The notes under the pieces: model-generated
What the model was told of the DNA's origin: nothing
The model's input: only the letters and a program-made list of their open reading frames with translations
Database searches by the model: none
Position numbers and translations under genes: made by a program
Shown here: positions 1-64,000 of the stretch, piece after piece
How the letters are laid out: every line of letters begins with the position of its first letter
How positions within the stretch are numbered: position 1 is the stretch's first letter
Source: an uncultured Gammaproteobacteria bacterium
GTDB lineage: Bacteria; Patescibacteriota; Patescibacteriia; SBBC01; CAIJZX01
DNA length: 64,000 nt
Direction: 5' to 3'
Assembly: GCA_964397195.1 (NCBI GenBank)
Contig: CAYNGY010000003.1
Span: forward strand, 69,836-133,835

Positions 1-2
1 GA

Positions 3-215
3 ACGTGGAAACGCCACTCTTTTCCCACCGAAATACTATCGGTTGAAGGAGCGACTATCTCCGTGATGTGGGTCGGGGATGATGCCATCATCATGTCGGT
101 TCGGTCGGGGTATGCGGACGGCGCATTTGCTGAGAATGAGATGTACGCGATTGACCCGGCGACTGGGCAGTACCGGGCGCTCGGAAGTGGAAAGACGCAC
201 ATAGTCGCGCAATAA
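3..215 (+). CDS. 3' end of an upstream gene (partial, hypothetical protein)
   Basis: Open frame runs in from the window edge to a TAA at about 213-215. The peptide looks protein-like but no motif was recognised. Confidence 0.3.
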   Translation, partial: TWKRHSFPTEILSVEGATISVMWVGDDAIIMSVRSGYADGAFAENEMYAIDPATGQYRALGSGKTHIVAQ

Positions 216-290
216 TATTAAGTGGTCCGATCGTGGTTTTATAAGCGGTTGGGTGTATACTAGAAGTTGTTGATAACTCAAAACACACAT

Positions 291-2282
291 ATGCGCAAAG
301 GATCTGTGCTGATTCCGATCATTTCGATGATCGCGGCGGTGGCGGCGTTGCTTGTTGTTGCGGCTTGGACGGTGACCAGCCCGATGTTCTCATGGAATGA
401 GGATGAGGCGGTTACTACGAATATTACCACTAATATCAACACGGTCGTTGACCCAACCGCTGGCTGGCTGACGTACACGAGTACGAAGTATCATTTCTCG
501 TTTAAGTATCCGACGACATGGACACTGGCTGAAGGAAAAAAGAGCGCGGATGAGCCCCTCTCGAGTGACCATGTCTCCGTGACGGATCCGGATGGAAAGG
601 ACGGCGCTTTCACTGTTTTTCCGCAGTCAGCGCCGGTGCCATACCAAGATGGAGAGTGGACGAGCGTTGAGACCCAAATGACTATTCGTGGTCAGTCGGT
701 GACGGTCACGACCTATACGGCCAAAAACCGAACGACCTTTGCGGTTACGCCGACGAAGCGGTCGGTCGTAAAATTTGCCGTGATGCCGGATGATTGGACG
801 ACCGGGAGTGGATTACTGTTGGTAAACGGTACGACCGATGACGCGACGGTTTTGAATCAGGTCCTCGGGACCTTTACGGTCGGGGATGAGACATCGGCGG
901 TCAATGGAAACACCAATACTTCCACCGGGACGCCGGTTGATACTACCGCTGGTTGGGCAACCTACACGAGCGCGGCCTACCACTTTTCCTTTAAATATCC
1001 GACCGGCTGGAAAGTAAGCGAAGGTGCAAAAACAACCCCGTATAAAATCGATCTATACCCGACAACCAGCGATGGGTGGTCGACGCCGAGTGCGATCACT
1101 TTTTGGGTTGATACTGCCTATAGCGTGCATTGTGGTGACGATACGGTGACGAAAAAGTCGGAGGTTGTCGTAGGCGGCATTCCAGCCACCCTGTATACAG
1201 ACACCGATTCCGTCAGAACAGATTGCCGGAATCGAACGTACGTTTTGGATTGGACGCCGACCGGATGGACGCCATCTAACGCATTGCCGGGACGCGAGAT
1301 TCAGGTGATGGCCGATAGCCACGGCTCGTATGCTCTTCAAGAGCAAATACTTGGCACGGTTGTGTTCCGTGATACGCAAAGCGTCTGGAAGACCGTTTCC
1401 GACCCAGTGCAAGGATTCTCCTTCGCGCATCCGTCTTCATACACACTTGCGCAGGCCGCAGAATACACCCAGATTGAACACGGGAATCGTGCCAGCGGCC
1501 CGTATTATTATGTGAGCGTCACCGTCCTGACCAAGGATTCTGGCGACAAGGCTTTGTACCAATGGGGGAAGGATGGTTTCCCGAAGTCGGCGGCGGTCGA
1601 GTATCATGCGAATCCAACGAAGGTCAAACTCGGCACCAAAACATTTGTCCACACTGATGGTGATCTTGGAAGTTCGGCGGTCCCGGAATATTTGTATTTT
1701 GCCAACGATCGCCTGTATCAGATCTACAGTTATGCCGGAGCGACAATGAAACCGCTCCATGAGCAGATGATCGCGTCATTCGAATTCACCACGCCTAATA
1801 CATCGGCGAAGCTGTTTACGTCTCCGACGCTCGGCATCTCGTTCCTGTATGGCAAAGATTTTGCGGTTAAGGAGGACGGGAAAAAGGTGTATGTCTACGA
1901 TCCCAAGAACATGAAGTACACCGATGGTCAGTGGGTCGAAGTTTTCACGAAAACCGCGTCGCAAACATTGGCCCAGGCTGTAAAGGCAGAGAAGTTATCC
2001 GGGTATAACGAGAGTGATTGCTTCACCAAAAAGTCGAGTTATAAAAAACCGGTCGGCTGGGATCTACAGGAGATTGGCTACCCGGCTACGACTGACACGA
2101 ACCTGCCATTCTGGGCGAATGCTGATAAATGTCCGGCAACATATACGACGACGAACGGTGTGAGCTACTTCGCCGCCGACCCGGAGCATCCGACGGTGTA
2201 TCTGTACTTTTCCCTCGGACAGTACGCGATACCGGGTACGAGCGTTACCACTCCGTGGGAAGACACCATTTCGATTTTGTAA
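291..2282 (+). CDS. secreted or membrane-anchored hypothetical protein with an internal duplicated domain
   Basis: About 664 aa. It has an N-terminal hydrophobic anchor, and the block VDPTAGWLTYTS..YHFSFKYPT.W occurs twice. A TATACT -10 box lies about 30 nt upstream, and a terminator follows. Confidence 0.7.
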   Translation: MRKGSVLIPIISMIAAVAALLVVAAWTVTSPMFSWNEDEAVTTNITTNINTVVDPTAGWLTYTSTKYHFSFKYPTTWTLAEGKKSADEPLSSDHVSVTDPDGKDGAFTVFPQSAPVPYQDGEWTSVETQMTIRGQSVTVTTYTAKNRTTFAVTPTKRSVVKFAVMPDDWTTGSGLLLVNGTTDDATVLNQVLGTFTVGDETSAVNGNTNTSTGTPVDTTAGWATYTSAAYHFSFKYPTGWKVSEGAKTTPYKIDLYPTTSDGWSTPSAITFWVDTAYSVHCGDDTVTKKSEVVVGGIPATLYTDTDSVRTDCRNRTYVLDWTPTGWTPSNALPGREIQVMADSHGSYALQEQILGTVVFRDTQSVWKTVSDPVQGFSFAHPSSYTLAQAAEYTQIEHGNRASGPYYYVSVTVLTKDSGDKALYQWGKDGFPKSAAVEYHANPTKVKLGTKTFVHTDGDLGSSAVPEYLYFANDRLYQIYSYAGATMKPLHEQMIASFEFTTPNTSAKLFTSPTLGISFLYGKDFAVKEDGKKVYVYDPKNMKYTDGQWVEVFTKTASQTLAQAVKAEKLSGYNESDCFTKKSSYKKPVGWDLQEIGYPATTDTNLPFWANADKCPATYTTTNGVSYFAADPEHPTVYLYFSLGQYAIPGTSVTTPWEDTISIL

Positions 2283-2288
2283 CGTCAG

Positions 2289-2327
2289 AACAAAAAACCG
2301 GCGCCGGTGGGCGCCGGTTTTTTATTT
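2289..2327. terminator. bidirectional intrinsic terminator between the convergent gene at 291-2282 and recR
   Basis: Sequence aaaaaaccggcgcc-ggtg-ggcgccggtttttt: a GC hairpin flanked by an A-tract and a T-tract. Confidence 0.7.
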
Positions 2328-2925
2328 AGATCGTCTGGCGATGGCTCATCGCTTCCCCGAGCGTCGCTTCATCCATGTAGGTGACGTCGCCGCCGGTCGG
2401 AATACCGCGGGCGAGCTGAGTCAACTTCGCCGAAACATCCAGCAGTGCTTTTTTGAGGTAGAGCGCCGTCGTTTCGCCCTCGATGTCCGAATTCAGGGCG
2501 AGAATGACCTCGGAAATATTTTCGGCGGGGATACGTTGGAGGAGATGGGCGATGGTCAGATCATCTGGGCCACGACCATCGGCCGGACTGACCGTACCGC
2601 CGAGGACATGATACCGTCCTTTGTAGACGCCGGTTTGTTCAATCGCTAGGACATCCGGAGCTTCGGCGACGACACACAGGACGGTTTGATCACGGTGCTG
2701 ATCGCGGCAGTATAAGCAGGGTGTCTGTTCATCAAAGACGTGACACGTCTCGCACTTCACGACCCGGCCGCGGAGTTGCGAAATAGAATCGGCTAAATCC
2801 TTGAGCCGATGCTGCGGTTGCCGGAGTAACGCAAAGACATAGCGTTCAGCTGTTTTTGGGCCGACGCCCGGGAGGTGCGTCAGCTCGTCGAGCAGGCGGG
2901 CGATGGCCGGTGGGTAGGTGGCCAT
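2326..2925 (-). CDS. recR: recombination protein RecR
   Basis: 199 aa. N-terminal HhH (LPGVGPKTAERY), a C4 zinc finger (CETCHVFDEQTPCLYC) and a Toprim region, in the conserved ybaB-recR arrangement. Confidence 0.9.
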   Translation of the reverse strand: MATYPPAIARLLDELTHLPGVGPKTAERYVFALLRQPQHRLKDLADSISQLRGRVVKCETCHVFDEQTPCLYCRDQHRDQTVLCVVAEAPDVLAIEQTGVYKGRYHVLGGTVSPADGRGPDDLTIAHLLQRIPAENISEVILALNSDIEGETTALYLKKALLDVSAKLTQLARGIPTGGDVTYMDEATLGEAMSHRQTI

Positions 2926-2933
2926 GCGAAAGT

Positions 2934-3245
2934 CTAGAGACCCGGAATATCGAGCTTGCCCATTTCCTTAGCCTTTTTGGCCATGGTCATCTGGGACTTC
3001 TTGATCGCGCTATTAAAAGCGTCTTTCAGGCCGCGTTCAAGATCGGTTTTACGATTTGGGGCGAGGTATTCCGGATCGACCGAAACACCGTTGACCTGTT
3101 GATTACCGTCCATGACGACCTGAATTTTTCCGCCGCCGACATCCGCATAGACGGTTTCTTTCGATAACACGCCCTGCATTTCTTTCGCTTGATCGCGGAT
3201 TTCTTTGAATTGCTTTAACTTCGAGAATATAGCCATATGGGCCAT
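2934..3245 (-). CDS. ybaB: nucleoid-associated protein YbaB/EbfC
   Basis: About 103 aa with a typical YbaB profile (FSKLKQFKE..MQ, GGGKIQVVMDG, VDPEYL, C-terminal ..GKLDIPGL). It lies immediately upstream of recR. Confidence 0.85.
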   Translation of the reverse strand: MAHMAIFSKLKQFKEIRDQAKEMQGVLSKETVYADVGGGKIQVVMDGNQQVNGVSVDPEYLAPNRKTDLERGLKDAFNSAIKKSQMTMAKKAKEMGKLDIPGL

Positions 3246-3325
3246 CGTATCATAATTTATTGCGATCGACCAGACGGTATGGTAGGGTCGATGTACAGGC
3301 CGAACACCCCGGAAAGGAGGTGGCC

Positions 3326-3538
3326 ATGCACGCCGGTACATTGAGGACGAAGGGAACGGACGAGCCCGTGACTCGCGCTCAGACGCTGACGGAGTTCGCC
3401 CACAACATGGGCTTCGCGACCGGGCTGATGCTCGGCATGATGCTCGGTTCCGTCATCGGCTCGTTCATCGGAATCGCGGCCTACGAGTTCATTCGCGACT
3501 GCGTTCTGCCGCACCTGCCGCTTCACATCACGCGCTGA
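3326..3538 (+). CDS. small membrane protein (C-terminal TM helix), hypothetical
   Basis: 70 aa. It has a strong RBS (aaaggaggtggcc ATG) and a hydrophobic C-terminal segment, and is followed by an intrinsic terminator. Confidence 0.5.
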   Translation: MHAGTLRTKGTDEPVTRAQTLTEFAHNMGFATGLMLGMMLGSVIGSFIGIAAYEFIRDCVLPHLPLHITR

Positions 3539-3564
3539 CGGTCGACCGCACGCGTCGCACCAAC

Positions 3565-3596
3565 ACGGCCCCGTTCAGGCGGGGCCGATTTTATTT
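3565..3596 (+). terminator. intrinsic terminator
   Basis: Sequence acggccccgttcaggcggggccg followed by attttattt. Confidence 0.65.
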
Positions 3597-3644
3597 CCGG
3601 GATACATTTTACTGTCGGTCGTCGGAAGGCGCGGTGTGTCAGCG

Positions 3645-5024
3645 TTACCCCAACATCATATCTTCATCCATGTTGTCGGCGCGGTTATCGAAGGAGGCAC
3701 GCCGTTCAACGAAGGTCAGGCGGACGCGGCCGGTCGGACCATTTCGATGTTTGGCGATAATGATTTCGGCGAGGTTCTTTTTGGCGTCTTCAATATCGTG
3801 GTCGTAGACCGCCGGGCGATAGATGAAGAGCACGACGTCGGCGTCTTGTTCGATGGATCCGGATTCGCGGAGGTGGGCGAGCTTTGGGATCGGCGGTTTT
3901 TCCATTTCGACCGCGCGGGCCAGCTGCGACAGGGCGAGGACGGGGACGTTGAGCTCACGAGCAATCGATTTTAATCCACGCGTAATTTCCGAAACTTCCT
4001 GGGTCCGGTTTTCCGATGACCGACTTTCCATCAGCTGGAGGTAGTCGATAATGATCAGACCGAGGGCTTTGTGCTCGGACTGCAGACGTCGGGCTTTGGT
4101 CCGAATTTCCATGATATTAGCGGTGGCCGAGTCATCAATAAAAATCGGCGCTTCAGCGAGTAAGCCCATGGCATGGCCGATGCGTTGAAAATCTTCGTCA
4201 TCAGACAATCGTCCGGTCCGCATTTTCCAAAGGTCGACGTCGGCTTGCGAAACGAGCAAACGGTCAACGACCTGTTCCTTCGACATTTCTAAACTGAAGA
4301 TGCCGACCGGTTGCTTTGTTTTCAGGGCGACGTTGCGACCGATGTCGAGGGCGAGCGATGTTTTTCCGACGGATGGTCGGGCGGCGAGAATAACGAGGTC
4401 CGACTTTTGCAGGCCACCAAGGATATTATCGAGAGCCGTGAAGCCGGTTGGTACGCCGCGCAAGGCGCCGGTTTCATGATGGAGGGTGTCGATGCGATCA
4501 AAGGCCTCGTGGAGAATGTCGCGAATGTTAATGAAGTTCTGCTTGAGGTACTTTTGTGAAACGCTAAACAGCGACTGTTCTGCTTTGTCGAGTAGGGCGG
4601 AGACATCTTCGGTTTCACTCGTGCCCATTTCGACGATTGAGGTCGCGGCGTGCATCAGACGACGAAGGGTCGCTTTCTTCTGGACAATCCCGGCGTACTG
4701 CAAAACATTCGCGGCGGAGGGGACGGCATTGGACAGGGCGACGAGCGTACTGCGTCCACCGATAGCGTCGAGCTGATTGCGTTCGCCGAGCAGGTTGGCC
4801 ATCGAGACGATGTCGATCGGCTCGTGGAGCTGGAAGAGCGAGGCCATGGCGTCGTAGACCAGGCGGTGCTTATCGGCGTAAAAATCGTCGGCGGTAATCT
4901 TATCGGCGACCTTGATAAAGGCGTCTTGGTCGATTAGGACCGAGCCCAAAACCGCTTCTTCGGCTTCACGGGAGTTCGGGGGAATACGGGGGTTGTCGGC
5001 CATAGCGGGTGTAGTGTACGTCAC
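3645..5024 (-). CDS. dnaB: replicative DNA helicase DnaB
   Basis: 459 aa with DnaB N-terminal domain motifs, a Walker A (GARPSVGKTSLAL) and the DnaB C-terminal RecA-like domain. No intein is present. Confidence 0.92.
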   Translation of the reverse strand: MTYTTPAMADNPRIPPNSREAEEAVLGSVLIDQDAFIKVADKITADDFYADKHRLVYDAMASLFQLHEPIDIVSMANLLGERNQLDAIGGRSTLVALSNAVPSAANVLQYAGIVQKKATLRRLMHAATSIVEMGTSETEDVSALLDKAEQSLFSVSQKYLKQNFINIRDILHEAFDRIDTLHHETGALRGVPTGFTALDNILGGLQKSDLVILAARPSVGKTSLALDIGRNVALKTKQPVGIFSLEMSKEQVVDRLLVSQADVDLWKMRTGRLSDDEDFQRIGHAMGLLAEAPIFIDDSATANIMEIRTKARRLQSEHKALGLIIIDYLQLMESRSSENRTQEVSEITRGLKSIARELNVPVLALSQLARAVEMEKPPIPKLAHLRESGSIEQDADVVLFIYRPAVYDHDIEDAKKNLAEIIIAKHRNGPTGRVRLTFVERRASFDNRADNMDEDMMLG

Positions 5025-5111
5025 CGCGGGGCGAAGGACAACCGGGACAAATCCCCAAACTGTCCACCGATATTGTCCACCGGCGGAATCCTCGGTATAC
5101 TGCGCAGTGCT

Positions 5112-5651
5112 ATGGCCGGTCCAATTCCCGAAATGGTCTTCCTCGATGTTGAAACGACCGGTTTAGAACCGGCCGCCGGGCATGATGTCCTCGAAATTGG
5201 GGCCCAGAAAGTCAAAGGCCATGAGGTGATCGGTGAATTCACGGCCATGATTAAGCCGAGCCGCCCGCTCCCGGCTGATGTCATTAAATTTCATGCCGAC
5301 CATGGTTTGACCGAAGCCTTGCTTCAGGCGGAAGGCCGACCCGTTGATGAGGTCATTCCGGAATTGATTGCCTTCATCGGCGAGGCGGTCATCGTCGCCC
5401 ATAACGCGCCGTTTGATATCGGGTTCATCAACGAACACCTGAAACGGCTCAATTTGCCGACCATGACCAATCGGAGTGTTGATACACTCGAGATCGCCCG
5501 AAAGTACCTGATCCTCCCTAGTTATCGGTTAGAAAAAGTGGCCGCCTATTTCAAAATTGGAACACCGAATTCGCACCGCGCCTTAGCCGACGTGGTGACC
5601 TGTCGCGAAGTGTTTTTCAAACTGCTCGAACGGGCGAAGCGGGGAGTCTGA
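5112..5651 (+). CDS. DEDD-family 3'-5' exonuclease (DnaQ/epsilon-like)
   Basis: Exo I motif VFLDVETTG, Exo II VAHNAPFD and Exo III HRALADV are present. The gene is divergent from dnaB, and the shared promoter region carries TTGTCCACC repeats. Confidence 0.75.
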   Translation: MAGPIPEMVFLDVETTGLEPAAGHDVLEIGAQKVKGHEVIGEFTAMIKPSRPLPADVIKFHADHGLTEALLQAEGRPVDEVIPELIAFIGEAVIVAHNAPFDIGFINEHLKRLNLPTMTNRSVDTLEIARKYLILPSYRLEKVAAYFKIGTPNSHRALADVVTCREVFFKLLERAKRGV

Positions 5652-5750
5652 CCTCCCCCGTCCCGCCATACGGCGGAACGACCCCTCCTTTCCCCGCCTA
5701 CGCGGGGATGAAAAGGAGGGGTGCCGCCTCAATTGGGCGGCGGGGAGGTC
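5650..5750 (+). repeat. GC-rich nested multi-hairpin element at the operon end (terminator-like, REP-like)
   Basis: A 9-bp outer stem (gacctcccc...ggggaggtc) encloses three inner hairpins: ccgcc-atac-ggcgg, cccctcctttc...gaaaaggagggg and ccgcc-tcaattg-ggcgg. It starts at the exonuclease stop codon, and related elements occur after hsp20 and dnaK. Confidence 0.5.
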
Positions 5751-6061
5751 GGACTCAGGGCGACAGCCACTTTTCTTTTCAGAAATGTCTGTGCACGGGT
5801 GTTGGGTTCGTTTTCCCGTTATGCACCGAGACCATTCTTTGGCTAGGTTGAGCATCAGAAACCCTTCAGCGTTTTTTCAGGTTCATTTTCTATACTTAAG
5901 GGTTGGCAAATTGACGGGGGGAAGTGGATGGTGTAAACCGTTACCAGCAGTCCTTTGTATGCCCTGACTGGACGACCGGCTCGGATGAGTCGGTGAACCA
6001 GTTTCGGCGCTTCCACCGCTTGGATCTCTGCGTGCAGACAAGCCAAGAGGTTGGGGGATGT

Positions 6062-7030
6062 ATGGAACAGCACTGTGAGATGTGCAAGCAGGCTCGTGAT
6101 GAGATGTATCGGCGTCGGCCCAACAAGGCGGTGATGTATTTCCTCGGGCCGATGATCGCGGCGTGTTTCATCGCCATGGCAAGTCTGGCATTTCCGGGAG
6201 CGGTCGCGACGCATCCGGTCGAGGGCGTGGGGCCTTTGACCTGGCGTGTGTGCCTCATGCTGTCGTCGACTGCGGTCTTCGTGACGCTGGTGATTCTGGT
6301 GCGAATGTTCTGGCGGACGGTCCTGCAGAACCCGGACTGGTACCACTCGATCGACGCGAACGGCCAGCCGCATGCGCATCTGACCCCGCCAGTGTCTTAC
6401 ACCGTGTTGCCCGGGGCGGTGCAGGAGTACCGTGATGCCAGCGGTCTTCCGATCAGGCATCAGCTCGTCATCGTCCAGCCGATTCGCTACGAGTCAGTCA
6501 TGTCGTGGCGAGGGACCGTTCGGCGCTCGGCGGCCTGCAAGCTCGATCATGTGTCGGCGCGGGGCAGTGGTGAAGAAACGACCATCGAAATCGGTGGTCA
6601 GAGCCTTACCTGCAAGCCGTGCGTGGCGATCGAGCTGTTGGCGCTTCAGCTGACGCACAAGCCGCTCGTCGACCAGATTCGGAGCGACAAGGCCGACCTG
6701 GCGGCGGCGCGGTCTCTGGCCGGTGACCTATTGGCGCTCGACCTGTATTTCCAGGCCGTGCCACTGAACTCACACTGGGCGCAGGGTGGGCAACGACGCC
6801 TGCGGACGATCATCAATCTCAGCGCGCTCAGTCCGCAGACGATCTGGAGTCAGGTATCCCTGACCGAAGAGGAGAAGGCGGCTCGTAACAAGCAGCTCGA
6901 GAGCTATCTTCCCGAGGATGACGTGACGCGCGGCGCGTACGAACTCTTCCAGAAGCGCCAACTTCGTCACCGCCTGAAGCATGGACTGACCATGCCAACG
7001 GCCGTCACGGAGCAGGCCGAGTCGGCGTAG
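6062..7030 (+). CDS. hypothetical membrane protein (2 TM helices plus a cytoplasmic domain)
   Basis: About 322 aa. It opens the high-GC island, has two hydrophobic helices near the N-terminus, and is followed by an intrinsic terminator at 7062-7098. No motif was recognised. Confidence 0.5.
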   Translation: MEQHCEMCKQARDEMYRRRPNKAVMYFLGPMIAACFIAMASLAFPGAVATHPVEGVGPLTWRVCLMLSSTAVFVTLVILVRMFWRTVLQNPDWYHSIDANGQPHAHLTPPVSYTVLPGAVQEYRDASGLPIRHQLVIVQPIRYESVMSWRGTVRRSAACKLDHVSARGSGEETTIEIGGQSLTCKPCVAIELLALQLTHKPLVDQIRSDKADLAAARSLAGDLLALDLYFQAVPLNSHWAQGGQRRLRTIINLSALSPQTIWSQVSLTEEEKAARNKQLESYLPEDDVTRGAYELFQKRQLRHRLKHGLTMPTAVTEQAESA

Positions 7031-7061
7031 TGGTATAGCCACCGAATGTACATCGAATCAA

Positions 7062-7098
7062 GCGGGGAGTCGCCGTCGCGGCTCCCCGTCATTTTTTA
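7062..7098 (+). terminator. intrinsic terminator
   Basis: Sequence gcggggagtcgccgtcgcggctccccgtc followed by attttttatt. Confidence 0.7.
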
Positions 7099-7187
7099 TT
7101 GCGGACGAGTGTTGACATGCTCCGCTGGTGCGGTAGGCTCAGGTGGTGAACCTTTGATGTTTGAACATTCTGAGAGCGAGGTCATCG

Positions 7188-7784
7188 ATGCTCCGCGAAC
7201 TCCTGAACGTCCGCGTCCCGACGAATGTGACGGTGGCCAACTGTGTCAGTGCCATCGGTCTGTTTCTCTGCGTGGCGGCCGGTCTGTATGCGGCCAATCA
7301 TTCTTCGCTGGTGTTCGTCGCACTCCTCTTCCTGCTCGGTGCGCTGTGTGACGTCCTTGATGGACTGGTGGCGCGGTGGTTGAAGGAAGCGAGCCCATGG
7401 GGTGCGTACGTCGATGCGCTCTGTGACAAGCTCGGCGAGATCGCCGTACTGCTCGGCCTGGCGTGCCGGGTTGATGATCCCGGAACTATTCGCTGGTTGA
7501 TGGCCGCTGCCGCGCTCAGCCTTGTCGGCTCGTATCAGAAACCGCTGGTGGCCGAGAAAGGCCGTCCGATGCCCTGGCCGGAAGCGCGCTACCTCGGTCG
7601 CGGTCTGCGCGTCAGTGTCATGGTCATCGGACTACTCATCTGCGGCTTGCATTCGGCGGGTGACGCGAGCCTGCGCAGTTTGGCCCAAGCGCTGACAATG
7701 ACAGCCGGCCTCATCTTCGTCTGGCGCGAGAAGCGGATCGAGGTGACAGCGTACATGGAGCGTCTCCAGGCGTGGAGACCATAA
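7188..7784 (+). CDS. CDP-alcohol phosphatidyltransferase family protein
   Basis: The signature D-G-x2-A-R-x8-G-x3-D-x3-D is present (DVLDGLVARWLKEASPWGAYVDALCDKLGE), and the protein is polytopic. Confidence 0.75.
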   Translation: MLRELLNVRVPTNVTVANCVSAIGLFLCVAAGLYAANHSSLVFVALLFLLGALCDVLDGLVARWLKEASPWGAYVDALCDKLGEIAVLLGLACRVDDPGTIRWLMAAAALSLVGSYQKPLVAEKGRPMPWPEARYLGRGLRVSVMVIGLLICGLHSAGDASLRSLAQALTMTAGLIFVWREKRIEVTAYMERLQAWRP

Positions 7785-7873
7785 TACCCGGTTTTCCTAG
7801 GGCGCTCGATGTGCCACAACGGCTCGGGGCGGTAGACGGTGCCGCCCCTGATTTTTATGCTACAATTCCATCC

Positions 7874-8515
7874 ATGGAATCTCCGGATGATCGACCGCAG
7901 AGTCATGGGGAAGAAATTGCGAACAGCCTTACCCATGGCCTTGGTGTTTTAGCAGTTCTCGTCGGAGCGCCATTTTTGATGGACGCGGCGACACGGTCCG
8001 GGTCGCCGTGGAACATCGTCGGGGCGAGTGTCTTTCTGTTTTCGATGTTCGTGTTGTACCTCGTTTCGACGCTCTACCACGCCCTGACATTTCCGACCGC
8101 GAAAAGAGTCTTTCGCGTTCTCGATCATGGCGCAATCTTTCTCCTGATTGCCGGAACGTACACACCGTTCACGCTGGGCATGATTCGTGGGCCGTGGGGT
8201 TGGTCATTGTTCGGGGTGGCGTGGGGGTTAGCGATTCTCGGTATTACGCTTAAGGCCGTGAACGCGCTGTGGCATCCGGTCCTCTCGAACGCGATTTACC
8301 TCGGGATGAGTTGGATGATTATCATTGCCGCGCCGCAGCTCTGGCGAAATTTAGATCTCAGTACGTTGATTCTCATTCTCGGGGGCGGGATTGCCTATTC
8401 GGGCGGCATCTATTTTTATAATACGTCACGATTTCATTACGCCCATTTCCTCTGGCATCTGTGTGTCTTGACCGGAACGGCCTGTCACTATTTTGCGGTG
8501 TTGAACGCGGTTTAG
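7874..8515 (+). CDS. hemolysin III / PAQR (YqfA-like) channel protein
   Basis: Seven predicted TM helices and conserved His-containing motifs (EEIANSLTHG, YHAL, HxxxH near the C-terminus). An alternative upstream start at 7772 overlaps the previous gene. Confidence 0.7.
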   Translation: MESPDDRPQSHGEEIANSLTHGLGVLAVLVGAPFLMDAATRSGSPWNIVGASVFLFSMFVLYLVSTLYHALTFPTAKRVFRVLDHGAIFLLIAGTYTPFTLGMIRGPWGWSLFGVAWGLAILGITLKAVNALWHPVLSNAIYLGMSWMIIIAAPQLWRNLDLSTLILILGGGIAYSGGIYFYNTSRFHYAHFLWHLCVLTGTACHYFAVLNAV

Positions 8516-8530
8516 AAAACCCCCCGATCG

Positions 8531-9118
8531 TCAGGTGACGACCGGGGTGGCGGGCTCGAGACTAGCGGCGTAGTCCAGCAGGCGCTCCATGAACCGCTGG
8601 AAGTGACGACTGTTGGCCGGGACGATCGCGTCGATGGCTTTGAACTGGGCGGCCGTCTGGGCGAGCTCGATGACGAGGGCGATGGCGTGTTGCCAGACCA
8701 TCCGATTGCCGTTGTTCTCGTAGCTGCTCAGTTCGGTGCAAACGGTCATCCAGCCGTCGAAATTCTTGTCGAGCACGAGGTTGGCTCGAGCCACTAGGAT
8801 CATGCTCGTCCGATTGTTCCAACCGGATGAACGCGAGAACGCTTCGATGACGTCGGTCGTAGAAGTCGGCGCCGCCGCGATCCGGACGTGGGCCAAACTG
8901 ATCACCTCGTTGATCCTCGTCAGATCGTACCGGCCATCGGGCGGGTGCTCTTCGAGACGAATGAGCCGACGCGTCGGATGGATGGCCTCGTTGAGGGTGT
9001 TGTGAACCCGGCACCAGGTTAGGATGGGAATATCCTGGGCTGACTTGATCTGTTCGACGAGGGACGGTCCGTTCGGGCCGTACAACTCTTTGGCGATCGT
9101 AGCCAGGTTGAGCTCCAT
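8531..9118 (-). CDS. hypothetical protein (195 aa)
   Basis: The ORF has an internal ATG at MELNLATIAKE. It is convergent with the hemolysin III gene and shares a hairpin at the stop. A YENNGNR segment faintly resembles a degenerate Fic/Doc core, which is not enough to call. Confidence 0.45.
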   Translation of the reverse strand: MELNLATIAKELYGPNGPSLVEQIKSAQDIPILTWCRVHNTLNEAIHPTRRLIRLEEHPPDGRYDLTRINEVISLAHVRIAAAPTSTTDVIEAFSRSSGWNNRTSMILVARANLVLDKNFDGWMTVCTELSSYENNGNRMVWQHAIALVIELAQTAAQFKAIDAIVPANSRHFQRFMERLLDYAASLEPATPVVT

Positions 9119-9337
9119 GACGATCCTCCGTGGGTGGTGCGACTCTGGGCAGAGTCCTATCATAGAAGTGGGACGTTGTCGAGAGTGACTTGACCATTTT
9201 ATATATCCGAGTAGAGTGGTTGGGCTGTACTTTTTTGTCGATGACGTGAACGCTGTGGCAGCAAGTTTTGTGGCCAAAGCGCTCACGTCATCGGGACGCG
9301 AGCACCTCTCGCCTTGGATGGCGAAAAGGAGTGTCGT

Positions 9338-9739
9338 ATGGGAGTGCGTTGGGACAAATCGGATCGTAACCTGGTGAACTTCTTCCACATCGACTGGGCC
9401 AGTATCCGCATCGAGGCCTTGATCCAGCGCCACGGTCGCCCGATCGAGTCCCCGTGGGAAATGCTGCAACGCGTCGGGGGCGTGCTCATCCTGCGCGATC
9501 ACCTGATGGCATCCGTCGAGGCCGGACAATTCGTCATCCGACCCGGCACGCCGATCGTCGTCGGAGATCGCTGGCAACCGAGGAAGGGCGGAATCCACCA
9601 CGGCTTCTTCACCAATCCGGTGGTCATGGCCGGTGGCCAGCGTCCGTCCATCTACGACGCCGCCAACTGGCTGTGGCGTGAGGAATCACGCGGCTTCGTT
9701 CGCCCGTGCTGGCGCTTCGCCGTCGGCACGCCGGTGTAG
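9338..9739 (+). CDS. hypothetical protein (133 aa)
   Basis: Divergent from the 8531-9118 gene across a 220-nt intergenic region. No motif was recognised. Confidence 0.4.
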   Translation: MGVRWDKSDRNLVNFFHIDWASIRIEALIQRHGRPIESPWEMLQRVGGVLILRDHLMASVEAGQFVIRPGTPIVVGDRWQPRKGGIHHGFFTNPVVMAGGQRPSIYDAANWLWREESRGFVRPCWRFAVGTPV

Positions 9740-9981
9740 ACGCGCATCATCGCTCCATCGCGGGCACCCCACCCGCGATTTTTGATATTGAAAAACACCT
9801 CCGAGGCCGTGTGGCGCCGGAGGCGGGGGAGCGAACTGTGCGGGGTGCAGCTAGGGACGACGGACGTGCGGGACACGTTTCGGTTCTTTCCGCGCGTTCT
9901 GGGCGATCCGGATCTCGGTGTAGGACTCGCTGGGAGTTGTCGGCTGACGTGGTGGTTGCACCGGGCGGGGTTGTTTGTTGT

Positions 9982-10143
9982 TCATCGACGCTCCTTGGTC
10001 ATCGGCCGGGTCGGCAGATCCTCGCCGGTGCCGTGGCCTTCGGGATGGTTGCTGCCACGAATGATGATTCTGATGAGCAGGACGATGATGACGACGAAGG
10101 CGATGCCGATGCCGATCAGGAGTCTTGTCATGGGAACCTCCAT
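9982..10143 (-). CDS. putative single-TM microprotein (about 50 aa)
   Basis: Found by manual translation as M(EVPM)TRLLIGIGIAFVVIIVLLIRIIIRGSNHPEG.., directly downstream of the zinc-ribbon gene in the same minus-strand operon. It is below the ORF-track size cutoff, and coordinates are within about 3 nt. Confidence 0.3.
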   Translation of the reverse strand: MEVPMTRLLIGIGIAFVVIIVLLIRIIIRGSNHPEGHGTGEDLPTRPMTKERR

Positions 10144-10165
10144 CGAACCGTGTCACGGCGGAGAA

Positions 10166-10450
10166 CTAGTCGGCCTGACCGTCTTCGCCGCCTCGAGTTG
10201 GGTCGAAGCGACGGCGCTCCGATGCGGACAGCATAGCCGGCGTGAGCGGGGCGGGGTGACAGTCCGGGCATTTCTTCTTGCCTTCGTGTTCCCGCAGATA
10301 CTCCAGCCAGGTGACCTGCTGACATCCAGCACAGCGTTCGCCGTGCCGCGAGAGTAGCAGGAAGCTCGAGTCGGTTCCGTCGCCGTCGCCACCCCAGCGA
10401 GACGCGGCTGAGTCGGCGGTTGGGGCAACGGTGTTCGGGTCGTGTTCCAC
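10166..10450 (-). CDS. zinc-ribbon protein (CxxC..CxxC), hypothetical
   Basis: A GTG start is preceded by GGAGGT. The 94 aa product has a C-terminal CAGC...CPDC pair. It lies 17 nt downstream of the 277-aa gene, which indicates an operon. Confidence 0.5.
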   Translation of the reverse strand: MEHDPNTVAPTADSAASRWGGDGDGTDSSFLLLSRHGERCAGCQQVTWLEYLREHEGKKKCPDCHPAPLTPAMLSASERRRFDPTRGGEDGQAD

Positions 10451-10466
10451 GTCGTACCTCCGTGGT

Positions 10467-11300
10467 TCAACGAATGGCGCTAGCGCGGACGGCCATATGG
10501 AGCGCCGACAGCCCAGCCAAGAAGACGAGGATCTCAATCGGCGAGGTGATCGCGCATCCGACGAGTAAACCGCCGGACTCAGCTCTGAACTGGGTGTGGG
10601 TTTCGAGCTGCACCTTCTCACACGGATAGCCGAGTGTGAGCATGTTGTCAGCGACGGTCACTGGGAACTGCTCGGCCGCTTCGTGCGGTCGAACACGGCC
10701 GTTCGTCATCCGATTGTAGGCGAGGCGCATGGCCTCGGAAACGCCGGGTAGGGGAGACGTGTTGCCCCAGCGATTGAGCCAGTCGGCAGTTGGGCCGCTG
10801 ACCCAGATGTGGAGTCCGCCCGACTGGGTGGAGCTCGGGGTTAAGCGGATGTCGCTGACGGCGAACGTCTGAGGACGATCCGTCCACGGTGACTCCGTCG
10901 ATGTGGACATGAGCGCCGACGTGACCACGGCGTACGAGGCGAGGAGCGCCTCGATCGGTGCGAGGTCGACTCCTTTCAACGGTTCACCGAGGTGACGCGG
11001 GTAGGGGAAGCGCAAAACGATCGTCTCGCCCGTCAGTTCGGCGTGGGCTTTCCGTCCGTAGCCCCACGAGCAAGCGACCTCGATCGGGGTGAACGGCGGA
11101 AGGACAGATTCGTCCATGACGGTCGTTGCGGGTGTGGCGCAGCGATTGGCGACGTCCATGAAGATGTTGAAGGGCATTCCGATGACGAGCCCATACTGTG
11201 TGGCCAGAAACTCATACCAAGCAGGGCAGGTGCCCTGCCGAATGGCGTACCCATGCCGCTCGAGCATGCCGGCCTCCTTGAGGGTGTAGGGTTCGGTCAC
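10467..11300 (-). CDS. hypothetical protein (277 aa)
   Basis: Long ORF with a coherent composition and no recognisable motif. It is the first gene of a minus-strand three-gene operon inside the high-GC island. Confidence 0.5.
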   Translation of the reverse strand: MTEPYTLKEAGMLERHGYAIRQGTCPAWYEFLATQYGLVIGMPFNIFMDVANRCATPATTVMDESVLPPFTPIEVACSWGYGRKAHAELTGETIVLRFPYPRHLGEPLKGVDLAPIEALLASYAVVTSALMSTSTESPWTDRPQTFAVSDIRLTPSSTQSGGLHIWVSGPTADWLNRWGNTSPLPGVSEAMRLAYNRMTNGRVRPHEAAEQFPVTVADNMLTLGYPCEKVQLETHTQFRAESGGLLVGCAITSPIEILVFLAGLSALHMAVRASAIR

Positions 11301-11369
11301 AGGTAACCATGATGGGACCGCCTTGTCAATCCGTCATGGTCAATAAAAAATGGATTAACTCGCCGTGAG

Positions 11370-11984
11370 CTAACCCATGTCCTTGCGGAGTACCGACCGA
11401 ACGAGATGTCCGACAGAAAGCACCGATGCATGTCTCTGATCGAAATCTGGACGGTAGAAGGAGCAGTTGATGCGGGAAGTTGCGTCTCGGAAAACGTGGC
11501 GATACAGTGCTTGGTAGACGCGGCCCTGGAGGTAACTTCTCCAGCTCAGGCCACGTGGAAGCGGTGCGAGGAGAAAGCTCTGGTGATCAATCGTGACGAA
11601 GGGGATCCGCAGTCGACGCGCCACGTAGGCGGTATACGGTTCCACATCCGTGATGATCAGGGCCGGATCGAGACGGGTGATTAATGAGAGCACCTCTCGA
11701 TACGCTCGGCCCCGGCCCATGTCCAGCCGGATGACGGCGGGCCCGTAGTGGGTCAGCATTCGGGCGTTGTTCAGTCGAGTGCCCTCGTAGATGAAGGTCA
11801 CCGGGCCGATCGGATGGATACGCTTGTACCCACCTTGGTTGAAAAACGCGAGGGCATCACCGCTGGTGAGGATGTGGACCTCGTAGCCCCGGGCGGTGAG
11901 CTCGTCGATGACTACGGCACTGCGGGTCGCGTGACCTCGGCCTTCGCCCATCACGCCATAGACCACGGTCTGTTTCTTGGTCAT
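11370..11984 (-). CDS. GT-B glycosyltransferase N-terminal domain only (GT28/MGT-like), probably a truncated gene
   Basis: 204 aa. The N-terminus VYGVMGEGRGHATRSAVVIDEL..RGYEVHILT matches the MurG/MGT-type acceptor domain. No C-terminal nucleotide-sugar-binding half (HGGxGT..E) follows in any frame. Confidence 0.5.
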   Translation of the reverse strand: MTKKQTVVYGVMGEGRGHATRSAVVIDELTARGYEVHILTSGDALAFFNQGGYKRIHPIGPVTFIYEGTRLNNARMLTHYGPAVIRLDMGRGRAYREVLSLITRLDPALIITDVEPYTAYVARRLRIPFVTIDHQSFLLAPLPRGLSWRSYLQGRVYQALYRHVFRDATSRINCSFYRPDFDQRHASVLSVGHLVRSVLRKDMG

Positions 11985-12149
11985 GTTTGGCCTCGAGAGA
12001 GAAGGTGCGGTTCGGAGGTTCGATGGATCGAAGTTACGGCCTCATTCTACATGGGCCGGGCCCGCCGTCAATGCGCGAGGGTCACGGCCCGCTAAAGCCC
12101 ACAACTCCGACCATTGACCGGGCTGGGTTTTGCGCGTATACTCTGGCCC

Positions 12150-13127
12150 ATGTCTGAATCTGCTTCAACCGATCGCTTGGCTATCTCGGCCAAAGGAATC
12201 ACGAAATCATTCAAAGATACTGACGTCTTGAAGGGGATCAACCTGTCCGTACCTTCGGGCACCGTCTTTGCACTACTCGGTCCGAATGGAGCCGGGAAAA
12301 CAACGATGGTTCGGATCCTGGCGACCTTGTTGCGGATGGATAGCGGACAAGCGAGTGTGGGTGGGTTCGATGTCACGACGAACGCTGATGCAGTTCGCGG
12401 CGTCATTGGGTTAACCGGACAGTTCGCCGCGGTTGATGAAAAACTGACCGGTCGCGAAAATCTCGAGATTATTGGCCAGCTCTATCATATTCATGCCGCC
12501 GATGCGAAACGCCGGGCCCAGGAACTGCTGGAACGTTTTGAACTGCTGGATGCCGCCGGCCGGGCCGTCAAGAAATATTCCGGTGGGATGCGTCGTCGTT
12601 TAGACTTAGCGGCTAGCCTGATTGTCACGCCGCCAATTATTTTTCTGGATGAACCGACCACCGGTCTCGATCCACATAGTCGCAACACCATGTGGCGGAT
12701 TATTGAAGAGCTGGTGAAAGACGGGACGACGATTTTGTTAACGACCCAGTATCTTGAAGAGGCTGATCAGTTAGCTGACCGCATCGCCGTGATTGATAAA
12801 GGTGTCGTCATTGCCGAGGGCACGGCCGATGAATTGAAAGACAAGGTCGGGCGGGAACAACTCGAAGTGGTGATGGAATCGGATGCGGATTTCGTGTCGG
12901 CATTGAGCATCTTTGGCTCGCAGGCCAGCCACCAAAACGCCGCTACCCGGACGATGCAATTTGCGGTTGAGCATGGCGTCCATCAACTTCGCTCGATCCT
13001 CGACCAATTTGATGAAGCGCATATTAATGTTAAAAGTATCGCGACGCACCGGCCAACGCTCGACGACGTATTTCTGAAACTAACCGGTCATGAAGCGGAA
13101 ATGAAAACCGAGGAGGCAAAATCATGA
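12150..13127 (+). CDS. ABC transporter ATP-binding protein
   Basis: Walker A GPNGAGKTT, the signature SGGMRRR, Walker B ILFLDEPT and a C-terminal extension. A TATACT -10 box sits about 6 nt upstream, giving a near-leaderless transcript. Confidence 0.88.
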   Translation: MSESASTDRLAISAKGITKSFKDTDVLKGINLSVPSGTVFALLGPNGAGKTTMVRILATLLRMDSGQASVGGFDVTTNADAVRGVIGLTGQFAAVDEKLTGRENLEIIGQLYHIHAADAKRRAQELLERFELLDAAGRAVKKYSGGMRRRLDLAASLIVTPPIIFLDEPTTGLDPHSRNTMWRIIEELVKDGTTILLTTQYLEEADQLADRIAVIDKGVVIAEGTADELKDKVGREQLEVVMESDADFVSALSIFGSQASHQNAATRTMQFAVEHGVHQLRSILDQFDEAHINVKSIATHRPTLDDVFLKLTGHEAEMKTEEAKS

Positions 13128-13933
13128 GCACGTCCATCGCCAATACCATCCCGCAGGTGAAACACTCGAAAGCGGTGTGGATGTGTATCGATAGCTGGGT
13201 GATGGTCAAGCGCAGTTTGCTCCAAATCCGTCAGGATCCGGAACAGCTGATTGGCATTACGGTTCAACCGATCATGTTCGTGGTGCTGTTTCGGTTCGTC
13301 TTCGGCGGCGCGATCGACACCGGCGGGGTTAGCTACGTCAATTTCCTGATGGCCGGGATTTTTGTCCAGACCGCCGCCTTCGGTTCAACCATGTCGGCCT
13401 ACAGCGTCGCCATTGATCTCGAAAAGGGGATTATGGATCGTTTCCGGTCCTTGCCGATGATGAAGAGCGCGGTCTTGGTCGGACACGTCGTGGCCGATAT
13501 GATTCGTAACCTGCTCGCGACGGCGGTGATGGTCGGCGCCGGATTAGCCGTCGGGTTTCGTCCGGAAGCGAATTTTGCCGAATGGGCGCTGGCGATTGGG
13601 TTGTTACTCTTCTTCTCCTTCGCGTTGTCGTGGTTATTCGTCCTGATTGCCCTGATCGGAAAAACGATTCAGTTCGTTCAACAGTTTAGTTTCATCCTCA
13701 TCTTTCCGCTGACCTTCGTCAGTAGTGCTTTCGTGCCGGTCGAGACCATGCCGAATTGGCTCCAGGTCTTTGCAAAACATCAACCGCTGACCCACCTGAT
13801 CGAGGCGATTCGGGCGCTCCTCGTCGGGATGCCGGTCGGGAATCACGCCTGGATGACGCTTTGGTGGAGCCTCGGGATTCTGGCCGTCGGGTTCACCTCG
13901 ACAACAGCGCTCTTCCGCCGACAGGCGAAGTAG
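13124..13933 (+). CDS. ABC-2 family transporter permease
   Basis: Six TM helices, with an ATGA start-stop overlap with the upstream ATPase gene. Confidence 0.85.
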   Translation: MSTSIANTIPQVKHSKAVWMCIDSWVMVKRSLLQIRQDPEQLIGITVQPIMFVVLFRFVFGGAIDTGGVSYVNFLMAGIFVQTAAFGSTMSAYSVAIDLEKGIMDRFRSLPMMKSAVLVGHVVADMIRNLLATAVMVGAGLAVGFRPEANFAEWALAIGLLLFFSFALSWLFVLIALIGKTIQFVQQFSFILIFPLTFVSSAFVPVETMPNWLQVFAKHQPLTHLIEAIRALLVGMPVGNHAWMTLWWSLGILAVGFTSTTALFRRQAK

Positions 13934-13985
13934 ATAACCCAAACAACCCATATTTCTTTATAGGCGGCTTGGCGTTGACTAGTTT

Positions 13986-14060
13986 TGGTGGGTCCCCTGG
14001 GACTCGAACCCAGAACCCACGGCTTAAAAGGCCGTTGCTCTACCATTGAGCTAGGAACCC
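13986..14060 (-). tRNA. tRNA-Lys (anticodon UUU), CCA encoded
   Basis: The reverse complement folds as a cloverleaf: acceptor GGGTTCC/GGGACCC, anticodon stem ACGGC/GCCGT, loop CUUUUAA, T-arm CTGGG-TTCGAGT-CCCAG, and a 3' ACCA. Confidence 0.85.
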
Positions 14061-14250
14061 AAGAGAAGCCAACGTGCGAAGGGTAGCGAAAAATGGCGAA
14101 TTGGTCAACGGTTTGACGATATGGACGGGTTTGCGTGGCGGGTGTAGATTGTGGGTGTTGGGCTAATGGAACGAGTTCGAGTTCCGGGTGGCCCACCAAC
14201 GACGCGACAACAGTGTCGCATTAATACGAGCACACATATCTTAGGTAGGC

Positions 14251-15141
14251 ATGGAACGAGATTGGGAATCACTATTTACTAACTGGGCAAAACCGCCTAG
14301 CGTTTCGGAACGTGAGCGCATGGAGAATGCTGAACGCGCTGTTCGTGATGCCATCGGGGCAAGTAGTGCACTCAGTGACCACAATATCCGAGTATTCCCG
14401 CAGGGATCGTACCGCAATCGAACAAATGTACGACAAGATAGCGATGTAGATATCTGCGTACTTTGTACTGATACGTACTATTTTCAGTTGCCTGAAGGGA
14501 AGACGAGAGATCAGTTTGGGCTCAATACGCCCGCGACCTACCCGGATGCAACATTTCGATCGGACGTAGAAAATTCCCTGATTGATCACTTTGGCGCGTC
14601 CTCTGTGCATGCTGGTAAAAAAGCCTTTGATGTTCATGCCAACTCTTATCGAGTTGATGCTGACGTGACCGCGTGTTTCGAATATCGGTTTTTCTACGAG
14701 GATGGTACTTATAGAACAGGCACGGCTCTTCTACCTAAAGAGGGCATGTATATTCCTAACTATCCTGATCAGCACTACAAGAATGGGTACGCAAAGCATG
14801 AGTCCACTAGCCAACAATACCGTAAGATAGTACGTGCTCTCAAAAACCTAGCTGGGAATATGGCAGCATCAGGTATTAGTATCGCTAATTCGGCACCATC
14901 GTTTTTGCTTGAGTCAATGACCTGGAATGTCCCAGACAGCATGTTTGTTGGAGATTCGTATAAGTCTGATATGCGAAGAATTCTGGCACACACTTTTAAC
15001 GCCACTCTTAATGATGAAGACTGCTCTGACTGGTATGAGGTAAATGGCCACAAGTACCTATTTCGCACTACACAGCCATGGAGCCGGGAACAGGCACATA
15101 ACTTTCTAAGTTCCGCGTGGAATTATGTTGGATACGAATAG
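14251..15141 (+). CDS. SMODS / cGAS-DncV-like nucleotidyltransferase (CD-NTase) of a CBASS-type system
   Basis: 296 aa with the pol-beta NTase signature FPQGSYRNRTNVRQDSDVDICVL (GS...DxD) and a downstream acidic residue (VDADV). It sits in a low-GC segment beside tRNA-Lys. Confidence 0.7.
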   Translation: MERDWESLFTNWAKPPSVSERERMENAERAVRDAIGASSALSDHNIRVFPQGSYRNRTNVRQDSDVDICVLCTDTYYFQLPEGKTRDQFGLNTPATYPDATFRSDVENSLIDHFGASSVHAGKKAFDVHANSYRVDADVTACFEYRFFYEDGTYRTGTALLPKEGMYIPNYPDQHYKNGYAKHESTSQQYRKIVRALKNLAGNMAASGISIANSAPSFLLESMTWNVPDSMFVGDSYKSDMRRILAHTFNATLNDEDCSDWYEVNGHKYLFRTTQPWSREQAHNFLSSAWNYVGYE

Positions 15142-15144
15142 CCT

Positions 15145-15768
15145 ATGCCTTCAAAAAACCAGTTAACTGTCCTAATATTTTTTGCTGTGCTGACTTGGGC
15201 AATTTTGCTATGGTGGCAAGGGGTGTCGCCCTCGGCTGATTGGCTCAAACCCTTCTCGTCGGTTGTTGGCGTTCTAATGCTTCTTCTCGCAGGGTTTAAC
15301 CTCTGGTTTTGGAGGTGGCCAGTTTTCCGTGGGTGGCTGGTAAAGAGGCCAGTTGTTGGAGGAACGTGGAAAGTAACACTACAAACACGCTGGAAGGATC
15401 CAGAGACCGGTCTTGTGCCAGGACCAATCCTCGGTTTCATGGCTATTCGTCAACATTACGATAGCTTGTCAATGCGACTGATGACAAAAGAATCTGTCTC
15501 TGTACTATTGGGCGCTGAAATTCTTACTGATCCCGATGGGTCTCGAAGTATTGTGGGTGTATATCGGAATGAACCGAAAATTGCAGTAATGGATCGAAGC
15601 AGGATACATCATGGAGCATTATTGCTTAGTGTGCATGGGCAGCCTCCAGCCCGACTAACGGGGAAATACTGGACGGATAGAGAAACCGCTGGGGATATTG
15701 AGCTGTTTGATCACAAACCAGTGAGTTATGACGATTTCAAAACAGCAACAAAAGCCTGGGAAGTTTGA
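15145..15768 (+). CDS. 2-TM effector (Cap15/SLATT-like) coupled to the CD-NTase
   Basis: 207 aa. Two N-terminal TM helices (LTVLIFFAVLTWAILLWW and VVGVLMLLLAGFNLWFW) are followed by a roughly 150-aa beta-rich C-terminal domain. Its start is 4 nt after the CD-NTase stop, indicating translational coupling. Confidence 0.6.
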   Translation: MPSKNQLTVLIFFAVLTWAILLWWQGVSPSADWLKPFSSVVGVLMLLLAGFNLWFWRWPVFRGWLVKRPVVGGTWKVTLQTRWKDPETGLVPGPILGFMAIRQHYDSLSMRLMTKESVSVLLGAEILTDPDGSRSIVGVYRNEPKIAVMDRSRIHHGALLLSVHGQPPARLTGKYWTDRETAGDIELFDHKPVSYDDFKTATKAWEV

Positions 15769-15991
15769 CGACTTAGTGAACAAAAACCTCCATCATCGCG
15801 TGCGCCATCGCTAACATCTCGCACGCCCGACCCCAGGCCTCAGACATCTTGACCTCCTCGCCCTCTAACCGAGTCAGGATTGTTTGGAGTCGCTGGACCT
15901 GAAACTCGGTCAATACGAAACTGAAGCGCTAATCTCACGCCTCAACCCAACCTTGGCAAATATCGCAGCTCACGATACACTGAACGCCTGT

Positions 15992-16333
15992 ATGGAGCTA
16001 AAGCCACGGACTGAGTACTCACACTTTGAAGCCCTCGACATACGCGTAGGCCGTATCGTTGATGTTCAAGATGCTGCGACGAAGAAGCCAACATATCGCA
16101 TGACGATCAACTTCGGATCACCCATTGGCACGCGAGTGTCGTGTGGCGCTTATCGTAACTACCCAAAGGAAGAGCTTCTTGGGAAAGAAGTTGTATGCGT
16201 TGTAAACCTCGGCGAAAAGAAGATGGGACCCGAGGTGTCACAAGTGCTTGTACTTGGTGTGCCAGGACAGAACGGCGAGACCATTCGACTTATGCCGCAG
16301 GCCGACGTCGACCTCGGGGTCCAAGTCTTCTAA
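15992..16333 (+). CDS. CsaA/Trbp111-like tRNA-binding domain protein
   Basis: 113 aa, with HFEALDIRVGRIVDV...VVCVVNLG, typical of EMAP/MetRS-C-like tRNA-binding OB folds. Confidence 0.65.
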   Translation: MELKPRTEYSHFEALDIRVGRIVDVQDAATKKPTYRMTINFGSPIGTRVSCGAYRNYPKEELLGKEVVCVVNLGEKKMGPEVSQVLVLGVPGQNGETIRLMPQADVDLGVQVF

Positions 16334-16487
16334 GGCCACTCGAATAAGCCGTCTCTCCGAACTGGATCCATTTCCAAAGTTCAGACCGGGTGACCCCCAC
16401 CTAGAAAATAATTTAGCCACGACCTGTCCACAACCATCGGCCGAGTAATATCGGTTGGTAAAGCCGAGGCCGTGTTATCATACCCGC

Positions 16488-16802
16488 ATGTCTAAAATCA
16501 CAGTTTCAAAAGGGACTGTCCACGCTGTCCCGCCCGATGTTCGGCGGGCGTTGATGTCCGATCGTGAGGCGCGGGCGCTTTGGGAGGACTTGACGCCGCT
16601 GGCGCGCAACGAGTGGATTTGTTGGGTGACCTTCGTCAAGAAAGCGGAGACGCGACAGGATCATGTTCGCCGGGTGGTGAGTGAGCTCAAGGACGGGATG
16701 CGCCGGCCGTGTTGCTGGCTCGGCTGTCCGCATCGAAAAGACAAAGCGGTCAGTCCGTCGGTGCAAGGAATACTGGCGCGACGATCGAGAACGAAATCAT
16801 AA
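16488..16802 (+). CDS. YdeI/OmpD-associated family protein
   Basis: Carries the conserved LARNEWICWV..K..TRQ.R core. Confidence 0.55.
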   Translation: MSKITVSKGTVHAVPPDVRRALMSDREARALWEDLTPLARNEWICWVTFVKKAETRQDHVRRVVSELKDGMRRPCCWLGCPHRKDKAVSPSVQGILARRSRTKS

Positions 16803-16820
16803 TCAACTCACGATCAGGCT

Positions 16821-17198
16821 ATGAAAAAAGGTACGTACGTAGAAGGCTTCGTCATTTCCATCCCAAAAAAGAACACGGCCAAGTACATCAAGATGGCCCG
16901 TGAAGGAAAGCAGGCCTGGATGAAGTTCGGAGCGCTTGATTATAAGGAATGCATGATCGACGGCGCCTCGCCGAAACACATTACCTTTACCTTCCCGAAG
17001 ATGGCAAAAACGAAGCCGAGTGAAGTGACCTGGTTTTCCTTCATTACCTACAAATCGAAGGCGCATCGCCAAGCCGTCAACAAGAAGGTCATGGCGTATT
17101 TATCCAAGAAGTATGGGAGTGAGCCGGGACCAGTGGGTATGCCGTTCGACATGAAGCGCATGAGTCACGCGACGTTTAAAGTGGTCGTTGGCGCATAA
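16821..17198 (+). CDS. DUF1428-family protein
   Basis: 125 aa with the MKKGTYV.GFV..IPK pattern. Confidence 0.55.
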   Translation: MKKGTYVEGFVISIPKKNTAKYIKMAREGKQAWMKFGALDYKECMIDGASPKHITFTFPKMAKTKPSEVTWFSFITYKSKAHRQAVNKKVMAYLSKKYGSEPGPVGMPFDMKRMSHATFKVVVGA

Positions 17199-17243
17199 GG
17201 TAGCAATAACAAGAGTCTTGCTTACTAATTACCCACGCGTCCC

Positions 17244-17726
17244 ATGGCCCAGCTCATTAAACCAATCACGCCGCACCTCTGGTTCGATACGCCGGAAAAG
17301 GTGAAGGAAGCGGTTGAGTATTATGTTTCGGTTTTTCCAAACTCAAAAGTGCTGAGCTCCTACGTCCTGCATAATACCCCGACGCCCGGCGGGGATACGT
17401 TTGTGTACGAATTCGAATTGAATGGCCAGCGGTTTATGGCTATTAATGGCGGCGACATCTTCAAGTTCAACGAAGCGGTGTCGTTCATTATTACTTGCGA
17501 GACGCAGGAAGAGCTGGACATGTATTGGTCAAAACTCTCGGCCGTGCCGGCCTCGGAACAGTGCGGCTGGTGCAAAGATAAATTCGGGCTGGTCTGGCAA
17601 ATTACGCCGCTCTATCTCGAGACGGTCATGTCGAGCAGGGATCAGGCGAAGATAGATCGGGTGACGCAGGCTTTCCTGACGATGAAAAAGATCGTGATTG
17701 CAGAATTAGAAAATGCGGCGGCGTAA
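17244..17726 (+). CDS. VOC/glyoxalase-like (PhnB / 3-demethylubiquinone methyltransferase-like) protein
   Basis: Carries I.P.LWF....EA..FY.SVF and GWCKDKFG.VWQI. Confidence 0.6.
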   Translation: MAQLIKPITPHLWFDTPEKVKEAVEYYVSVFPNSKVLSSYVLHNTPTPGGDTFVYEFELNGQRFMAINGGDIFKFNEAVSFIITCETQEELDMYWSKLSAVPASEQCGWCKDKFGLVWQITPLYLETVMSSRDQAKIDRVTQAFLTMKKIVIAELENAAA

Positions 17727-17730
17727 ATAT

Positions 17731-18189
17731 ATGGCTGAACTCAAAACCAAGAAAACTACCGCTAGCGTCGCAAAGTTCGTCGACGCCATTAAAGATGAAC
17801 AGCAACGCAAAGACGCGAAGGCGCTGGTGAAACTGTTTGCTGACATCACCGGCGAGCGGCCAGTCATGTGGGGTTCCGCCATTATCGGCTACGGGGATTT
17901 CCACTTCAAATACGCGAGCGGTCGGGAAGGTGATTGGATGCTGACCGGGTTTTCTCCCCGCAAGGGCAACCTATCACTCTATATCCATCCCCGGAATGTG
18001 GCGCCAAAACTGTTACAACAACTCGGGCCGCATAAGGCCAGCATGGGTTGTCTGTATCTCAATCGATTATCGGATGTCGATCAACAGGTGTTGCGAAAGG
18101 TAATCGTCGAAGGGATAAAGGAGCTGAAGAAGATGCTCTATCGTAAAGAGCGCCGGGGGCCGGTTCAGGGGAAAGCGGCGAGAAAATAG
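17731..18189 (+). CDS. DUF1801 (YdhG-like) protein, paralog 1
   Basis: Carries KTKKTTASV..F...DEQ.R.D...L..LF...TGE...MWG..I.GYG..HYKY. It is highly similar to the 19855-20280 gene. Confidence 0.6.
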   Translation: MAELKTKKTTASVAKFVDAIKDEQQRKDAKALVKLFADITGERPVMWGSAIIGYGDFHFKYASGREGDWMLTGFSPRKGNLSLYIHPRNVAPKLLQQLGPHKASMGCLYLNRLSDVDQQVLRKVIVEGIKELKKMLYRKERRGPVQGKAARK

Positions 18190-18324
18190 GCAATGGATTT
18201 GGTTCTGTTGCAAGGGCGGCCGCAATAGCCGTGGACAACCGGGGAGTTGACAACCGCGGCCAGTCGGTGGCAGAGTAGCGGCGCTGTTGTCGTCACTGTT
18301 TGGCGCCTCATGAAAGGATTCGCC

Positions 18325-18765
18325 ATGAAGATCTTCAGCCCGCTCGTTCTGTTTCTGCTTCTCTCTACTACGTCGGTCGCGTCGGCCGAAGAAGTCTTGA
18401 CCGGCATGCCCGTCGTGGCCGACCCGGCTGTCCCGATGCGCGACACGCTCGCCACGACGTACATCGACACGACCCGCGATCCCGCTCGCGACACGCTCTT
18501 CATCGCCGTGCGTGGGGTGATCATCAAGCAGGTCGCCGTCAACGCGTACGTCCAGGTGGTCAAGGCCGTGGCCTTCCCGATGAAGCCGGTCTACCACGTC
18601 GGGTCGTGGTCTGAGCTGGTCACGTTCGGAAAGCGCGCCGCGCCCGATCTCGTCCCAGCCGGGGTTTGGCGGGGTATCGTGACTGTGCCGCGAAAGCCCG
18701 GAACGACGTTCACCGTCGTCATGCGCGATGGGAACCGTCGCGATCTCCAGCCGGTCGATCCGTGA
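18325..18765 (+). CDS. secreted hypothetical protein
   Basis: Signal peptide MKIFSPLVLFLLLSTTSVASA is followed by a high-GC body. An alternative start lies at 18310. Confidence 0.5.
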   Translation: MKIFSPLVLFLLLSTTSVASAEEVLTGMPVVADPAVPMRDTLATTYIDTTRDPARDTLFIAVRGVIIKQVAVNAYVQVVKAVAFPMKPVYHVGSWSELVTFGKRAAPDLVPAGVWRGIVTVPRKPGTTFTVVMRDGNRRDLQPVDP

Positions 18766-18926
18766 ACGACACGCCTACTGTACATCCACCCGCACCGACG
18801 CTTGGTGCGGGTGGCCTCTCATACAAAAGTTCGAACGCCGCAAAATTTCGTATATCCACATCTTCCACCCGACATACGGTCAAGGAGAATGGTATACTAG
18901 TTTTTCGATATATTGTTACCAACGCT

Positions 18927-19361
18927 ATGCCTACCGCAAAAAAGAAAGTATTTACCGGATTCTCAGCTGCCGAGCGCGCGGCGATGCAAGCACGGGCGCT
19001 TGAACTCAAAGCCGAAGCGGAGAGCGCGAATGGTGAGAAGCAGGTCCTCGCCGCGATCGCTAAACTCCCTGAACCCGATCGGTCGCTGGCAAAACGGGTC
19101 CACGCAATCGTTCGACGTGCGGCGCCAAAACTTGTGCCGAAAACCTGGTATGGATTCCCGGCCTACGCGAACAAGGACGGAAAGATTGTTTGTTTCTTTC
19201 AGTACGCGAGTAAATTCAAGTATCGCTATTCAACCCTTGGGTTTCAGGATGCGGCATCGATTGATGATGGCGAAATGTGGCCGGTGGCGTATGCCCTGAA
19301 GAAATTGACCCCGGCTGATGAAAAGAAGATTGCCGCCCTCGTAAAAAAAGCGGTCAGGTAG
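18927..19361 (+). CDS. DUF1801 (YdhG-like) protein, paralog 2
   Basis: Carries WYGFPAYANKDGKIVCFFQYASKFKYRYSTLGF. Confidence 0.5.
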   Translation: MPTAKKKVFTGFSAAERAAMQARALELKAEAESANGEKQVLAAIAKLPEPDRSLAKRVHAIVRRAAPKLVPKTWYGFPAYANKDGKIVCFFQYASKFKYRYSTLGFQDAASIDDGEMWPVAYALKKLTPADEKKIAALVKKAVR

Positions 19362-19373
19362 CTCGCGGGTTGG

Positions 19374-19772
19374 TTAACGGAGTCGAACTAATTTTCCTTT
19401 GCGCTTGACGATATTTTTATAGTCCCATTGGATCGTTTTCGCTTTGCGGAGCCAGCGCTGAATATCTTTTCGGTCGAGTTCCTTCACATTGATATATATC
19501 ACACCGGCAGCTTTGTACTTTTTTACGTTTCCAATCGGTCGTAGGCACGGCTCATCGAATGAGAAGCCACTCCAAAACATGAGCTGGACGCCCTGTTTCC
19601 GTTTCCAATAGCCGACAACCGGATTCCCATCAATAAACCAGACGGGGCCGCCGTGCCAGACTTTGCTTTCGGCATTCCGTAGCGACGCGTCAATCATTCG
19701 GCGTAGGGCGTTGCAGAGTGTTGCATCGCTTGCGACCTGGACGTGGTTGTAGGCGGTGATGGCGTTGATCAT
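19374..19772 (-). CDS. DUF1801-like protein, paralog 3
   Basis: VWHGGPVWFIDGNPVVGYWKRKQGVQLMFWSGFSF follows the same pattern as paralog 2. Confidence 0.45.
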   Translation of the reverse strand: MINAITAYNHVQVASDATLCNALRRMIDASLRNAESKVWHGGPVWFIDGNPVVGYWKRKQGVQLMFWSGFSFDEPCLRPIGNVKKYKAAGVIYINVKELDRKDIQRWLRKAKTIQWDYKNIVKRKGKLVRLR

Positions 19773-19854
19773 GAAGGGAGTATATCACGTATGGTACGTG
19801 GGGTGGCAATCGGGCTATTGACCTGCAGACGGTATGAACATATGCTCACAGTAC

Positions 19855-20280
19855 ATGGCCGAACCCAAAACCAAAAAAAATGCGGCGAGCGTTATCGCTT
19901 TTTTGCGCGCTGTGCCTGATGAGCAAAAACGTCGCGATAGCTTGGACCTGTTACGTCTTTTTACCGAGGTGACCAGTGAGAAAGCAGCCATGTGGGGGAC
20001 GAGTATCGTTGGGTTTGGGATGTACCACTACAAATCAACGCGCAGTCGTCGGGAGGGCACTTGGCCAATAACCGCGTTTTCGCCCCGCAAACAGAGTCTG
20101 ACCTTATATATTATGCCCGGGTCAATTCATCACGCGGCGACCATCAAGAAGCTCGGGACGTACACGACGACGGGCGTCTGTTTGTATATTAAACGGTTGT
20201 CAGATATCGATCTTCGCGTGCTGAAGAAGCTGATTCGAGACTCAGTGGCGTATATGAAGAAACGGTATCCGCATCGGTAG
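19855..20280 (+). CDS. DUF1801 (YdhG-like) protein, paralog 4
   Basis: Near-colinear with paralog 1 (MAEPKTKKNAASV..F....DEQKRRD...LL.LF..VT.E...MWG). Confidence 0.6.
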   Translation: MAEPKTKKNAASVIAFLRAVPDEQKRRDSLDLLRLFTEVTSEKAAMWGTSIVGFGMYHYKSTRSRREGTWPITAFSPRKQSLTLYIMPGSIHHAATIKKLGTYTTTGVCLYIKRLSDIDLRVLKKLIRDSVAYMKKRYPHR

Positions 20281-20323
20281 AATGATGCCACATGTATGAT
20301 GTGGTTCAAAGCTAGTATGTTGT

Positions 20324-21481
20324 ATGTTACAGACACCAGCTACACCTAACCTCTCGAACCTGCGTCAAGTGGTAATACGACGCCTGACATACTATGCAGG
20401 CGTGTTCCTATTTGGACTGTTAGTGCAGCGTTTGGTGTGGGTTGTTCATCCCGTTCCGGATCTCGATTGGTGGGCGAGACAAGTTCACGAGTTCTGGCGG
20501 ATATCGACGCCGTCCGGTTCGACTTTTGTCGACACCGTTAGAATGTATCCCGGAACGACGATACTTTGGGGCGCAACCGCATTGACCATATTTGGTCTCA
20601 CCCCATTGGCGTCCGTTGTCTGGGCCGTTTCGGGACTTATAGCTGGTGCCACCGCGCTCGCCGTCGCGCTGTGCCGATATCTGCGCCCGGGTTATTGGTG
20701 GATCGGAGTTATGGCCACGATGCTCTTGAGCCATATCTACGCCGATGCTGGCGTAGTCACAGCCTTGGGAGCGGCTTTGGCGGTGCCGTTAGCACTGGCC
20801 GCGTGGATACTAGTTGAGTTCCGTCCAAAGTCGTGGGCGTTCGTGTGGCTCGGCGGTAGCTTGAGCGGAGTTTTGTTGGCGACTAGATTTGATGCGGCTT
20901 TGATTATCGTTCCGCTTTGTGTTGTCGCGCTCGCCCCTATCCTACGGATCACGCGGACGGTTGGGTTTCTTGGTATCACACTGGGCGTGTTCTGGTTGTT
21001 AGATCCGTTCCTGTGGTTCTCGCCGCTCAACCAAATGCACGATCTATTGTTTAAGATTATGATGGTCCAGGGGGCAAACACGGGAGTGGATCCGACGTGG
21101 TTTCTACCGACGGCAGTAGTGGCATTATTGTTGACGGCTATTAGTTTTGTACTCGGTGCGCTGACACCCCGACAGATTGGCGGGAATCCGCGCTTCATGT
21201 TGGTCGTAGGATGTATCACGCTAGTGTTTCTCCTTCCATACCTGGTAGCGTCATCGCCGAGCGTTCGGTTTCTTGGACCAGCGGTGCTTGTCTGGGAATC
21301 TTTTCTCCCATTATTTCTCTTGACGGCTCTAAGTCACTCTGAACCCAAAACACCCACCAGTACTACACGATTGTACGTCACTCCAGCAGCAATTCTGGTT
21401 GGCTGGGTGATTGTACAAGGCTTTTTACTTGCCATGGCGTCAGGGTACTTCGTGCCGCCGTACCACGGTACTATCCTCTGA
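20324..21481 (+). CDS. polytopic integral membrane protein (possible GT-C-like glycosyltransferase)
   Basis: 385 aa with ten or more hydrophobic helices and an aromatic-rich first loop (DLDWWARQ). Confidence 0.55.
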   Translation: MLQTPATPNLSNLRQVVIRRLTYYAGVFLFGLLVQRLVWVVHPVPDLDWWARQVHEFWRISTPSGSTFVDTVRMYPGTTILWGATALTIFGLTPLASVVWAVSGLIAGATALAVALCRYLRPGYWWIGVMATMLLSHIYADAGVVTALGAALAVPLALAAWILVEFRPKSWAFVWLGGSLSGVLLATRFDAALIIVPLCVVALAPILRITRTVGFLGITLGVFWLLDPFLWFSPLNQMHDLLFKIMMVQGANTGVDPTWFLPTAVVALLLTAISFVLGALTPRQIGGNPRFMLVVGCITLVFLLPYLVASSPSVRFLGPAVLVWESFLPLFLLTALSHSEPKTPTSTTRLYVTPAAILVGWVIVQGFLLAMASGYFVPPYHGTIL

Positions 21482-21655
21482 TCGTCTTGGTTCGTGGTGA
21501 TTCCAGTCAACCAGCTCGTGGCCTGGAAACGTACCCATTGATTTCAACTGGTGGCCACGAAAATAGCGCCTGACAGATGTCGGCCGCGTTAGCCGTGAAT
21601 CCAAAGGGATCGCCATGGTGAGCGCCCGAAATTTCGTGGTGATCGATATTGGTAT

Positions 21656-22183
21656 CTAACCGAGACTCGAGAGGAGCATGATGCCGAGCGTATTGCTGGC
21701 GAAAGAATAGAGGAAGAACCAGCCGGCCCGTCCTTGGCCGAGGCCGAATAACCCGGCGGCGAGTTCATCCGGCAACGGTGAGATCAGAATTACGACCCCA
21801 AGTATTGTTGTGAGCCAGTTTGGGATCGGGTGGCGTTCGCGAATCCGACCGATGCGTGTGGCTAGCCAGCCGTGCCGCGTTTCCCGTCGGGTGATCGTAA
21901 AGATAGCCAGATCATACAGCGCCGATCCAAAGCCGCCAATTACGGCAACCGCGAGCAGATGCAGGTCCGGAGGAGTATCGACGAAAATAATCATGGCGAT
22001 CGGTGCGGTCAATCCGCTCCCGTACATTACACCCGCCAAAAACATGCCCGGATATCCGAGACGATCAACCGATCGGAGAAGCCCGTGCAATGCCGGTACG
22101 ACCAGGAACACACCCGCGAGAATAAGGCCAACGCCGAACGCGATAATTTCTTTCTGGTGAAGAGTTACAAAACTCTTATGCAT
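21656..22183 (-). CDS. small polytopic membrane protein, hypothetical
   Basis: 175 aa with 4-5 TM helices. Confidence 0.5.
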   Translation of the reverse strand: MHKSFVTLHQKEIIAFGVGLILAGVFLVVPALHGLLRSVDRLGYPGMFLAGVMYGSGLTAPIAMIIFVDTPPDLHLLAVAVIGGFGSALYDLAIFTITRRETRHGWLATRIGRIRERHPIPNWLTTILGVVILISPLPDELAAGLFGLGQGRAGWFFLYSFASNTLGIMLLSSLG

Positions 22184-22252
22184 GCCGCGTAGTATATCAT
22201 GCTCGTTTGAAGTTGCCGCCTGATTCTATCGTCGGGTGGCATTCGCCGGCCA

Positions 22253-23905
22253 CTATGACGCACGCAGGTCACCGATGGCGGTAGGGGCGGTCGTGTCCGG
22301 GGCCGGAAAAAGAATCACCGACTCCGCGTTTCGTAAAGAGATGCTCGCCATCGGCGCGGAAAATGTCCCGTTTGGATTAAGCATGACCATCGGTGCCTCA
22401 AGCGGAATCTGGACCGCGGTCTGATCAGAATAGTCGGCGCAGGCTGGGCCACCGCGAGGACGTACGAGGATACGGGCGTTCTCATATTGTCGCGAGAAGA
22501 CTTTGTACCCTTCGCTGGCACAGGGCGTGCTGCCGGTTTGGATGACGCTCACGTCGGACGCCGGTTGGCCGACATTCGTTTCGTAGGCGAGGAGCCAATC
22601 ATCCATGAAGCTGAGGGGTGTGGGTGAGTTTTCGTCGACGCACAGGTTCGGGTTAAAATAGACACGGCCACTACTACCGACCGGTTCCTTGGCGAGATAG
22701 TAACTGCTGAGATTCCACATCCAAAATCGGGTGGCGGATGATGGGTAGTTTCCGGGCGTGTATCCCGCCGGCCCGGTATCGCAGGTCGACCCGGCTAAAT
22801 CAATTGATCCGCCATCGGCGCTCATTTGCGCGACTTGGTTGAGAAATGTTTGATACTGGGTGGCGCCAAAAAACTGATCAGCGGCGTGCAGGTGCTCGGT
22901 CATTACCCCGCCCGCGGCGGCGGCTTGTTGGAAGCCCATCGATTGCATAAAATGTCCGGCAATGTTCGGTCGGGCGATTTTCCCAATCGCGGTCAGTCGA
23001 CTGCGGAGGTAGGTTAACCAATCAACGACGTCAGCGTTATAGAGGGCATCGAGCGAATTGTATGTATAGTATCCCGACGTCACGATATCGCGCGGGACTA
23101 AACCGCCATACTCACGGATGCCGCCGCCGGACAGAATTTTCGCATGGTACCCAATATCGAAGGAAAGGGAGAAGCCCGGCGCGTGTTCGTCTAAGAAGAT
23201 GGCGTCAACCGGATTCGGCTGTTCGTTCGAGTTGAAGGCCATTTCATGGATGAGGTGATCGGCAAACCATTCTCGCCATGCGAGGTTTTTTACATTCGCG
23301 ATCCAACGGTAATCGTCCCAGACATACGTTTTTACCCGACAGGCCGATGTGAGTGCGCCGGGGTTCGGGCAGCCGGGGATCGTTTCGGTGTTGAGAATGG
23401 TCACCCCATCACGAGCCGTGTATTGAATCGTGGTGTCTTGGGAAAAATGGAGATATTGATCTTCTGGTAGATTCATTTGCGCACTATTGACGGCCGAGGT
23501 GGCATTGCAGTCCATGTGTAAGCACATGCTCAGGTCGAGGTCGTAGGTGAACGTCTTGATCGTCGGGTTGAACGTTTTGACGTAGGCTGATGACGTCATG
23601 CCGTACTGGCTGTAGAATCGATCGGAAATGGTTTCCATGGCGTCGACGTGTCGAGCATACCATTCGTATCCGGCGGTTCGTGTTGCGCCGTAGGGTAACC
23701 ACTGGACATGGCGCCCGAAATCAAGGATGGTGATGTGCGACCAGTGCGGAGCGTTGGTGTTGTAGACCGGGGAGTTTGTGATTAATTGAGCCTGTGCCGG
23801 TGGCGTGTGCGGGGCGACGTGATTTCCAAAAAATGCCAAACTGACGAGCACGAAAAGAACGCTCCCGAAATGTTGGACGCGTAGTCGTTTCGGTGATGCG
23901 CGCAT
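22253..23905 (-). CDS. secreted hypothetical protein (possibly glycoside-hydrolase-like)
   Basis: About 550 aa from the internal start MRASPKRLRVQHFGSVLFVLVSLAFF, which is a signal peptide. The protein is aromatic-rich, and an alternative start lies at 23929. Confidence 0.5.
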   Translation of the reverse strand: MRASPKRLRVQHFGSVLFVLVSLAFFGNHVAPHTPPAQAQLITNSPVYNTNAPHWSHITILDFGRHVQWLPYGATRTAGYEWYARHVDAMETISDRFYSQYGMTSSAYVKTFNPTIKTFTYDLDLSMCLHMDCNATSAVNSAQMNLPEDQYLHFSQDTTIQYTARDGVTILNTETIPGCPNPGALTSACRVKTYVWDDYRWIANVKNLAWREWFADHLIHEMAFNSNEQPNPVDAIFLDEHAPGFSLSFDIGYHAKILSGGGIREYGGLVPRDIVTSGYYTYNSLDALYNADVVDWLTYLRSRLTAIGKIARPNIAGHFMQSMGFQQAAAAGGVMTEHLHAADQFFGATQYQTFLNQVAQMSADGGSIDLAGSTCDTGPAGYTPGNYPSSATRFWMWNLSSYYLAKEPVGSSGRVYFNPNLCVDENSPTPLSFMDDWLLAYETNVGQPASDVSVIQTGSTPCASEGYKVFSRQYENARILVRPRGGPACADYSDQTAVQIPLEAPMVMLNPNGTFSAPMASISLRNAESVILFPAPDTTAPTAIGDLRAS

Positions 23906-24030
23906 CTTTAGTATTTCTGGGCTGAACATGGCTGAGTCAATTCTACCATTTTTTGTACCTAGCGTATAAGAAAGAGCGTCCGACGGGTGTCGGACGGGTA
24001 GTTGTGGATACCAGCCAGGAGGGTCGGCGC

Positions 24031-24684
24031 TTACCGCCGAGGCATCGTCTCGCCGCAGTTGAGGCACTTGTAGCCATCGCCGTTACGAACCGTGATGTGT
24101 CCGCAGTTGGCGCAGGCGGGCGCGTCGGGCATCTGTCCTGGTGTTGCGGGGGCGACGACAGGCGTCGGTGTGGCGCCGTGGTCGACAGCGACGTGCGCGA
24201 GGTCGGTGCGGTGGAGGTAGTGCACGCCGAGGACGCGAGCCAGGTAGTCGACGATACTGGTCGAGACCTTGATGTGCTCGTCGCCGTCGACGCGTCCAGA
24301 CGGCTGGAAGCGCGTGAAGGTAAACTGGTCGACGAGGGCCTCGACCGGCACGCCGTACTGCAAGGCGAGCGAGAAGGTGATAGCGAAGCAGCTCAGGAGC
24401 GAGCGAAACTCCGCCGATTCGCGATGCATGTCGACGAAGATCTCGCCGAGCGTGCCGTCGTCGTACTCGCCGGTGCGGATGAAGATCTTGTGGCCGGCGA
24501 CGCGCGCTTCTTGCGTGAAGCCGTGCCGTCGACGCGGGAGCCGCTGACGATTGGGCGTAGCAAGCAGCTGCAGCTTTTTGATGCACTCTGCGACCTCGTC
24601 GCTCCGCCGTTCATCAAGACCGGCTTCGGCGGCGAACGTGGTCATGATGGCGGCAATCTCGGCATTCCGATCAGCCTGCTGCAT
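24031..24684 (-). pseudogene. C-terminal fragment of class II (adenosylcobalamin-dependent) ribonucleotide reductase NrdJ, lacking the catalytic N-terminal portion
   Basis: The 217 aa product carries [50 protein letters not shown] and the C-terminal ribbon CANCGH..CLNCGE. No upstream coding sequence exists that could supply the roughly 500 missing residues. Confidence 0.5.
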
Positions 24685-24714
24685 GGGTCACCTCGCGATG
24701 CTGGGAGGAACGAA

Positions 24715-24753
24715 CTAGGCGACATTTCGCCTAGATATCGGTTATATCTAGGC
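24715..24753. promoter_or_regulatory. pair of overlapping perfect palindromes in a divergent promoter region
   Basis: ctaggcga-catt-tcgcctag and gcctagatat-cggt-tatatctaggc, followed by a TATAAT box at about 24804 upstream of the 24839 gene. Confidence 0.4.
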
Positions 24754-24838
24754 CTACCCTAGCAGGGTCGGGCGCATTGTCAACAATGGTTGTATTTATG
24801 CTATAATTATCCGGCTCTCATCATCTTTTTTATATATC

Positions 24839-26845
24839 ATGCGTCGCTCACTTTCTACCCTATTCCGTCAGCGCAGGGTCTTGATTTCGCTAGGCGTCAT
24901 CGGGGCGGTCACGTTGCTCGGCGGTTTAGGATATCTCGAGTTTGCTCGGAGCCGCGATATGGCCGCGCTCAAGCAGCAAGTTGGGGTGATTGAACAAGCG
25001 GGACGCGGGACGTCGGCTTTGACCGCGGCGAGTGTTGATCACGCTGTGATGAACGGCGATGTGTATCTGACCGCAGCAATTGATGATCAAACTATTTCGT
25101 CCGGCACGATTATCGACGGGCAGGTGATTGATGAGGTGCTTTCGGACGAGACAAAAGTACGCATGCCAAACGGAGCGATTGTGCTGGCGGCGGATATTCA
25201 AAATGGGGCGACGACATCGTGGACACTCGCTGATGGGACCGTGACGCGAGCGAAGATTGTGAACTCGGCGGTGACGACTTTGAAACTGGCGGATGGGAGC
25301 GTGACCGAAGTCAAAATACGAAATGGCGCCATCAAGTCAAAAAAGATCGCCGCTGGCCAGGTCCAAGCGGTCCATTTGGCGAGTGGAAGTGTTTTGAGTG
25401 CCAAACTGGCAAATTCGGCGGTGACGAATCCGAAAATTGCCGACACGTCGGTTACGACACGGAAACTTGCTGATCAATCGGTGACGGCATTAAAAATCGC
25501 GGTCGATGGCGTTGAAAACCAGAATCTTGCGGACGGATCAGTTGACGATTCGAATTTGGTTGACGGATCGGTGACGACGCCGAAGATTGCCAACGGAGCG
25601 GTAACGACGCCAAAGCTCGGGGATAGCGCCGTCACGAACGCGAAGATCGCGAATTTGGCGGTCACGGCTGCGAAAATCGCGACCGGGACTATTACCGGAT
25701 CACAAATTGCCTCGGACGGTACGGTCGTCAAATCGATTGTCGGCAACTCGATTGTGAGCGTCACGAATAATGCTAACGGGTCGTATTCGATTGCTTTAAC
25801 CACCTCATGCAGTGAGGGTCAGATCCTGAAGTTTTCGAGTGGTCAGTGGCAGTGCGGAACCGACATCGACCTCGGGTATTACACGCCGCAGGACATTCTC
25901 CGATTTCCGTACGTCGGAACCCAGAAAACAGATTGGTTTGATGGGAGCGCCGAGGCGACAGCTCTGCATGGTGGAACGACGCCGAATTATCTGCTGTACC
26001 TTGGGGCCGGCCAGAACGGTGTCGTCCGACAGATTTTTTCCGTCGGGAATAACAACCTGGTAGATTGGACGGACATGGATGATTATGAACTGCGCATTTA
26101 TACCGGCGCGGGTGATTTGACGGCCCTGCAGCGAGCAAATCCGCCGTCGCAGTATCTTGACGCGAAAATTCCGCTCGGGATTCTCTTGGGTGCGGTCTAT
26201 AATACCAACAAACCGGCGAACCAGCCGATCGAGACGGCGATTCTTGATTACAGCCGCAGTCAGGATGCGGTGATGACATTCAACCTGCCGATTCCGTTCG
26301 AGAACGGTATTTTAATTCAGTTCTGGAAAATTAGTCCCGAAGCCGTGAATACCAGCCTTGGCGCCTATCACTGGGTATCGTATGAAACTGGGACAACGTC
26401 ATTCCCGTATCAATCATGGCGCCTGAAGGCGTCAGCCCTCCACCACACCACGGTGAATGACGAGAACGGTGCGACCTTCATGGATGTCAGTGGTAAAGCG
26501 GGGATGTTGCTGGGATTGTACTCAAGTATTAAATCGGTTGCGGGTTTGGGTGAGGACTTTAATGAGGAAAACTGGACATTCTACCCGGACGGTGAAACAA
26601 ATCCGGTCTGGCAAGTTTCTGGTACGGAGGATATGTTTGGTCTCAACCCGTATTATTATAGTGCTGGCGTCCAGACCCATATGAACTGGGGTACGACCTT
26701 TATTGATACGCCGGCCTATGAAAGCTACCGACTCTTTGTTCGTGATCCATTGATTTGGCAAAACTCGTTGCGCGGCTTTTACCCGACGACCGGTGAGAGT
26801 ACGCTTGACCTGAACATCCTGACGCTCTACTACGCGGCCAAGTAA
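24839..26845 (+). CDS. membrane-anchored surface protein with tandem 12-residue beta-helix-like repeats
   Basis: N-terminal TM anchor, about 40 repeats of the form (A/G)xGSVTxxKIxNxAVTxxKLAD, then a roughly 330-aa C-terminal globular domain. Confidence 0.7.
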   Translation: MRRSLSTLFRQRRVLISLGVIGAVTLLGGLGYLEFARSRDMAALKQQVGVIEQAGRGTSALTAASVDHAVMNGDVYLTAAIDDQTISSGTIIDGQVIDEVLSDETKVRMPNGAIVLAADIQNGATTSWTLADGTVTRAKIVNSAVTTLKLADGSVTEVKIRNGAIKSKKIAAGQVQAVHLASGSVLSAKLANSAVTNPKIADTSVTTRKLADQSVTALKIAVDGVENQNLADGSVDDSNLVDGSVTTPKIANGAVTTPKLGDSAVTNAKIANLAVTAAKIATGTITGSQIASDGTVVKSIVGNSIVSVTNNANGSYSIALTTSCSEGQILKFSSGQWQCGTDIDLGYYTPQDILRFPYVGTQKTDWFDGSAEATALHGGTTPNYLLYLGAGQNGVVRQIFSVGNNNLVDWTDMDDYELRIYTGAGDLTALQRANPPSQYLDAKIPLGILLGAVYNTNKPANQPIETAILDYSRSQDAVMTFNLPIPFENGILIQFWKISPEAVNTSLGAYHWVSYETGTTSFPYQSWRLKASALHHTTVNDENGATFMDVSGKAGMLLGLYSSIKSVAGLGEDFNEENWTFYPDGETNPVWQVSGTEDMFGLNPYYYSAGVQTHMNWGTTFIDTPAYESYRLFVRDPLIWQNSLRGFYPTTGESTLDLNILTLYYAAK

Positions 26846-26857
26846 TAGCCGACCCTC

Positions 26858-28462
26858 ATGCGTTACCCTGATCCAGCTCGGTCAGCACCTGCCCGGGGCA
26901 TGGTCATGGGCCTGTCGTTCATTTTGGTGGTGGGCACCGTACTCCGCCTGGTCGGACTGAATTTTGGTTTACCGAACCTGTACCTAACGGACGAAGAGTT
27001 TTTTGTCCAACCGGCTTTGCGGGTGGCGGATGGCCATCTTGATCCGGGTTGGTACGGTGCGCCGGGCCAGCCGTTGATTTATAGTACCGGCGCGGTGATG
27101 GCGGGAGTGAATCTGGTGGTGAACTGGCGACAGCATACGTCGCGAGCGACGTCGGAAAATTATGCGCTCGATCCGACTCCGTTCCAGACCGCCGGGCGAG
27201 CTATCCCTGCGACGGCGGGTGTGGCCATGATTTTTTTCGTCTGGCTGATTGGACGGAGAATCAGTGAGAGGGTGGGGCTGGTGGCGGCGACGTTGACGTC
27301 GACCTCATTTTATTTGATCGACCATAGCCATATTATTCGCCCAGATATCCTGCAAACGACGTTTATCTTGATGGCGGTGTATAGTCTGCTGCGTTGGCGA
27401 GAAACAGGCTATCGTCGATGGAGCCTCTGGCTAGGCGTGTTTTACGGATTGAGTATCACCACAAAATATCCGTCGCTCTTTTTGTTGCCGCTGCTTCTCG
27501 GTGTGGCCTGGTATGGGTGTCGCCGTCAGTGGTGGACAGTTCGGTCGTGGGTGGTCGCTAGCATGGTTGGCGTGATGACCGTCATTCTGTCGGCGCCATT
27601 CGTCTTTCTTCACCCCTTCGAGGCGGCGCATGATGTCCTCTACGAGGGTGTCGCAGATCATGGCACCCATTCTGGTCTCGGCATTTTCACGAACCTCGGG
27701 CACTATGCCCAGGCCGCGTCATACCAACTGGGGACCATACTCGCACTCGTGGCAATCGGGCTGGGTATCGTTGTCCTGATACGTCAACGCGGCCCGGTGC
27801 GACCGGGACTGATTTCTATGTTGCTGATCGGCGGGGTGTGGTATCTGTTCTGTTTATCGCTGCTGAAGTCAAACTGGGATCGGTGGCTTATTCCACTGAT
27901 GCCGGTCGGATTTTTGCTGGTGAGCGTGGCGATCGGATGGGCCTGGTCTCGACGCCGCTTGGCGACCGGCTTGGTCGTCCTGATGGCGATGGTCGCACCG
28001 AGCGTCCGGCTCGTCCGGACCATGTATGGGTACACCCATCTGCACACGGCGGACGTCCTTGCCAACTGGTATCCTACCCATCTGCGAACGACAGACGCGG
28101 TCGCGGTTGAGGTCCGGAGTCCGGTACCGTCATCGAACCGCTCGATTACTTTACCAAATGTGTCGATCCACTCGGCGGATTGGTATCACGATCAAGGATA
28201 TACGGTCTTGGTTTTAACCAGCGGCGTCTATTCACGGATTCAGGAGGCGGCGACTCAACCGAATCCGCGGCCGGCCTTCGTCGCCGCGGCGAACGCCTAC
28301 ACCAAGCTGCTCGCTGACGCTGATCAGCTGACGACGGTGATGGCCGGGCCGTACGGCGGGACGACTGCACTCTTGTATCGTAGCGACTGGGCGGTCGTTC
28401 GATCCTGGAGCATGGCTATTCGTCGTGGGCCGAACTTCTGGGTCTACCGTTTGCGGCCGTAG
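26858..28462 (+). CDS. GT-C fold glycosyltransferase (PMT/ArnT-like, GT39/GT83 family)
   Basis: Polytopic N-terminal region with the first-loop motif LPNLYLTDEEFF (DE motif), and a soluble C-terminal domain. Confidence 0.7.
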   Translation: MRYPDPARSAPARGMVMGLSFILVVGTVLRLVGLNFGLPNLYLTDEEFFVQPALRVADGHLDPGWYGAPGQPLIYSTGAVMAGVNLVVNWRQHTSRATSENYALDPTPFQTAGRAIPATAGVAMIFFVWLIGRRISERVGLVAATLTSTSFYLIDHSHIIRPDILQTTFILMAVYSLLRWRETGYRRWSLWLGVFYGLSITTKYPSLFLLPLLLGVAWYGCRRQWWTVRSWVVASMVGVMTVILSAPFVFLHPFEAAHDVLYEGVADHGTHSGLGIFTNLGHYAQAASYQLGTILALVAIGLGIVVLIRQRGPVRPGLISMLLIGGVWYLFCLSLLKSNWDRWLIPLMPVGFLLVSVAIGWAWSRRRLATGLVVLMAMVAPSVRLVRTMYGYTHLHTADVLANWYPTHLRTTDAVAVEVRSPVPSSNRSITLPNVSIHSADWYHDQGYTVLVLTSGVYSRIQEAATQPNPRPAFVAAANAYTKLLADADQLTTVMAGPYGGTTALLYRSDWAVVRSWSMAIRRGPNFWVYRLRP

Positions 28463-28500
28463 GAAGCATTCCCTGCCCGGGCGGTTTTTTTGGTATACTG

Positions 28501-31029
28501 ATGGGGACAAACACCCACATGACTATTGATGATCATCGCTCACACCTCGGTTTGACCAGTGCCGAGGCGGCCGACCGACGCCGGACCCATGGGTCAAATA
28601 CGGTCGGTGAACGGCATCATTTCCGGCCAATAGCGGCTTTTTTTGGCAAATTTAATAGTCCGTTGCTTTGGGTAATTCTCGGGGCGGCCATTGTTTCGTA
28701 TCTGACCGGAAGTAAGACGAACGCCATGATTCTCGTGGCCATGACGTTGTTGTCGGTCATTTTGGACTTCGTCAATACCTATCGTTCCGAGCGAGCCATT
28801 CAGTCATTGGTTGACCGAGTGCAGACCATGGCGACGGTGGTACGTGACGGGCATGATGTCTCCGTCCCGCTCGCCGATATTGTCCCGGGCGATATTTTAA
28901 CCCTATCAGCCGGGGGTGTGATTCCGGCCGACGGGTTTGTTCTGAGTGAAAAAGACCTGTATGTGAATGAAAGTGCGTTGACTGGCGAATCGAATCCGGT
29001 CATGAAACAGGTGACGACCGGACTCCTGCCGAGCATCGTGACCAAAGATCGCCCGGATGCGGTGATGATGGGAACGAGTGTCGTGACCGGGTATGCGCGG
29101 ATCTTGGTAGTGGCGACCGGCGTGAACACGGCCTACGGGGCGGTGGCGAAACATCTCCAAGACCAGCCGAGTGATACTGTCTTTGAGCGGGAACTGCGTT
29201 CGTTCTCGATGTTCTTAATGAGAGTAACTCTCATTATGGTGGTGGTGGTCTTTCTCCTCAACTTGGTTGGTGTTGGCCATCGCGGGGTTTTTGATTCCTT
29301 CGTTTTTGCGGTGGCCATTGCCATCGGTCTGACGCCGGAATTGCTACCGGTCATCATGACCGTGTCGTTAAGCCGCGGCGCGGTGCGCATGGCTGCCAAT
29401 CATGTGATTGTGAAGCGGCTGCCGGCCATTCAAAATTTCGGCCGGATGAATGTCCTCTGCACGGACAAAACCGGGACTTTAACCGAAAACCGAGTCCATG
29501 TGGCGATGGCGGTGAACGCGGGCGGCGATACAGACGATACGGTCCTGCGCGATGCTTGGCTGAGTAGTCGTTTCCATTCGGGTGTTGAGAATCCGTTGGA
29601 TCAAGCGATAGCGGAGTCTCACGTTTGGCCGCTTGATGGGATCGAAAAAGTCGACGAAGTGCCCTTCGATTTTGAGCGGCGACGGGAGACGATTGTGGTT
29701 CGCGACAACGGGATGTGGCGGATGATTACCAAGGGCGCACCGGAACGGGTGCTTGATGTCTGTACGGACTATCGTCATGCACATGGGCAGGCCCCGCTCG
29801 ATACGGCCATGCGAAACCAGTTGGCGGCGCTGTACGATCGCTTGAGTCGGGAAGGGTACAAACTGCTCGGCGTCGCGACTCGCCCGGTTGGGACGACGCA
29901 AACGATGTACGAGCCAGCCGATGAACATGGGTTGGTTTTCTCCGGCTATATCGCCTTACTTGATCCGGCGAAAGCGACGGCCCGGGCGGCGATTGATGAT
30001 CTTGAGTCGCTTGGAATTGAATTAAAGATTTTGACCGGCGATGGCGCGGCCTTAACGGAAAAGATTTGTCGAGACATCGACGTTCCGATTAAAGGCACAA
30101 TTACCGGAGAGCAATTGCAGAAAATTCCTGATAGTCAGTGGCCGAGTATTGTCCGCGAGACGTCCATTTTTGCCCGGATTGATCCGTTCCAGAAGGAGAA
30201 AATTATTCGCACCCTCCGCGCCGGGGGATCGGTGGTAGGATTTTTGGGTGACGGGATTAATGACGCGCCGGCGCTTCGGGCGGCTGACGTTGGTGTTTCG
30301 GTCAGTAACGCCGTGGATGTCGCCAAAGAAACGGCCGACATTATTCTGCAAGAACAGAGTCTAGCGGTCTTAGCCGGGGGAGTGATGGAAGGTCGAAAGA
30401 CCTTTCGCAATACTTTGAAATATATCGAGATGGGGCTGAGTTCGAACTTCGGGAATATGCTGTCGATGACGGTAGCCTCGGCGCTGCTGCCATTTTTTCC
30501 GATGCTCCCGACGCAAATTCTGCTCAACAACTTCTTGTACGACAGTTCCCAGCTTTCTCTCTCGAGTGATCGGGTTGACCCGGAAGCGGTTCGTCGCCCG
30601 TCCGTCTGGGATATTCGGTTCATTCGGCGCTACATGTTGACCTTCGGTCCGATTTCATCACTGTTTGATTTCGCTACCTTCGGGTTACTGTGGGCGATGT
30701 TTCATGACCAACCGATGCTGTTTCAAACCGGCTGGTTTATTGAATCCGTTGCGACTCAAGTGATTGTTATTTATGTGATTCGAACACGTTTGGCGCCATG
30801 GCGCGCATCGAAACCGAGTCGATTACTTGTTTTGAATACCAGCGCGGTGGTGCTTTTGGCCACGAGTATTCCGTATTGGGCCCTCGGTCGAGTTTTTGGA
30901 TTTGGCCCATTACCGTTCACCGCATTAGGGGTGATTCTGATTTTCGTTTTGGCCTATATTGGGTTGGTGGAGTTCGTCAAACGTTGGTTTTACCGTCGTG
31001 AAGATCGCGTGTATCATTCCAGTCTATGA
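28501..31029 (+). CDS. mgtA: magnesium-translocating P-type ATPase
   Basis: Phosphorylation motif DKTGTLT, hinge GDGINDAPAL and the TGES actuator, with MgtA-type N-terminal and C-terminal TM topology. A TATACT box ends 3 nt before the ATG, giving a leaderless transcript. Confidence 0.88.
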   Translation: MGTNTHMTIDDHRSHLGLTSAEAADRRRTHGSNTVGERHHFRPIAAFFGKFNSPLLWVILGAAIVSYLTGSKTNAMILVAMTLLSVILDFVNTYRSERAIQSLVDRVQTMATVVRDGHDVSVPLADIVPGDILTLSAGGVIPADGFVLSEKDLYVNESALTGESNPVMKQVTTGLLPSIVTKDRPDAVMMGTSVVTGYARILVVATGVNTAYGAVAKHLQDQPSDTVFERELRSFSMFLMRVTLIMVVVVFLLNLVGVGHRGVFDSFVFAVAIAIGLTPELLPVIMTVSLSRGAVRMAANHVIVKRLPAIQNFGRMNVLCTDKTGTLTENRVHVAMAVNAGGDTDDTVLRDAWLSSRFHSGVENPLDQAIAESHVWPLDGIEKVDEVPFDFERRRETIVVRDNGMWRMITKGAPERVLDVCTDYRHAHGQAPLDTAMRNQLAALYDRLSREGYKLLGVATRPVGTTQTMYEPADEHGLVFSGYIALLDPAKATARAAIDDLESLGIELKILTGDGAALTEKICRDIDVPIKGTITGEQLQKIPDSQWPSIVRETSIFARIDPFQKEKIIRTLRAGGSVVGFLGDGINDAPALRAADVGVSVSNAVDVAKETADIILQEQSLAVLAGGVMEGRKTFRNTLKYIEMGLSSNFGNMLSMTVASALLPFFPMLPTQILLNNFLYDSSQLSLSSDRVDPEAVRRPSVWDIRFIRRYMLTFGPISSLFDFATFGLLWAMFHDQPMLFQTGWFIESVATQVIVIYVIRTRLAPWRASKPSRLLVLNTSAVVLLATSIPYWALGRVFGFGPLPFTALGVILIFVLAYIGLVEFVKRWFYRREDRVYHSSL

Positions 31030-32279
31030 TTCACCCGCGTACATTTTTCCGAAAACTTGGCCCGGGGCTGATTACCGGCGCATCGGATGATGACCCGTCG
31101 GGTATTATTACCTACTCGCAAGCGGGGGCGGCCCACGGCTATCGGTTACTGTGGTTATCGTTGTATCTCGTGCCGTTGATGTTGGCGGTTCAGGAGATTT
31201 CTGGTCGCCTCGGGCTCTTAACGCGTCAGGGCTTGGCCCAGCTTATTCGCAAACATTATTCTCGTCGGTTGGCCCTGATAATTAGTCTGGCCCTCCTCAT
31301 TGCCAATATCGTCAATATTGGGGCGGACTTGCGTGCCATGGCGGCGGTAGCACAACTCCTTGTTCCCGGACCAACATTGGTGTATCTGTTAGGCTTTGCG
31401 CTGGTGGTGATTCTGCTCGAGATTTTTGTGAGCTATGAACGCTATGCGAATATCCTGAAGTGGCTGACCTTGGCGTTGTTATCGTATGTGGCCGCGGCAT
31501 TTGTGACGTCTCAGGACTGGGTGTCGGCCATTACCTCGACAATTATTCCGCACATCCCACACGATGGATCGATTTGGATATTGATTACCGCCATCTTAGG
31601 GACCACGATTACGCCGTATTGTTTCTTCTGGCAGGCGTCGGAGGAGGCGGAGGAAGAAAATATTCTGAAGCGTATGGCCCATCGGGTTGCGCCGCATATT
31701 GGCGATCGTCTGCGCCAGTTACGCGTTGATACGGCCACCGGCATGATTTACTCGAACGTGATCATGTTTTTCATTATCGTGACGACAGCTGGCACGTTGC
31801 ACCAGGCCGGGATTACGTCGATTGATTCCGCTGCCCAGGCGGCAGACGCACTGCGTCCGTTGGCCGGAAGTTTTGCCGCCACGATTTTCGCCTTGGGACT
31901 GATTGGGATAGGATTGCTCGCGGTACCCATTTTAGCCGGTTCGGCCGCCTATGCGTTGGCGGACGTATTTCAATGGCCGGAAGGACTCGGTAAAACCTTT
32001 CGACAAGCGCCGGCTTTCTACCTGACCATTATGGCCGCGATTTTAGTAGGCGGCGCGCTGACCCTGAGCGGTGTGACCCCAATTGGGTTCCTGATCGCCG
32101 CCGCGGTGGTCAACGGTGTCGTCGCGCCCCTGATGATTTGGTTTATGTTACGGCTGGCCGCACGTCCGGATGTGGTTGGGGCACATCGTACTCCGCGTGG
32201 GATTGAGGTTATTGGGTGGATAACATTTTGGGCGATGGTACTCTCAGCGGTCTTTATGGTGGTCACATTTTTTCTATGA
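31026..32279 (+). CDS. NRAMP-family divalent cation transporter (MntH-like, possibly an Mg-selective NRMT type)
   Basis: 417 aa with 11 TM helices, and an N-terminal GPGLITGASDDDPSGI in place of the classic DPGN. It overlaps the mgtA stop by 4 nt. Confidence 0.7.
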   Translation: MIHPRTFFRKLGPGLITGASDDDPSGIITYSQAGAAHGYRLLWLSLYLVPLMLAVQEISGRLGLLTRQGLAQLIRKHYSRRLALIISLALLIANIVNIGADLRAMAAVAQLLVPGPTLVYLLGFALVVILLEIFVSYERYANILKWLTLALLSYVAAAFVTSQDWVSAITSTIIPHIPHDGSIWILITAILGTTITPYCFFWQASEEAEEENILKRMAHRVAPHIGDRLRQLRVDTATGMIYSNVIMFFIIVTTAGTLHQAGITSIDSAAQAADALRPLAGSFAATIFALGLIGIGLLAVPILAGSAAYALADVFQWPEGLGKTFRQAPAFYLTIMAAILVGGALTLSGVTPIGFLIAAAVVNGVVAPLMIWFMLRLAARPDVVGAHRTPRGIEVIGWITFWAMVLSAVFMVVTFFL

Positions 32280-32827
32280 AGGTGAGTCGTCGGCAGTGGG
32301 TGATCGTCGGTGTGCAGGGCGCGTTACTGGCCGTCGAGCTCGGTTGGGGGTTTGATGACCTGTCCCGTCGGATAGCGCTGGGGGTGACGAATAGTGTAGC
32401 GACGCTGGGAATTCTTTGGGTTGATCGGTCGGTCGCCCGGCGGGGGGAGCGGATGCCGACCTGGATTCTTCTTTTTGGGCTGGGGGCGGTTTGGCTCGAT
32501 GCGTTCGGTAATTTTGATGGTTGGTATTCGAAGCTGTGGTGGTGGGATCGGGTGACCCATACCACCGGTGGTGCGGCTCTCAGTCTGATGGCGGCAGAAT
32601 TTTGGCGAGCACGAGTTGGCGTGGGTGCGGCCTGGGTCGGCTTAGCGCTTGGGCAGATGATTGGTGCGTGGTATGAGGTGAGTGAGTATCTCGGTGACCT
32701 GATCTTTGGCACGCGACGGATCGGCGGATCATATGATTCCCCGCGAGATTTATGCCTGAATCTGGTTGGCGGAGTGGTGGCGATATGGCTCTGGCGCGTT
32801 GTCACCAGGCGCAAAAATATGGTATAA
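32276..32827 (+). CDS. Trp-rich small membrane protein, hypothetical
   Basis: 183 aa with about 5 TM helices and an ATGA overlap with the NRAMP gene stop. Confidence 0.5.
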   Translation: MKVSRRQWVIVGVQGALLAVELGWGFDDLSRRIALGVTNSVATLGILWVDRSVARRGERMPTWILLFGLGAVWLDAFGNFDGWYSKLWWWDRVTHTTGGAALSLMAAEFWRARVGVGAAWVGLALGQMIGAWYEVSEYLGDLIFGTRRIGGSYDSPRDLCLNLVGGVVAIWLWRVVTRRKNMV

Positions 32828-32873
32828 TCATGACGTTCCGTACCAATCACGATAGCGGTGCGCAACATCAACT

Positions 32874-33164
32874 ATGGCTGGGTTGTCGGAGCTCCAAAAA
32901 CGAATTCTGCGAACGGCGCTAAGTGCCTCACGTTCTCGGATTGCTCGCGCGACCTTTCAGTTCCCACAGCGCTCATCGCGGCTCCATCAACAAGAGATTT
33001 TGACCCGTTCGTTGGATCGCTTGGTTGATCGGGGGTTGATGATTGGGTATGGCCATCGCACCCAGCAAAAGTGGTTTATTGAATCAATTCGGCTGACGCC
33101 GGCGGGACGCCGGGCGGCGCGCCGGTTACTCGGCACCCAAACAACATTTCCATTCATTCGTTAA
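32874..33164 (+). CDS. hypothetical small protein
   Basis: 96 aa, basic, possibly DNA-binding. Confidence 0.35.
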   Translation: MAGLSELQKRILRTALSASRSRIARATFQFPQRSSRLHQQEILTRSLDRLVDRGLMIGYGHRTQQKWFIESIRLTPAGRRAARRLLGTQTTFPFIR

Positions 33165-33171
33165 TATCCCT

Positions 33172-33642
33172 ATGGCAATTCCGGCCCGCGTTACCAAGCA
33201 CCTCGAGGCACTCAAACTCAAACACCAGGTGGTGCCGCATCGGACGGTCTTTACCGTCTACGATTTAGCGCAGACGCTCAAAGTAAAACTGAACACCATC
33301 GCCAAAACGTTGTTGGTCAAGACCGATCAAGGGTTGGCCTTAGTCGTGGTACCGGCCCACAAGCGTCTCGATTTTACGGCGCTGAAAAAGGCCTTGTCGG
33401 CCAAACGTGTTTCTCTCGCAACCGAAAAGGAAATGGTCAAGAAGTTAAAGGTCAAGCCTGGCGCGTTGACGGCATTCGGCACGCTCCACAAATTACCAAT
33501 CGTGATTGATCGGAGCCTAGCAAAAACTGAGCAGTTGCTCTTTAGCGCGGGGAGCTTTACCGAGTCACTTCGACTCAAGGTAAAACCGTATATCAAAACA
33601 CAAACACCGACGATCGCGCCGATCGCGAAGTCGGGTTCGTAA
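33172..33642 (+). CDS. YbaK/ProX-type aminoacyl-tRNA deacylase domain protein
   Basis: 156 aa with a YbaK-like profile. Confidence 0.6.
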   Translation: MAIPARVTKHLEALKLKHQVVPHRTVFTVYDLAQTLKVKLNTIAKTLLVKTDQGLALVVVPAHKRLDFTALKKALSAKRVSLATEKEMVKKLKVKPGALTAFGTLHKLPIVIDRSLAKTEQLLFSAGSFTESLRLKVKPYIKTQTPTIAPIAKSGS

Positions 33643-33645
33643 TTC

Positions 33646-34380
33646 ATGCGTCACGTCTCGACCACATCATTTTCCGGCCCGCTCGACTTACTCCTGCAAC
33701 TGATTGAAGGGGAGAAGCTTGACATTAGTCAGGTGTCGCTGGCCACGGTGACGGAACAGTACATTGCCGAGCTTCAGAAACTCGACGAGCTCCCAGCCGA
33801 AGAGTTGGCGGACTTTTTAGTCGTGGCGGCCAAGCTGGTCTACATTAAATCGCGGCTCCTCGTGCCGAGTGCGGAAGCGGCCGACGAAGATATCGGCGCC
33901 GATCTGGAGCAACAGCTCCGACTGTACAAAGCCTTTGTTGATGCGGCGAAAGAGGTCCAGGTGATGTGGAATCGCCATCATTCCTCGTTTACCCGCGATG
34001 GGTACGCGGTCATGGAACCAATCTTTAACCCGCCGCCGCACGTTCAGGCGGATACCTTGCGGGATATCTTACTCGGCGTCTTACGGGAACTTGAACCGAT
34101 TACGCGCTTGCCGCTGACGGTGATGATACGGACCGTCAATATTCGGGAAACCATCGCTCGTGTTCGCGACAAGCTCATTACCGAACGACGGGCGCGATTC
34201 CATGAAATGCTCTCGCATGCCAAGACCAAAACAGAAGCTATCGTGACGTTTTTAGCCCTTCTCGAACTCGTGAAACAACGCACCATCGTCATTGCCCAAA
34301 CCGATCGGTACGGTGATATTGATATTGAACTCATTATGGAAGAGCCGCCCGTGGCGGTGACGACCATCACAAACCTATGA
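33646..34380 (+). CDS. scpA: segregation and condensation protein A
   Basis: Kleisin profile (GPLDLLL.LI....LDI..V.L..V..QY) upstream of scpB. Confidence 0.8.
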   Translation: MRHVSTTSFSGPLDLLLQLIEGEKLDISQVSLATVTEQYIAELQKLDELPAEELADFLVVAAKLVYIKSRLLVPSAEAADEDIGADLEQQLRLYKAFVDAAKEVQVMWNRHHSSFTRDGYAVMEPIFNPPPHVQADTLRDILLGVLRELEPITRLPLTVMIRTVNIRETIARVRDKLITERRARFHEMLSHAKTKTEAIVTFLALLELVKQRTIVIAQTDRYGDIDIELIMEEPPVAVTTITNL

Positions 34381-34985
34381 CGCCACTTTCTACGACCCTC
34401 GAGAGCATTCTCTTTGTTGCGACGAAGCCCTTAACCGCGAAACGGTTAGCCGAGTTGTCGAAAGCCGCGCCCGCCGATGTGGAGACTGCCTTGGAAGAGT
34501 TAGCGACTCGCGTGAATGTTCCGGCCAGCGGGATTCATCTACTCCGACACAATAACACGATCCAGTTTGTGAGTAACCCAGCCGCGAGTGCGGTGGTGAC
34601 GGAGTTTTTAAAAGAAGAGCAAGCGGGGGAACTGACGCGACCAGCGCTCGAGACGCTGACGATTATTGCCTATCGGGGTCCGATTTCAAAAATCCAACTC
34701 GACACAATCCGTGGCGTCAATTGCGCACTCATTCTACGTAACCTGATGATTAAAGGGCTGATCGAATCGAAGACGCATAAAGATCGACTCCAGACGTCGT
34801 ATACTGTCACGGCTGATTTTCTGCGGCACCTCGGATTAACCGAGATTGCTCACCTTCCAGACTACGAACGTCTCCACGCCGAGGAGACCCTGAATGCATT
34901 GTTAACGTCATCGGTTGCGACTATGCCGGTCATGACGGATGCCGGGACTGAGGCGGTCGCGACTGAATCACCAACACCCGCATGA
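34377..34985 (+). CDS. scpB: segregation and condensation protein B
   Basis: Tandem winged-helix ScpB profile (LE.ILF.A.KPL....L.., TIIAY.GPI....D.IRGV) with an overlapping start. Confidence 0.8.
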   Translation: MTPLSTTLESILFVATKPLTAKRLAELSKAAPADVETALEELATRVNVPASGIHLLRHNNTIQFVSNPAASAVVTEFLKEEQAGELTRPALETLTIIAYRGPISKIQLDTIRGVNCALILRNLMIKGLIESKTHKDRLQTSYTVTADFLRHLGLTEIAHLPDYERLHAEETLNALLTSSVATMPVMTDAGTEAVATESPTPA

Positions 34986-35746
34986 CGCCAATCGTCGTCG
35001 CCAATTGGAAAATGCAGCTCGGTGTCGCCGAGGCGGTTCAATCTGGAACAACCTTATTGCAGTTACTGACCGCCAAGCCACTGGAAGCAACGGTGGTGGT
35101 CTGTCCGGGGTTTATTTCACTGCCGTATCTCGTCGAACCGCTCAAAAAAGGACCGATCGCACTCGGGGCGCAAGACGTCTTTTGGCAGGAGAAGGGCGCG
35201 TATACCGGCGAGGTTTCGCCACGCGTCTTACATGAAATCGGAGCCAACTACGTGATCATCGGGCATTCTGAGCGGCGGCAACTCGGCGAAACGGATACCG
35301 ACGTCGGCCGGAAATTGATGGCCTCGCTCGTGCATCATCTCCAGCCGATCGTTTGTGTTGGGGAGTCGGCCGATGAACGCGCCCAGGGGCGTCAGGAAGT
35401 CGTCGTCCAACAACAGCTTGAGCATATTTTCCGCAGTGCCCCGCCACCACGCCACGGGCATATGATCATGATCGCCTACGAGCCGATCTGGGCGATCGGA
35501 ACGGGTGAGGCGGCTGATCCAAAAGAGGCGGAAGTGATGCGCCAGCTCATTCAACAAACCCTGCGGGACGTGACGCCGGCCGGTCAGCTTGATTCGTTTC
35601 GTATCCTCTACGGCGGATCAGCTTCCCCGGAGAATGTTGCCCAGTACGTCGGTCCTGACCGGTATGACGGCGCATTGGTTGGGGGCGCCAGCCTCGATCC
35701 ACACACGTTCTATTCACTCATTTCCGCCTGCGCGCAGGCCCATTAA
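34982..35746 (+). CDS. tpiA: triosephosphate isomerase
   Basis: ANWKM, IIGHSERR and AYEPIWAIGTG motifs are present. Confidence 0.92.
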   Translation: MTPIVVANWKMQLGVAEAVQSGTTLLQLLTAKPLEATVVVCPGFISLPYLVEPLKKGPIALGAQDVFWQEKGAYTGEVSPRVLHEIGANYVIIGHSERRQLGETDTDVGRKLMASLVHHLQPIVCVGESADERAQGRQEVVVQQQLEHIFRSAPPPRHGHMIMIAYEPIWAIGTGEAADPKEAEVMRQLIQQTLRDVTPAGQLDSFRILYGGSASPENVAQYVGPDRYDGALVGGASLDPHTFYSLISACAQAH

Positions 35747-35757
35747 TTCCTCTCTCT

Positions 35758-36780
35758 ATGGCAAAACCCATTCGCGTCGCAATCAACGGCTTTGGTCGCA
35801 TCGGGCGGCATGCCTTCAAGATCGCCTTTGAAAAACCCGAACTCGAGGTGGTGGCGATTAACGATTTGGGTAGCATTGAAGTCATGGCCCACTTACTCCA
35901 GTACGACACGGCCTACGGGCACTACCACCGCCACGTGTCCTTCAAAGAGGGGACCTTAATCGTTGATGGAAAGGAAATCGCCTTTGTGTCGGTCAAAGAA
36001 CCGGCTGAGTTGCCATGGAAACAGATGGGCGTTGATGTGGTGCTGGAATCGACCGGACGTTTAACGAAGGATGGCGCGGCCCGCGCGCATCTCCAAGCCG
36101 GGGCCAAGCGCGTGGTCGTCTCTGCTCCGACCAAAGGCGGCAATGTTGAAACGTATTTGATTGGCGTGAACGCCGACCAGTACCACGGCGACGATGTCAT
36201 TTCAAACGCGTCGTGTACGACGAACTGTGTTTCGCCGGTGACGAAAGTTATGCTCGCCGAATTTGGAATTCAGAAAGCGGCCATGACGACCATCCACTCC
36301 TACACTGCCGAACAGAATCTCGTTGACGGCCCGGTGCCGCCGCTTCATCCTGATTTACGTCGGGCTCGTGCGGCCGCCCAAAATATTGTCCCGACCACGT
36401 CCGGCGCGGCCATCTCGACCGGCGAAGTCTTACCGGAGCTGCAAGGAAAGTTTGATGGCTACGCATTGCGCGTCCCAACCATTACCGTCTCATATACCGA
36501 CTTCACGTTCCTGACAAAAAAGCGCACGACTATTGATGAGGTGAATGCGGCCTTCACAACATGGGCGGCAAAGCCAGCGATGAAGGGTGTGCTCGAAGTG
36601 TCCGACGTGCCGCTGGTTTCGAGCGATTTCCGCGGTAATCCCGCTTCGGCGACGGTCGACCTGTTATTGACGAATGTTATTGACGGCGACTTAGTAAAAG
36701 TGGCGGCTTGGTATGACAACGAGTGGGGCTATAGTAATCGTTTTGTCGAACAGGCCATTCTCGTCGGGCGGAGCCTCTAG
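35758..36780 (+). CDS. gap: glyceraldehyde-3-phosphate dehydrogenase
   Basis: INGFGRIGR and the catalytic SNASCTTNC motif are present, with WYDNEWGYS at the C-terminus. Confidence 0.92.
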   Translation: MAKPIRVAINGFGRIGRHAFKIAFEKPELEVVAINDLGSIEVMAHLLQYDTAYGHYHRHVSFKEGTLIVDGKEIAFVSVKEPAELPWKQMGVDVVLESTGRLTKDGAARAHLQAGAKRVVVSAPTKGGNVETYLIGVNADQYHGDDVISNASCTTNCVSPVTKVMLAEFGIQKAAMTTIHSYTAEQNLVDGPVPPLHPDLRRARAAAQNIVPTTSGAAISTGEVLPELQGKFDGYALRVPTITVSYTDFTFLTKKRTTIDEVNAAFTTWAAKPAMKGVLEVSDVPLVSSDFRGNPASATVDLLLTNVIDGDLVKVAAWYDNEWGYSNRFVEQAILVGRSL

Positions 36781-36868
36781 GTTTTCGTCTACGTCAAAAC
36801 GTGGTACACTTTCCACAGTCCTAACACACATAAAACCCTATGAAACCGAAAGGGGGTGAACGATACAT

Positions 36869-37153
36869 ATGGAATCGTTAGTCATCGTGCTCATCGCGTT
36901 TGTGGCCCTCGCGGTCCTCTTCGTGGTCTTTATCCACTGGAAGGGACTTTTGACGAGTATGTTCCTCTCGCGCTGTTTCTTCATTTTTGGCATGGTCTGC
37001 GCCGCCTTTGCCATCGCCACCCAATACGGGTTGACGACGCAAGTTGGTTCGCAAAACCTCTTTGCTGATCCGATTTTCTACCTCTTGCTCGGAACGATGT
37101 CGCTTTTGTCTGCCGTGTACTGGAATACCGACAAGACAAATCGCATCATCTAG
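36869..37153 (+). CDS. small membrane protein (3 TM helices), hypothetical
   Basis: RBS aaagggggtgaacgatacat ATG, and a hydrophobic 94-aa product. Confidence 0.5.
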   Translation: MESLVIVLIAFVALAVLFVVFIHWKGLLTSMFLSRCFFIFGMVCAAFAIATQYGLTTQVGSQNLFADPIFYLLLGTMSLLSAVYWNTDKTNRII

Positions 37154-37280
37154 TCCTCGAAACATTAACCGGTTGGCGGATGCATGGCCAGCCGGTTTTT
37201 GTTTTGTGGAGGCACTTGGCGCGTGTCACCTTAGGTCGGCTACGCAAAACTAGGCGAGTGGATTCGCCCGTATCGGTGAT

Positions 37281-37355
37281 TGGTACCGCCAAGGAGAGTC
37301 GAACTCCTCTTACCAGGATGAGAACCTGGCGTCCTAACCGATAGACGATGGCGGC
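37281..37355 (-). tRNA. tRNA-Glu (anticodon CUC), CCA encoded
   Basis: Reverse complement reads GCCGCCA..CCAGG-UUCUCAU-CCUGG..GGAGUUCGACUCUCC..UGGCGGU-ACCA. Confidence 0.8.
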
Positions 37356-37553
37356 AAGAAAATCGGCACGACGGAGTGTAGCGGGTTTACCATGATATTG
37401 CAAGGATTCCGGCCAACCTTCCATTTTGACATTCAAAACTGAATTTTTGCTGAAAAACCGCGGATTTTGGCTAGCCTTAGCGCAAGTCAAAAACTGTCCG
37501 AAACGAAAAAAACCTGATATACTGCGAGCACATACACACATACTCTTACGCCT

Positions 37554-38111
37554 ATGCGTCGTTCAACTCTCATCCTTATCGTCGCGCTCGTCGTTGTCCT
37601 CGGTGCCGCGGCGGCTCTTTACCTGACCGGCATGTTAAAATTGCCGACCAACAATACGAATACCAGCACGCAAAACGAGAACCTGCCGCTGGTGAACTCA
37701 ACGACGAATACCGCCGTGACCAACAGCTCCCTGCCAGCCAACGTTCAAGGTGATACAATCCTGACGGGATCGCTCACCATCGGCGGAGTGAAGATGACGA
37801 TTTCGAGTTTACAGTATACGGCCCGGTACGCCGATGTCAGTGCCAGCAGCGGAAAACAGTTAGTGATGGTCTACACCGATCCGATCCCGAACGCAAGTAT
37901 TACGGCGGTGGTTGATGGGATGACCACCGACATGAAAGTGACCTACACCGGTGGCGAAGCGATGGTCCGTCGTTATAAGGTCGCTAGCGACACGGTCAAG
38001 AACGATCATGGCTATTTCTTGTTCGAAGTGCCGAAGAATGCCGGCGCCCTGACCCTTGTCTACGGGGCGGATTTGTCCGCGCAGAAACTGACCATCCCGG
38101 CCGCGAAGTAA
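37554..38111 (+). CDS. membrane-anchored extracellular protein with an N/T/S-rich linker (DUF4352-like)
   Basis: N-terminal TM anchor, a low-complexity NNTNTST linker and a beta-rich domain. TTGACA and TGATATACT promoter elements lie upstream. Confidence 0.5.
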   Translation: MRRSTLILIVALVVVLGAAAALYLTGMLKLPTNNTNTSTQNENLPLVNSTTNTAVTNSSLPANVQGDTILTGSLTIGGVKMTISSLQYTARYADVSASSGKQLVMVYTDPIPNASITAVVDGMTTDMKVTYTGGEAMVRRYKVASDTVKNDHGYFLFEVPKNAGALTLVYGADLSAQKLTIPAAK

Positions 38112-38114
38112 TCC

Positions 38115-39266
38115 ATGCGCATCGGCCTCGTTACCCAAGCCTATTATCCCGTGCTCGGTGGTGTCACCGAGCACGTCTGGCATCTTGGGCGCGAACTGCA
38201 ATCGCGCGGTCACGACGTGACGGTAATTACCGGCGCGGTGCATCGACGGATGGTGCCGTGGGCGACACAGCGCGTCGATGATCGCGGACTTCGGGTTATT
38301 CGACTGGGGTTTCAGGTGCCGTTAATGACCAACGGCGCGAATATCGCCTTAACGCTCGGCTGGAAACTTGGCCGTCAATTACAGCGGATTGAGGAACGGG
38401 AGCACTTTGATGTGGTCCATGTGCAAAGCGCCCTTGATCCGGGCCTACCGTTGATTGCCTCGAAGACGATGCGGACGCCGAAAGTGGCCACCTATCACAC
38501 CTACCGCGAACCGGCAAAAACAATACTCGATGATATCCCGAATACCTTCCGGCCAGTTTTCCTCGACGCCATCGCCAAGATTCAGGCACACATTGCTGTC
38601 TCGACGGCGGCGGCGAGTTTCGTCCACCGCTATTTCCCGGATGTGCAAACGACGATTATTCCGAATGGGATTGACCCACAGCGATTTCATCCGAACATCG
38701 TTCCAATGGAGATTCGCCAGGGTGATGAACAGATTATTCTCTATGTGGGACGAATGGACCCGCGCAAAGGCGCGAAATTCCTCTTCGCCGCCTTACCGTT
38801 TCTTGAGGAGCGGCTGAGTGATTACCGAGTCGTGGTGGTGGGCACGGGCTGGATGAAGAAATACTACGACGCCTTAATTCCGTTGCAATTGCGTCGACGG
38901 GTGACGTTTACCGGATACGCATCGCCAGAAGATCTACCCCGGTACTATCGAGCGGCTGATGTCTACTGTTCTCCGGCGACCGGGAATGAAAGTTTTGGCA
39001 TAGTTTTACTTGAGGCCATGGCCTGCGGCACGCCGGTCGTCGCCTCGGATATTGAAGGCTATCGCTCAGTGATTGCGGATGGGCAGGATGGACTCCTTGT
39101 TCCGCCGCGCGATCCGAAAGCGTTAGCTGGGGCCTTGGTGGCGGTGCTTGGTGATGAGGCAGTACGAACGAGCTTTGCGGCCGCCGGTCGGAAAAAAGCC
39201 GAATCGTTTAGCTGGGCGCGCATTGCCGCTCAGGTTGAGGCGGTATACGCGGGCGTCAAAAAATAA
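38115..39266 (+). CDS. glycosyltransferase family 4
   Basis: GT-B fold with the EX7E region ESFGIVLLEAMACGTPVVASDIEGYRSVI. Confidence 0.8.
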   Translation: MRIGLVTQAYYPVLGGVTEHVWHLGRELQSRGHDVTVITGAVHRRMVPWATQRVDDRGLRVIRLGFQVPLMTNGANIALTLGWKLGRQLQRIEEREHFDVVHVQSALDPGLPLIASKTMRTPKVATYHTYREPAKTILDDIPNTFRPVFLDAIAKIQAHIAVSTAAASFVHRYFPDVQTTIIPNGIDPQRFHPNIVPMEIRQGDEQIILYVGRMDPRKGAKFLFAALPFLEERLSDYRVVVVGTGWMKKYYDALIPLQLRRRVTFTGYASPEDLPRYYRAADVYCSPATGNESFGIVLLEAMACGTPVVASDIEGYRSVIADGQDGLLVPPRDPKALAGALVAVLGDEAVRTSFAAAGRKKAESFSWARIAAQVEAVYAGVKK

Positions 39267-39316
39267 TGCGCTCCGGGTCCGGCGAAGGACCCAGAGCGGG
39301 TAGGGGCAGAGCGGCG

Positions 39317-39712
39317 TCAGTTCAGGAAGAGCTGAGCCACGGCTTCGTGCGCTCCGGCGGGGATGGGCAGGCAATAGCCCTGACCGCCGTTTGGGTTGAG
39401 GACGATCGTCCGCTGCGGGATCAGGCCGTGCTTCGGGCACTTGCTCCAGAAGAGCGAGGCGAGCTCGGACTGGTCGAGGACCATGGCGTGGAGCGCGCTG
39501 CAGGTACCGCCGTGCCGCTGTGAGCAGACGACGTCCAGCTGGCGAGCGCTCCGACGACGCGGCGCGATCTCGATGGTGATGGCGCCCGTCTGGTCTCGGA
39601 TGATGACCCGGTTACCGGCTTGCGTCAGCAGCGGCTGGGTGTAGCTCCCGTACGGGGTAGGAACGATGATGCACTCGGGAAAGCATGTTCTGGTCTTCGG
39701 CGACTTGGACAT
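39317..39712 (-). CDS. hypothetical protein (131 aa), high-GC orphan
   Basis: Starts at MSKSPKTR. An AT-rich promoter region lies upstream, and no motif was recognised. Confidence 0.45.
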   Translation of the reverse strand: MSKSPKTRTCFPECIIVPTPYGSYTQPLLTQAGNRVIIRDQTGAITIEIAPRRRSARQLDVVCSQRHGGTCSALHAMVLDQSELASLFWSKCPKHGLIPQRTIVLNPNGGQGYCLPIPAGAHEAVAQLFLN

Positions 39713-39824
39713 GTGGCGCATTCTCCATAATGCGTGTGAGTGGAACACTCAGCGGCGATGCTGAGGAGGGTACCCTAACGCGGTCACCGAAAAAAAGCAA
39801 TAATAATAAATACTATATAAAAAA

Positions 39825-39850
39825 GGACCACCGGTTATGAGCCGGTGGCC
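39825..39850 (-). terminator. intrinsic terminator of the 39835-40335 gene (minus strand)
   Basis: On the minus strand, ggccaccggc-ucauaa-ccgguggucc is followed by UUUUUUAUAUAG. The hairpin includes the stop codon. Confidence 0.6.
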
Positions 39851-40335
39851 AGGAACGACGCGACAGCGGCGCGCGTTCCCGCGGTGAGGTACAGCGAGAG
39901 GTTCGGGTCGAGGTTGCCATGGTGCCGCGGGTAGGGCAGGGTCAGGTAGTTGCCCTGGCGGATGAAGTACCCGACGGAGAAGGTCGTGCACTCGAACAGG
40001 TCGAGCATCTTGTGGCGCCGAACGTTCGGCTCATCCGCGGCGAACATCCGCTGAACGACGTCGAACGGGTAGAGCCGCTGCATCTGGACGTAGGGCGTCG
40101 TGCACTCGTGGAGACGGATCTCGTAGACGAGGTGGATCTGGCCCTTGGTCGGCCCGGTGCCGTTGGCCATCATCAGGCTGGCGTCGCAGCCACGCATGTG
40201 GATGTGGTCGCGATCGGCTTCGTCGACGCGCATCTCGGCGCCCCAGAGATGCCACCAGCGGGGGATGTTGTTGTTCAGGCGGTCGGTGGTGATGGTCTCA
40301 CGTTCGGCGGGGGTGATCGCACATTCAGCACTCAC
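39835..40335 (-). CDS. hypothetical protein (166 aa), high-GC orphan
   Basis: GTG start with an AAGGAG RBS, and its own terminator. No motif was recognised. Confidence 0.5.
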   Translation of the reverse strand: MSAECAITPAERETITTDRLNNNIPRWWHLWGAEMRVDEADRDHIHMRGCDASLMMANGTGPTKGQIHLVYEIRLHECTTPYVQMQRLYPFDVVQRMFAADEPNVRRHKMLDLFECTTFSVGYFIRQGNYLTLPYPRHHGNLDPNLSLYLTAGTRAAVASFLATGS

Positions 40336-40515
40336 AGCGGACGCTCCTTTTCAAAGGGCCGGTGGACGAGCGTTTGGCTCGGCCGGGTCAGGGAGAACGG
40401 ATCGGAACTGACGGCCTAGACTAGTCTATTTTCGCCTCGCTGTCAATCCGGGCCGATTTAACTGCGTTCCGGTGGGGGGTTTCTTGACAGGCCTTTTCAT
40501 TGGCTTTATAGTGAA

Positions 40516-40542
40516 TTAGCACTCTCCATGTGAGACTGCTAA
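40516..40542 (+). promoter_or_regulatory. CIRCE operator (HrcA-binding inverted repeat)
   Basis: TTAGCACTC-N9-GACTGCTAA, one mismatch from the consensus TTAGCACTC-N9-GAGTGCTAA, ending 4 nt before the hrcA ATG. Confidence 0.7.
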
Positions 40543-40546
40543 TTCC

Positions 40547-41257
40547 ATGATTACCGAACGTCAAACACAACTCCTGACCGCCATCTTGCGTGAATACGTG
40601 GAAACCGCTGAACCGGTCAGTTCTGGGTTTTTAGCGAAACATGCTGATGAGCAGGTTTCACCGGCGACGATTCGTAATGAGTTAGCTGCCCTCGAAGACG
40701 CCGGGTACTTAACCCAACCACATACATCGGCCGGGCGGATCCCGACCGAAAAGGCCTGGCGATGGTATGTCCAGAACCTGATGCAGACGGAAGCGGTTGC
40801 GAAGGGGACGCGTGAAAACGTCCAAGAGGTCATTCGTACCTATCGACATACGCATGCGGAAATGTTGCGTCGACTGGCGAAAAAACTGGCGGCCTTGGCG
40901 GGGGAGACTGTTGTCTTAGCTCCGGCACCGAATGAAACGTATTACACCGGCCTGTCGAACCTTTTTGCCCAACCGGAATTTGAACACGTCAGCATGGTCC
41001 AGAACATGTCCCGGGTGATTGATCGGTTTGATGATGTCATGGGGCAGATGTTTGACCGTCTGGAAGAAGATGTACTGGTCTTAGTCGGGAAAGATAACCC
41101 GTTTAGCGCCGATTGCGGAACCGTCATGGCCAAGTACCGGTTGCCACATTCGCATCACGGCCTGATCGGCATCCTCGGCCCCCTGCGACAAAACTATGAC
41201 GAACATGTGGCGATGATCCGATTTGCCACCGATGAACTTAATCGTGAAACTGAATAA
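40547..41257 (+). CDS. hrcA: heat-inducible transcription repressor HrcA (short form)
   Basis: N-terminal wHTH LTERQ..LL.AIL.EYV.TAEPVSS..L, positioned upstream of grpE. At 236 aa it is about 100 aa shorter than the canonical HrcA. Confidence 0.75.
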   Translation: MITERQTQLLTAILREYVETAEPVSSGFLAKHADEQVSPATIRNELAALEDAGYLTQPHTSAGRIPTEKAWRWYVQNLMQTEAVAKGTRENVQEVIRTYRHTHAEMLRRLAKKLAALAGETVVLAPAPNETYYTGLSNLFAQPEFEHVSMVQNMSRVIDRFDDVMGQMFDRLEEDVLVLVGKDNPFSADCGTVMAKYRLPHSHHGLIGILGPLRQNYDEHVAMIRFATDELNRETE

Positions 41258-41261
41258 TCCC

Positions 41262-41753
41262 ATGACGGACCCCCAGATTCTCCCCGAAACCCAAGGCCAG
41301 CCGACGGATGATGTGACGCGCTTGCAGGCGCTCTCGGACGAACACCTTGAAGGGTGGCGGCGGGCGAAGGCCGACTATCTCAATTTGAAAAAGCAGACGG
41401 AGAAAGAAAAGATGGATATTGCCCAGTTTGCCGTCGCCCAGACGATCATGTCGTTTCTCCCGATCTATGACAATCTCGCCCGGGCCCTCCAACACGTGCC
41501 GGCTGAGGCGCACGATCAGGAATGGGTCAAGGGCCTCGGGCATATTCGTAAACAGTTTGAAGATGCGATCAAATCGCTCGGCCTGACCATCATCCCGACG
41601 GTCGGTCAACCCTTCGACCCGCTCAAGCACCACGCCGTCTCGAAACAGAAGCGCGAGGGCGTCGAACCGGGCACGATTCTCGACGAGGTCAAGAGCGGAT
41701 TCATGGCCGGAGATCGTGTTCTCGAACCGGCAAGCGTCGTGGTCGCGGAATAG
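41262..41753 (+). CDS. grpE: nucleotide exchange factor GrpE
   Basis: Coiled-coil region followed by the beta-domain (DPLKHHAV). Confidence 0.8.
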   Translation: MTDPQILPETQGQPTDDVTRLQALSDEHLEGWRRAKADYLNLKKQTEKEKMDIAQFAVAQTIMSFLPIYDNLARALQHVPAEAHDQEWVKGLGHIRKQFEDAIKSLGLTIIPTVGQPFDPLKHHAVSKQKREGVEPGTILDEVKSGFMAGDRVLEPASVVVAE

Positions 41754-41784
41754 CCATACTTATTCACTTACCGGCATAACACCT

Positions 41785-42207
41785 ATGTCACACATCATCA
41801 AATGGAGTCCGATGGATGTCTTTGACGAGATGAATCGCGCCGGCGACGATTGGTTGCCGATGATGCGCGTCCCACGCGTCATGACCCCTGCGGTCGATGT
41901 CTACGAAGACGCGTCGAACGTGGTCGTCGAAGCACCGCTCGTCGGGATTAAACCCGCGGATGTCAGTATCGAAATCGAAGATAGTGTGCTGAAGATTTCC
42001 GGGACATCGGAACATACTTCCGAAGTTGATGACAAGAACTATTTCCGTCGCGAGATTCGCAACGGCGCGTTCTACCGAAGCGTCGCCTTACCGAAATCGG
42101 TGATCAGCGACAAAGCATCGGCGTCGTATAAAGACGGCATCCTCAAGATAACCGTGCCCAAGGCCGAAGAAGCCAAGCCACGAAAGATAACAATCACGGC
42201 CGACTAA
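41785..42207 (+). CDS. Hsp20/alpha-crystallin small heat shock protein
   Basis: Alpha-crystallin domain (VDVYEDA.NVVVEAPLVGIKPADV..E.E...L.I.G) and the C-terminal GILKITVPK motif. Confidence 0.8.
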   Translation: MSHIIKWSPMDVFDEMNRAGDDWLPMMRVPRVMTPAVDVYEDASNVVVEAPLVGIKPADVSIEIEDSVLKISGTSEHTSEVDDKNYFRREIRNGAFYRSVALPKSVISDKASASYKDGILKITVPKAEEAKPRKITITAD

Positions 42208-42213
42208 CATTTC

Positions 42214-42279
42214 GGCCGACCCTCTCCGCCCTTCGGCACCTACCCCTGAAATTAGGGGGAGGACGGGAGGGGGTCGGCC
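42214..42279 (+). repeat. GC-rich nested hairpin element after hsp20
   Basis: Outer stem ggccgaccc/gggtcggcc encloses cccct-gaaatt-agggg. A second hairpin, cggccg..cggccg, spans the stop codon. Confidence 0.45.
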
Positions 42280-42365
42280 CCTCAGGTGGGCGGCACAAAA
42301 CGGTGCAAGATGCGAATCTGCGCCGACAAGCATGGGCCGCCCACTCGAAGACACTATTTACTATC

Positions 42366-42722
42366 ATGGCTCCAAACACCCCACAACCATTCAATCCGAA
42401 TAATCTCATCCGCTTCAACGCGCGCTGTCCAATCTGTCAGAGTGCCTACGATATGCAGAAGCTGAAAATTCTCGGCGAACGTGACCAGCAACTCTTGGCC
42501 TACATCGACTGTAGCACCTGTAGTACCGCCATGCTGACGATTCTCAGTCTCGGACCGCACGGCATGAGCGCCCAGGGCGTTGTGACCGATCTCTCGATCG
42601 ACGAAGTTGTTGAGTCAGATGCTTGGGAACGGGTCAGTGCCGATGATGTCCTCGATATTCACCAGTTCCTCGAAGCAGACCGACTCCCGGTCGACCCGAC
42701 GGCAGGCTCGGGGCGCTCGTAG
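42366..42722 (+). CDS. zinc-ribbon hypothetical protein
   Basis: CPIC...CSTC pair, 118 aa, located between hsp20 and dnaK. Confidence 0.4.
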   Translation: MAPNTPQPFNPNNLIRFNARCPICQSAYDMQKLKILGERDQQLLAYIDCSTCSTAMLTILSLGPHGMSAQGVVTDLSIDEVVESDAWERVSADDVLDIHQFLEADRLPVDPTAGSGRS

Positions 42723-42767
42723 GCGTCGCCATCCATTCATTCATTCACGCGATTTAATTACCAACGT

Positions 42768-44654
42768 ATGTCAAAGATCCTCGGAATCGACCTCGGAACC
42801 ACCAACTCGTGTATGGCCGTCATCGAAGGCGGCGAACCGAAAGTATTGGAAAACGCGGAAGGCGCCCGAACCACGCCGTCCGTCATCGCCATCACCAAGA
42901 CGGGTGAGCGTCTGGCGGGACAGGTCGCGAAACGTCAATCGGTCGTCAACCCACAAAACACGCTCTACTCGGTTAAGCGCCTGATCGGGCGACGCTGGGA
43001 CGACGAAGAAGTGCAGCGTGACCTGAAAGTCCTACCGTTCACGATTAAACATGCCGGTGAAGGGGTGAAGATCGACATGGGCGGGAAGGAATTCACACCG
43101 CAGGAAATTTCGGCCATGGTTTTGCAGAAACTGAAAGCGGACGCCGAAGCGAAACTCGGGACAACTATAACCGAAGCGGTGATTACGGTCCCGGCCTACT
43201 TTGATGATGCCCAGCGTCAAGCGACCAAAGATGCCGGGCGGATTGCGGGCTTCGACGTCAAACGGATTATTAACGAGCCGACCGCGGCCGCGCTGGCTTA
43301 CGGCTTCAACAAGAAGAAGGACGAAAAGATTGCCGTCTACGACCTTGGTGGTGGGACGTTTGATATCTCCATTCTGGAAGTGTCATCCGACACGGTGGAA
43401 GTGAAATCGACTAATGGTGACACCCATCTTGGCGGTGATGACTTTGACCAGAAGATTATCCACTGGATGATTGATGAGTTTAAGAAGTCGGAAGGTGTTG
43501 ATCTCGGGAAGGATCAGATGGCTCTCCAGCGTCTGAAAGAAGCGGCCGAGAAAGCGAAGCATGAGCTGTCGACATCGATGGAAACGGAGATTAACCTGCC
43601 GTTTATTACCCAAGGTCAGGCCGGGCCGCTCCACATGGTTATGAAATTCACGCGGGCCCAACTCGAACAGCTCGTTGGTGACTTAGTTGAGGCGACCCTC
43701 GAGCCGACGAAAAAGGCCTTAGCTGACGCGAATATGGCGGCTAAGGATATTAACGAAGTGATCTTGGTTGGTGGGATGACGCGTATGCCGCTCGTCCAAC
43801 AGGCGGTCGAAAAGTTCTTCGGCAAAAAACCGAATGTCTCGGTCAATCCGGATGAAGTCGTGGCGATTGGGGCCGCTGTTCAAGCCGGTGTTCTCCAAGG
43901 TGAAGTGAAAGATGTGCTTTTGCTCGACGTGACGCCGCTGACACTTGGGTTAGAAACGATGGGCGCCGTGGCGACACCGTTGATTGATCGCAATACGACC
44001 ATTCCGACCTCGAAATCACAGGTGTTCTCAACTGCCAGTGATAATCAGCCGAGTGTTGAGATTCACGTCCTGCAAGGGGAGCGACCAATGGCCCATGATA
44101 ACAAATCACTCGGGCGGTTCATCCTCGACGGAATCCCACCGGCACCGCGTGGCACGCCGCAGGTTGAAGTCACGTTCGATATTGATGCCAACGGTATTCT
44201 GAAGGTCAGCGCGAAGGACAAGGGGACGAATAAGGAGCAAACCATTACCATTCAAGGTTCGACCGGCCTAAATAAAGAAGAGGTCGAGAAGCTCCGCAAG
44301 GAAGCCGAATTGCACGCCGATGAGGACAAGAAGAAGAAAGAAGTGATTGAAGCACGGAACTTAGCGGAAGCGATGGTCTATCAGGCCGAGAAAGCGGTCC
44401 GCGAGGGCGGCGATAAAGTTCCGGCCGATGTGAAGAAAGACGTTGAAGAGAAGATTAAAGCCGTGAAGGATGTCCAAGGCAAGGACGACAAAGCGGCGAT
44501 CGAAGCGGCCTCGCGCGAACTTTCAACGGCCATGCAGAAGATTGGCGCGGCGATGTATAAGGATGCTAAACCGGAAGGCAAAGCTGGGGAGGCCGGCGCC
44601 ACCCCGAATGACAAAGGCCCTGTTGAGGGGGAAGTCGTCGACGATAAGAAATAA
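42768..44654 (+). CDS. dnaK: molecular chaperone DnaK (Hsp70)
   Basis: [18 protein letters not shown] and the substrate-binding domain are present, with a C-terminal GEVVDDKK. Confidence 0.95.
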
Positions 44655-44663
44655 GCGTATACT

Positions 44664-44727
44664 AGCGGCGGGCGCTCCCACCACCCCTGACCCCTCCTCG
44701 GGCAGGAGGGGAAAGCGGCCCGCCGCT
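44664..44727 (+). repeat. GC-rich nested hairpin element after dnaK (promoter plus hairpin block, copy 1)
   Basis: tagcggcgggc ... gcggcccgccgcta encloses cccctcct-cgggc-aggagggg, and is preceded by a TATACT box at 44658-44663. Confidence 0.5.
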
Positions 44728-44747
44728 ATTTAACGCTGTCTATTCGT

Positions 44748-44963
44748 ATGGAAAAAACATTCTTTACTATCGTTGCTCTAGTCGTTATTACCGGTTCGGT
44801 AATGTACACCTTGATGGGGCTTGGGTGGGATGAAGGCCGAACTAACCTGATGCTATTAAGTTATGCTATCTCGTTGGTGATTGCGTATATTGTCGCTCGA
44901 TGGGCATTAAGACAAGGGTGGAGTAAGTCTCCTAGAAAAGGAGTGGTCGACGATAAGAAATAG
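44748..44963 (+). CDS. two-TM microprotein ending in the same VVDDKK as DnaK
   Basis: 71 aa with two hydrophobic helices. The last six codons and the downstream TATACT-hairpin block duplicate the dnaK 3' end. Confidence 0.45.
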   Translation: MEKTFFTIVALVVITGSVMYTLMGLGWDEGRTNLMLLSYAISLVIAYIVARWALRQGWSKSPRKGVVDDKK

Positions 44964-44972
44964 GGCTATACT

Positions 44973-44996
44973 AGCGGCGGGCGAAAGCCCGCCGCT
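44973..44996 (+). repeat. hairpin copy 2 (gcggcgggc-gaaa-gcccgccgc) in the 5' region of the hydrolase gene
   Basis: Perfect 9-bp stem with a GAAA loop immediately after a TATACT box at 44967-44972. The ATG at 45012 follows. Confidence 0.5.
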
Positions 44997-45011
44997 TACG
45001 TTTCGGTCAAT

Positions 45012-45905
45012 ATGGAATATCCAATCGTTCAAGTTCAAACGAAAGATCAGGTCTGGCTTCACGGGCTGTTTGTGGAGGCGTCGAATTCAGACACGGTCTT
45101 TTTGCATATTCATGGCACGGCCAGTAATTTTTACGAAATGGAGTATATCGAGACGATGGCCCGCGAATTCTCGGCGGCCGGTATTTCCGTCTTGTCTACG
45201 AATAATCATGGCAGCGGTGTATATGATGCCTACCAGTCAACAGGTGCGGCGGTAGAACTGTTTGAGCAATGTTTGATTGATATTGATGCTTGGATCGAGT
45301 TCGCCAAAGCAAAAGGCTACTCGAATATCATTTTGGCGGGGCATAGTCTCGGATCCCAGAAGGCAGTCTACTACATACAGAAAGGCACATACCGCGAAAT
45401 GGTTCGTGGTTTAGTTCTACTAGGTCCGGCGGACGCAACGCGTTGCGATTATACTGATACCTCGAACATGCTCAGTCCCGCCCAGCAACAACGCGTACTG
45501 GCGATGTTGGATCAGGCTAAGAAGATGGTTGCGGCGGGAAAGGGTGAAGAGTTTCTTCCGCGCACGGCGTACATGGAACTCATGCCAAAGAGCGCCAAGG
45601 CCGCAGTAAATATTCTTGATCTTGAAGGTGAAGCGGCTCGTGTTTTACCATTTCAAACCGGTGAACTTAAAATGTATCGATCCATTGTTGTTCCAGTGTT
45701 TGTTGCTATCGCTGATCAACGCGAATGGACGGGAATTGATTCTCAGGCTGCTTTATTGCTGATGAAGAAGGAAAATTTGCGCACAGAAACCCATTACCTG
45801 AATGATTGTGATCACGACTTTACCGGGAAAGAAAACGAATTAGTGGAATTGTTGATCCGTTTTCTGACGGAAAAGAAGTTGATGAAGGCGGAGAAACACG
45901 CCTAA
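45012..45905 (+). CDS. alpha/beta-fold hydrolase
   Basis: Nucleophile elbow GHSLGS, with His and Asp candidates in the C-terminal part. Confidence 0.7.
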   Translation: MEYPIVQVQTKDQVWLHGLFVEASNSDTVFLHIHGTASNFYEMEYIETMAREFSAAGISVLSTNNHGSGVYDAYQSTGAAVELFEQCLIDIDAWIEFAKAKGYSNIILAGHSLGSQKAVYYIQKGTYREMVRGLVLLGPADATRCDYTDTSNMLSPAQQQRVLAMLDQAKKMVAAGKGEEFLPRTAYMELMPKSAKAAVNILDLEGEAARVLPFQTGELKMYRSIVVPVFVAIADQREWTGIDSQAALLLMKKENLRTETHYLNDCDHDFTGKENELVELLIRFLTEKKLMKAEKHA

Positions 45906-45967
45906 TCAGAAAGGTCTTCTTCTTAATCGGAAATCTTTCTTCTGTTGTGCGCCGAGTGTTAAGCCAT

Positions 45968-46540
45968 ATGAACAATCTGTATTTGAACCTCGAACAATTC
46001 GCCGACACCGCCTTTGCGTCGTCGACCGATTCAATCGCTCCGAAGCATCTGCGCCGGACGGTCGACTGGCTGAAAGTCTTAAAACCGGACGCGGATGAAG
46101 CACTGATTATCGCCGCGCGGGCGCACGATATTGAACGCGCGTTTCGGCAAGAAGATATGAAGAAATTGCTGAAAGCAAGCGCCGACGGATTCGGGAACGC
46201 GGAATTTTTACGACTACATCAAACACGCGGCGCGGAAATACTTGGGAAATTTCTTGAGGAGCAAGGCGCGGACACGACGCTGATTGAGCGCGTGAAGCAT
46301 CTGGTTGAACATCACGAGGATGGGGGAGATGATGACCAGAATCTCTTGAAGGATGCCGATACATTGAGTTTTTTTGAAAACAACGTTGGGCACTTCATTC
46401 AGAAGCGAGCGGCGGAATACGGTCGTGAGAAAGTCGCGGCGAAGTTCACCTGGATGTTTGCGCGGTTGACCGCAGAGAAAGCAAAAGGAATTTGCCGCCC
46501 ATGGTACGTTGCGGCAATGAAACGCTTGGGCGGGGAGTAG
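45968..46540 (+). CDS. HD-domain phosphohydrolase
   Basis: AARAHDIERA and LVEHHEDGGDD metal-binding H, HD and D residues. Confidence 0.65.
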   Translation: MNNLYLNLEQFADTAFASSTDSIAPKHLRRTVDWLKVLKPDADEALIIAARAHDIERAFRQEDMKKLLKASADGFGNAEFLRLHQTRGAEILGKFLEEQGADTTLIERVKHLVEHHEDGGDDDQNLLKDADTLSFFENNVGHFIQKRAAEYGREKVAAKFTWMFARLTAEKAKGICRPWYVAAMKRLGGE

Positions 46541-46692
46541 GGCCCTAGTCGCGTCGTATGGAGGGTGTTTTTTTATTCTGTTTTATGTACAGCACACCTC
46601 AACTGTTGACTTGACACCCGCCGGGCCGAGGCATAAGGTCGAGTTAACCGTTCGCATGAAACGCCCGAAATACGGGCTATCGAGAGCGGTCG

Positions 46693-47853
46693 ATGAACAT
46701 TCCCAATCTACGGAGAGGGACTATGACCAAGACGGTATATCGTCCGAGCGGCGATGATGCCGCAACTCTGCTCACTGAGCTGACGGGTCTTCAGCACCGT
46801 TTCCTCCAGGCGGGCGTCAATCCGGAGCATGTCATCCGGACCATTCGTGAACTGCGTCTGCGACCGCAGCCGTTCAAGACCGGTGCCTACTACGAAGGCC
46901 GGTGGGATGACCTGTGGCCAACGGACGTCGGGTTCCTCGTGCGCGTCGGTGATGTCTTCACGATGCACACGGATACCGAGGTCTACCCGTTGTCGACCAG
47001 CGGTATGGGGTGGTGGCGTAAACATCGTCGCGGTCTACTCCTCCTGTCTGGTGGCTGGGCTTGTCTCGAAACGGGTCGTGCGCGGATCAGACTGGACCAG
47101 GGCATCCGCTGGCGGGCGCTCGAGCCACATCCGTACGGTGCGCTCGCCTACGAAGAGTTCGAGACCGAGCGGGGCCACAGCCGCGATCGGATCCATCTCG
47201 TGACTTGGCCGCCCGAGCCCGAGACGATGCGGCAAGATCAGCTGTCGGCGGTGGTCGTGATCGACGACCTGTCGCCGTTGCATCGGATCTACCCGTGTGC
47301 GGCCGGGTTGGTGTGGGACAGACATGATGGCGGCTGGGAACACAACCACGACTTCGTTCTCTGCACAGTCACTGGGTCGTTCCCACTGTTTACCGGTACG
47401 ACGTTCAACTACCTCGTGCACCCGGACGGCGTGATTGTCCAGACCATCCACGAGAAGTCGAGTCGGATCACCCTGCACACCGGCCACGAATCGCGGTTGT
47501 TGTGTGCGGACGTCGACTGCCGCGGCATCCAGCAGTCAAACGGTGCTGATCCGGTGTGGGGACTCGCACATCCGCGTGGGGTCGTCCTGCAGTGCGATGA
47601 GCGACTCGTGCTTTACACTGGTGACGAGGAGATCGTCCTCTATCCGCGTGGTCCGTACGAAGACGCCTGCATCAACGAACTTGGCGTGGTTTCCTTCCGG
47701 ACGTCGCGGAACCAGATCGTGCAGTGCGAGGTCGGTTGCGCGCCGCGTCTCGTCTCTGATATCCCGCACCGTATCGTCTTCGGTCCTCATCGTCACGGGG
47801 CACTGCTAGTCGAATCGGGCCGGGCGTTCATCTGCAGTCCGCGCGAGGACTGA
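46693..47853 (+). CDS. hypothetical protein (386 aa), high-GC orphan with degenerate internal repeats
   Basis: Long ORF followed by a clean terminator. Repeated units of the form ..(L/V)VL(Y/Q)(C/T)..E..V are present, and no motif was recognised. Confidence 0.5.
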   Translation: MNIPNLRRGTMTKTVYRPSGDDAATLLTELTGLQHRFLQAGVNPEHVIRTIRELRLRPQPFKTGAYYEGRWDDLWPTDVGFLVRVGDVFTMHTDTEVYPLSTSGMGWWRKHRRGLLLLSGGWACLETGRARIRLDQGIRWRALEPHPYGALAYEEFETERGHSRDRIHLVTWPPEPETMRQDQLSAVVVIDDLSPLHRIYPCAAGLVWDRHDGGWEHNHDFVLCTVTGSFPLFTGTTFNYLVHPDGVIVQTIHEKSSRITLHTGHESRLLCADVDCRGIQQSNGADPVWGLAHPRGVVLQCDERLVLYTGDEEIVLYPRGPYEDACINELGVVSFRTSRNQIVQCEVGCAPRLVSDIPHRIVFGPHRHGALLVESGRAFICSPRED

Positions 47854-47863
47854 ACCGTACCTG

Positions 47864-47889
47864 CCGGGCCTTCGGGCCCGGCGTTTTAT
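47864..47889 (+). terminator. intrinsic terminator
   Basis: Sequence gccgggcc-ttcg-ggcccggc followed by gtttta. Confidence 0.7.
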
Positions 47890-47921
47890 ATATCAATTCT
47901 CAAGTGTGCTATCATTTCCGC

Positions 47922-48557
47922 ATGACAATCACCAAACTCGGCCATTGCTGTCTCTTGATTAAAGAGGGAGCCCTGACCATTCTGACCGACCCCGGAACAT
48001 ATTCTACTGCCCAAGACGGGCTGACGGGTATTGATGTTATTTTGATTACCCACGAACACGCCGATCATTTTCATGTTGAGTCCTTGAAGAAAGTCTTGGT
48101 CAATAATCCCAGCGCCAAAATATATACGGTCAAGGGAGTCGCGGTTCTGCTCGATAAAGAGGGGATTTCCTATGAGCTTCTTGAACATGGCCAGAGCGTG
48201 ACGGAAAATGGTGTGACCATCGAAGGATTCGGTCAACTGCACGCCGATATGTATCCGGGCTGGCCGCGCGTTGATAACTGTGGGTACATGATTGCCGGGC
48301 GACTCTTTTATCCGGGCGATGCATTTACAAATCCAAACCGGCCGGTGGAATTCTTGGCGCTTCCGGTGGCGGGGCCGTGGATGAAGCTGAGCGAGGCGAT
48401 TGACTACGCCAAAGACCTAAAACCAAAAATGGCCTTTCCGGTGCATGATGGAATTTTGAAAACGCCGGGAATGGTTCACCGGCTTCCGGCCAAGTTTTTG
48501 AGTGAGGCGGGGATTGATTGGAAAGCCATGCTTGAAGGAGATCAGATTGATGTCTAA
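47922..48557 (+). CDS. MBL-fold metallo-hydrolase
   Basis: HEHADH metal-binding motif, about 210 aa. Confidence 0.75.
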   Translation: MTITKLGHCCLLIKEGALTILTDPGTYSTAQDGLTGIDVILITHEHADHFHVESLKKVLVNNPSAKIYTVKGVAVLLDKEGISYELLEHGQSVTENGVTIEGFGQLHADMYPGWPRVDNCGYMIAGRLFYPGDAFTNPNRPVEFLALPVAGPWMKLSEAIDYAKDLKPKMAFPVHDGILKTPGMVHRLPAKFLSEAGIDWKAMLEGDQIDV

Positions 48558-48972
48558 CGGCATGATTGCCCACAGCGCTGGTGGTGTGGTGCAGAACGTG
48601 CGAGGTGAAGTGCTTCTGATTCGACATGGGAATAATGCGTGGTCATTCCCAAAGGGCCATATTGAGCCGAATGAAGATGAATTAGTGGCGGCACGACGAG
48701 AGATTTCAGAAGAGGCAGGCATTACTGATCTAGCTTTTATTCAACCACTTGGCTCTTTTAGCCGCTATCGCCTCGACGCGAACGGAAAAGAGGATCACAA
48801 GGAATTCAAAGTGGTGCACATCTATCATTTTTCAACGGCGGAAATGTTTACGCAGCCGAAAGATTCAGACATACTTGAGGGGCGGTGGGTACCGGTGGCG
48901 GAAGTGGCGGACCTTTTGGCGCATCGAGCGGACAAAGAGTTTTATATATCAATCCAGCAGAAACTGTTGTGA
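48550..48972 (+). CDS. NUDIX hydrolase
   Basis: Nudix box GHIEPNEDELVAARREISEEAGI, with an ATG overlapping the MBL gene stop (ATGTCTAA). Confidence 0.7.
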   Translation: MSNGMIAHSAGGVVQNVRGEVLLIRHGNNAWSFPKGHIEPNEDELVAARREISEEAGITDLAFIQPLGSFSRYRLDANGKEDHKEFKVVHIYHFSTAEMFTQPKDSDILEGRWVPVAEVADLLAHRADKEFYISIQQKLL

Positions 48973-49475
48973 AAGACGAACTCTTGGATCTCGTAGACGA
49001 AAATGACCAGGTCATTGGCACGGTCATGAAGAGCGTGGCGCACGCCGAAAATAAACGCATTCGGATTATTCATGTCTTTATTTTTGATACGCAAGGGAGA
49101 ATGGCTGTCCAGTTGCGAAGCGAGAGCGTCAATTTCGCGCCGGGACATTGGGTGACGGCCGGCAGCGGGCATGTCGCGGCCGGTGAAACCTACGAGCAGG
49201 CGGGCGCCCGTGAGCTTCAGGAAGAACTCGGTATTTCTGTGCCGCTTACATTTGAGGGAACCGAGCGGTATCAATACGTCGATGGTACGGAAGAATTTCT
49301 CGGCGTCATGCGCGGGCAGTACGACGGTGAATTCGTTGTCCATCCCGAAGACGTGGCGCGGGTGGCGTGGTTCACGATGGATGACTTGCAGAACATGATC
49401 AGGCGCGGCGAAAAAATCCATCCGGAATTTCTTTTCTTACTTATAAAACGATTTGGCCTCACCCCTCGTCGGTGA
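48969..49475 (+). CDS. NUDIX hydrolase (second copy)
   Basis: Nudix box GHVAAGETYEQAGARELQEELGI. The likely GTG start overlaps the preceding stop (GTGA), and an alternative ATG lies further downstream. Confidence 0.55.
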   Translation: MKDELLDLVDENDQVIGTVMKSVAHAENKRIRIIHVFIFDTQGRMAVQLRSESVNFAPGHWVTAGSGHVAAGETYEQAGARELQEELGISVPLTFEGTERYQYVDGTEEFLGVMRGQYDGEFVVHPEDVARVAWFTMDDLQNMIRRGEKIHPEFLFLLIKRFGLTPRR

Positions 49476-49786
49476 GGTTTTCGGTGAATACGCCGGAATG
49501 GATTAGGGTCGAGACGGAAAGTGTTCCACAGCCTTGTCAGGTACGCAGGGGGCGAGTAAATGGAATACTGGTGACGAATACGACACATCTCTCCACAACC
49601 ACGGCGGTTGCCATGTTCAGTGTGAGCGATATACTGCAGATACATAGATTTTAGAGAACGGTACCAGTTTTCTACAAATCCTCCGGTGCCCCCGGACAGG
49701 CTCGAGTCGACGACACGCGACTCATATGGCCACACAAGGACGACCCCCGCGGGTCGTTCTTGGTTTGTATGATATACTTTAACAGT

Positions 49787-50131
49787 ATGAAATTGCACTG
49801 GAAAATAAATATCGTGGTCGGAGTGGTGACGGTGGTTATTGGGGCGGTTCTATTTACCGCGACGAGTGTGGTGGTTGACGCTGATTGTTTGACGATGTCG
49901 ACTCCGGGCACCGGGTGCCGCGTCTATCGCGGAGTGAACGCGATCGTGCAAACATATACGGATGTCTGGCGCTCCCTCTTTGCTCGGCGTTGTCTCGGCG
50001 GGAATGGTTCAGATGACTGTCTCGGTCCCGACCTGACGATCATGGTGGCGACGCTCTTCGTGATTGGATTTGTCGTCAGCGAAATAACGCTCCGCACGCG
50101 TCGAACAACGACGATACCGCCTCATGCCTGA
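49787..50131 (+). CDS. small membrane protein, hypothetical
   Basis: TATACT box 10 nt upstream, and three predicted TM helices. Confidence 0.45.
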   Translation: MKLHWKINIVVGVVTVVIGAVLFTATSVVVDADCLTMSTPGTGCRVYRGVNAIVQTYTDVWRSLFARRCLGGNGSDDCLGPDLTIMVATLFVIGFVVSEITLRTRRTTTIPPHA

Positions 50132-50414
50132 TGTTCTTCCACCGACAAAGACACCGCTGACCACCCAACGAATTTTCTGGTTGGTTGGAAGTTTAGTGGT
50201 CGGCTACCTAGTGGGGAATATTATGTTCATGTTGCCGTTTGCCGCGATATTGTATTTCCTTGTGCCCGATACGCGATTTAATGCGCGTTGGATATGGTGG
50301 CGAAAACTGGCTATGCCGTGGCGGGCGGTCATGACGGTAGTGGCGATGTACATTTTTGTGTTTGTTTTTATGATTAGTTTTGCGCCGTGGCTGACAAGCG
50401 GGATGGGGTCGTAA
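50124..50414 (+). CDS. small membrane protein, hypothetical
   Basis: 96 aa with three predicted TM helices. It overlaps the previous gene by 8 nt. Confidence 0.45.
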   Translation: MPDVLPPTKTPLTTQRIFWLVGSLVVGYLVGNIMFMLPFAAILYFLVPDTRFNARWIWWRKLAMPWRAVMTVVAMYIFVFVFMISFAPWLTSGMGS

Positions 50415-50498
50415 CTGCCGAAAATAAATCACCGACATGGCAGGGCCAGAGGTCGGTGGGTTGGTGTCCGTGACGAAGCGGACGGAGGTGCGGCTGGG

Positions 50499-50978
50499 CT
50501 AGACGGTGACGGCACTGCCTTCCACTTCCGCCTCGGCCATGGTGAGCAGGGGCAGAAGCGGCTCGATGATGGTCCCGGCGTAGAGCAGGGCCAGGTTGAG
50601 GTTGGCGCCGCTGACGACGTTGATCTTGCGGCCGCGCTGGTTGGCGACCACACAGTCGACCGATCGCCCGGCGCGGGTGCTGAAGAAGCCGAGCTGACCG
50701 CCGGCCACGACCCACTCGTCGAGCGAACTGGTTGGGCGTGGGGCGCCCATCAGGTAGTGCGTCTGGTGCGGTTCGGGACGGGCGTGCTGGACGGCGACGT
50801 AGTTGTCGGAGAGCGCGGCCAGGGCCGATTCGAGCGACCATCCAGTCACCATCATGGTGGGCTCGTCTTCGCCTTCGAGCAACAACGAAGCCTGACGGGC
50901 GGTACCGCCATTGGGTGCCGGCGTGGCGATCACGCGGAACCCATGCTTCACTGCGTCCTGCAGGGGTTGGAAGATCAT
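50499..50978 (-). CDS. hypothetical protein (160 aa), high-GC orphan
   Basis: Strong RBS ccggaaaggagggg before the ATG at MIFQPL. No motif was recognised. Confidence 0.5.
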   Translation of the reverse strand: MIFQPLQDAVKHGFRVIATPAPNGGTARQASLLLEGEDEPTMMVTGWSLESALAALSDNYVAVQHARPEPHQTHYLMGAPRPTSSLDEWVVAGGQLGFFSTRAGRSVDCVVANQRGRKINVVSGANLNLALLYAGTIIEPLLPLLTMAEAEVEGSAVTV

Positions 50979-51094
50979 TGGAAACCCCTCCTTTCCGGGG
51001 TTGAGACTACTCCAAAACACTGAATTCCGTCAATATGGTTCTCGGTCAGGGTGGCGTGGTGTATACTAGACGTACATTCACTTTCCATATAGCT

Positions 51095-51796
51095 ATGCAC
51101 GAGGGATACAATCCGGCCCATGAGAAGATGATGGGCGAGGCAGCGTTCATCAACGAGTCCTTCGATCGATACGATGTGTTACGTACTGGTGAAAAACCGC
51201 CGGAGGCTCAGGAAACCGAGCGAGGATGGGAGCACCATGATGCGGATGGAAAGCTCGTGGCGAAAAGTGAAAAATGGAACGATCGGCAAGTGACGCAGTT
51301 TTCGTACGCTGAGGACGGATCCCATATTGAGCATGGCCTTCTAACGGAAACCGGTGACGAGGAAAAAGAAGGTCGGATGGTGGAGCGACACTACGAGTCG
51401 CGTGACGTTGCTATCAATGTCAATGGAGCGGCGGCGAGTGGGCAATTGTTTGAATACGGATTTACGAAGTTTCCGAACGCCGTAGCGCGCGAATCTGCGC
51501 AACATGGCGGCGACCTACCTGAGCCGAGCGAATGGTTTGCCAAGGTTCGCATTGATGACCCGGAGACGCTCGCCGCGATGGACTTCGGGACGCTTTTGAA
51601 GCAGGGTTCGAACGAGGGCGGTGAATGGCGCGAGTACCAGGCGAGCCAAGAGATGATTGATTTAGGCATCACCGTTGGCGAACAGTCATACCACAATCGT
51701 CTCAATAAAATTTCCGTTGATTACACGCTCGTCGACGGCGTCATGATGCCGATCAAAGCGACGGTTCGTTTTCACGGCGCTGAACGGGCATCGTAA
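51095..51796 (+). CDS. hypothetical acidic protein (233 aa)
   Basis: TATACT box 28 nt upstream of the ATG. No motif was recognised. Confidence 0.5.
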   Translation: MHEGYNPAHEKMMGEAAFINESFDRYDVLRTGEKPPEAQETERGWEHHDADGKLVAKSEKWNDRQVTQFSYAEDGSHIEHGLLTETGDEEKEGRMVERHYESRDVAINVNGAAASGQLFEYGFTKFPNAVARESAQHGGDLPEPSEWFAKVRIDDPETLAAMDFGTLLKQGSNEGGEWREYQASQEMIDLGITVGEQSYHNRLNKISVDYTLVDGVMMPIKATVRFHGAERAS

Positions 51797-51798
51797 AC

Positions 51799-52395
51799 AT
51801 GTCTGATCGTCGTCTCATCTACTTCGACTATCATGGCGTGCTTGATCGTCGCGGGTATCGGGGGTTGATGCTGGCGATTGCCCGTGGGGCCGGGACGGAA
51901 CCGAGTGAGGCTTTTTTTGCGCGTCTGGAACCGATGGTCTATCTCTATGCCGCCGGGCAAACGGTGCCGCTCGAATTTTGGACCAAATTGTCAGCCCAGT
52001 ATGGAGCGAGCGCGGCCGATGCCGGTCGAAAGTATTATCTCCATGTCGATCCGATCCATCCGATGTGGGTGTTGCTGAATCAGCTCCATCAAACCGTTGA
52101 ACTCGGACTTTGTACTGATAGCGCGCTTGATAAGAAAGAGGTTATTCGGCACGCCTACGATCTGCCAACGTTCTTCGACCAGCTCGTTTTCTCTTGTGAC
52201 CTTGGGCGGACAAAGCATGACCCCTTTTTCTACCAAGCCCTGCTGCAGGGTCATCAGTATCAATCCGGGGATATTCTTTTGATCGATGATGACGAAAAAA
52301 ATGTGGCCATGGCTCAGGCCGCTGGAATCCCAGCTTTCCTTCACGTCTCTCCGGCAACAACGATTCGCTTTTTGACGGGAAAAAAATCTATATGA
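51799..52395 (+). CDS. HAD-superfamily hydrolase
   Basis: Motif I near the N-terminus and LIDDDEKNV motif IV-like acidic residues. Confidence 0.6.
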   Translation: MSDRRLIYFDYHGVLDRRGYRGLMLAIARGAGTEPSEAFFARLEPMVYLYAAGQTVPLEFWTKLSAQYGASAADAGRKYYLHVDPIHPMWVLLNQLHQTVELGLCTDSALDKKEVIRHAYDLPTFFDQLVFSCDLGRTKHDPFFYQALLQGHQYQSGDILLIDDDEKNVAMAQAAGIPAFLHVSPATTIRFLTGKKSI

Positions 52396-52811
52396 ATGTA
52401 TCATTCAAAAAACTTCGGCCCGAGGCGATTGTGCCTTACCAGAAAGATCCGCAGAGCGCCGGTTGGGACTTAGCGACACCAGACGCCGTGACGCTTAAAG
52501 CCGGGGAACGAAAGCTGTTTCCGCTCGGTATCGCGGCTGAATTCCCGGACGGCTACGTCGCCCTCTTTCGTGATCGCTCAAGTTTTGGTGCCAAAGGAAT
52601 TCAGGTCTTGGCCGGAGTCGTCGATGCCTCGTATCGTGGTGAGTGGACGGTGGTGCTCCTGAATACATCGAATTTGAATTATACTATTGCCGCCGGGGAC
52701 CGGATTGCCCAGTGCCTCTTTTTCCCAATTGCGCCGGCCAATGTCGAAGAGGTCCAGGCATTATCGGATACCGCCCGTGGGGCAGGCGGATTTGGGAGTA
52801 GTGGACGATGA
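52392..52811 (+). CDS. dut: dUTP diphosphatase
   Basis: AGVVDASYRGEW (motif 3) and the C-terminal RG.GGFGSSG motif 5. Confidence 0.85.
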   Translation: MNVSFKKLRPEAIVPYQKDPQSAGWDLATPDAVTLKAGERKLFPLGIAAEFPDGYVALFRDRSSFGAKGIQVLAGVVDASYRGEWTVVLLNTSNLNYTIAAGDRIAQCLFFPIAPANVEEVQALSDTARGAGGFGSSGR

Positions 52812-53191
52812 GTGATCCAGTCATGAATCCAAACCTGACCCCAGAACAGGTCAATGTGTGTTTTCGGAAGGGGACGGAACCGCCCGGAAGTGGCAAGTGG
52901 TTAGGCCATCATGCGGTTGGGGCGTACGTTTGCGCTAATTGCGGGCAAGAACTGTTTCGATCTACGACGAAGTTTGATTCGGGAACCGGCTGGCCAAGTT
53001 TTTGGGAAACCGCTGATCCAGCCGCGGTCAAGATGGAAAAAGACGAGTCACTCGGGATGGAGCGCACCGAAGTGCAGTGTGGCCGGTGTGGGGCGCACCT
53101 AGGGCACGTGTTTGACGACGGACCGAAACCATCCGGCCAGCGGTATTGTATCAATTCGTTAGCACTTGATTTCGTAGCGGAAAAAAAGTGA
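52808..53191 (+). CDS. msrB: peptide-methionine (R)-S-oxide reductase MsrB
   Basis: Two CxxC zinc sites (CANCG, CGRCG) and the catalytic region GWPSF. Confidence 0.88.
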   Translation: MSDPVMNPNLTPEQVNVCFRKGTEPPGSGKWLGHHAVGAYVCANCGQELFRSTTKFDSGTGWPSFWETADPAAVKMEKDESLGMERTEVQCGRCGAHLGHVFDDGPKPSGQRYCINSLALDFVAEKK

Positions 53192-53227
53192 CCGACCGGG
53201 CGCGTGGGGCGCCCGATCGGATGTACA

Positions 53228-53461
53228 TCAGTCCGGCCATTCGATGGCGCTGGCCAGGATGCCGCACAGACCGGCCTGGAGCGACGCCTTCTCGATCAGC
53301 TTGTTCTTGACCGTCTCCTTCAGCCGATCGTCTTGGATCTCGATCGTTTGGAAGGCGATCGTGCCTTCGAGCGGCTGGCCGTCGACGAGGCGGTTGTCCG
53401 CGACGAATCGACCGACATACCGATCGCCGACTTTGGCGACGATAGCCATGTAGAACGCCAC
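53228..53461 (-). CDS. small hypothetical protein (77 aa)
   Basis: Second gene of a minus-strand pair. It shares a VKVG..Y.G pattern with the upstream 84-aa protein. Confidence 0.4.
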   Translation of the reverse strand: MAFYMAIVAKVGDRYVGRFVADNRLVDGQPLEGTIAFQTIEIQDDRLKETVKNKLIEKASLQAGLCGILASAIEWPD

Positions 53462-53489
53462 AGGCTACTCCTTCTCCGAGGGTTGGAAC

Positions 53490-53741
53490 CTACGGTGTGA
53501 CGTCCTCGGCGATCTTCCGACGACGGGCTTCTTCGCGGACGGACTTCTTCAGCCGATCCTGGATGCTCGCGTCGAGCTCGTTGGCCTCGATCGGCGTGGT
53601 GTCGAAGATGTGCTGGCCGGGGATCGGCGTGATCGACTCGACGGTACTGTCGGGGCCGAGTCGGACCGGTTCGCCATCGCATGTCCAGTTCCCGTAGTGG
53701 TGGGGACCGACTTTGACGACGGTGATGCCGAACTTCTTCAT
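53490..53741 (-). CDS. small hypothetical protein (84 aa)
   Basis: Excellent RBS (aaaggaggtgagaaacacc ATG). Confidence 0.5.
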   Translation of the reverse strand: MKKFGITVVKVGPHHYGNWTCDGEPVRLGPDSTVESITPIPGQHIFDTTPIEANELDASIQDRLKKSVREEARRRKIAEDVTP

Positions 53742-53900
53742 GGTGTTTCTCACCTCCTTTGGGATTATCCCGGTTCGCGGCAGGGGAAACGAGGCAAGCC
53801 TATGGTTCAGGGGAGGTTCTGTCAAGGCCGAAGCCTGATCATCTAGCGACGGCTACTCCGGAGAGACACGGTAAATAAATGAGCCCACCGGTGAGATGGG

Positions 53901-54350
53901 CTACTTGGTGATGGTCGCAGGTGCGTAGAGGCCGCGACCGGTGCTGTTATGCAAGCGACATCGGATGAGCAGGGCGAGGTAGTTCGCCGCCGTGTACAGC
54001 GTGCGGTGCATGATCCCTTGTCCCCGTCCCGGGGCCAGGGTCGTGAGGCTCGGCAGATCGGCGTTCGAATCGAACTGGAGCTTCATGTACACCGTGATTG
54101 TTTGCCGCCGGTAGCCTCGTCGCTGCGTCCACTCACCGCGGACGATGTACGAGTACGGGGCGACGGTCGCGGCCGGAATGGTGACATAGAATTGCCAGGT
54201 CGGGAGATTGCGGGCGATGACGTCGCGGACAATCAGTGGGGAGACCGGGTGCGCGTTGAAGACGTCTGGTTGTTGGCTGACGAGTTCAACGTTCTGACCG
54301 ACGACGGGTACAAAGGTCGATGGGCGTTGTCTTCTTTTTTTGGTGGACAC
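53901..54350 (-). CDS. hypothetical basic protein (about 150 aa)
   Basis: GTG start preceded by GGAGGG. The longer ORF extends to 54419. Confidence 0.4.
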   Translation of the reverse strand: MSTKKRRQRPSTFVPVVGQNVELVSQQPDVFNAHPVSPLIVRDVIARNLPTWQFYVTIPAATVAPYSYIVRGEWTQRRGYRRQTITVYMKLQFDSNADLPSLTTLAPGRGQGIMHRTLYTAANYLALLIRCRLHNSTGRGLYAPATITK

Positions 54351-54783
54351 GATGTCCCTCCAATCTCGTGCGGGGGCTGACCGCGGGATGATCCTACGCG
54401 GTTGTGACAGGCTCGTCAAACCTCATGCACAGCTTGACGGTGGAACGCGCGCGCGAGAAAATACCTGTATCAGTAGCGCCGTCGCTCAAGACAGCGACGG
54501 CGCTAAGAGACAGCCGTCGCCCCTTGATATGACTCTCACTCGCGTTGCTCGATCGGCAGGTGGCACGACGACGGCGCTGTCAATCGGGATAGGTTGATGA
54601 CGGAGGGGAAAACCGACGTCGACACACCGTCCGCATAGCGATGATCATTCATTATTCAAACGCCAAGCCACCAACGTTTGTCTCCCTTGCTATCCGGGCG
54701 GTCTGTCGGCGAATCGCCTATCGGGACTGACAAATAGTCGTGGCTCTGGAGTGAGGACCGATGGTGGGGCGAAGGAGAATCGT

Positions 54784-55161
54784 ATGGACCTTAACAAAAT
54801 AACGCTGATTGGACATGTCGTCCGTGATCCGGAAGTCAGACGGATGTCGTCTGGAGCGAGTCTGACGAAATTTAGTTTGGCCACGAACTACGTCTATCAA
54901 GACGCACGATCTCAGGCCAAAAAAGAAACCGTAGATTTCCACGATTTGACCGCTTGGGGGAAGCTCGGTGAAATTATCGGCCAGTATGTGAAGAAGGGCG
55001 CCAAGATTTACGTCGAGGGTCGCCTGCGAAATCGTGCCTTTGTTGGGAAGGATGGCCAGAAGCGCTCGAAGGCGGAAATTGTGGCGGATAATCTGATTAT
55101 GCTCGGGCACCGCGCGCCAAAACAGGCAGCGGTAGTACGGGAAGAGCCGGAGGAGGAATAA
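54784..55161 (+). CDS. ssb: single-stranded DNA-binding protein
   Basis: OB-fold N-terminus (ITLIGHVVRDPEVR) and an acidic C-terminal tail EEPEEE, with an AAGGAG RBS. Confidence 0.8.
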   Translation: MDLNKITLIGHVVRDPEVRRMSSGASLTKFSLATNYVYQDARSQAKKETVDFHDLTAWGKLGEIIGQYVKKGAKIYVEGRLRNRAFVGKDGQKRSKAEIVADNLIMLGHRAPKQAAVVREEPEEE

Positions 55162-55338
55162 CAATCAGCGTGCGCCGTCCGCGGGGCCGGACGGACGCTC
55201 GTCTCTCTCTGTCGTTTCACACGACTAGCCGCTCAACTTGGCGCCGCGAGGCGCCGAGGCGCACGGGCACCGCGTGGCGGCAGTGCGATGGACGATGGGG
55301 AGGGAGGAGCGATAGGTGGTGGCGGAAGGGTTAACGAT

Positions 55339-55899
55339 ATGAAACGACAGTTGATCGCGTTGGCGATCGTCGGGGTATTGAGTGTCACGGTCATGCCGAG
55401 TGCCACCCACGCATATTCGTATGCCGGTATGCGCTGGCCGTCGACGTATCCAAACGTGACGGTCACAATCGATAACAGTACTATTCCGACCCAATGGAAT
55501 TCGGCCTTCACGTCAGCCATGTCGGCGTGGAACAATGCTGGGTCGCGGATGCGTTTCTCGAACTATGTCGGCGGCAGCCATACGGTCAGTTTGAAGTTCG
55601 CGTGGTTTGCGCCGTGGCTGGCCTTAACGACGACCTCGTATACGGGAAGTACAATCTTCGACTGCAAGACCGTTTTCAACAACCGCTATTCGTGGGACGT
55701 GAATGGCGCGTGGAACAAGTATGATGCTTGGTCGGTCATGACCCATGAATTTGGGCACTGGATTACCCTTAATGATCTCTATGGGTCTGGTGATCGAGAA
55801 AAAACGATGTATGGTTCTGGCTTGCCGGGTGAAGTTCGACAACGATCACTCGATATCGACGATGTGAATGGCATTCGTTCGGTGTATGGTGTACGATAA
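55339..55899 (+). CDS. secreted zinc metalloprotease (metzincin/snapalysin-like)
   Basis: Signal peptide, HEFGHWITLND (HExxHxxxxxD) and a downstream TMYG Met-turn candidate. Confidence 0.6.
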   Translation: MKRQLIALAIVGVLSVTVMPSATHAYSYAGMRWPSTYPNVTVTIDNSTIPTQWNSAFTSAMSAWNNAGSRMRFSNYVGGSHTVSLKFAWFAPWLALTTTSYTGSTIFDCKTVFNNRYSWDVNGAWNKYDAWSVMTHEFGHWITLNDLYGSGDREKTMYGSGLPGEVRQRSLDIDDVNGIRSVYGVR

Positions 55900-55916
55900 T
55901 CATAATTCTTGAGCAT

Positions 55917-56426
55917 ATGATCTACAAAATCCTTCTTCTCATCGGAAGCATCGCCGCCGTAGTGACCGCGTTCATGGTGACGAGCGTGAAACCGACGGAG
56001 GAAAAAATGGTGTTCACCGCGGAGCGCGGATTTACTGCCGAAACGTTAACCCAGGAAGCAGAGGCCATAGTGATCGGGACATTTGGTCCCTCACGAAGCT
56101 ATGTTGATACGTCCATTGGACAAAGTTTGGTTCTGACCGATTGGGAATTTACCCCAGCAGAAGTCTTGAAGGGCACCGTTGACCAGAAAATAACGGTGAC
56201 GCTCCAAGGTGGTCGAGCCGGCAAGGTTCAAGACCGAGCAGCTGATGTTCCGTCGGTGAAAAAAGGACAATTTGCACTACTCTATCTGACGAATGTTCCA
56301 CAGTACCACAAGTGGATTCCGGTTAGCACGTCGCAGGGTATACTCCTACAAACCAAAGGAGATAGTTTTAAGGATCACCTCGGTGCGTCCATTGAGCGTG
56401 TCCGTGCAAAGTCCATGATTAAATAA
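55917..56426 (+). CDS. membrane-anchored hypothetical protein
   Basis: N-terminal TM helix, 169 aa, immediately downstream of the protease gene. Confidence 0.45.
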   Translation: MIYKILLLIGSIAAVVTAFMVTSVKPTEEKMVFTAERGFTAETLTQEAEAIVIGTFGPSRSYVDTSIGQSLVLTDWEFTPAEVLKGTVDQKITVTLQGGRAGKVQDRAADVPSVKKGQFALLYLTNVPQYHKWIPVSTSQGILLQTKGDSFKDHLGASIERVRAKSMIK

Positions 56427-56537
56427 AAAGCGGCCGGGGTTCGTTCATTCGAAGCTAGGCCGGCTAGGAAAGCACCGGGCTACTCACCCGGTGTTTTCGT
56501 GCTCGCCGGCCGGTTGCTTCTCCGGTATGATAGAGAC

Positions 56538-56927
56538 ATGATTGAGCGAGAAATGTGCGAAAGATGGATCCGGGAAGCGGTGGAACGTATTCCGGCCCAT
56601 ATTCGTGACCGGATTGAAAATGTGGCCTTTATTCTTGAGGATCGACCGCGGCTCCCGCGGCCTGGCGAGTTAGGCTATCATGGTCACGGGGTGTTACTCG
56701 GGCTGTACCGTGGCATTCCGTTACCGACCCGAAATGCCGGGTATTCGATGGTTCCGCCCGACACGATTACGCTTTTCCAGGCGGCGATTGAAACGGTGGC
56801 GGGAGGGGAGCCTGATGATGTGAAACGAGTGCTCCAGGATACCGTTTGGCATGAAATCGCCCATTACCTAGGGATGAATGAATCCGAGGTACGGGCATGG
56901 GAGCAAAAACGGGGCCGGAGGACTTGA
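56538..56927 (+). CDS. zincin-like metallopeptidase-fold protein (DUF1025-type)
   Basis: C-terminal WHEIAHYLGMNE motif. Confidence 0.55.
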   Translation: MIEREMCERWIREAVERIPAHIRDRIENVAFILEDRPRLPRPGELGYHGHGVLLGLYRGIPLPTRNAGYSMVPPDTITLFQAAIETVAGGEPDDVKRVLQDTVWHEIAHYLGMNESEVRAWEQKRGRRT

Positions 56928-57061
56928 CGTCGGGTGGCTGAGATAGTATAGTGTTCTGGCATCCTTTCTTGTTCATCACGCACTCGGGCAGAATTTCCGC
57001 AAAGGTTAGCGATATTTCTGCCTGCGCGGACCTCCGCGGAGTGGGTGTTGAATACCATCAG

Positions 57062-57325
57062 ATGGCTGATATACCACAACGACCAACTCCAAATTCGAAC
57101 ATTACCGCTCGTCCGGACAAGGGATTTATCACGATGACCGCGACGGTCATTGAATCTCTCCCGGCGACGATGTTTCGGCTCCAACTGGAGAACGGTCATG
57201 AGGTCCTCGGACATCTATCCGGCAAAATGCGCCTTCATCGCATGAAGGTCTTGCCCGGAGATCGCGTCAGCGTCGAAATTTCGCCGTATGACCTGTCGAA
57301 AGGACGAATTGTTTACCGACTCTGA
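57062..57325 (+). CDS. infA: translation initiation factor IF-1
   Basis: S1-like core LP..MFR..LENGHEV..HLSGKMR...ILPGD.V..E.SPYDL.KGRI.YR. An alternative start lies at the internal Met. Confidence 0.8.
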
Positions 57326-57330
57326 TTTCC

Positions 57331-57444
57331 ATGAAGGTACGATCATCCGTTAAACCCATCTGCGCTTCCTGTCGCGTTATCCGACGCGGGAAGAAGGTCA
57401 TGGTTATTTGTAAAAATCCTAAGCATAAGCAACGTCAAGGGTAA
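57331..57444 (+). CDS. rpmJ: 50S ribosomal protein L36
   Basis: The 37-aa product [37 protein letters not shown] is below the ORF-track cutoff and was found by manual translation. Confidence 0.85.
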
Positions 57445-57446
57445 TT

Positions 57447-57842
57447 ATGGCTACTGTCCGTATCGCCGGTCTCACTCTTCCAGCAAAAAAGCGCGTCGAA
57501 ATTGCGCTGACCTATCTCTATGGAATTGGGTTAACCCGCGCCAAAGAAGTCTTAGTGGCCACCAAGATTGATGCCAATACGCGGGTGGAGAAGCTGACGG
57601 AAAAGGAAGCTAACGCGATTCGTGAAGTTGTCGAGAAGCAATATAAGGTAGAAGGCGACCTCAAGCGCCAGATTTTGCTTAATATCAAGCGATTGAAAGA
57701 AATCGGCGCCTATCGCGGCGTCCGTCATTCCCGAAATTTACCGGTACGTGGTCAGCGGACGAAGACAAATTCTCGTACGGTCCGTGGCAATGTCCGCCGG
57801 ACGATGGGAAGCGGTCGAAAAGCTGCCGCTGAAAAGACCTAA
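57447..57842 (+). CDS. rpsM: 30S ribosomal protein S13
   Basis: [25 protein letters not shown]. Confidence 0.95.
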
Positions 57843-57853
57843 TCAATCGATGT

Positions 57854-58315
57854 ATGCCTGACGAATTGCAGCCAACCACTACTCCAGAACCAGTCCCACC
57901 GAACGACGAAACGTCGGCGGTTACGGCTGATGCGGCCGGTGCGGGAAAAAAGAAGTCGAAAAAGAAGTTCGTGACGGTTGGTCAAGCGCATATTCAGGCC
58001 ACCTATAACAACACGATCGTTACGCTGACCGATCAGACAGGAAATGTCTTGGCTTGGTCTTCCGCCGGAAAATGCGGGTTTAAAGGGCCGAAAAAGGCTA
58101 CGCCATACGCCGCCGGGGTGATTGTCCGCGATGTGGTGGAGCGGGTGAAGTCGATTGGGTTGAAGCAAGTTGATGTCTTTGTTCGCGGGGTAGGCATGGG
58201 ACGCGAAGCAGCCGTCCGTGCATTAGCCGGGGCTGGATTGCAACTGATGATTATTAAAGATATTACTCCGACACCGCATAACGGGCCGCGGGCTCGTAAA
58301 CCGCGACGCGTATAA
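57854..58315 (+). CDS. rpsK: 30S ribosomal protein S11
   Basis: GQAHIQATYNNTIVTLTD and GP.KATPYAA; the protein has an N-terminal extension. Confidence 0.9.
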   Translation: MPDELQPTTTPEPVPPNDETSAVTADAAGAGKKKSKKKFVTVGQAHIQATYNNTIVTLTDQTGNVLAWSSAGKCGFKGPKKATPYAAGVIVRDVVERVKSIGLKQVDVFVRGVGMGREAAVRALAGAGLQLMIIKDITPTPHNGPRARKPRRV

Positions 58316-58326
58316 TTCCCTGACGT

Positions 58327-58944
58327 ATGGCACGAAAGACCGGACCGAAAATTCGATACAGCCGACGCATTGGACAGCCACTGCTGTTTACGGCCAAAGA
58401 AGCGAAGATTTTGCAACGCCGGCCGTATCCGCCGGGACAGCATGGCCAAGAGAGCGGCCGCCGGATGTCTGGCTATGGTCTCCAATTGCGAGAAAAGCAG
58501 AAAGCGAAGCTCATCTATGGGCTCCTCGAACGACAATTCCGCAAACTCTTTGATGAAACACTGAGCATGACCGGGGATACCGGAGAATTACTGCTCCAAG
58601 TGCTCGAACGCCGACTTGATAACGTTGTGTACCGATTAGGGCTCGCCGGGTCGCGGGCGCAAGCACGTCAGCTTGTCTCGCACGGACACATTCATGTCAA
58701 CGGTCGTCTGGTCGACGTCCCGTCCTTCCGGGTCAGCATTGATGACGTCGTCACCATTCGTCCGCAGAGTTTTGAAAAGAAGTATTTCGAACCGATTAAA
58801 AAGAGCATCGTCAATCACCAGCCGCCGGCCTGGCTCCTCCTCGATCAAGGAGCGCTCTCCGGAAAAATCCTGGCCTTGCCGACTCGCGCCGATGTCGAGA
58901 TGCAAATCGATCCGCAGCTCATCGTCGAATTCTATTCACGCTAA
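58327..58944 (+). CDS. rpsD: 30S ribosomal protein S4
   Basis: S4 N-terminal region and the S4 RNA-binding domain ([25 protein letters not shown]). Confidence 0.92.
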
Positions 58945-58976
58945 TTCATCCATTTACACGCATTTGGTCAGAACAT

Positions 58977-59792
58977 ATGGAGAATATCTCATTACCAAAG
59001 TCGATTCGACTCGTTGAAGATCACGGCGCCCGCGCCATTTTCACGGTTGAACCGCTCTACCCAGGATACGGCATCACCGTTGGCAACGCGTTACGACGCG
59101 TGCTGCTATCTTCGTTACCGGGTGCCGCGATCACGAACGTCCGTTTTGAGGGCGTCTCGCACGAATTTTCGACCCTACCGTACGTTAAGGAAGATGTGGT
59201 CGATATCATTTTGAACTTGAAGAAAGTGCGCTTGCAGTTACATGGCGATGGTCCGGCGACCTTGCAGTTGAAGGTCAAAGGCGCAAAAACCGTGACGGCC
59301 GGTGATATCCAGTCGAATAGCGATGTCGAAGTAATCTCGAAGGATCAGGTGATTGCGACGCTGACTGACAAGGCGGCGACCTTTGAATTAGAGCTGACCG
59401 TTGAGGCTGGACGTGGCTACATTCCGGTCGAACAACGTGACCGACAGAAAAATGCCATTGGCACGATCGCGATTGACGCTATCTACACACCAATTCGGAC
59501 CGTCAACTTCAGCACTCAGAATGTTCGTGTCGGTCAGATGACGAACTATGACCGCCTGCGGCTCGATATTTCGACGGATGGAAGCGTCACGCCAGAGGCC
59601 GCGATGCGCCAAGCCGCGCAAATCTTGCTCGATCATTTCTCGTTCATGCAGGCCACTCCGATTGAAACGGCCGCTGAAGATGCTGTGGCTGAAGTTGTTG
59701 ATGTGGCGCCGTCCGAGGCTGTCGCCGAGGAAACGGTCGAAGAAGAAAAGCCGAAGAAGCGCAAGTCGAAAACTGAGCAGTCGGAGGAATAA
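58977..59792 (+). CDS. rpoA: DNA-directed RNA polymerase alpha subunit, N-terminal domain only with an acidic tail
   Basis: alpha-NTD (EPL.PGYG.T.GNALRRVLLSS..GAAIT..). At 271 aa the C-terminal 45 residues are an E/A/K-rich low-complexity tail, with no alpha-CTD HhH. Confidence 0.88.
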   Translation: MENISLPKSIRLVEDHGARAIFTVEPLYPGYGITVGNALRRVLLSSLPGAAITNVRFEGVSHEFSTLPYVKEDVVDIILNLKKVRLQLHGDGPATLQLKVKGAKTVTAGDIQSNSDVEVISKDQVIATLTDKAATFELELTVEAGRGYIPVEQRDRQKNAIGTIAIDAIYTPIRTVNFSTQNVRVGQMTNYDRLRLDISTDGSVTPEAAMRQAAQILLDHFSFMQATPIETAAEDAVAEVVDVAPSEAVAEETVEEEKPKKRKSKTEQSEE

Positions 59793-59797
59793 GTACC

Positions 59798-60151
59798 GTG
59801 CGTCACCGTAAGAACAAAGTCACACTCGACCGGACGGCTCGCCAACGCAAGCCATTATTGCGGAATTTGATGATTTCGCTGATTGAGCATGAACGGATGA
59901 CGACCACCGCAGCGCGGGCGGCGGCAATTCGTCCGATGATTGAAAAACTGATTACGACCAGTAAAGCAGGGAGTCTCCATGCACGACGGCAGGTCCTGAT
60001 GTCACTCGGTCAGGCGGCCCCAGCCCATAAACTCGTGACGGTTCTTGGCCCGCGGTTTAAATCGCGAACGGGTGGCTACACACGAACGACGAAGCTTACG
60101 CCGCGTTCGGGCGATGGTGCTCAGCGGGTATTGATTGAATTTGTTTCGTAA
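59798..60151 (+). CDS. rplQ: 50S ribosomal protein L17
   Basis: MRHRKNKVTLDRTARQRKPLLRNL. Confidence 0.9.
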   Translation: MRHRKNKVTLDRTARQRKPLLRNLMISLIEHERMTTTAARAAAIRPMIEKLITTSKAGSLHARRQVLMSLGQAAPAHKLVTVLGPRFKSRTGGYTRTTKLTPRSGDGAQRVLIEFVS

Positions 60152-60155
60152 GTGT

Positions 60156-60506
60156 ATGAAGACCATTGAATTCAGCGCCAAAGGTCAGGTCCTTGGACGG
60201 TTTGCAACAAAGATTGCAAATACGTTGCGCGGAAAAAATACCGCTAGTTTTCGGCCCGATCGGATGCCCGACGTTCAAGTCGTCGTTACCGATGCTGAGC
60301 AAATTGTGGTGACGGGCGACAAGGAAACCCAAAAGACCTACTACCGTTTTTCTGGGTATCCGGGTGGGTTAAAGCGAGAGTCGCTAGCCCATGTTCGCGC
60401 GCGAAAGCCAGAACGTATTCTCTACTTTGCAGTCAAACGGATGTTGCCGAAAAATCGACTGCAAGCTCGATTCCTCAAACGTCTTGATATTCGAACCAAC
60501 GCCTAG
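60156..60506 (+). CDS. rplM: 50S ribosomal protein L13
   Basis: Matches L13 (GQ.LGR.A..IA..LRGK, YY..SGYPGG, PER.....V..MLPKN). Confidence 0.88.
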   Translation: MKTIEFSAKGQVLGRFATKIANTLRGKNTASFRPDRMPDVQVVVTDAEQIVVTGDKETQKTYYRFSGYPGGLKRESLAHVRARKPERILYFAVKRMLPKNRLQARFLKRLDIRTNA

Positions 60507-60516
60507 AATTTCTCCC

Positions 60517-61047
60517 ATGCCACGAACCCCAAAACCATCGACGACACATGCTACTGCGAAGCGGACGCCACGAGTGCCACGTGCACGGAAGTCAGCCGCC
60601 CATGTTGCGGAACCGATGGTACATGTGTCCCGCCCGAAAGTGCAGCGCACGGTGAAACGTACTTATATTTTTGCCGTTGGCCGTCGTAAAGAGGCGGTGG
60701 CTCGCGTTCGTTGGCATTTGGGACTACACGACGCAATGACCATTAATGGTCGGGCCATGGCCGATTATTTCCCGACGAAAGAGTTACAGATGCTCGTCCA
60801 AGATCCACTCGTGCTGACTGAGCAGGAGTCAAAAGGCTCGGTGACCGCCAAAGTTGCCGGCGGCGGCATTCAGGGTCAGGCCGAGTCGGTCCGATTGGGG
60901 ATTGCTCGCGCCTTGGTTAAAATGGACCCTGATTATCGGTTGGTGCTGAAGCGGGCCGGCTATCTTCGCCGTGACCCACGTGTTAAAGAACGTAAGAAAT
61001 ACGGACTGAAGCGTGCTCGCCGCGCGCCGCAATGGCAGAAGCGTTAA
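60517..61047 (+). CDS. rpsI: 30S ribosomal protein S9 with a basic N-terminal extension
   Basis: The S9 core (GRRKEAVARV....G.G...ING, GGG..GQA.S.RLGIARAL, C-terminal KKYGLK.ARRAPQ..KR) is preceded by roughly 45 extra basic residues. Confidence 0.85.
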   Translation: MPRTPKPSTTHATAKRTPRVPRARKSAAHVAEPMVHVSRPKVQRTVKRTYIFAVGRRKEAVARVRWHLGLHDAMTINGRAMADYFPTKELQMLVQDPLVLTEQESKGSVTAKVAGGGIQGQAESVRLGIARALVKMDPDYRLVLKRAGYLRRDPRVKERKKYGLKRARRAPQWQKR

Positions 61048-61055
61048 GCTAGCCC

Positions 61056-62531
61056 ATGGAGGCTGGCCGACAAGCGACAAGCGGTCGGGTCGCGAGAAAC
61101 ACGACCGTGCTGACTGTGGCGCTCGTTGGTCAGAAGTTTTTGTCGTTCCTGTATGTACTCATTTTGGTGCGGTTGATTGGTGTTTCCAGTGCTGGGGATT
61201 ACTATAGCTCACTTTCATTCATCGGGCTTTTTTCGGTCTTTATTGACCTCGGATTAACACAAGCATTCATTCGCCAAACGGCGCGTGATGAACAACAAGG
61301 GATCCGCGACCTGCGGATGATTGTGGCCATAAAACTGCTGACGGCGGTGGTGGTTGCGGCGGTGATGATCGGCATGGTTGTATTTTTACAACGGATCGGA
61401 CGATTTAGTACGGATATTCTGTACTTGAATATCGCGGCGGGAATCATGATTCTCGATTCATTCGTTATTACCTTCTATGGGTTCCTGCGAGGCATCGAGC
61501 ACCTCGAATACGAATCACTCGGGATCATCATCCACCGCGTGACGATAATGATTATTGGTATTACGTCATTATCGCTCGGGGCGCCGCATATTTGGTCGAT
61601 GGTGGCGCTCGGAACGGGGAGTGTCGCGAATTTATCATTTGTACTCTTCCAGTTATGGAAGCGTCGAGTGACCTGGCGGCCGCTGTGGCAGTGGTCAGAT
61701 ATACGCCGTCTCTTACGAATTGCCGCTCCGTTTGCGGTGGCCGCTTTTTTCATTGCTATCTATTCTTCCAGCGACAATATTCTCTTACAAATGTTCGGCG
61801 GCCGCCGTCCGGTCGGGTTATACGGAACGGCTTCGAAAATTATCGCGGCCTTTACCCAGATCTTCCCGTCCGCTCTGGTCGCCGCCGTTTTTCCGGCGAT
61901 GAGCGCTTCATTCGTATCAGATCGCGAAAAATTGCGTAGCATTTTTCAAAATGCCATGACGTACCTGATGGTGGTAGCCATTCCGCTCATGGTGGTTGTT
62001 TTTTTCCTGGCCCGGCCGATCATGCTAGCCGGGTGGGGGGAAGTTTGGGCTGACGCGATATGGCCACTTCGGGTTTTAGCCCTTGGCATGCCGTTTTTGT
62101 TCTTAAATTACCCGGTCGGGTATCTGTTAAACGCGACAAATCGCCAAACCCAAAATACGATTAATGTGGCGATTGTTGTTATCACTAACATTGGTGCCAA
62201 CCTCTTATTCGTTCGGTCCTATACGTTCCATTCGGTCGCGATCATCTCTGTTATTTCATCGGCCCTACTGTTCTTCCTAGGATTATGGCGAGTGCGGAGT
62301 GTTATTTCGATGCCGAGCAAGGAACTTGCCACTGTGCTCATGAAAACCTTGGTCACCGGCGCGTTCGTGGCCTGTATTGGCTGGGCACTGTTGCCGACCA
62401 TTCATCAGACTATCGGGGCGCTGGCTGTTGCGGCCGTGATGGGGACGGTGTACATTTTAGCCATGTTCGCATTTCGTCTCATTCGATGGGAACAGATCAG
62501 CGCCATCCTTCGCAAATTCCGGAGGGCGTAA
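61056..62531 (+). CDS. polysaccharide biosynthesis protein / Wzx-like oligosaccharide flippase (MOP superfamily)
   Basis: 491 aa with 12-14 TM helices and a typical flippase N-terminal profile. Confidence 0.7.
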   Translation: MEAGRQATSGRVARNTTVLTVALVGQKFLSFLYVLILVRLIGVSSAGDYYSSLSFIGLFSVFIDLGLTQAFIRQTARDEQQGIRDLRMIVAIKLLTAVVVAAVMIGMVVFLQRIGRFSTDILYLNIAAGIMILDSFVITFYGFLRGIEHLEYESLGIIIHRVTIMIIGITSLSLGAPHIWSMVALGTGSVANLSFVLFQLWKRRVTWRPLWQWSDIRRLLRIAAPFAVAAFFIAIYSSSDNILLQMFGGRRPVGLYGTASKIIAAFTQIFPSALVAAVFPAMSASFVSDREKLRSIFQNAMTYLMVVAIPLMVVVFFLARPIMLAGWGEVWADAIWPLRVLALGMPFLFLNYPVGYLLNATNRQTQNTINVAIVVITNIGANLLFVRSYTFHSVAIISVISSALLFFLGLWRVRSVISMPSKELATVLMKTLVTGAFVACIGWALLPTIHQTIGALAVAAVMGTVYILAMFAFRLIRWEQISAILRKFRRA

Positions 62532-64000
62532 CCACGCTCCTCCTGACCGCTTTCGCCCTACCGGACGAAGGTGGGATTCAGCGTAGTGTCCATCAAGTTG
62601 CGACTGCACTCGGACGGCGTGTGTTAGTGGTGGCGCCGCCCCATGAGGGTGGGGCGATGTTCGATCGGTCAGTTGCCTATCAGGTGTATCGTCGTGATAT
62701 CCTTGGAGGGCGTCAGTGGCCGTCATGGGGGTGGTTGGTTCGTTGGATGTGGGAGGCGCGGCGATCGAGCGCGCGAGTGGTCCTGTTCGGTCATTGCTCC
62801 GGAGCGTGTTTTGCGGCCCCGGTCTTTCGGTTGTTTGGATTTCGGTATAGCATCTTGGTTCACGGTCGGGATTTATTGGCCGAGCGTCGTCGGCGCAGCG
62901 GTTGGTACTTTGATTGGGTTTTACGACACGCCGATTGGGTTGGTGTGAACAGTTCGTTCGTGGCAAAACTTGTGCACGAGGCCCGTGTTCCGTACGGACG
63001 TATTGTACGAACGCACCCGGCCGTACCGGATGATTTGTTACGCGTGCCTTTGGGCGGACGGACACACCGCATTGTTACCGTTTCACGTCTGGTATGGAGA
63101 AAAAATGTGGATACAGCGATCGAAGCCTTTGCCCAGCTCGTGGCGCAAGATACCGAACTCATGTTTGATATCGTTGGTGATGGTCCCGAACGACCCGCGC
63201 TTGAATCGTTGGCTCGGAAATTGAAGGTGTTCGATCGTATTGTTTGGCACGGACATGTGAGTGACGCGCGCCGGGATGAAATTTTACGTCAGGCGAGTGT
63301 CTTTGTGATGGCGCCCCGTGTGGGGGAGTCGGGGACCGACGTTGAGGGGCTGGGGCTCGTATATCTGGAAGCGGCCGCTTATGGTTTGCCGATTGTCGCT
63401 AGTCCTACCGGTGGGGTCACCGATATCGTGGTGTCCGGCGTGACTGGGGCCTGTGTACATCCCGAATCTGTGACGGAGATGGCGCTGGCAATTCGCGGAT
63501 TCTTGGCCGATGGATTGCCGATGGACGCGCAAAAACGTCGAATGTGGGTGGAGCGGGAATTCTCGTGGCGGACGCGAAATATGCGGCTGCAAGCCTACCT
63601 TGGTGATCTGACGGCGGACATCGGCGTCGTGATTCCGGCTTGGAATGCGGCCGATACGATTGGTGATACGTTGCGTGGGTTGTTTGCACAAACACTCCTA
63701 CCGGCGAATGTGGTGATCGTTGACGATGGATCGAGCGACGGATTAGACGCAGCAATTGCGCCCTGGCGTTCGCGAGTGACGCTCATCCATCAGGCACAAG
63801 CCGGCGCCGCTGCGGCGCGGAATCGCGGCGCGCAAGAGATGAGCAATGAGTTTATTATTTTTCTTGATGCGGATATTGATCTCGTTCCTACGGCGTTGGC
63901 GGATATGGCCCGGGTCTTAGTCACGCACCCAGAAGCCGCGTATGTGTACCCATCGTTTTCTTTTGGCCCGAAAGCCTTCCACCTCCATGACTTTGATGCC
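62486..64000 (+). CDS. glycosyltransferase, GT4 domain followed in frame by a GT2 domain (partial, runs off the window)
   Basis: Manual translation in the frame not shown in the ORF track because no stop occurs. It carries the GT4 N-terminus LPDEGGIQRSVHQVATAL and ESGTDVEGLGLVYLEAAAYGLPIVASPTGG, then the GT2 motif IGVVIPAWNAADTI..VVIVDDGSSDG..FLDADID. The start is uncertain (ATG near 62486 overlapping the flippase gene). Confidence 0.55.
   Translation, partial: MGTDQRHPSQIPEGVTTLLLTAFALPDEGGIQRSVHQVATALGRRVLVVAPPHEGGAMFDRSVAYQVYRRDILGGRQWPSWGWLVRWMWEARRSSARVVLFGHCSGACFAAPVFRLFGFRYSILVHGRDLLAERRRRSGWYFDWVLRHADWVGVNSSFVAKLVHEARVPYGRIVRTHPAVPDDLLRVPLGGRTHRIVTVSRLVWRKNVDTAIEAFAQLVAQDTELMFDIVGDGPERPALESLARKLKVFDRIVWHGHVSDARRDEILRQASVFVMAPRVGESGTDVEGLGLVYLEAAAYGLPIVASPTGGVTDIVVSGVTGACVHPESVTEMALAIRGFLADGLPMDAQKRRMWVEREFSWRTRNMRLQAYLGDLTADIGVVIPAWNAADTIGDTLRGLFAQTLLPANVVIVDDGSSDGLDAAIAPWRSRVTLIHQAQAGAAAARNRGAQEMSNEFIIFLDADIDLVPTALADMARVLVTHPEAAYVYPSFSFGPKAFHLHDFDA

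What the first reader, a model, noticed from the sequence alone, without database searches (positions are those of the whole stretch)
14251..15768. Two-gene CBASS-like module (SMODS/CD-NTase plus 2-TM effector) next to tRNA-Lys
The 296-aa protein carries the GS-x(12)-DxD polymerase-beta/cGAS-DncV nucleotidyltransferase signature (GSYRNRTNVRQDSDVDICV) plus a later acidic residue (VDADV). Four nucleotides downstream is a 207-aa protein with two N-terminal TM helices and a beta-rich C-terminal domain, the architecture of Cap15/SLATT-type CBASS effectors that kill by membrane disruption on cyclic-oligonucleotide binding. The pair is markedly lower in GC than its neighbours and abuts tRNA-Lys, consistent with horizontal acquisition. 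No Cap2/Cap3 or HORMA/TRIP13 genes are present, which fits a minimal type I system. In a small streamlined genome this would be an unusual anti-phage investment.
Basis: partly seen in the sequence, partly recalled or inferred. Interest (0 to 1): 0.8.

Follow-up and report, generated by a model that had tools for sequence, protein, structure and literature searches.

The report
Two-gene CBASS in a CPR bacterium
This is an intact, horizontally acquired two-gene anti-phage suicide system of a well-known type (a clade-E cyclic-dinucleotide synthase plus a Cap15 membrane-disrupting receptor); the only unusual thing about it is that it sits in the chromosome of a small-genome Patescibacteria (CPR) bacterium.

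Summary
ORF 14251-15141 (296 aa) is a clade-E CD-NTase (CdnE). It matches a PADLOC cyclase model at 4.5e-118 over its full length, is 43-44% identical to crystallised LpCdnE, and its model superposes on LpCdnE, ClCdnE and EfCdnE at TM 0.91-0.95. All catalytic residues are present (G52-S53, D65, D67, D138). So are the residues shown experimentally to impose pyrimidine selectivity (lid-1 N170, lid-3 Q275-x-W277), so the predicted signal is a cyclic di-pyrimidine (c-di-UMP or cUMP-CMP).

ORF 15145-15768 (207 aa) is a Cap15 (S-2TM-beta) effector, not a SLATT protein. It has two TM helices and an 8-stranded barrel, passes the Pfam Cap15_CD_rec threshold, and matches the YaCap15 structure at TM 0.84.

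No Cap2/3, HORMA/TRIP13 or other defence genes flank it, which makes it a type I CBASS. The pair is the lowest-GC stretch of the whole window and is absent from the same locus in two close relatives. It recurs as a tight cassette in defence islands and on conjugative Vibrio plasmids. DnaK places the host in the Patescibacteria, near Kerfeldbacteria. At least one other CPR genome has the same system type.

Verdict: a new member of a known kind, of modest interest.

The parts
14251..15141 (+). cdnE: clade-E cGAS/DncV-like nucleotidyltransferase (CD-NTase), 296 aa, predicted cyclic di-pyrimidine synthase
   Evidence: PADLOC PDLC00801 4.5e-118, residues 1-296 on profile 1-295/295. PDB 7x4f LpCdnE 1.2e-75, plus ClCdnE, EfCdnE, EmCdnE and RmCdnE. 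AF2 pLDDT 93.6; Foldseek TM 0.91-0.95 to Lp/Cl/EfCdnE. 1,599 homologues at E<=1e-20.
14404..14451 (+). Catalytic core G52-S53 ... D65-x-D67 (Mg2+-binding DxD), with N59
   Evidence: Residue-for-residue alignment to LpCdnE Ser53, Asn59, Asp65, Asp67. Conserved in 119-120 of 120 homologues. Roles taken from PMC10442399.
14662..14664 (+). Third catalytic aspartate, D138 (in VDADV)
   Evidence: Aligns with LpCdnE Asp139, a ligand of Mg-A. 120/120 conserved.
14758..14775 (+). Active-site lid: lid-1 N170 (uracil/cytosine recognition in the acceptor pocket) and lid-2 H175
   Evidence: N170 aligns with LpCdnE Asn173 / ClCdnE Asn169. H175 matches the His of ClCdnE and EfCdnE. N170 is 120/120; lid-2 is N 71 / H 41 / S 8.
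15073..15081 (+). Lid-3 (R/Q)xW motif, Q275-P-W277, which narrows the donor pocket to pyrimidines
   Evidence: Aligns with LpCdnE Q274-x-W276. Mutating either residue in EfCdnE switches the product to cUA/cUG (PMC10442399). Q is 119/120 and W is 120/120.
15145..15768 (+). cap15: S-2TM-beta (Cap15-family) effector, 207 aa
   Evidence: PADLOC 2TM effector PDLC00694 3e-71, residues 1-204 on profile 1-204/208. Pfam Cap15_CD_rec 1.6e-13, above the gathering score. AF2 pLDDT 91.5. Top PDB folds are YaCap15 7n34/7n35.
15154..15303 (+). Two N-terminal transmembrane helices (residues 4-24 and 31-53)
   Evidence: Kyte-Doolittle 19-residue windows above 1.6 at residues 4-28 and 33-56. Modelled as helices H4-24 and H31-53.
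15343..15717 (+). C-terminal eight-stranded beta-barrel, the predicted cyclic-dinucleotide receptor domain (residues ~67-191)
   Evidence: Pfam PF18153 covers residues 67-187. Strands span 73-191. Foldseek to YaCap15: TM (target) 0.84, rmsd 2.5 A, 23% identity; the next hits are generic barrels at rmsd >10 A. The invariant YWTDR motif (Y175-R179) and H155/G157 are conserved across 35 homologues.
14243..14249 (+). Shine-Dalgarno-like AGGTAGG, 1 nt before the cyclase ATG
   Evidence: Read directly from the sequence. No sigma-70-like promoter was found upstream on the + strand.
14160..14198 (+). Orphan tRNA 3'-end-like element (T-loop, acceptor and CCA) 52 nt upstream of the cyclase. Possibly an att-site relic; whether it belongs to the cassette is uncertain.
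   Evidence: 25-nt inverted repeat, 84% complementary to the 3' end of tRNA-Lys. Unique in the window, 0/100 shuffles. Not a complete tRNA. Absent from viral contigs and from the other loci.
13986..14060 (-). tRNA-Lys(UUU), a divergently oriented neighbour (context only, not part of the system)
   Evidence: ARAGORN. Rfam RF00005 72.9 bits.

Best explanation
The locus is an intact type I CBASS operon, a cyclic-oligonucleotide-based anti-phage signalling system, made of two co-oriented and almost abutting genes.

The first gene encodes a clade-E CD-NTase (CdnE). On phage infection it condenses two nucleoside triphosphates into a cyclic dinucleotide. Its acceptor pocket carries the uracil/cytosine-reading Asn (N170) and its donor pocket carries the Q-x-W 'gauge' (Q275, W277), so the product is most likely a 3'3' cyclic di-pyrimidine: c-di-UMP, perhaps with cUMP-CMP.

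The second gene encodes a Cap15-family effector. Two N-terminal helices anchor it in the cytoplasmic membrane. Its C-terminal eight-stranded beta-barrel binds the cyclic dinucleotide, the protein oligomerises and the membrane is disrupted. This kills the infected cell before phage progeny are released (abortive infection).

What is shown here: family membership, fold, the complete set of catalytic and specificity residues, the operon architecture, the lack of accessory genes, foreign composition, and chromosomal residence in a Patescibacteria (CPR) genome.

What is inferred from characterised homologues: the identity of the nucleotide (confidence about 0.65), ligand-induced oligomerisation and membrane disruption (about 0.8), and anti-phage function in this host (about 0.7).

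The infection trigger is unknown. By analogy with the staphylococcal CdnE-Cap15 systems it may be a structured phage RNA, but that was not tested.

The cassette was most likely acquired horizontally as a two-gene unit from a non-CPR donor or a mobile element.
For: Cyclase:
- PADLOC 4.5e-118 over the full length.
- Sequence matches to five CdnE crystal structures, the best being 7x4f 'cyclic dipyrimidine nucleotide synthase' at 1.2e-75.
- AF2 pLDDT 93.6, with TM 0.91-0.95 and rmsd 1.8-2.0 A to LpCdnE, ClCdnE and EfCdnE. All 50 top PDB hits are CD-NTases.
- Q51, S53, N59, D65, D67, K124, D138, N170, K198, S217, Q275 and W277 are all identical to the LpCdnE ligand-contacting residues.
- These residues are conserved in 104-120 of the 120 nearest homologues: at least 117 for all of them except N59 (109) and S217 (104).

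Effector:
- PADLOC 2TM 3e-71 and Pfam Cap15_CD_rec above threshold.
- Two TM helices plus an 8-strand barrel at pLDDT 91.5.
- The top three folds are YaCap15.

Pairing:
- The same cyclase-effector adjacency (gap of -25 to +6 nt) occurs in L003/L004, L005/L006, L002, and the Vibrio plasmids L029/L030. The effector is 45-74% identical in all of these except L002, which was matched by profile only.

Type I:
- No Cap2/3, HORMA/TRIP13 or other PADLOC hits in the neighbours.
- No second CD-NTase in the window.

Horizontal transfer:
- The pair is the GC minimum of the window and has deviant GC3.
- The cassette is lower in GC than its flanks in every locus, and nucleotide similarity to L003 is confined to 14260-15710.
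- It is absent from close relatives L007 and L008, whose permease is 82-83% identical.

Mechanism of the family:
- PMC10442399 (CdnE-Cap15 operons and the c-di-UMP pathway).
- PMC12657218 and PMC10686824 (Cap15 is activated by its ligand and disrupts the membrane).
Against: - No experiment exists for this protein pair, and none for any CPR CBASS that I could find.
- No sigma-70-like promoter was detected upstream, and codon composition is far from the host's. Expression in this host is therefore unproven.
- The effector is only 23% identical to the one solved Cap15 (sequence-only E=0.92), so its ligand preference cannot be read off.
- Lid-2 is His rather than the Asn of LpCdnE, and lid-2's role in specificity is unsettled (PMC10442399).
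- CdnE enzymes carrying the same lid-1 Asn can make mixed cUMP-AMP (RmCdnE). The pyrimidine-only prediction therefore rests mainly on the QxW motif.
Confidence: 0.9

Rival explanations
1. Inverted ('Panoptes-like') logic. The cyclase makes the cyclic dinucleotide constitutively, and the ligand holds the S-2TM-beta effector inactive. Phage sponge proteins such as Acb2 deplete the ligand and release the effector.
For: The S-2TM-beta family contains both polarities: OptE is restrained by its ligand and Cap15 is activated by it (PMC12657218). The crystallised CdnEs are active in vitro without an added activator (PMC10442399). Nothing in the sequence tells the polarity of this effector.
Against: Panoptes is defined by an mCpol (Cas10-palm) synthase. 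Here the synthase is an unambiguous CD-NTase, and no mCpol-like gene lies nearby. All characterised CdnE-Cap15 pairs are ligand-activated. The effector matches Pfam Cap15_CD_rec and the YaCap15 structure.
Confidence: 0.04
2. A recently transferred passenger cassette that is silent or decaying in this host: intact in sequence, but not expressed or not functional in a CPR cell.
For: GC3 is 0.41-0.43 against a host range of 0.53-0.75. No recognisable promoter was found. The cassette is absent from close relatives. The exact proteins are singletons in a database of 15 billion proteins.
Against: Both ORFs are full length against their HMMs (1-296/295 and 1-204/208). There are no frameshifts or stops. 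Every catalytic, specificity and family-invariant residue is retained. An SD-like AGGTAGG precedes the ATG. CPR promoters are not covered by the sigma-70 scan.
Confidence: 0.05
3. A non-CBASS Pol-beta nucleotidyltransferase (for example an MNT/KNTase-type antitoxin or a CCA-adding-like enzyme) next to an unrelated small membrane protein.
For: Generic Pfam NTP_transf_2, Polbeta and SMODS models give only sub-threshold hits (E 0.011-0.18). NCBIfam gives no hit above its cut-offs.
Against: Clade-specific models and crystal structures match end to end at E 1e-118 and 1e-75. The C-terminal CD-NTase helical domain is present (PF26305; model). The partner is a Cap15 receptor by profile and by fold. 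The gene pair is conserved across phyla.
Confidence: 0.01

Closest known systems
Legionella pneumophila LpCdnE (Lp-CdnE02)-Cap15 type I CBASS, together with the ClCdnE and EfCdnE operons (PDB 7x4f, 7x4a, 7x4c; PMC10442399)
   Same: The operon is the same two genes, CdnE followed by Cap15. The cyclase is 43-44% identical over its full length, with TM 0.91-0.95. The catalytic triad, lid-1 Asn and lid-3 QxW are identical. Lid-2 is His, as in ClCdnE and EfCdnE.
   Different: The host is a Patescibacteria (CPR) bacterium rather than a proteobacterium, Bacteroidota or Firmicute. The sequence has diverged (about 56% non-identical). The product has not been measured. F218 replaces Tyr221, and L160 replaces Ile163/Phe159.
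Yersinia aleksiciae Cap15 (PDB 7n34/7n35; Duncan-Lowey et al. 2021, Mol Cell 81:5039; cited via PMC10442399 and PMC12657218, not read directly)
   Same: Both have two N-terminal TM helices and a compact eight-stranded beta-barrel cyclic-dinucleotide receptor. Target-normalised TM is 0.84 and rmsd is 2.5 A.
   Different: Identity is only 23%, and sequence-only comparison is insignificant (E 0.92). The window protein has an extra C-terminal helix (198-206). Its ligand-contact residues could not be compared, because the primary paper is not in the library.
Staphylococcus schleiferi Ssc-CdnE03-Cap15 type I CBASS (PMC10686824)
   Same: It is also a type I CdnE + Cap15 pair, and offers a plausible model for how infection is sensed: a structured phage RNA binds a basic surface of the cyclase.
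   Different: Ssc-CdnE03 makes cGAMP, whereas the window enzyme has the pyrimidine-selective QxW motif. The RNA-binding Lys9/Lys13 surface could not be aligned or tested here.
Panoptes OptS-OptE (PMC12657218)
   Same: It is a two-gene operon whose effector belongs to the same S-2TM-beta family.
   Different: Its synthase is an mCpol (Cas10 palm), not a CD-NTase. Its signalling polarity is inverted.
Cyclase + 2TM effector pair in the Ca. Paceibacterota MAG JAGOSI010000027.1 (L002)
   Same: This is another CPR genome with a clade-E-like cyclase (PADLOC 2.8e-95) immediately followed by a 2TM effector (1.6e-49). It also has lower GC than its flanks.
   Different: The cyclase is only 35% identical, and its best PADLOC models differ (PDLC00788 and PDLC00705). 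It sits next to a type II methyltransferase.

Membership tests
CD-NTase (cGAS/DncV-like nucleotidyltransferase), clade E | Pol-beta-type NTase core with a GS motif and three catalytic acidic residues ([DE]x[DE] ... [DE]) | tested here: met
   G52-S53, D65-V-D67 and D138 align with LpCdnE Ser53, Asp65, Asp67 and Asp139. Conserved in 119-120 of 120 homologues.
CD-NTase (cGAS/DncV-like nucleotidyltransferase), clade E | Full-length similarity, in sequence and fold, to experimentally characterised CdnE enzymes, including the C-terminal helical domain | tested here: met
   phmmer against LpCdnE, ClCdnE, EfCdnE, EmCdnE and RmCdnE gives 1.2e-75 to 9.5e-35. Foldseek gives TM 0.80-0.95 to the same five, while clades B, C, D and G and DncV reach only 0.48-0.72. 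PF26305 CD_NTase_C is the precomputed hit.
CD-NTase (cGAS/DncV-like nucleotidyltransferase), clade E | Match to Pfam SMODS (PF18144) above the gathering score | tested here: not met
   14.2 bits against a threshold of 26.5, N-terminal 55 residues only. Many close homologues do carry PF18144 in the precomputed annotation. This is a sensitivity limit of that model, not evidence against membership.
Cyclic di-pyrimidine-synthesising CdnE subgroup (PMC10442399) | Lid-1 Asn in the acceptor pocket plus the lid-3 (R/Q)xW motif in the C-terminal loop | tested here: met
   N170 and Q275-P-W277. Conserved 120/120, 119/120 and 120/120 in homologues.
Cyclic di-pyrimidine-synthesising CdnE subgroup (PMC10442399) | Enzymatic product is c-di-UMP / cUMP-CMP | not testable with these tools
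   Requires purified enzyme and LC-MS.
Cap15 / S-2TM-beta effector family | Two N-terminal transmembrane helices | tested here: met
   Hydropathy windows at residues 4-28 and 33-56. Modelled helices 4-24 and 31-53.
Cap15 / S-2TM-beta effector family | C-terminal eight-stranded beta-barrel cyclic-dinucleotide receptor domain | tested here: met
   Pfam PF18153 at 51.5 bits, above the 31.2 threshold. Eight strands in the model. YaCap15 gives the three best PDB matches, at TM 0.83-0.85.
Cap15 / S-2TM-beta effector family | Ligand-induced oligomerisation and inner-membrane disruption | not testable with these tools
   Known for YaCap15 and related proteins from the literature. Needs binding and permeabilisation assays.
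   No SLATT family appears at E<=1 in Pfam. The soluble domain is an all-beta barrel.
Type I CBASS | CD-NTase and effector adjacent on the same strand, with no Cap2/Cap3 (type II), HORMA/TRIP13 (type III) or Cap9-Cap12 (type IV) genes | tested here: met
   3-nt intergenic spacer. Neighbours are an ABC transporter, tRNA-Lys, tRNA_bind, OmdA, DUF1428 and DUF1801 genes. No PADLOC hits in ten flanking ORFs.
Type I CBASS | Confers phage resistance by abortive infection | not testable with these tools
   Requires expression and a phage challenge.
Panoptes (OptSE) | [quoted passage not shown] | tested here: not met
   The synthase is a CD-NTase by profile, sequence and fold.
tRNA-targeted integrative genomic island | Integrase gene, insertion at the 3' end of a tRNA gene, and flanking direct repeats of the tRNA 3' end | tested here: not met
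   There is no integrase in the flanks. CBASS lies on the 5' side of the minus-strand tRNA-Lys. The only tRNA-end-like repeat is a single inverted copy at 14175-14198, with no second copy in 64 kb.

The most novel reading that the evidence does not exclude
The orphan tRNA 3'-end-like element (14160-14198, an acceptor/T-arm-like minihelix ending in CCA), together with the hairpin directly upstream of the cyclase, is a functional part of the cassette. It could be the attachment site of a minimal, integrase-less CBASS module that hops between CPR and non-CPR genomes at tRNA ends, or a cis-regulatory tRNA mimic. A second unexcluded reading is that the system works with ligand-restrained (Panoptes-like) polarity in an obligate episymbiont. 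Neither reading is excluded by my data, and neither is supported beyond position and orientation.
Probability: 0.06. Interest if true: 0.5.

Novelty: new member of a known kind. Interest (0 to 1): 0.27.

Why it matters
The system type (type I CBASS, CdnE + Cap15, cyclic di-pyrimidine signalling) is already characterised structurally and genetically, so the locus adds no new mechanism.

Its modest value is contextual. It is a clean, complete example of an abortive-infection system that was recently acquired by an ultra-small Patescibacteria genome. These organisms carry few defence systems per genome but many per megabase, and their phages are almost unknown. A sequence-intact CdnE-Cap15 pair from a CPR bacterium could be expressed in a surrogate host. 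That would test whether CPR CBASS enzymes make cyclic di-pyrimidines and what activates them.

It also gives a practical warning for automated screens: the Pfam SMODS model misses this genuine CD-NTase, while clade-level profiles (PADLOC) and PF26305 detect it.

Tried and rejected
(1) Empty-site test. I scanned metagenome contigs with the adjacent ABC-2 permease. Two close relatives (L007 and L008, 82-83% identity) have 10 kb of downstream sequence. However, synteny ends right after the permease: they carry tRNA-His(+) and different genes there. So there is no clean 'empty site'. The only conclusion is that the CBASS pair is absent from those loci.

(2) Classical tRNA-island model. Rejected for three reasons: the pair is on the wrong side and strand relative to tRNA-Lys, there is no integrase, and there are no direct repeats.

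(3) Origin of the orphan tRNA 3' fragment.
- It is not the relatives' tRNA-His, because the acceptor sequences differ.
- It is not detected as a tRNA or as any Rfam family.
- There is no exact copy in IMG/VR or in the 30 fetched loci.
- The fold z-score of the leader is only -1.77.
- It is left unexplained.

(4) Phage vector. There are no close relatives in IMG/VR or INPHARED. Only distant PHROG families of unknown function match.

(5) Organism identification.
- The genome-contig scan returned only one distant hit, L002.
- Exact look-ups gave no NCBI accession or name.
- The lineage was therefore inferred from DnaK homologue names.

(6) NCBIfam 'DS2_2_antiphage' sub-threshold hit. I could not find what DS2 refers to.

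(7) The primary Cap15 paper (PMID 34784509) is not held. Cap15 ligand-contact residues could therefore not be compared.

(8) SLATT, MNT-antitoxin, CCA-adding enzyme and Panoptes readings were considered and rejected.
Full report
**1. What is in the sequence**

- The cyclase stop codon TAG (15139-15141) is followed by three bases (CCT) and then the effector ATG.
- An SD-like AGGTAGG lies at 14243-14249.
- tRNA-Lys(UUU) is at 13986-14060, but on the minus strand. Its 5' end faces the cyclase, 190 nt away.
The real spacing is G52-S53-x(11)-D65-x-D67, and the 'later acidic residue' is D138.

**2. The 296-aa protein is a clade-E CD-NTase**

Generic Pfam models are weak. SMODS PF18144 scores 14.2 bits against a gathering score of 26.5, and NTP_transf_2 has E = 0.011. 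Clade-level models and structures are decisive:
- PADLOC 'Cyclase' PDLC00801 matches at 4.5e-118, residues 1-296 on profile 1-295/295.
- phmmer against the PDB finds LpCdnE (7x4f, 'cyclic dipyrimidine nucleotide synthase') at 1.2e-75, ClCdnE at 3.3e-66, EfCdnE at 1.6e-50, EmCdnE at 1.8e-42 and RmCdnE at 9.5e-35. The first four are end to end, and the RmCdnE match covers residues 46-287.
- An AlphaFold model built on 54 homologues (pLDDT 93.6, pTM 0.89) superposes on LpCdnE (TM 0.91/0.93, rmsd 1.9 A), ClCdnE (0.95/0.94, 1.8 A) and EfCdnE (0.92/0.89, 2.0 A). Other CD-NTase clades and DncV follow at lower scores, and all 50 best hits are CD-NTases.

**3. Predicted product**

Ko et al. (PMC10442399) defined the relevant residues from substrate complexes and mutants.
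- The ligands are Gln51, Ser53, Asn59, Asp65, Asp67, Lys125, Asp139, Lys201 and Ser220 (LpCdnE numbering).
- Lid-1 is Asn173 and reads the acceptor uracil or cytosine.
- Lid-2 is Asn178 in LpCdnE, and His in ClCdnE and EfCdnE.
- Lid-3 is an (R/Q)xW motif whose Trp packs on the donor pyrimidine. Changing either residue in EfCdnE switches the product to cUA/cUG.

Mapping through the HMMER alignment gives Q51, S53, N59, D65, D67, K124, D138, K198 and S217, plus lid-1 N170, lid-2 H175 and lid-3 Q275-P-W277.

In the 120 nearest homologues, N170 and W277 are invariant, Q275 is 119/120, and the catalytic Asp residues are 119-120/120.

The enzyme therefore belongs to the cyclic di-pyrimidine-synthesising CdnE subgroup by every sequence criterion in that paper. 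The product itself is inferred, not measured.

**4. The 207-aa protein is a Cap15 (S-2TM-beta) effector**

- Pfam Cap15_CD_rec matches at 1.6e-13, 51.5 bits against a threshold of 31.2, over residues 67-187.
- PADLOC '2TM effector' PDLC00694 matches at 3e-71, residues 1-204 on profile 1-204/208.
- Hydropathy gives two TM segments, residues 4-28 and 33-56.
- The AlphaFold model on 35 homologues (pLDDT 91.5, pTM 0.81) shows helices 4-24 and 31-53, eight strands between residues 73 and 191, and a short C-terminal helix.
- Foldseek against the PDB returns Yersinia aleksiciae Cap15 as the three best hits (7n34/7n35: target TM 0.83-0.85, rmsd 2.5-2.8 A, 21-23% identity). The next hits are generic lipocalin-like barrels at rmsd above 10 A.
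- By sequence alone the YaCap15 match is insignificant (E 0.92), so the fold test was necessary.
- Residues invariant across homologues include H155, G157 and the Y175-W-T-D-R179 motif. Their role was not tested.

**5. System type and alternatives**

Neighbours are an ABC-2 exporter (ATPase 12114-13127, permease 13124-13933), tRNA-Lys, a tRNA_bind protein, OmdA, DUF1428, 3-dmu-9_3-mt and DUF1801 genes.
- None is a Cap2/Cap3, HORMA/TRIP13 or other defence gene, and ten flanking ORFs have no PADLOC hit.
- There is no second cyclase or effector in the window.

This is a minimal type I CBASS.

The Panoptes system uses a homologous S-2TM-beta effector with inverted logic, but it is defined by an mCpol synthase (PMC12657218). 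That is excluded here. I cannot exclude inverted polarity as such, but all characterised CdnE-Cap15 pairs are ligand-activated.

The trigger is unknown. In Staphylococcus, CdnE03-Cap15 and CdnE01 systems are switched on by a structured phage RNA that binds a basic surface of the cyclase (PMC10686824). This is a lead only.

**6. The pair is a mobile two-gene cassette**

The cyclase has 1,599 homologues at E<=1e-20, the nearest at 63% identity. The effector's nearest homologue is 74% identical and lies on the same contig. The adjacency is conserved in unrelated contexts:
- L003/L004 sit among HTH, ThiF and ParA-like genes.
- L005/L006 lie in a defence island with AAA_15, KAP NTPase, HEPN and a serine recombinase.
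- Conjugative Vibrio plasmids carry it next to IS66 or SLATT + reverse transcriptase genes. The cyclase there is 46-48% identical and the effector 45% identical.
- L002 is a Ca. Paceibacterota MAG in which the pair sits next to a methyltransferase.

Nucleotide similarity to the closest relative stops at the coding boundaries (14260-15710), and in every locus the cassette has lower GC than its flanks.

No close relatives are found in phage collections. Only distant PHROGs of unknown function match.

**7. Acquisition in this genome**

- The pair has GC 0.467, the minimum of all 1,518-nt windows in the 64 kb (mean 0.552, sd 0.03), and that minimum falls at exactly 14251.
- GC3 is 0.41-0.43, against 0.53-0.75 for 18 other genes.
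- The ABC operon is shared with two close relatives (L007 and L008, permease 82-83% identical). Those carry tRNA-His(+) and other genes downstream, and they have no CBASS.
- Because synteny breaks at that point, there is no simple empty site.
- The tRNA-Lys adjacency does not support integrase-mediated insertion. The tRNA is on the wrong strand and the pair is on its wrong side, there is no integrase, and there are no direct repeats.
- An orphan tRNA-3'-end-like sequence on the + strand (14160-14198, ending in CCA) lies 52 nt upstream of the cyclase. It is oriented as an att remnant would be, but I found no second copy and no match elsewhere. It remains unexplained.

**8. Host**

The window is chromosomal, since it carries DnaB (3645-5024) and DnaK (42768-44654).
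- DnaK is 92% identical to two unnamed metagenomic proteins.
- It is 82-84% identical to proteins named Ca. Kerfeldbacteria or Patescibacteria group, a lineage within the Parcubacteria/Patescibacteria group.
- The exact cassette is on an NCBI contig of 179,452 bp and on a Logan contig from SRR12487045 that starts inside the tRNA-Lys gene.

CPR defensomes have been surveyed. They show fewer systems per genome but higher density per Mb than other phyla (PMC12259885). At least one other CPR MAG carries the same architecture. A CBASS in a CPR genome is worth noting, but it is not a surprise.

**9. Verdict**

The locus is a new member (43-44% and 23% identical to the solved CdnE and Cap15 prototypes) of a known, structurally and genetically characterised kind of system.

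Shown here:
- family membership
- fold
- catalytic and specificity residues
- operon architecture
- type I status
- foreign composition
- the CPR host

Inferred:
- a cyclic di-pyrimidine product
- ligand-triggered membrane disruption
- anti-phage function in this host

Interest is low to moderate.

Noticed in passing
window 14160-14220 (+): An orphan tRNA 3'-end-like sequence (GGGCTAAT-GGAAC-GAGTTCGA-GTTCC-GGGT-GGCCC-A-CCA) can fold as an acceptor/T-arm minihelix. It is followed by a perfect 6-bp hairpin GCGACA-acag-TGTCGC (14205-14220), just upstream of the cyclase. It is 84% complementary to the 3' end of the neighbouring tRNA-Lys and is unique in the window. It is not a complete tRNA and has no match elsewhere. 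It could be an att relic, a decayed tRNA, or chance.
   Followed up: partly
L007 4903-4977 and L008 2298-2373, compared with window 13934-14200: Close relatives (ABC-2 permease 82-83% identical) have a tRNA-His(+) directly downstream of the permease, where the window has tRNA-Lys(-). Synteny ends at the permease stop, so this junction is a rearrangement or insertion hotspot in the lineage.
   Followed up: partly
window 9400-11200 and 18200-18800: Two high-GC patches (0.63-0.665, against a window mean of 0.552). Their long ORFs (8531-9601 -, 9782-10357 +, 10467-11300 -, 18247-18765 +) have no Pfam or PADLOC hits. They may be further foreign DNA, or high-GC non-coding DNA producing spurious ORFs.
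   Followed up: no
window 11370-11984 (-): A 204-aa glycosyltransferase ORF matches only positions 3-128 of the 322-position Glyco_trans_1_3 profile. It may be a truncated or frameshifted gene.
   Followed up: no
window 16455-19361 (+), also L001 2457-6249: A run of small genes of the OmdA/YdeI, DUF1428, 3-dmu-9_3-mt (glyoxalase-like) and DUF1801 families, with several DUF1801 paralogues, lies immediately downstream of the CBASS pair and the tRNA_bind gene. A 60%-identical homologue of 18921-19358 lies upstream of the ABC operon in L007.
   Followed up: no
window 14251-15141 (method note): Pfam SMODS (PF18144) scores only 14.2 bits, below the gathering score of 26.5, on this genuine CdnE. NCBIfam CBASS_cyclase_a/b also fall far below their cut-offs. 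The best NCBIfam hit is NF053871 'DS2_2_antiphage' at 181 bits (cut-off 350), and I could not trace its source system. Screens that rely on these models would miss the locus.
   Followed up: partly
L005 1-6829 and 11700-13307; L030 6169-8070: Relatives of the cassette sit in defence islands. In L005 it is next to AAA_15, KAP NTPase, a TPR-HEPN_LA2681 protein and a serine recombinase. On a conjugative Vibrio nigripulchritudo plasmid it is followed by SLATT-domain and reverse-transcriptase genes.
   Followed up: no
L001 (Logan SRR12487045_16939) position 1 = window 14032: The independent Logan assembly of the same sequence (0 mismatches over 11,110 nt) breaks inside the tRNA-Lys gene. This is consistent with strain-level variation or a repeat at this junction in the source community.
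   Followed up: no
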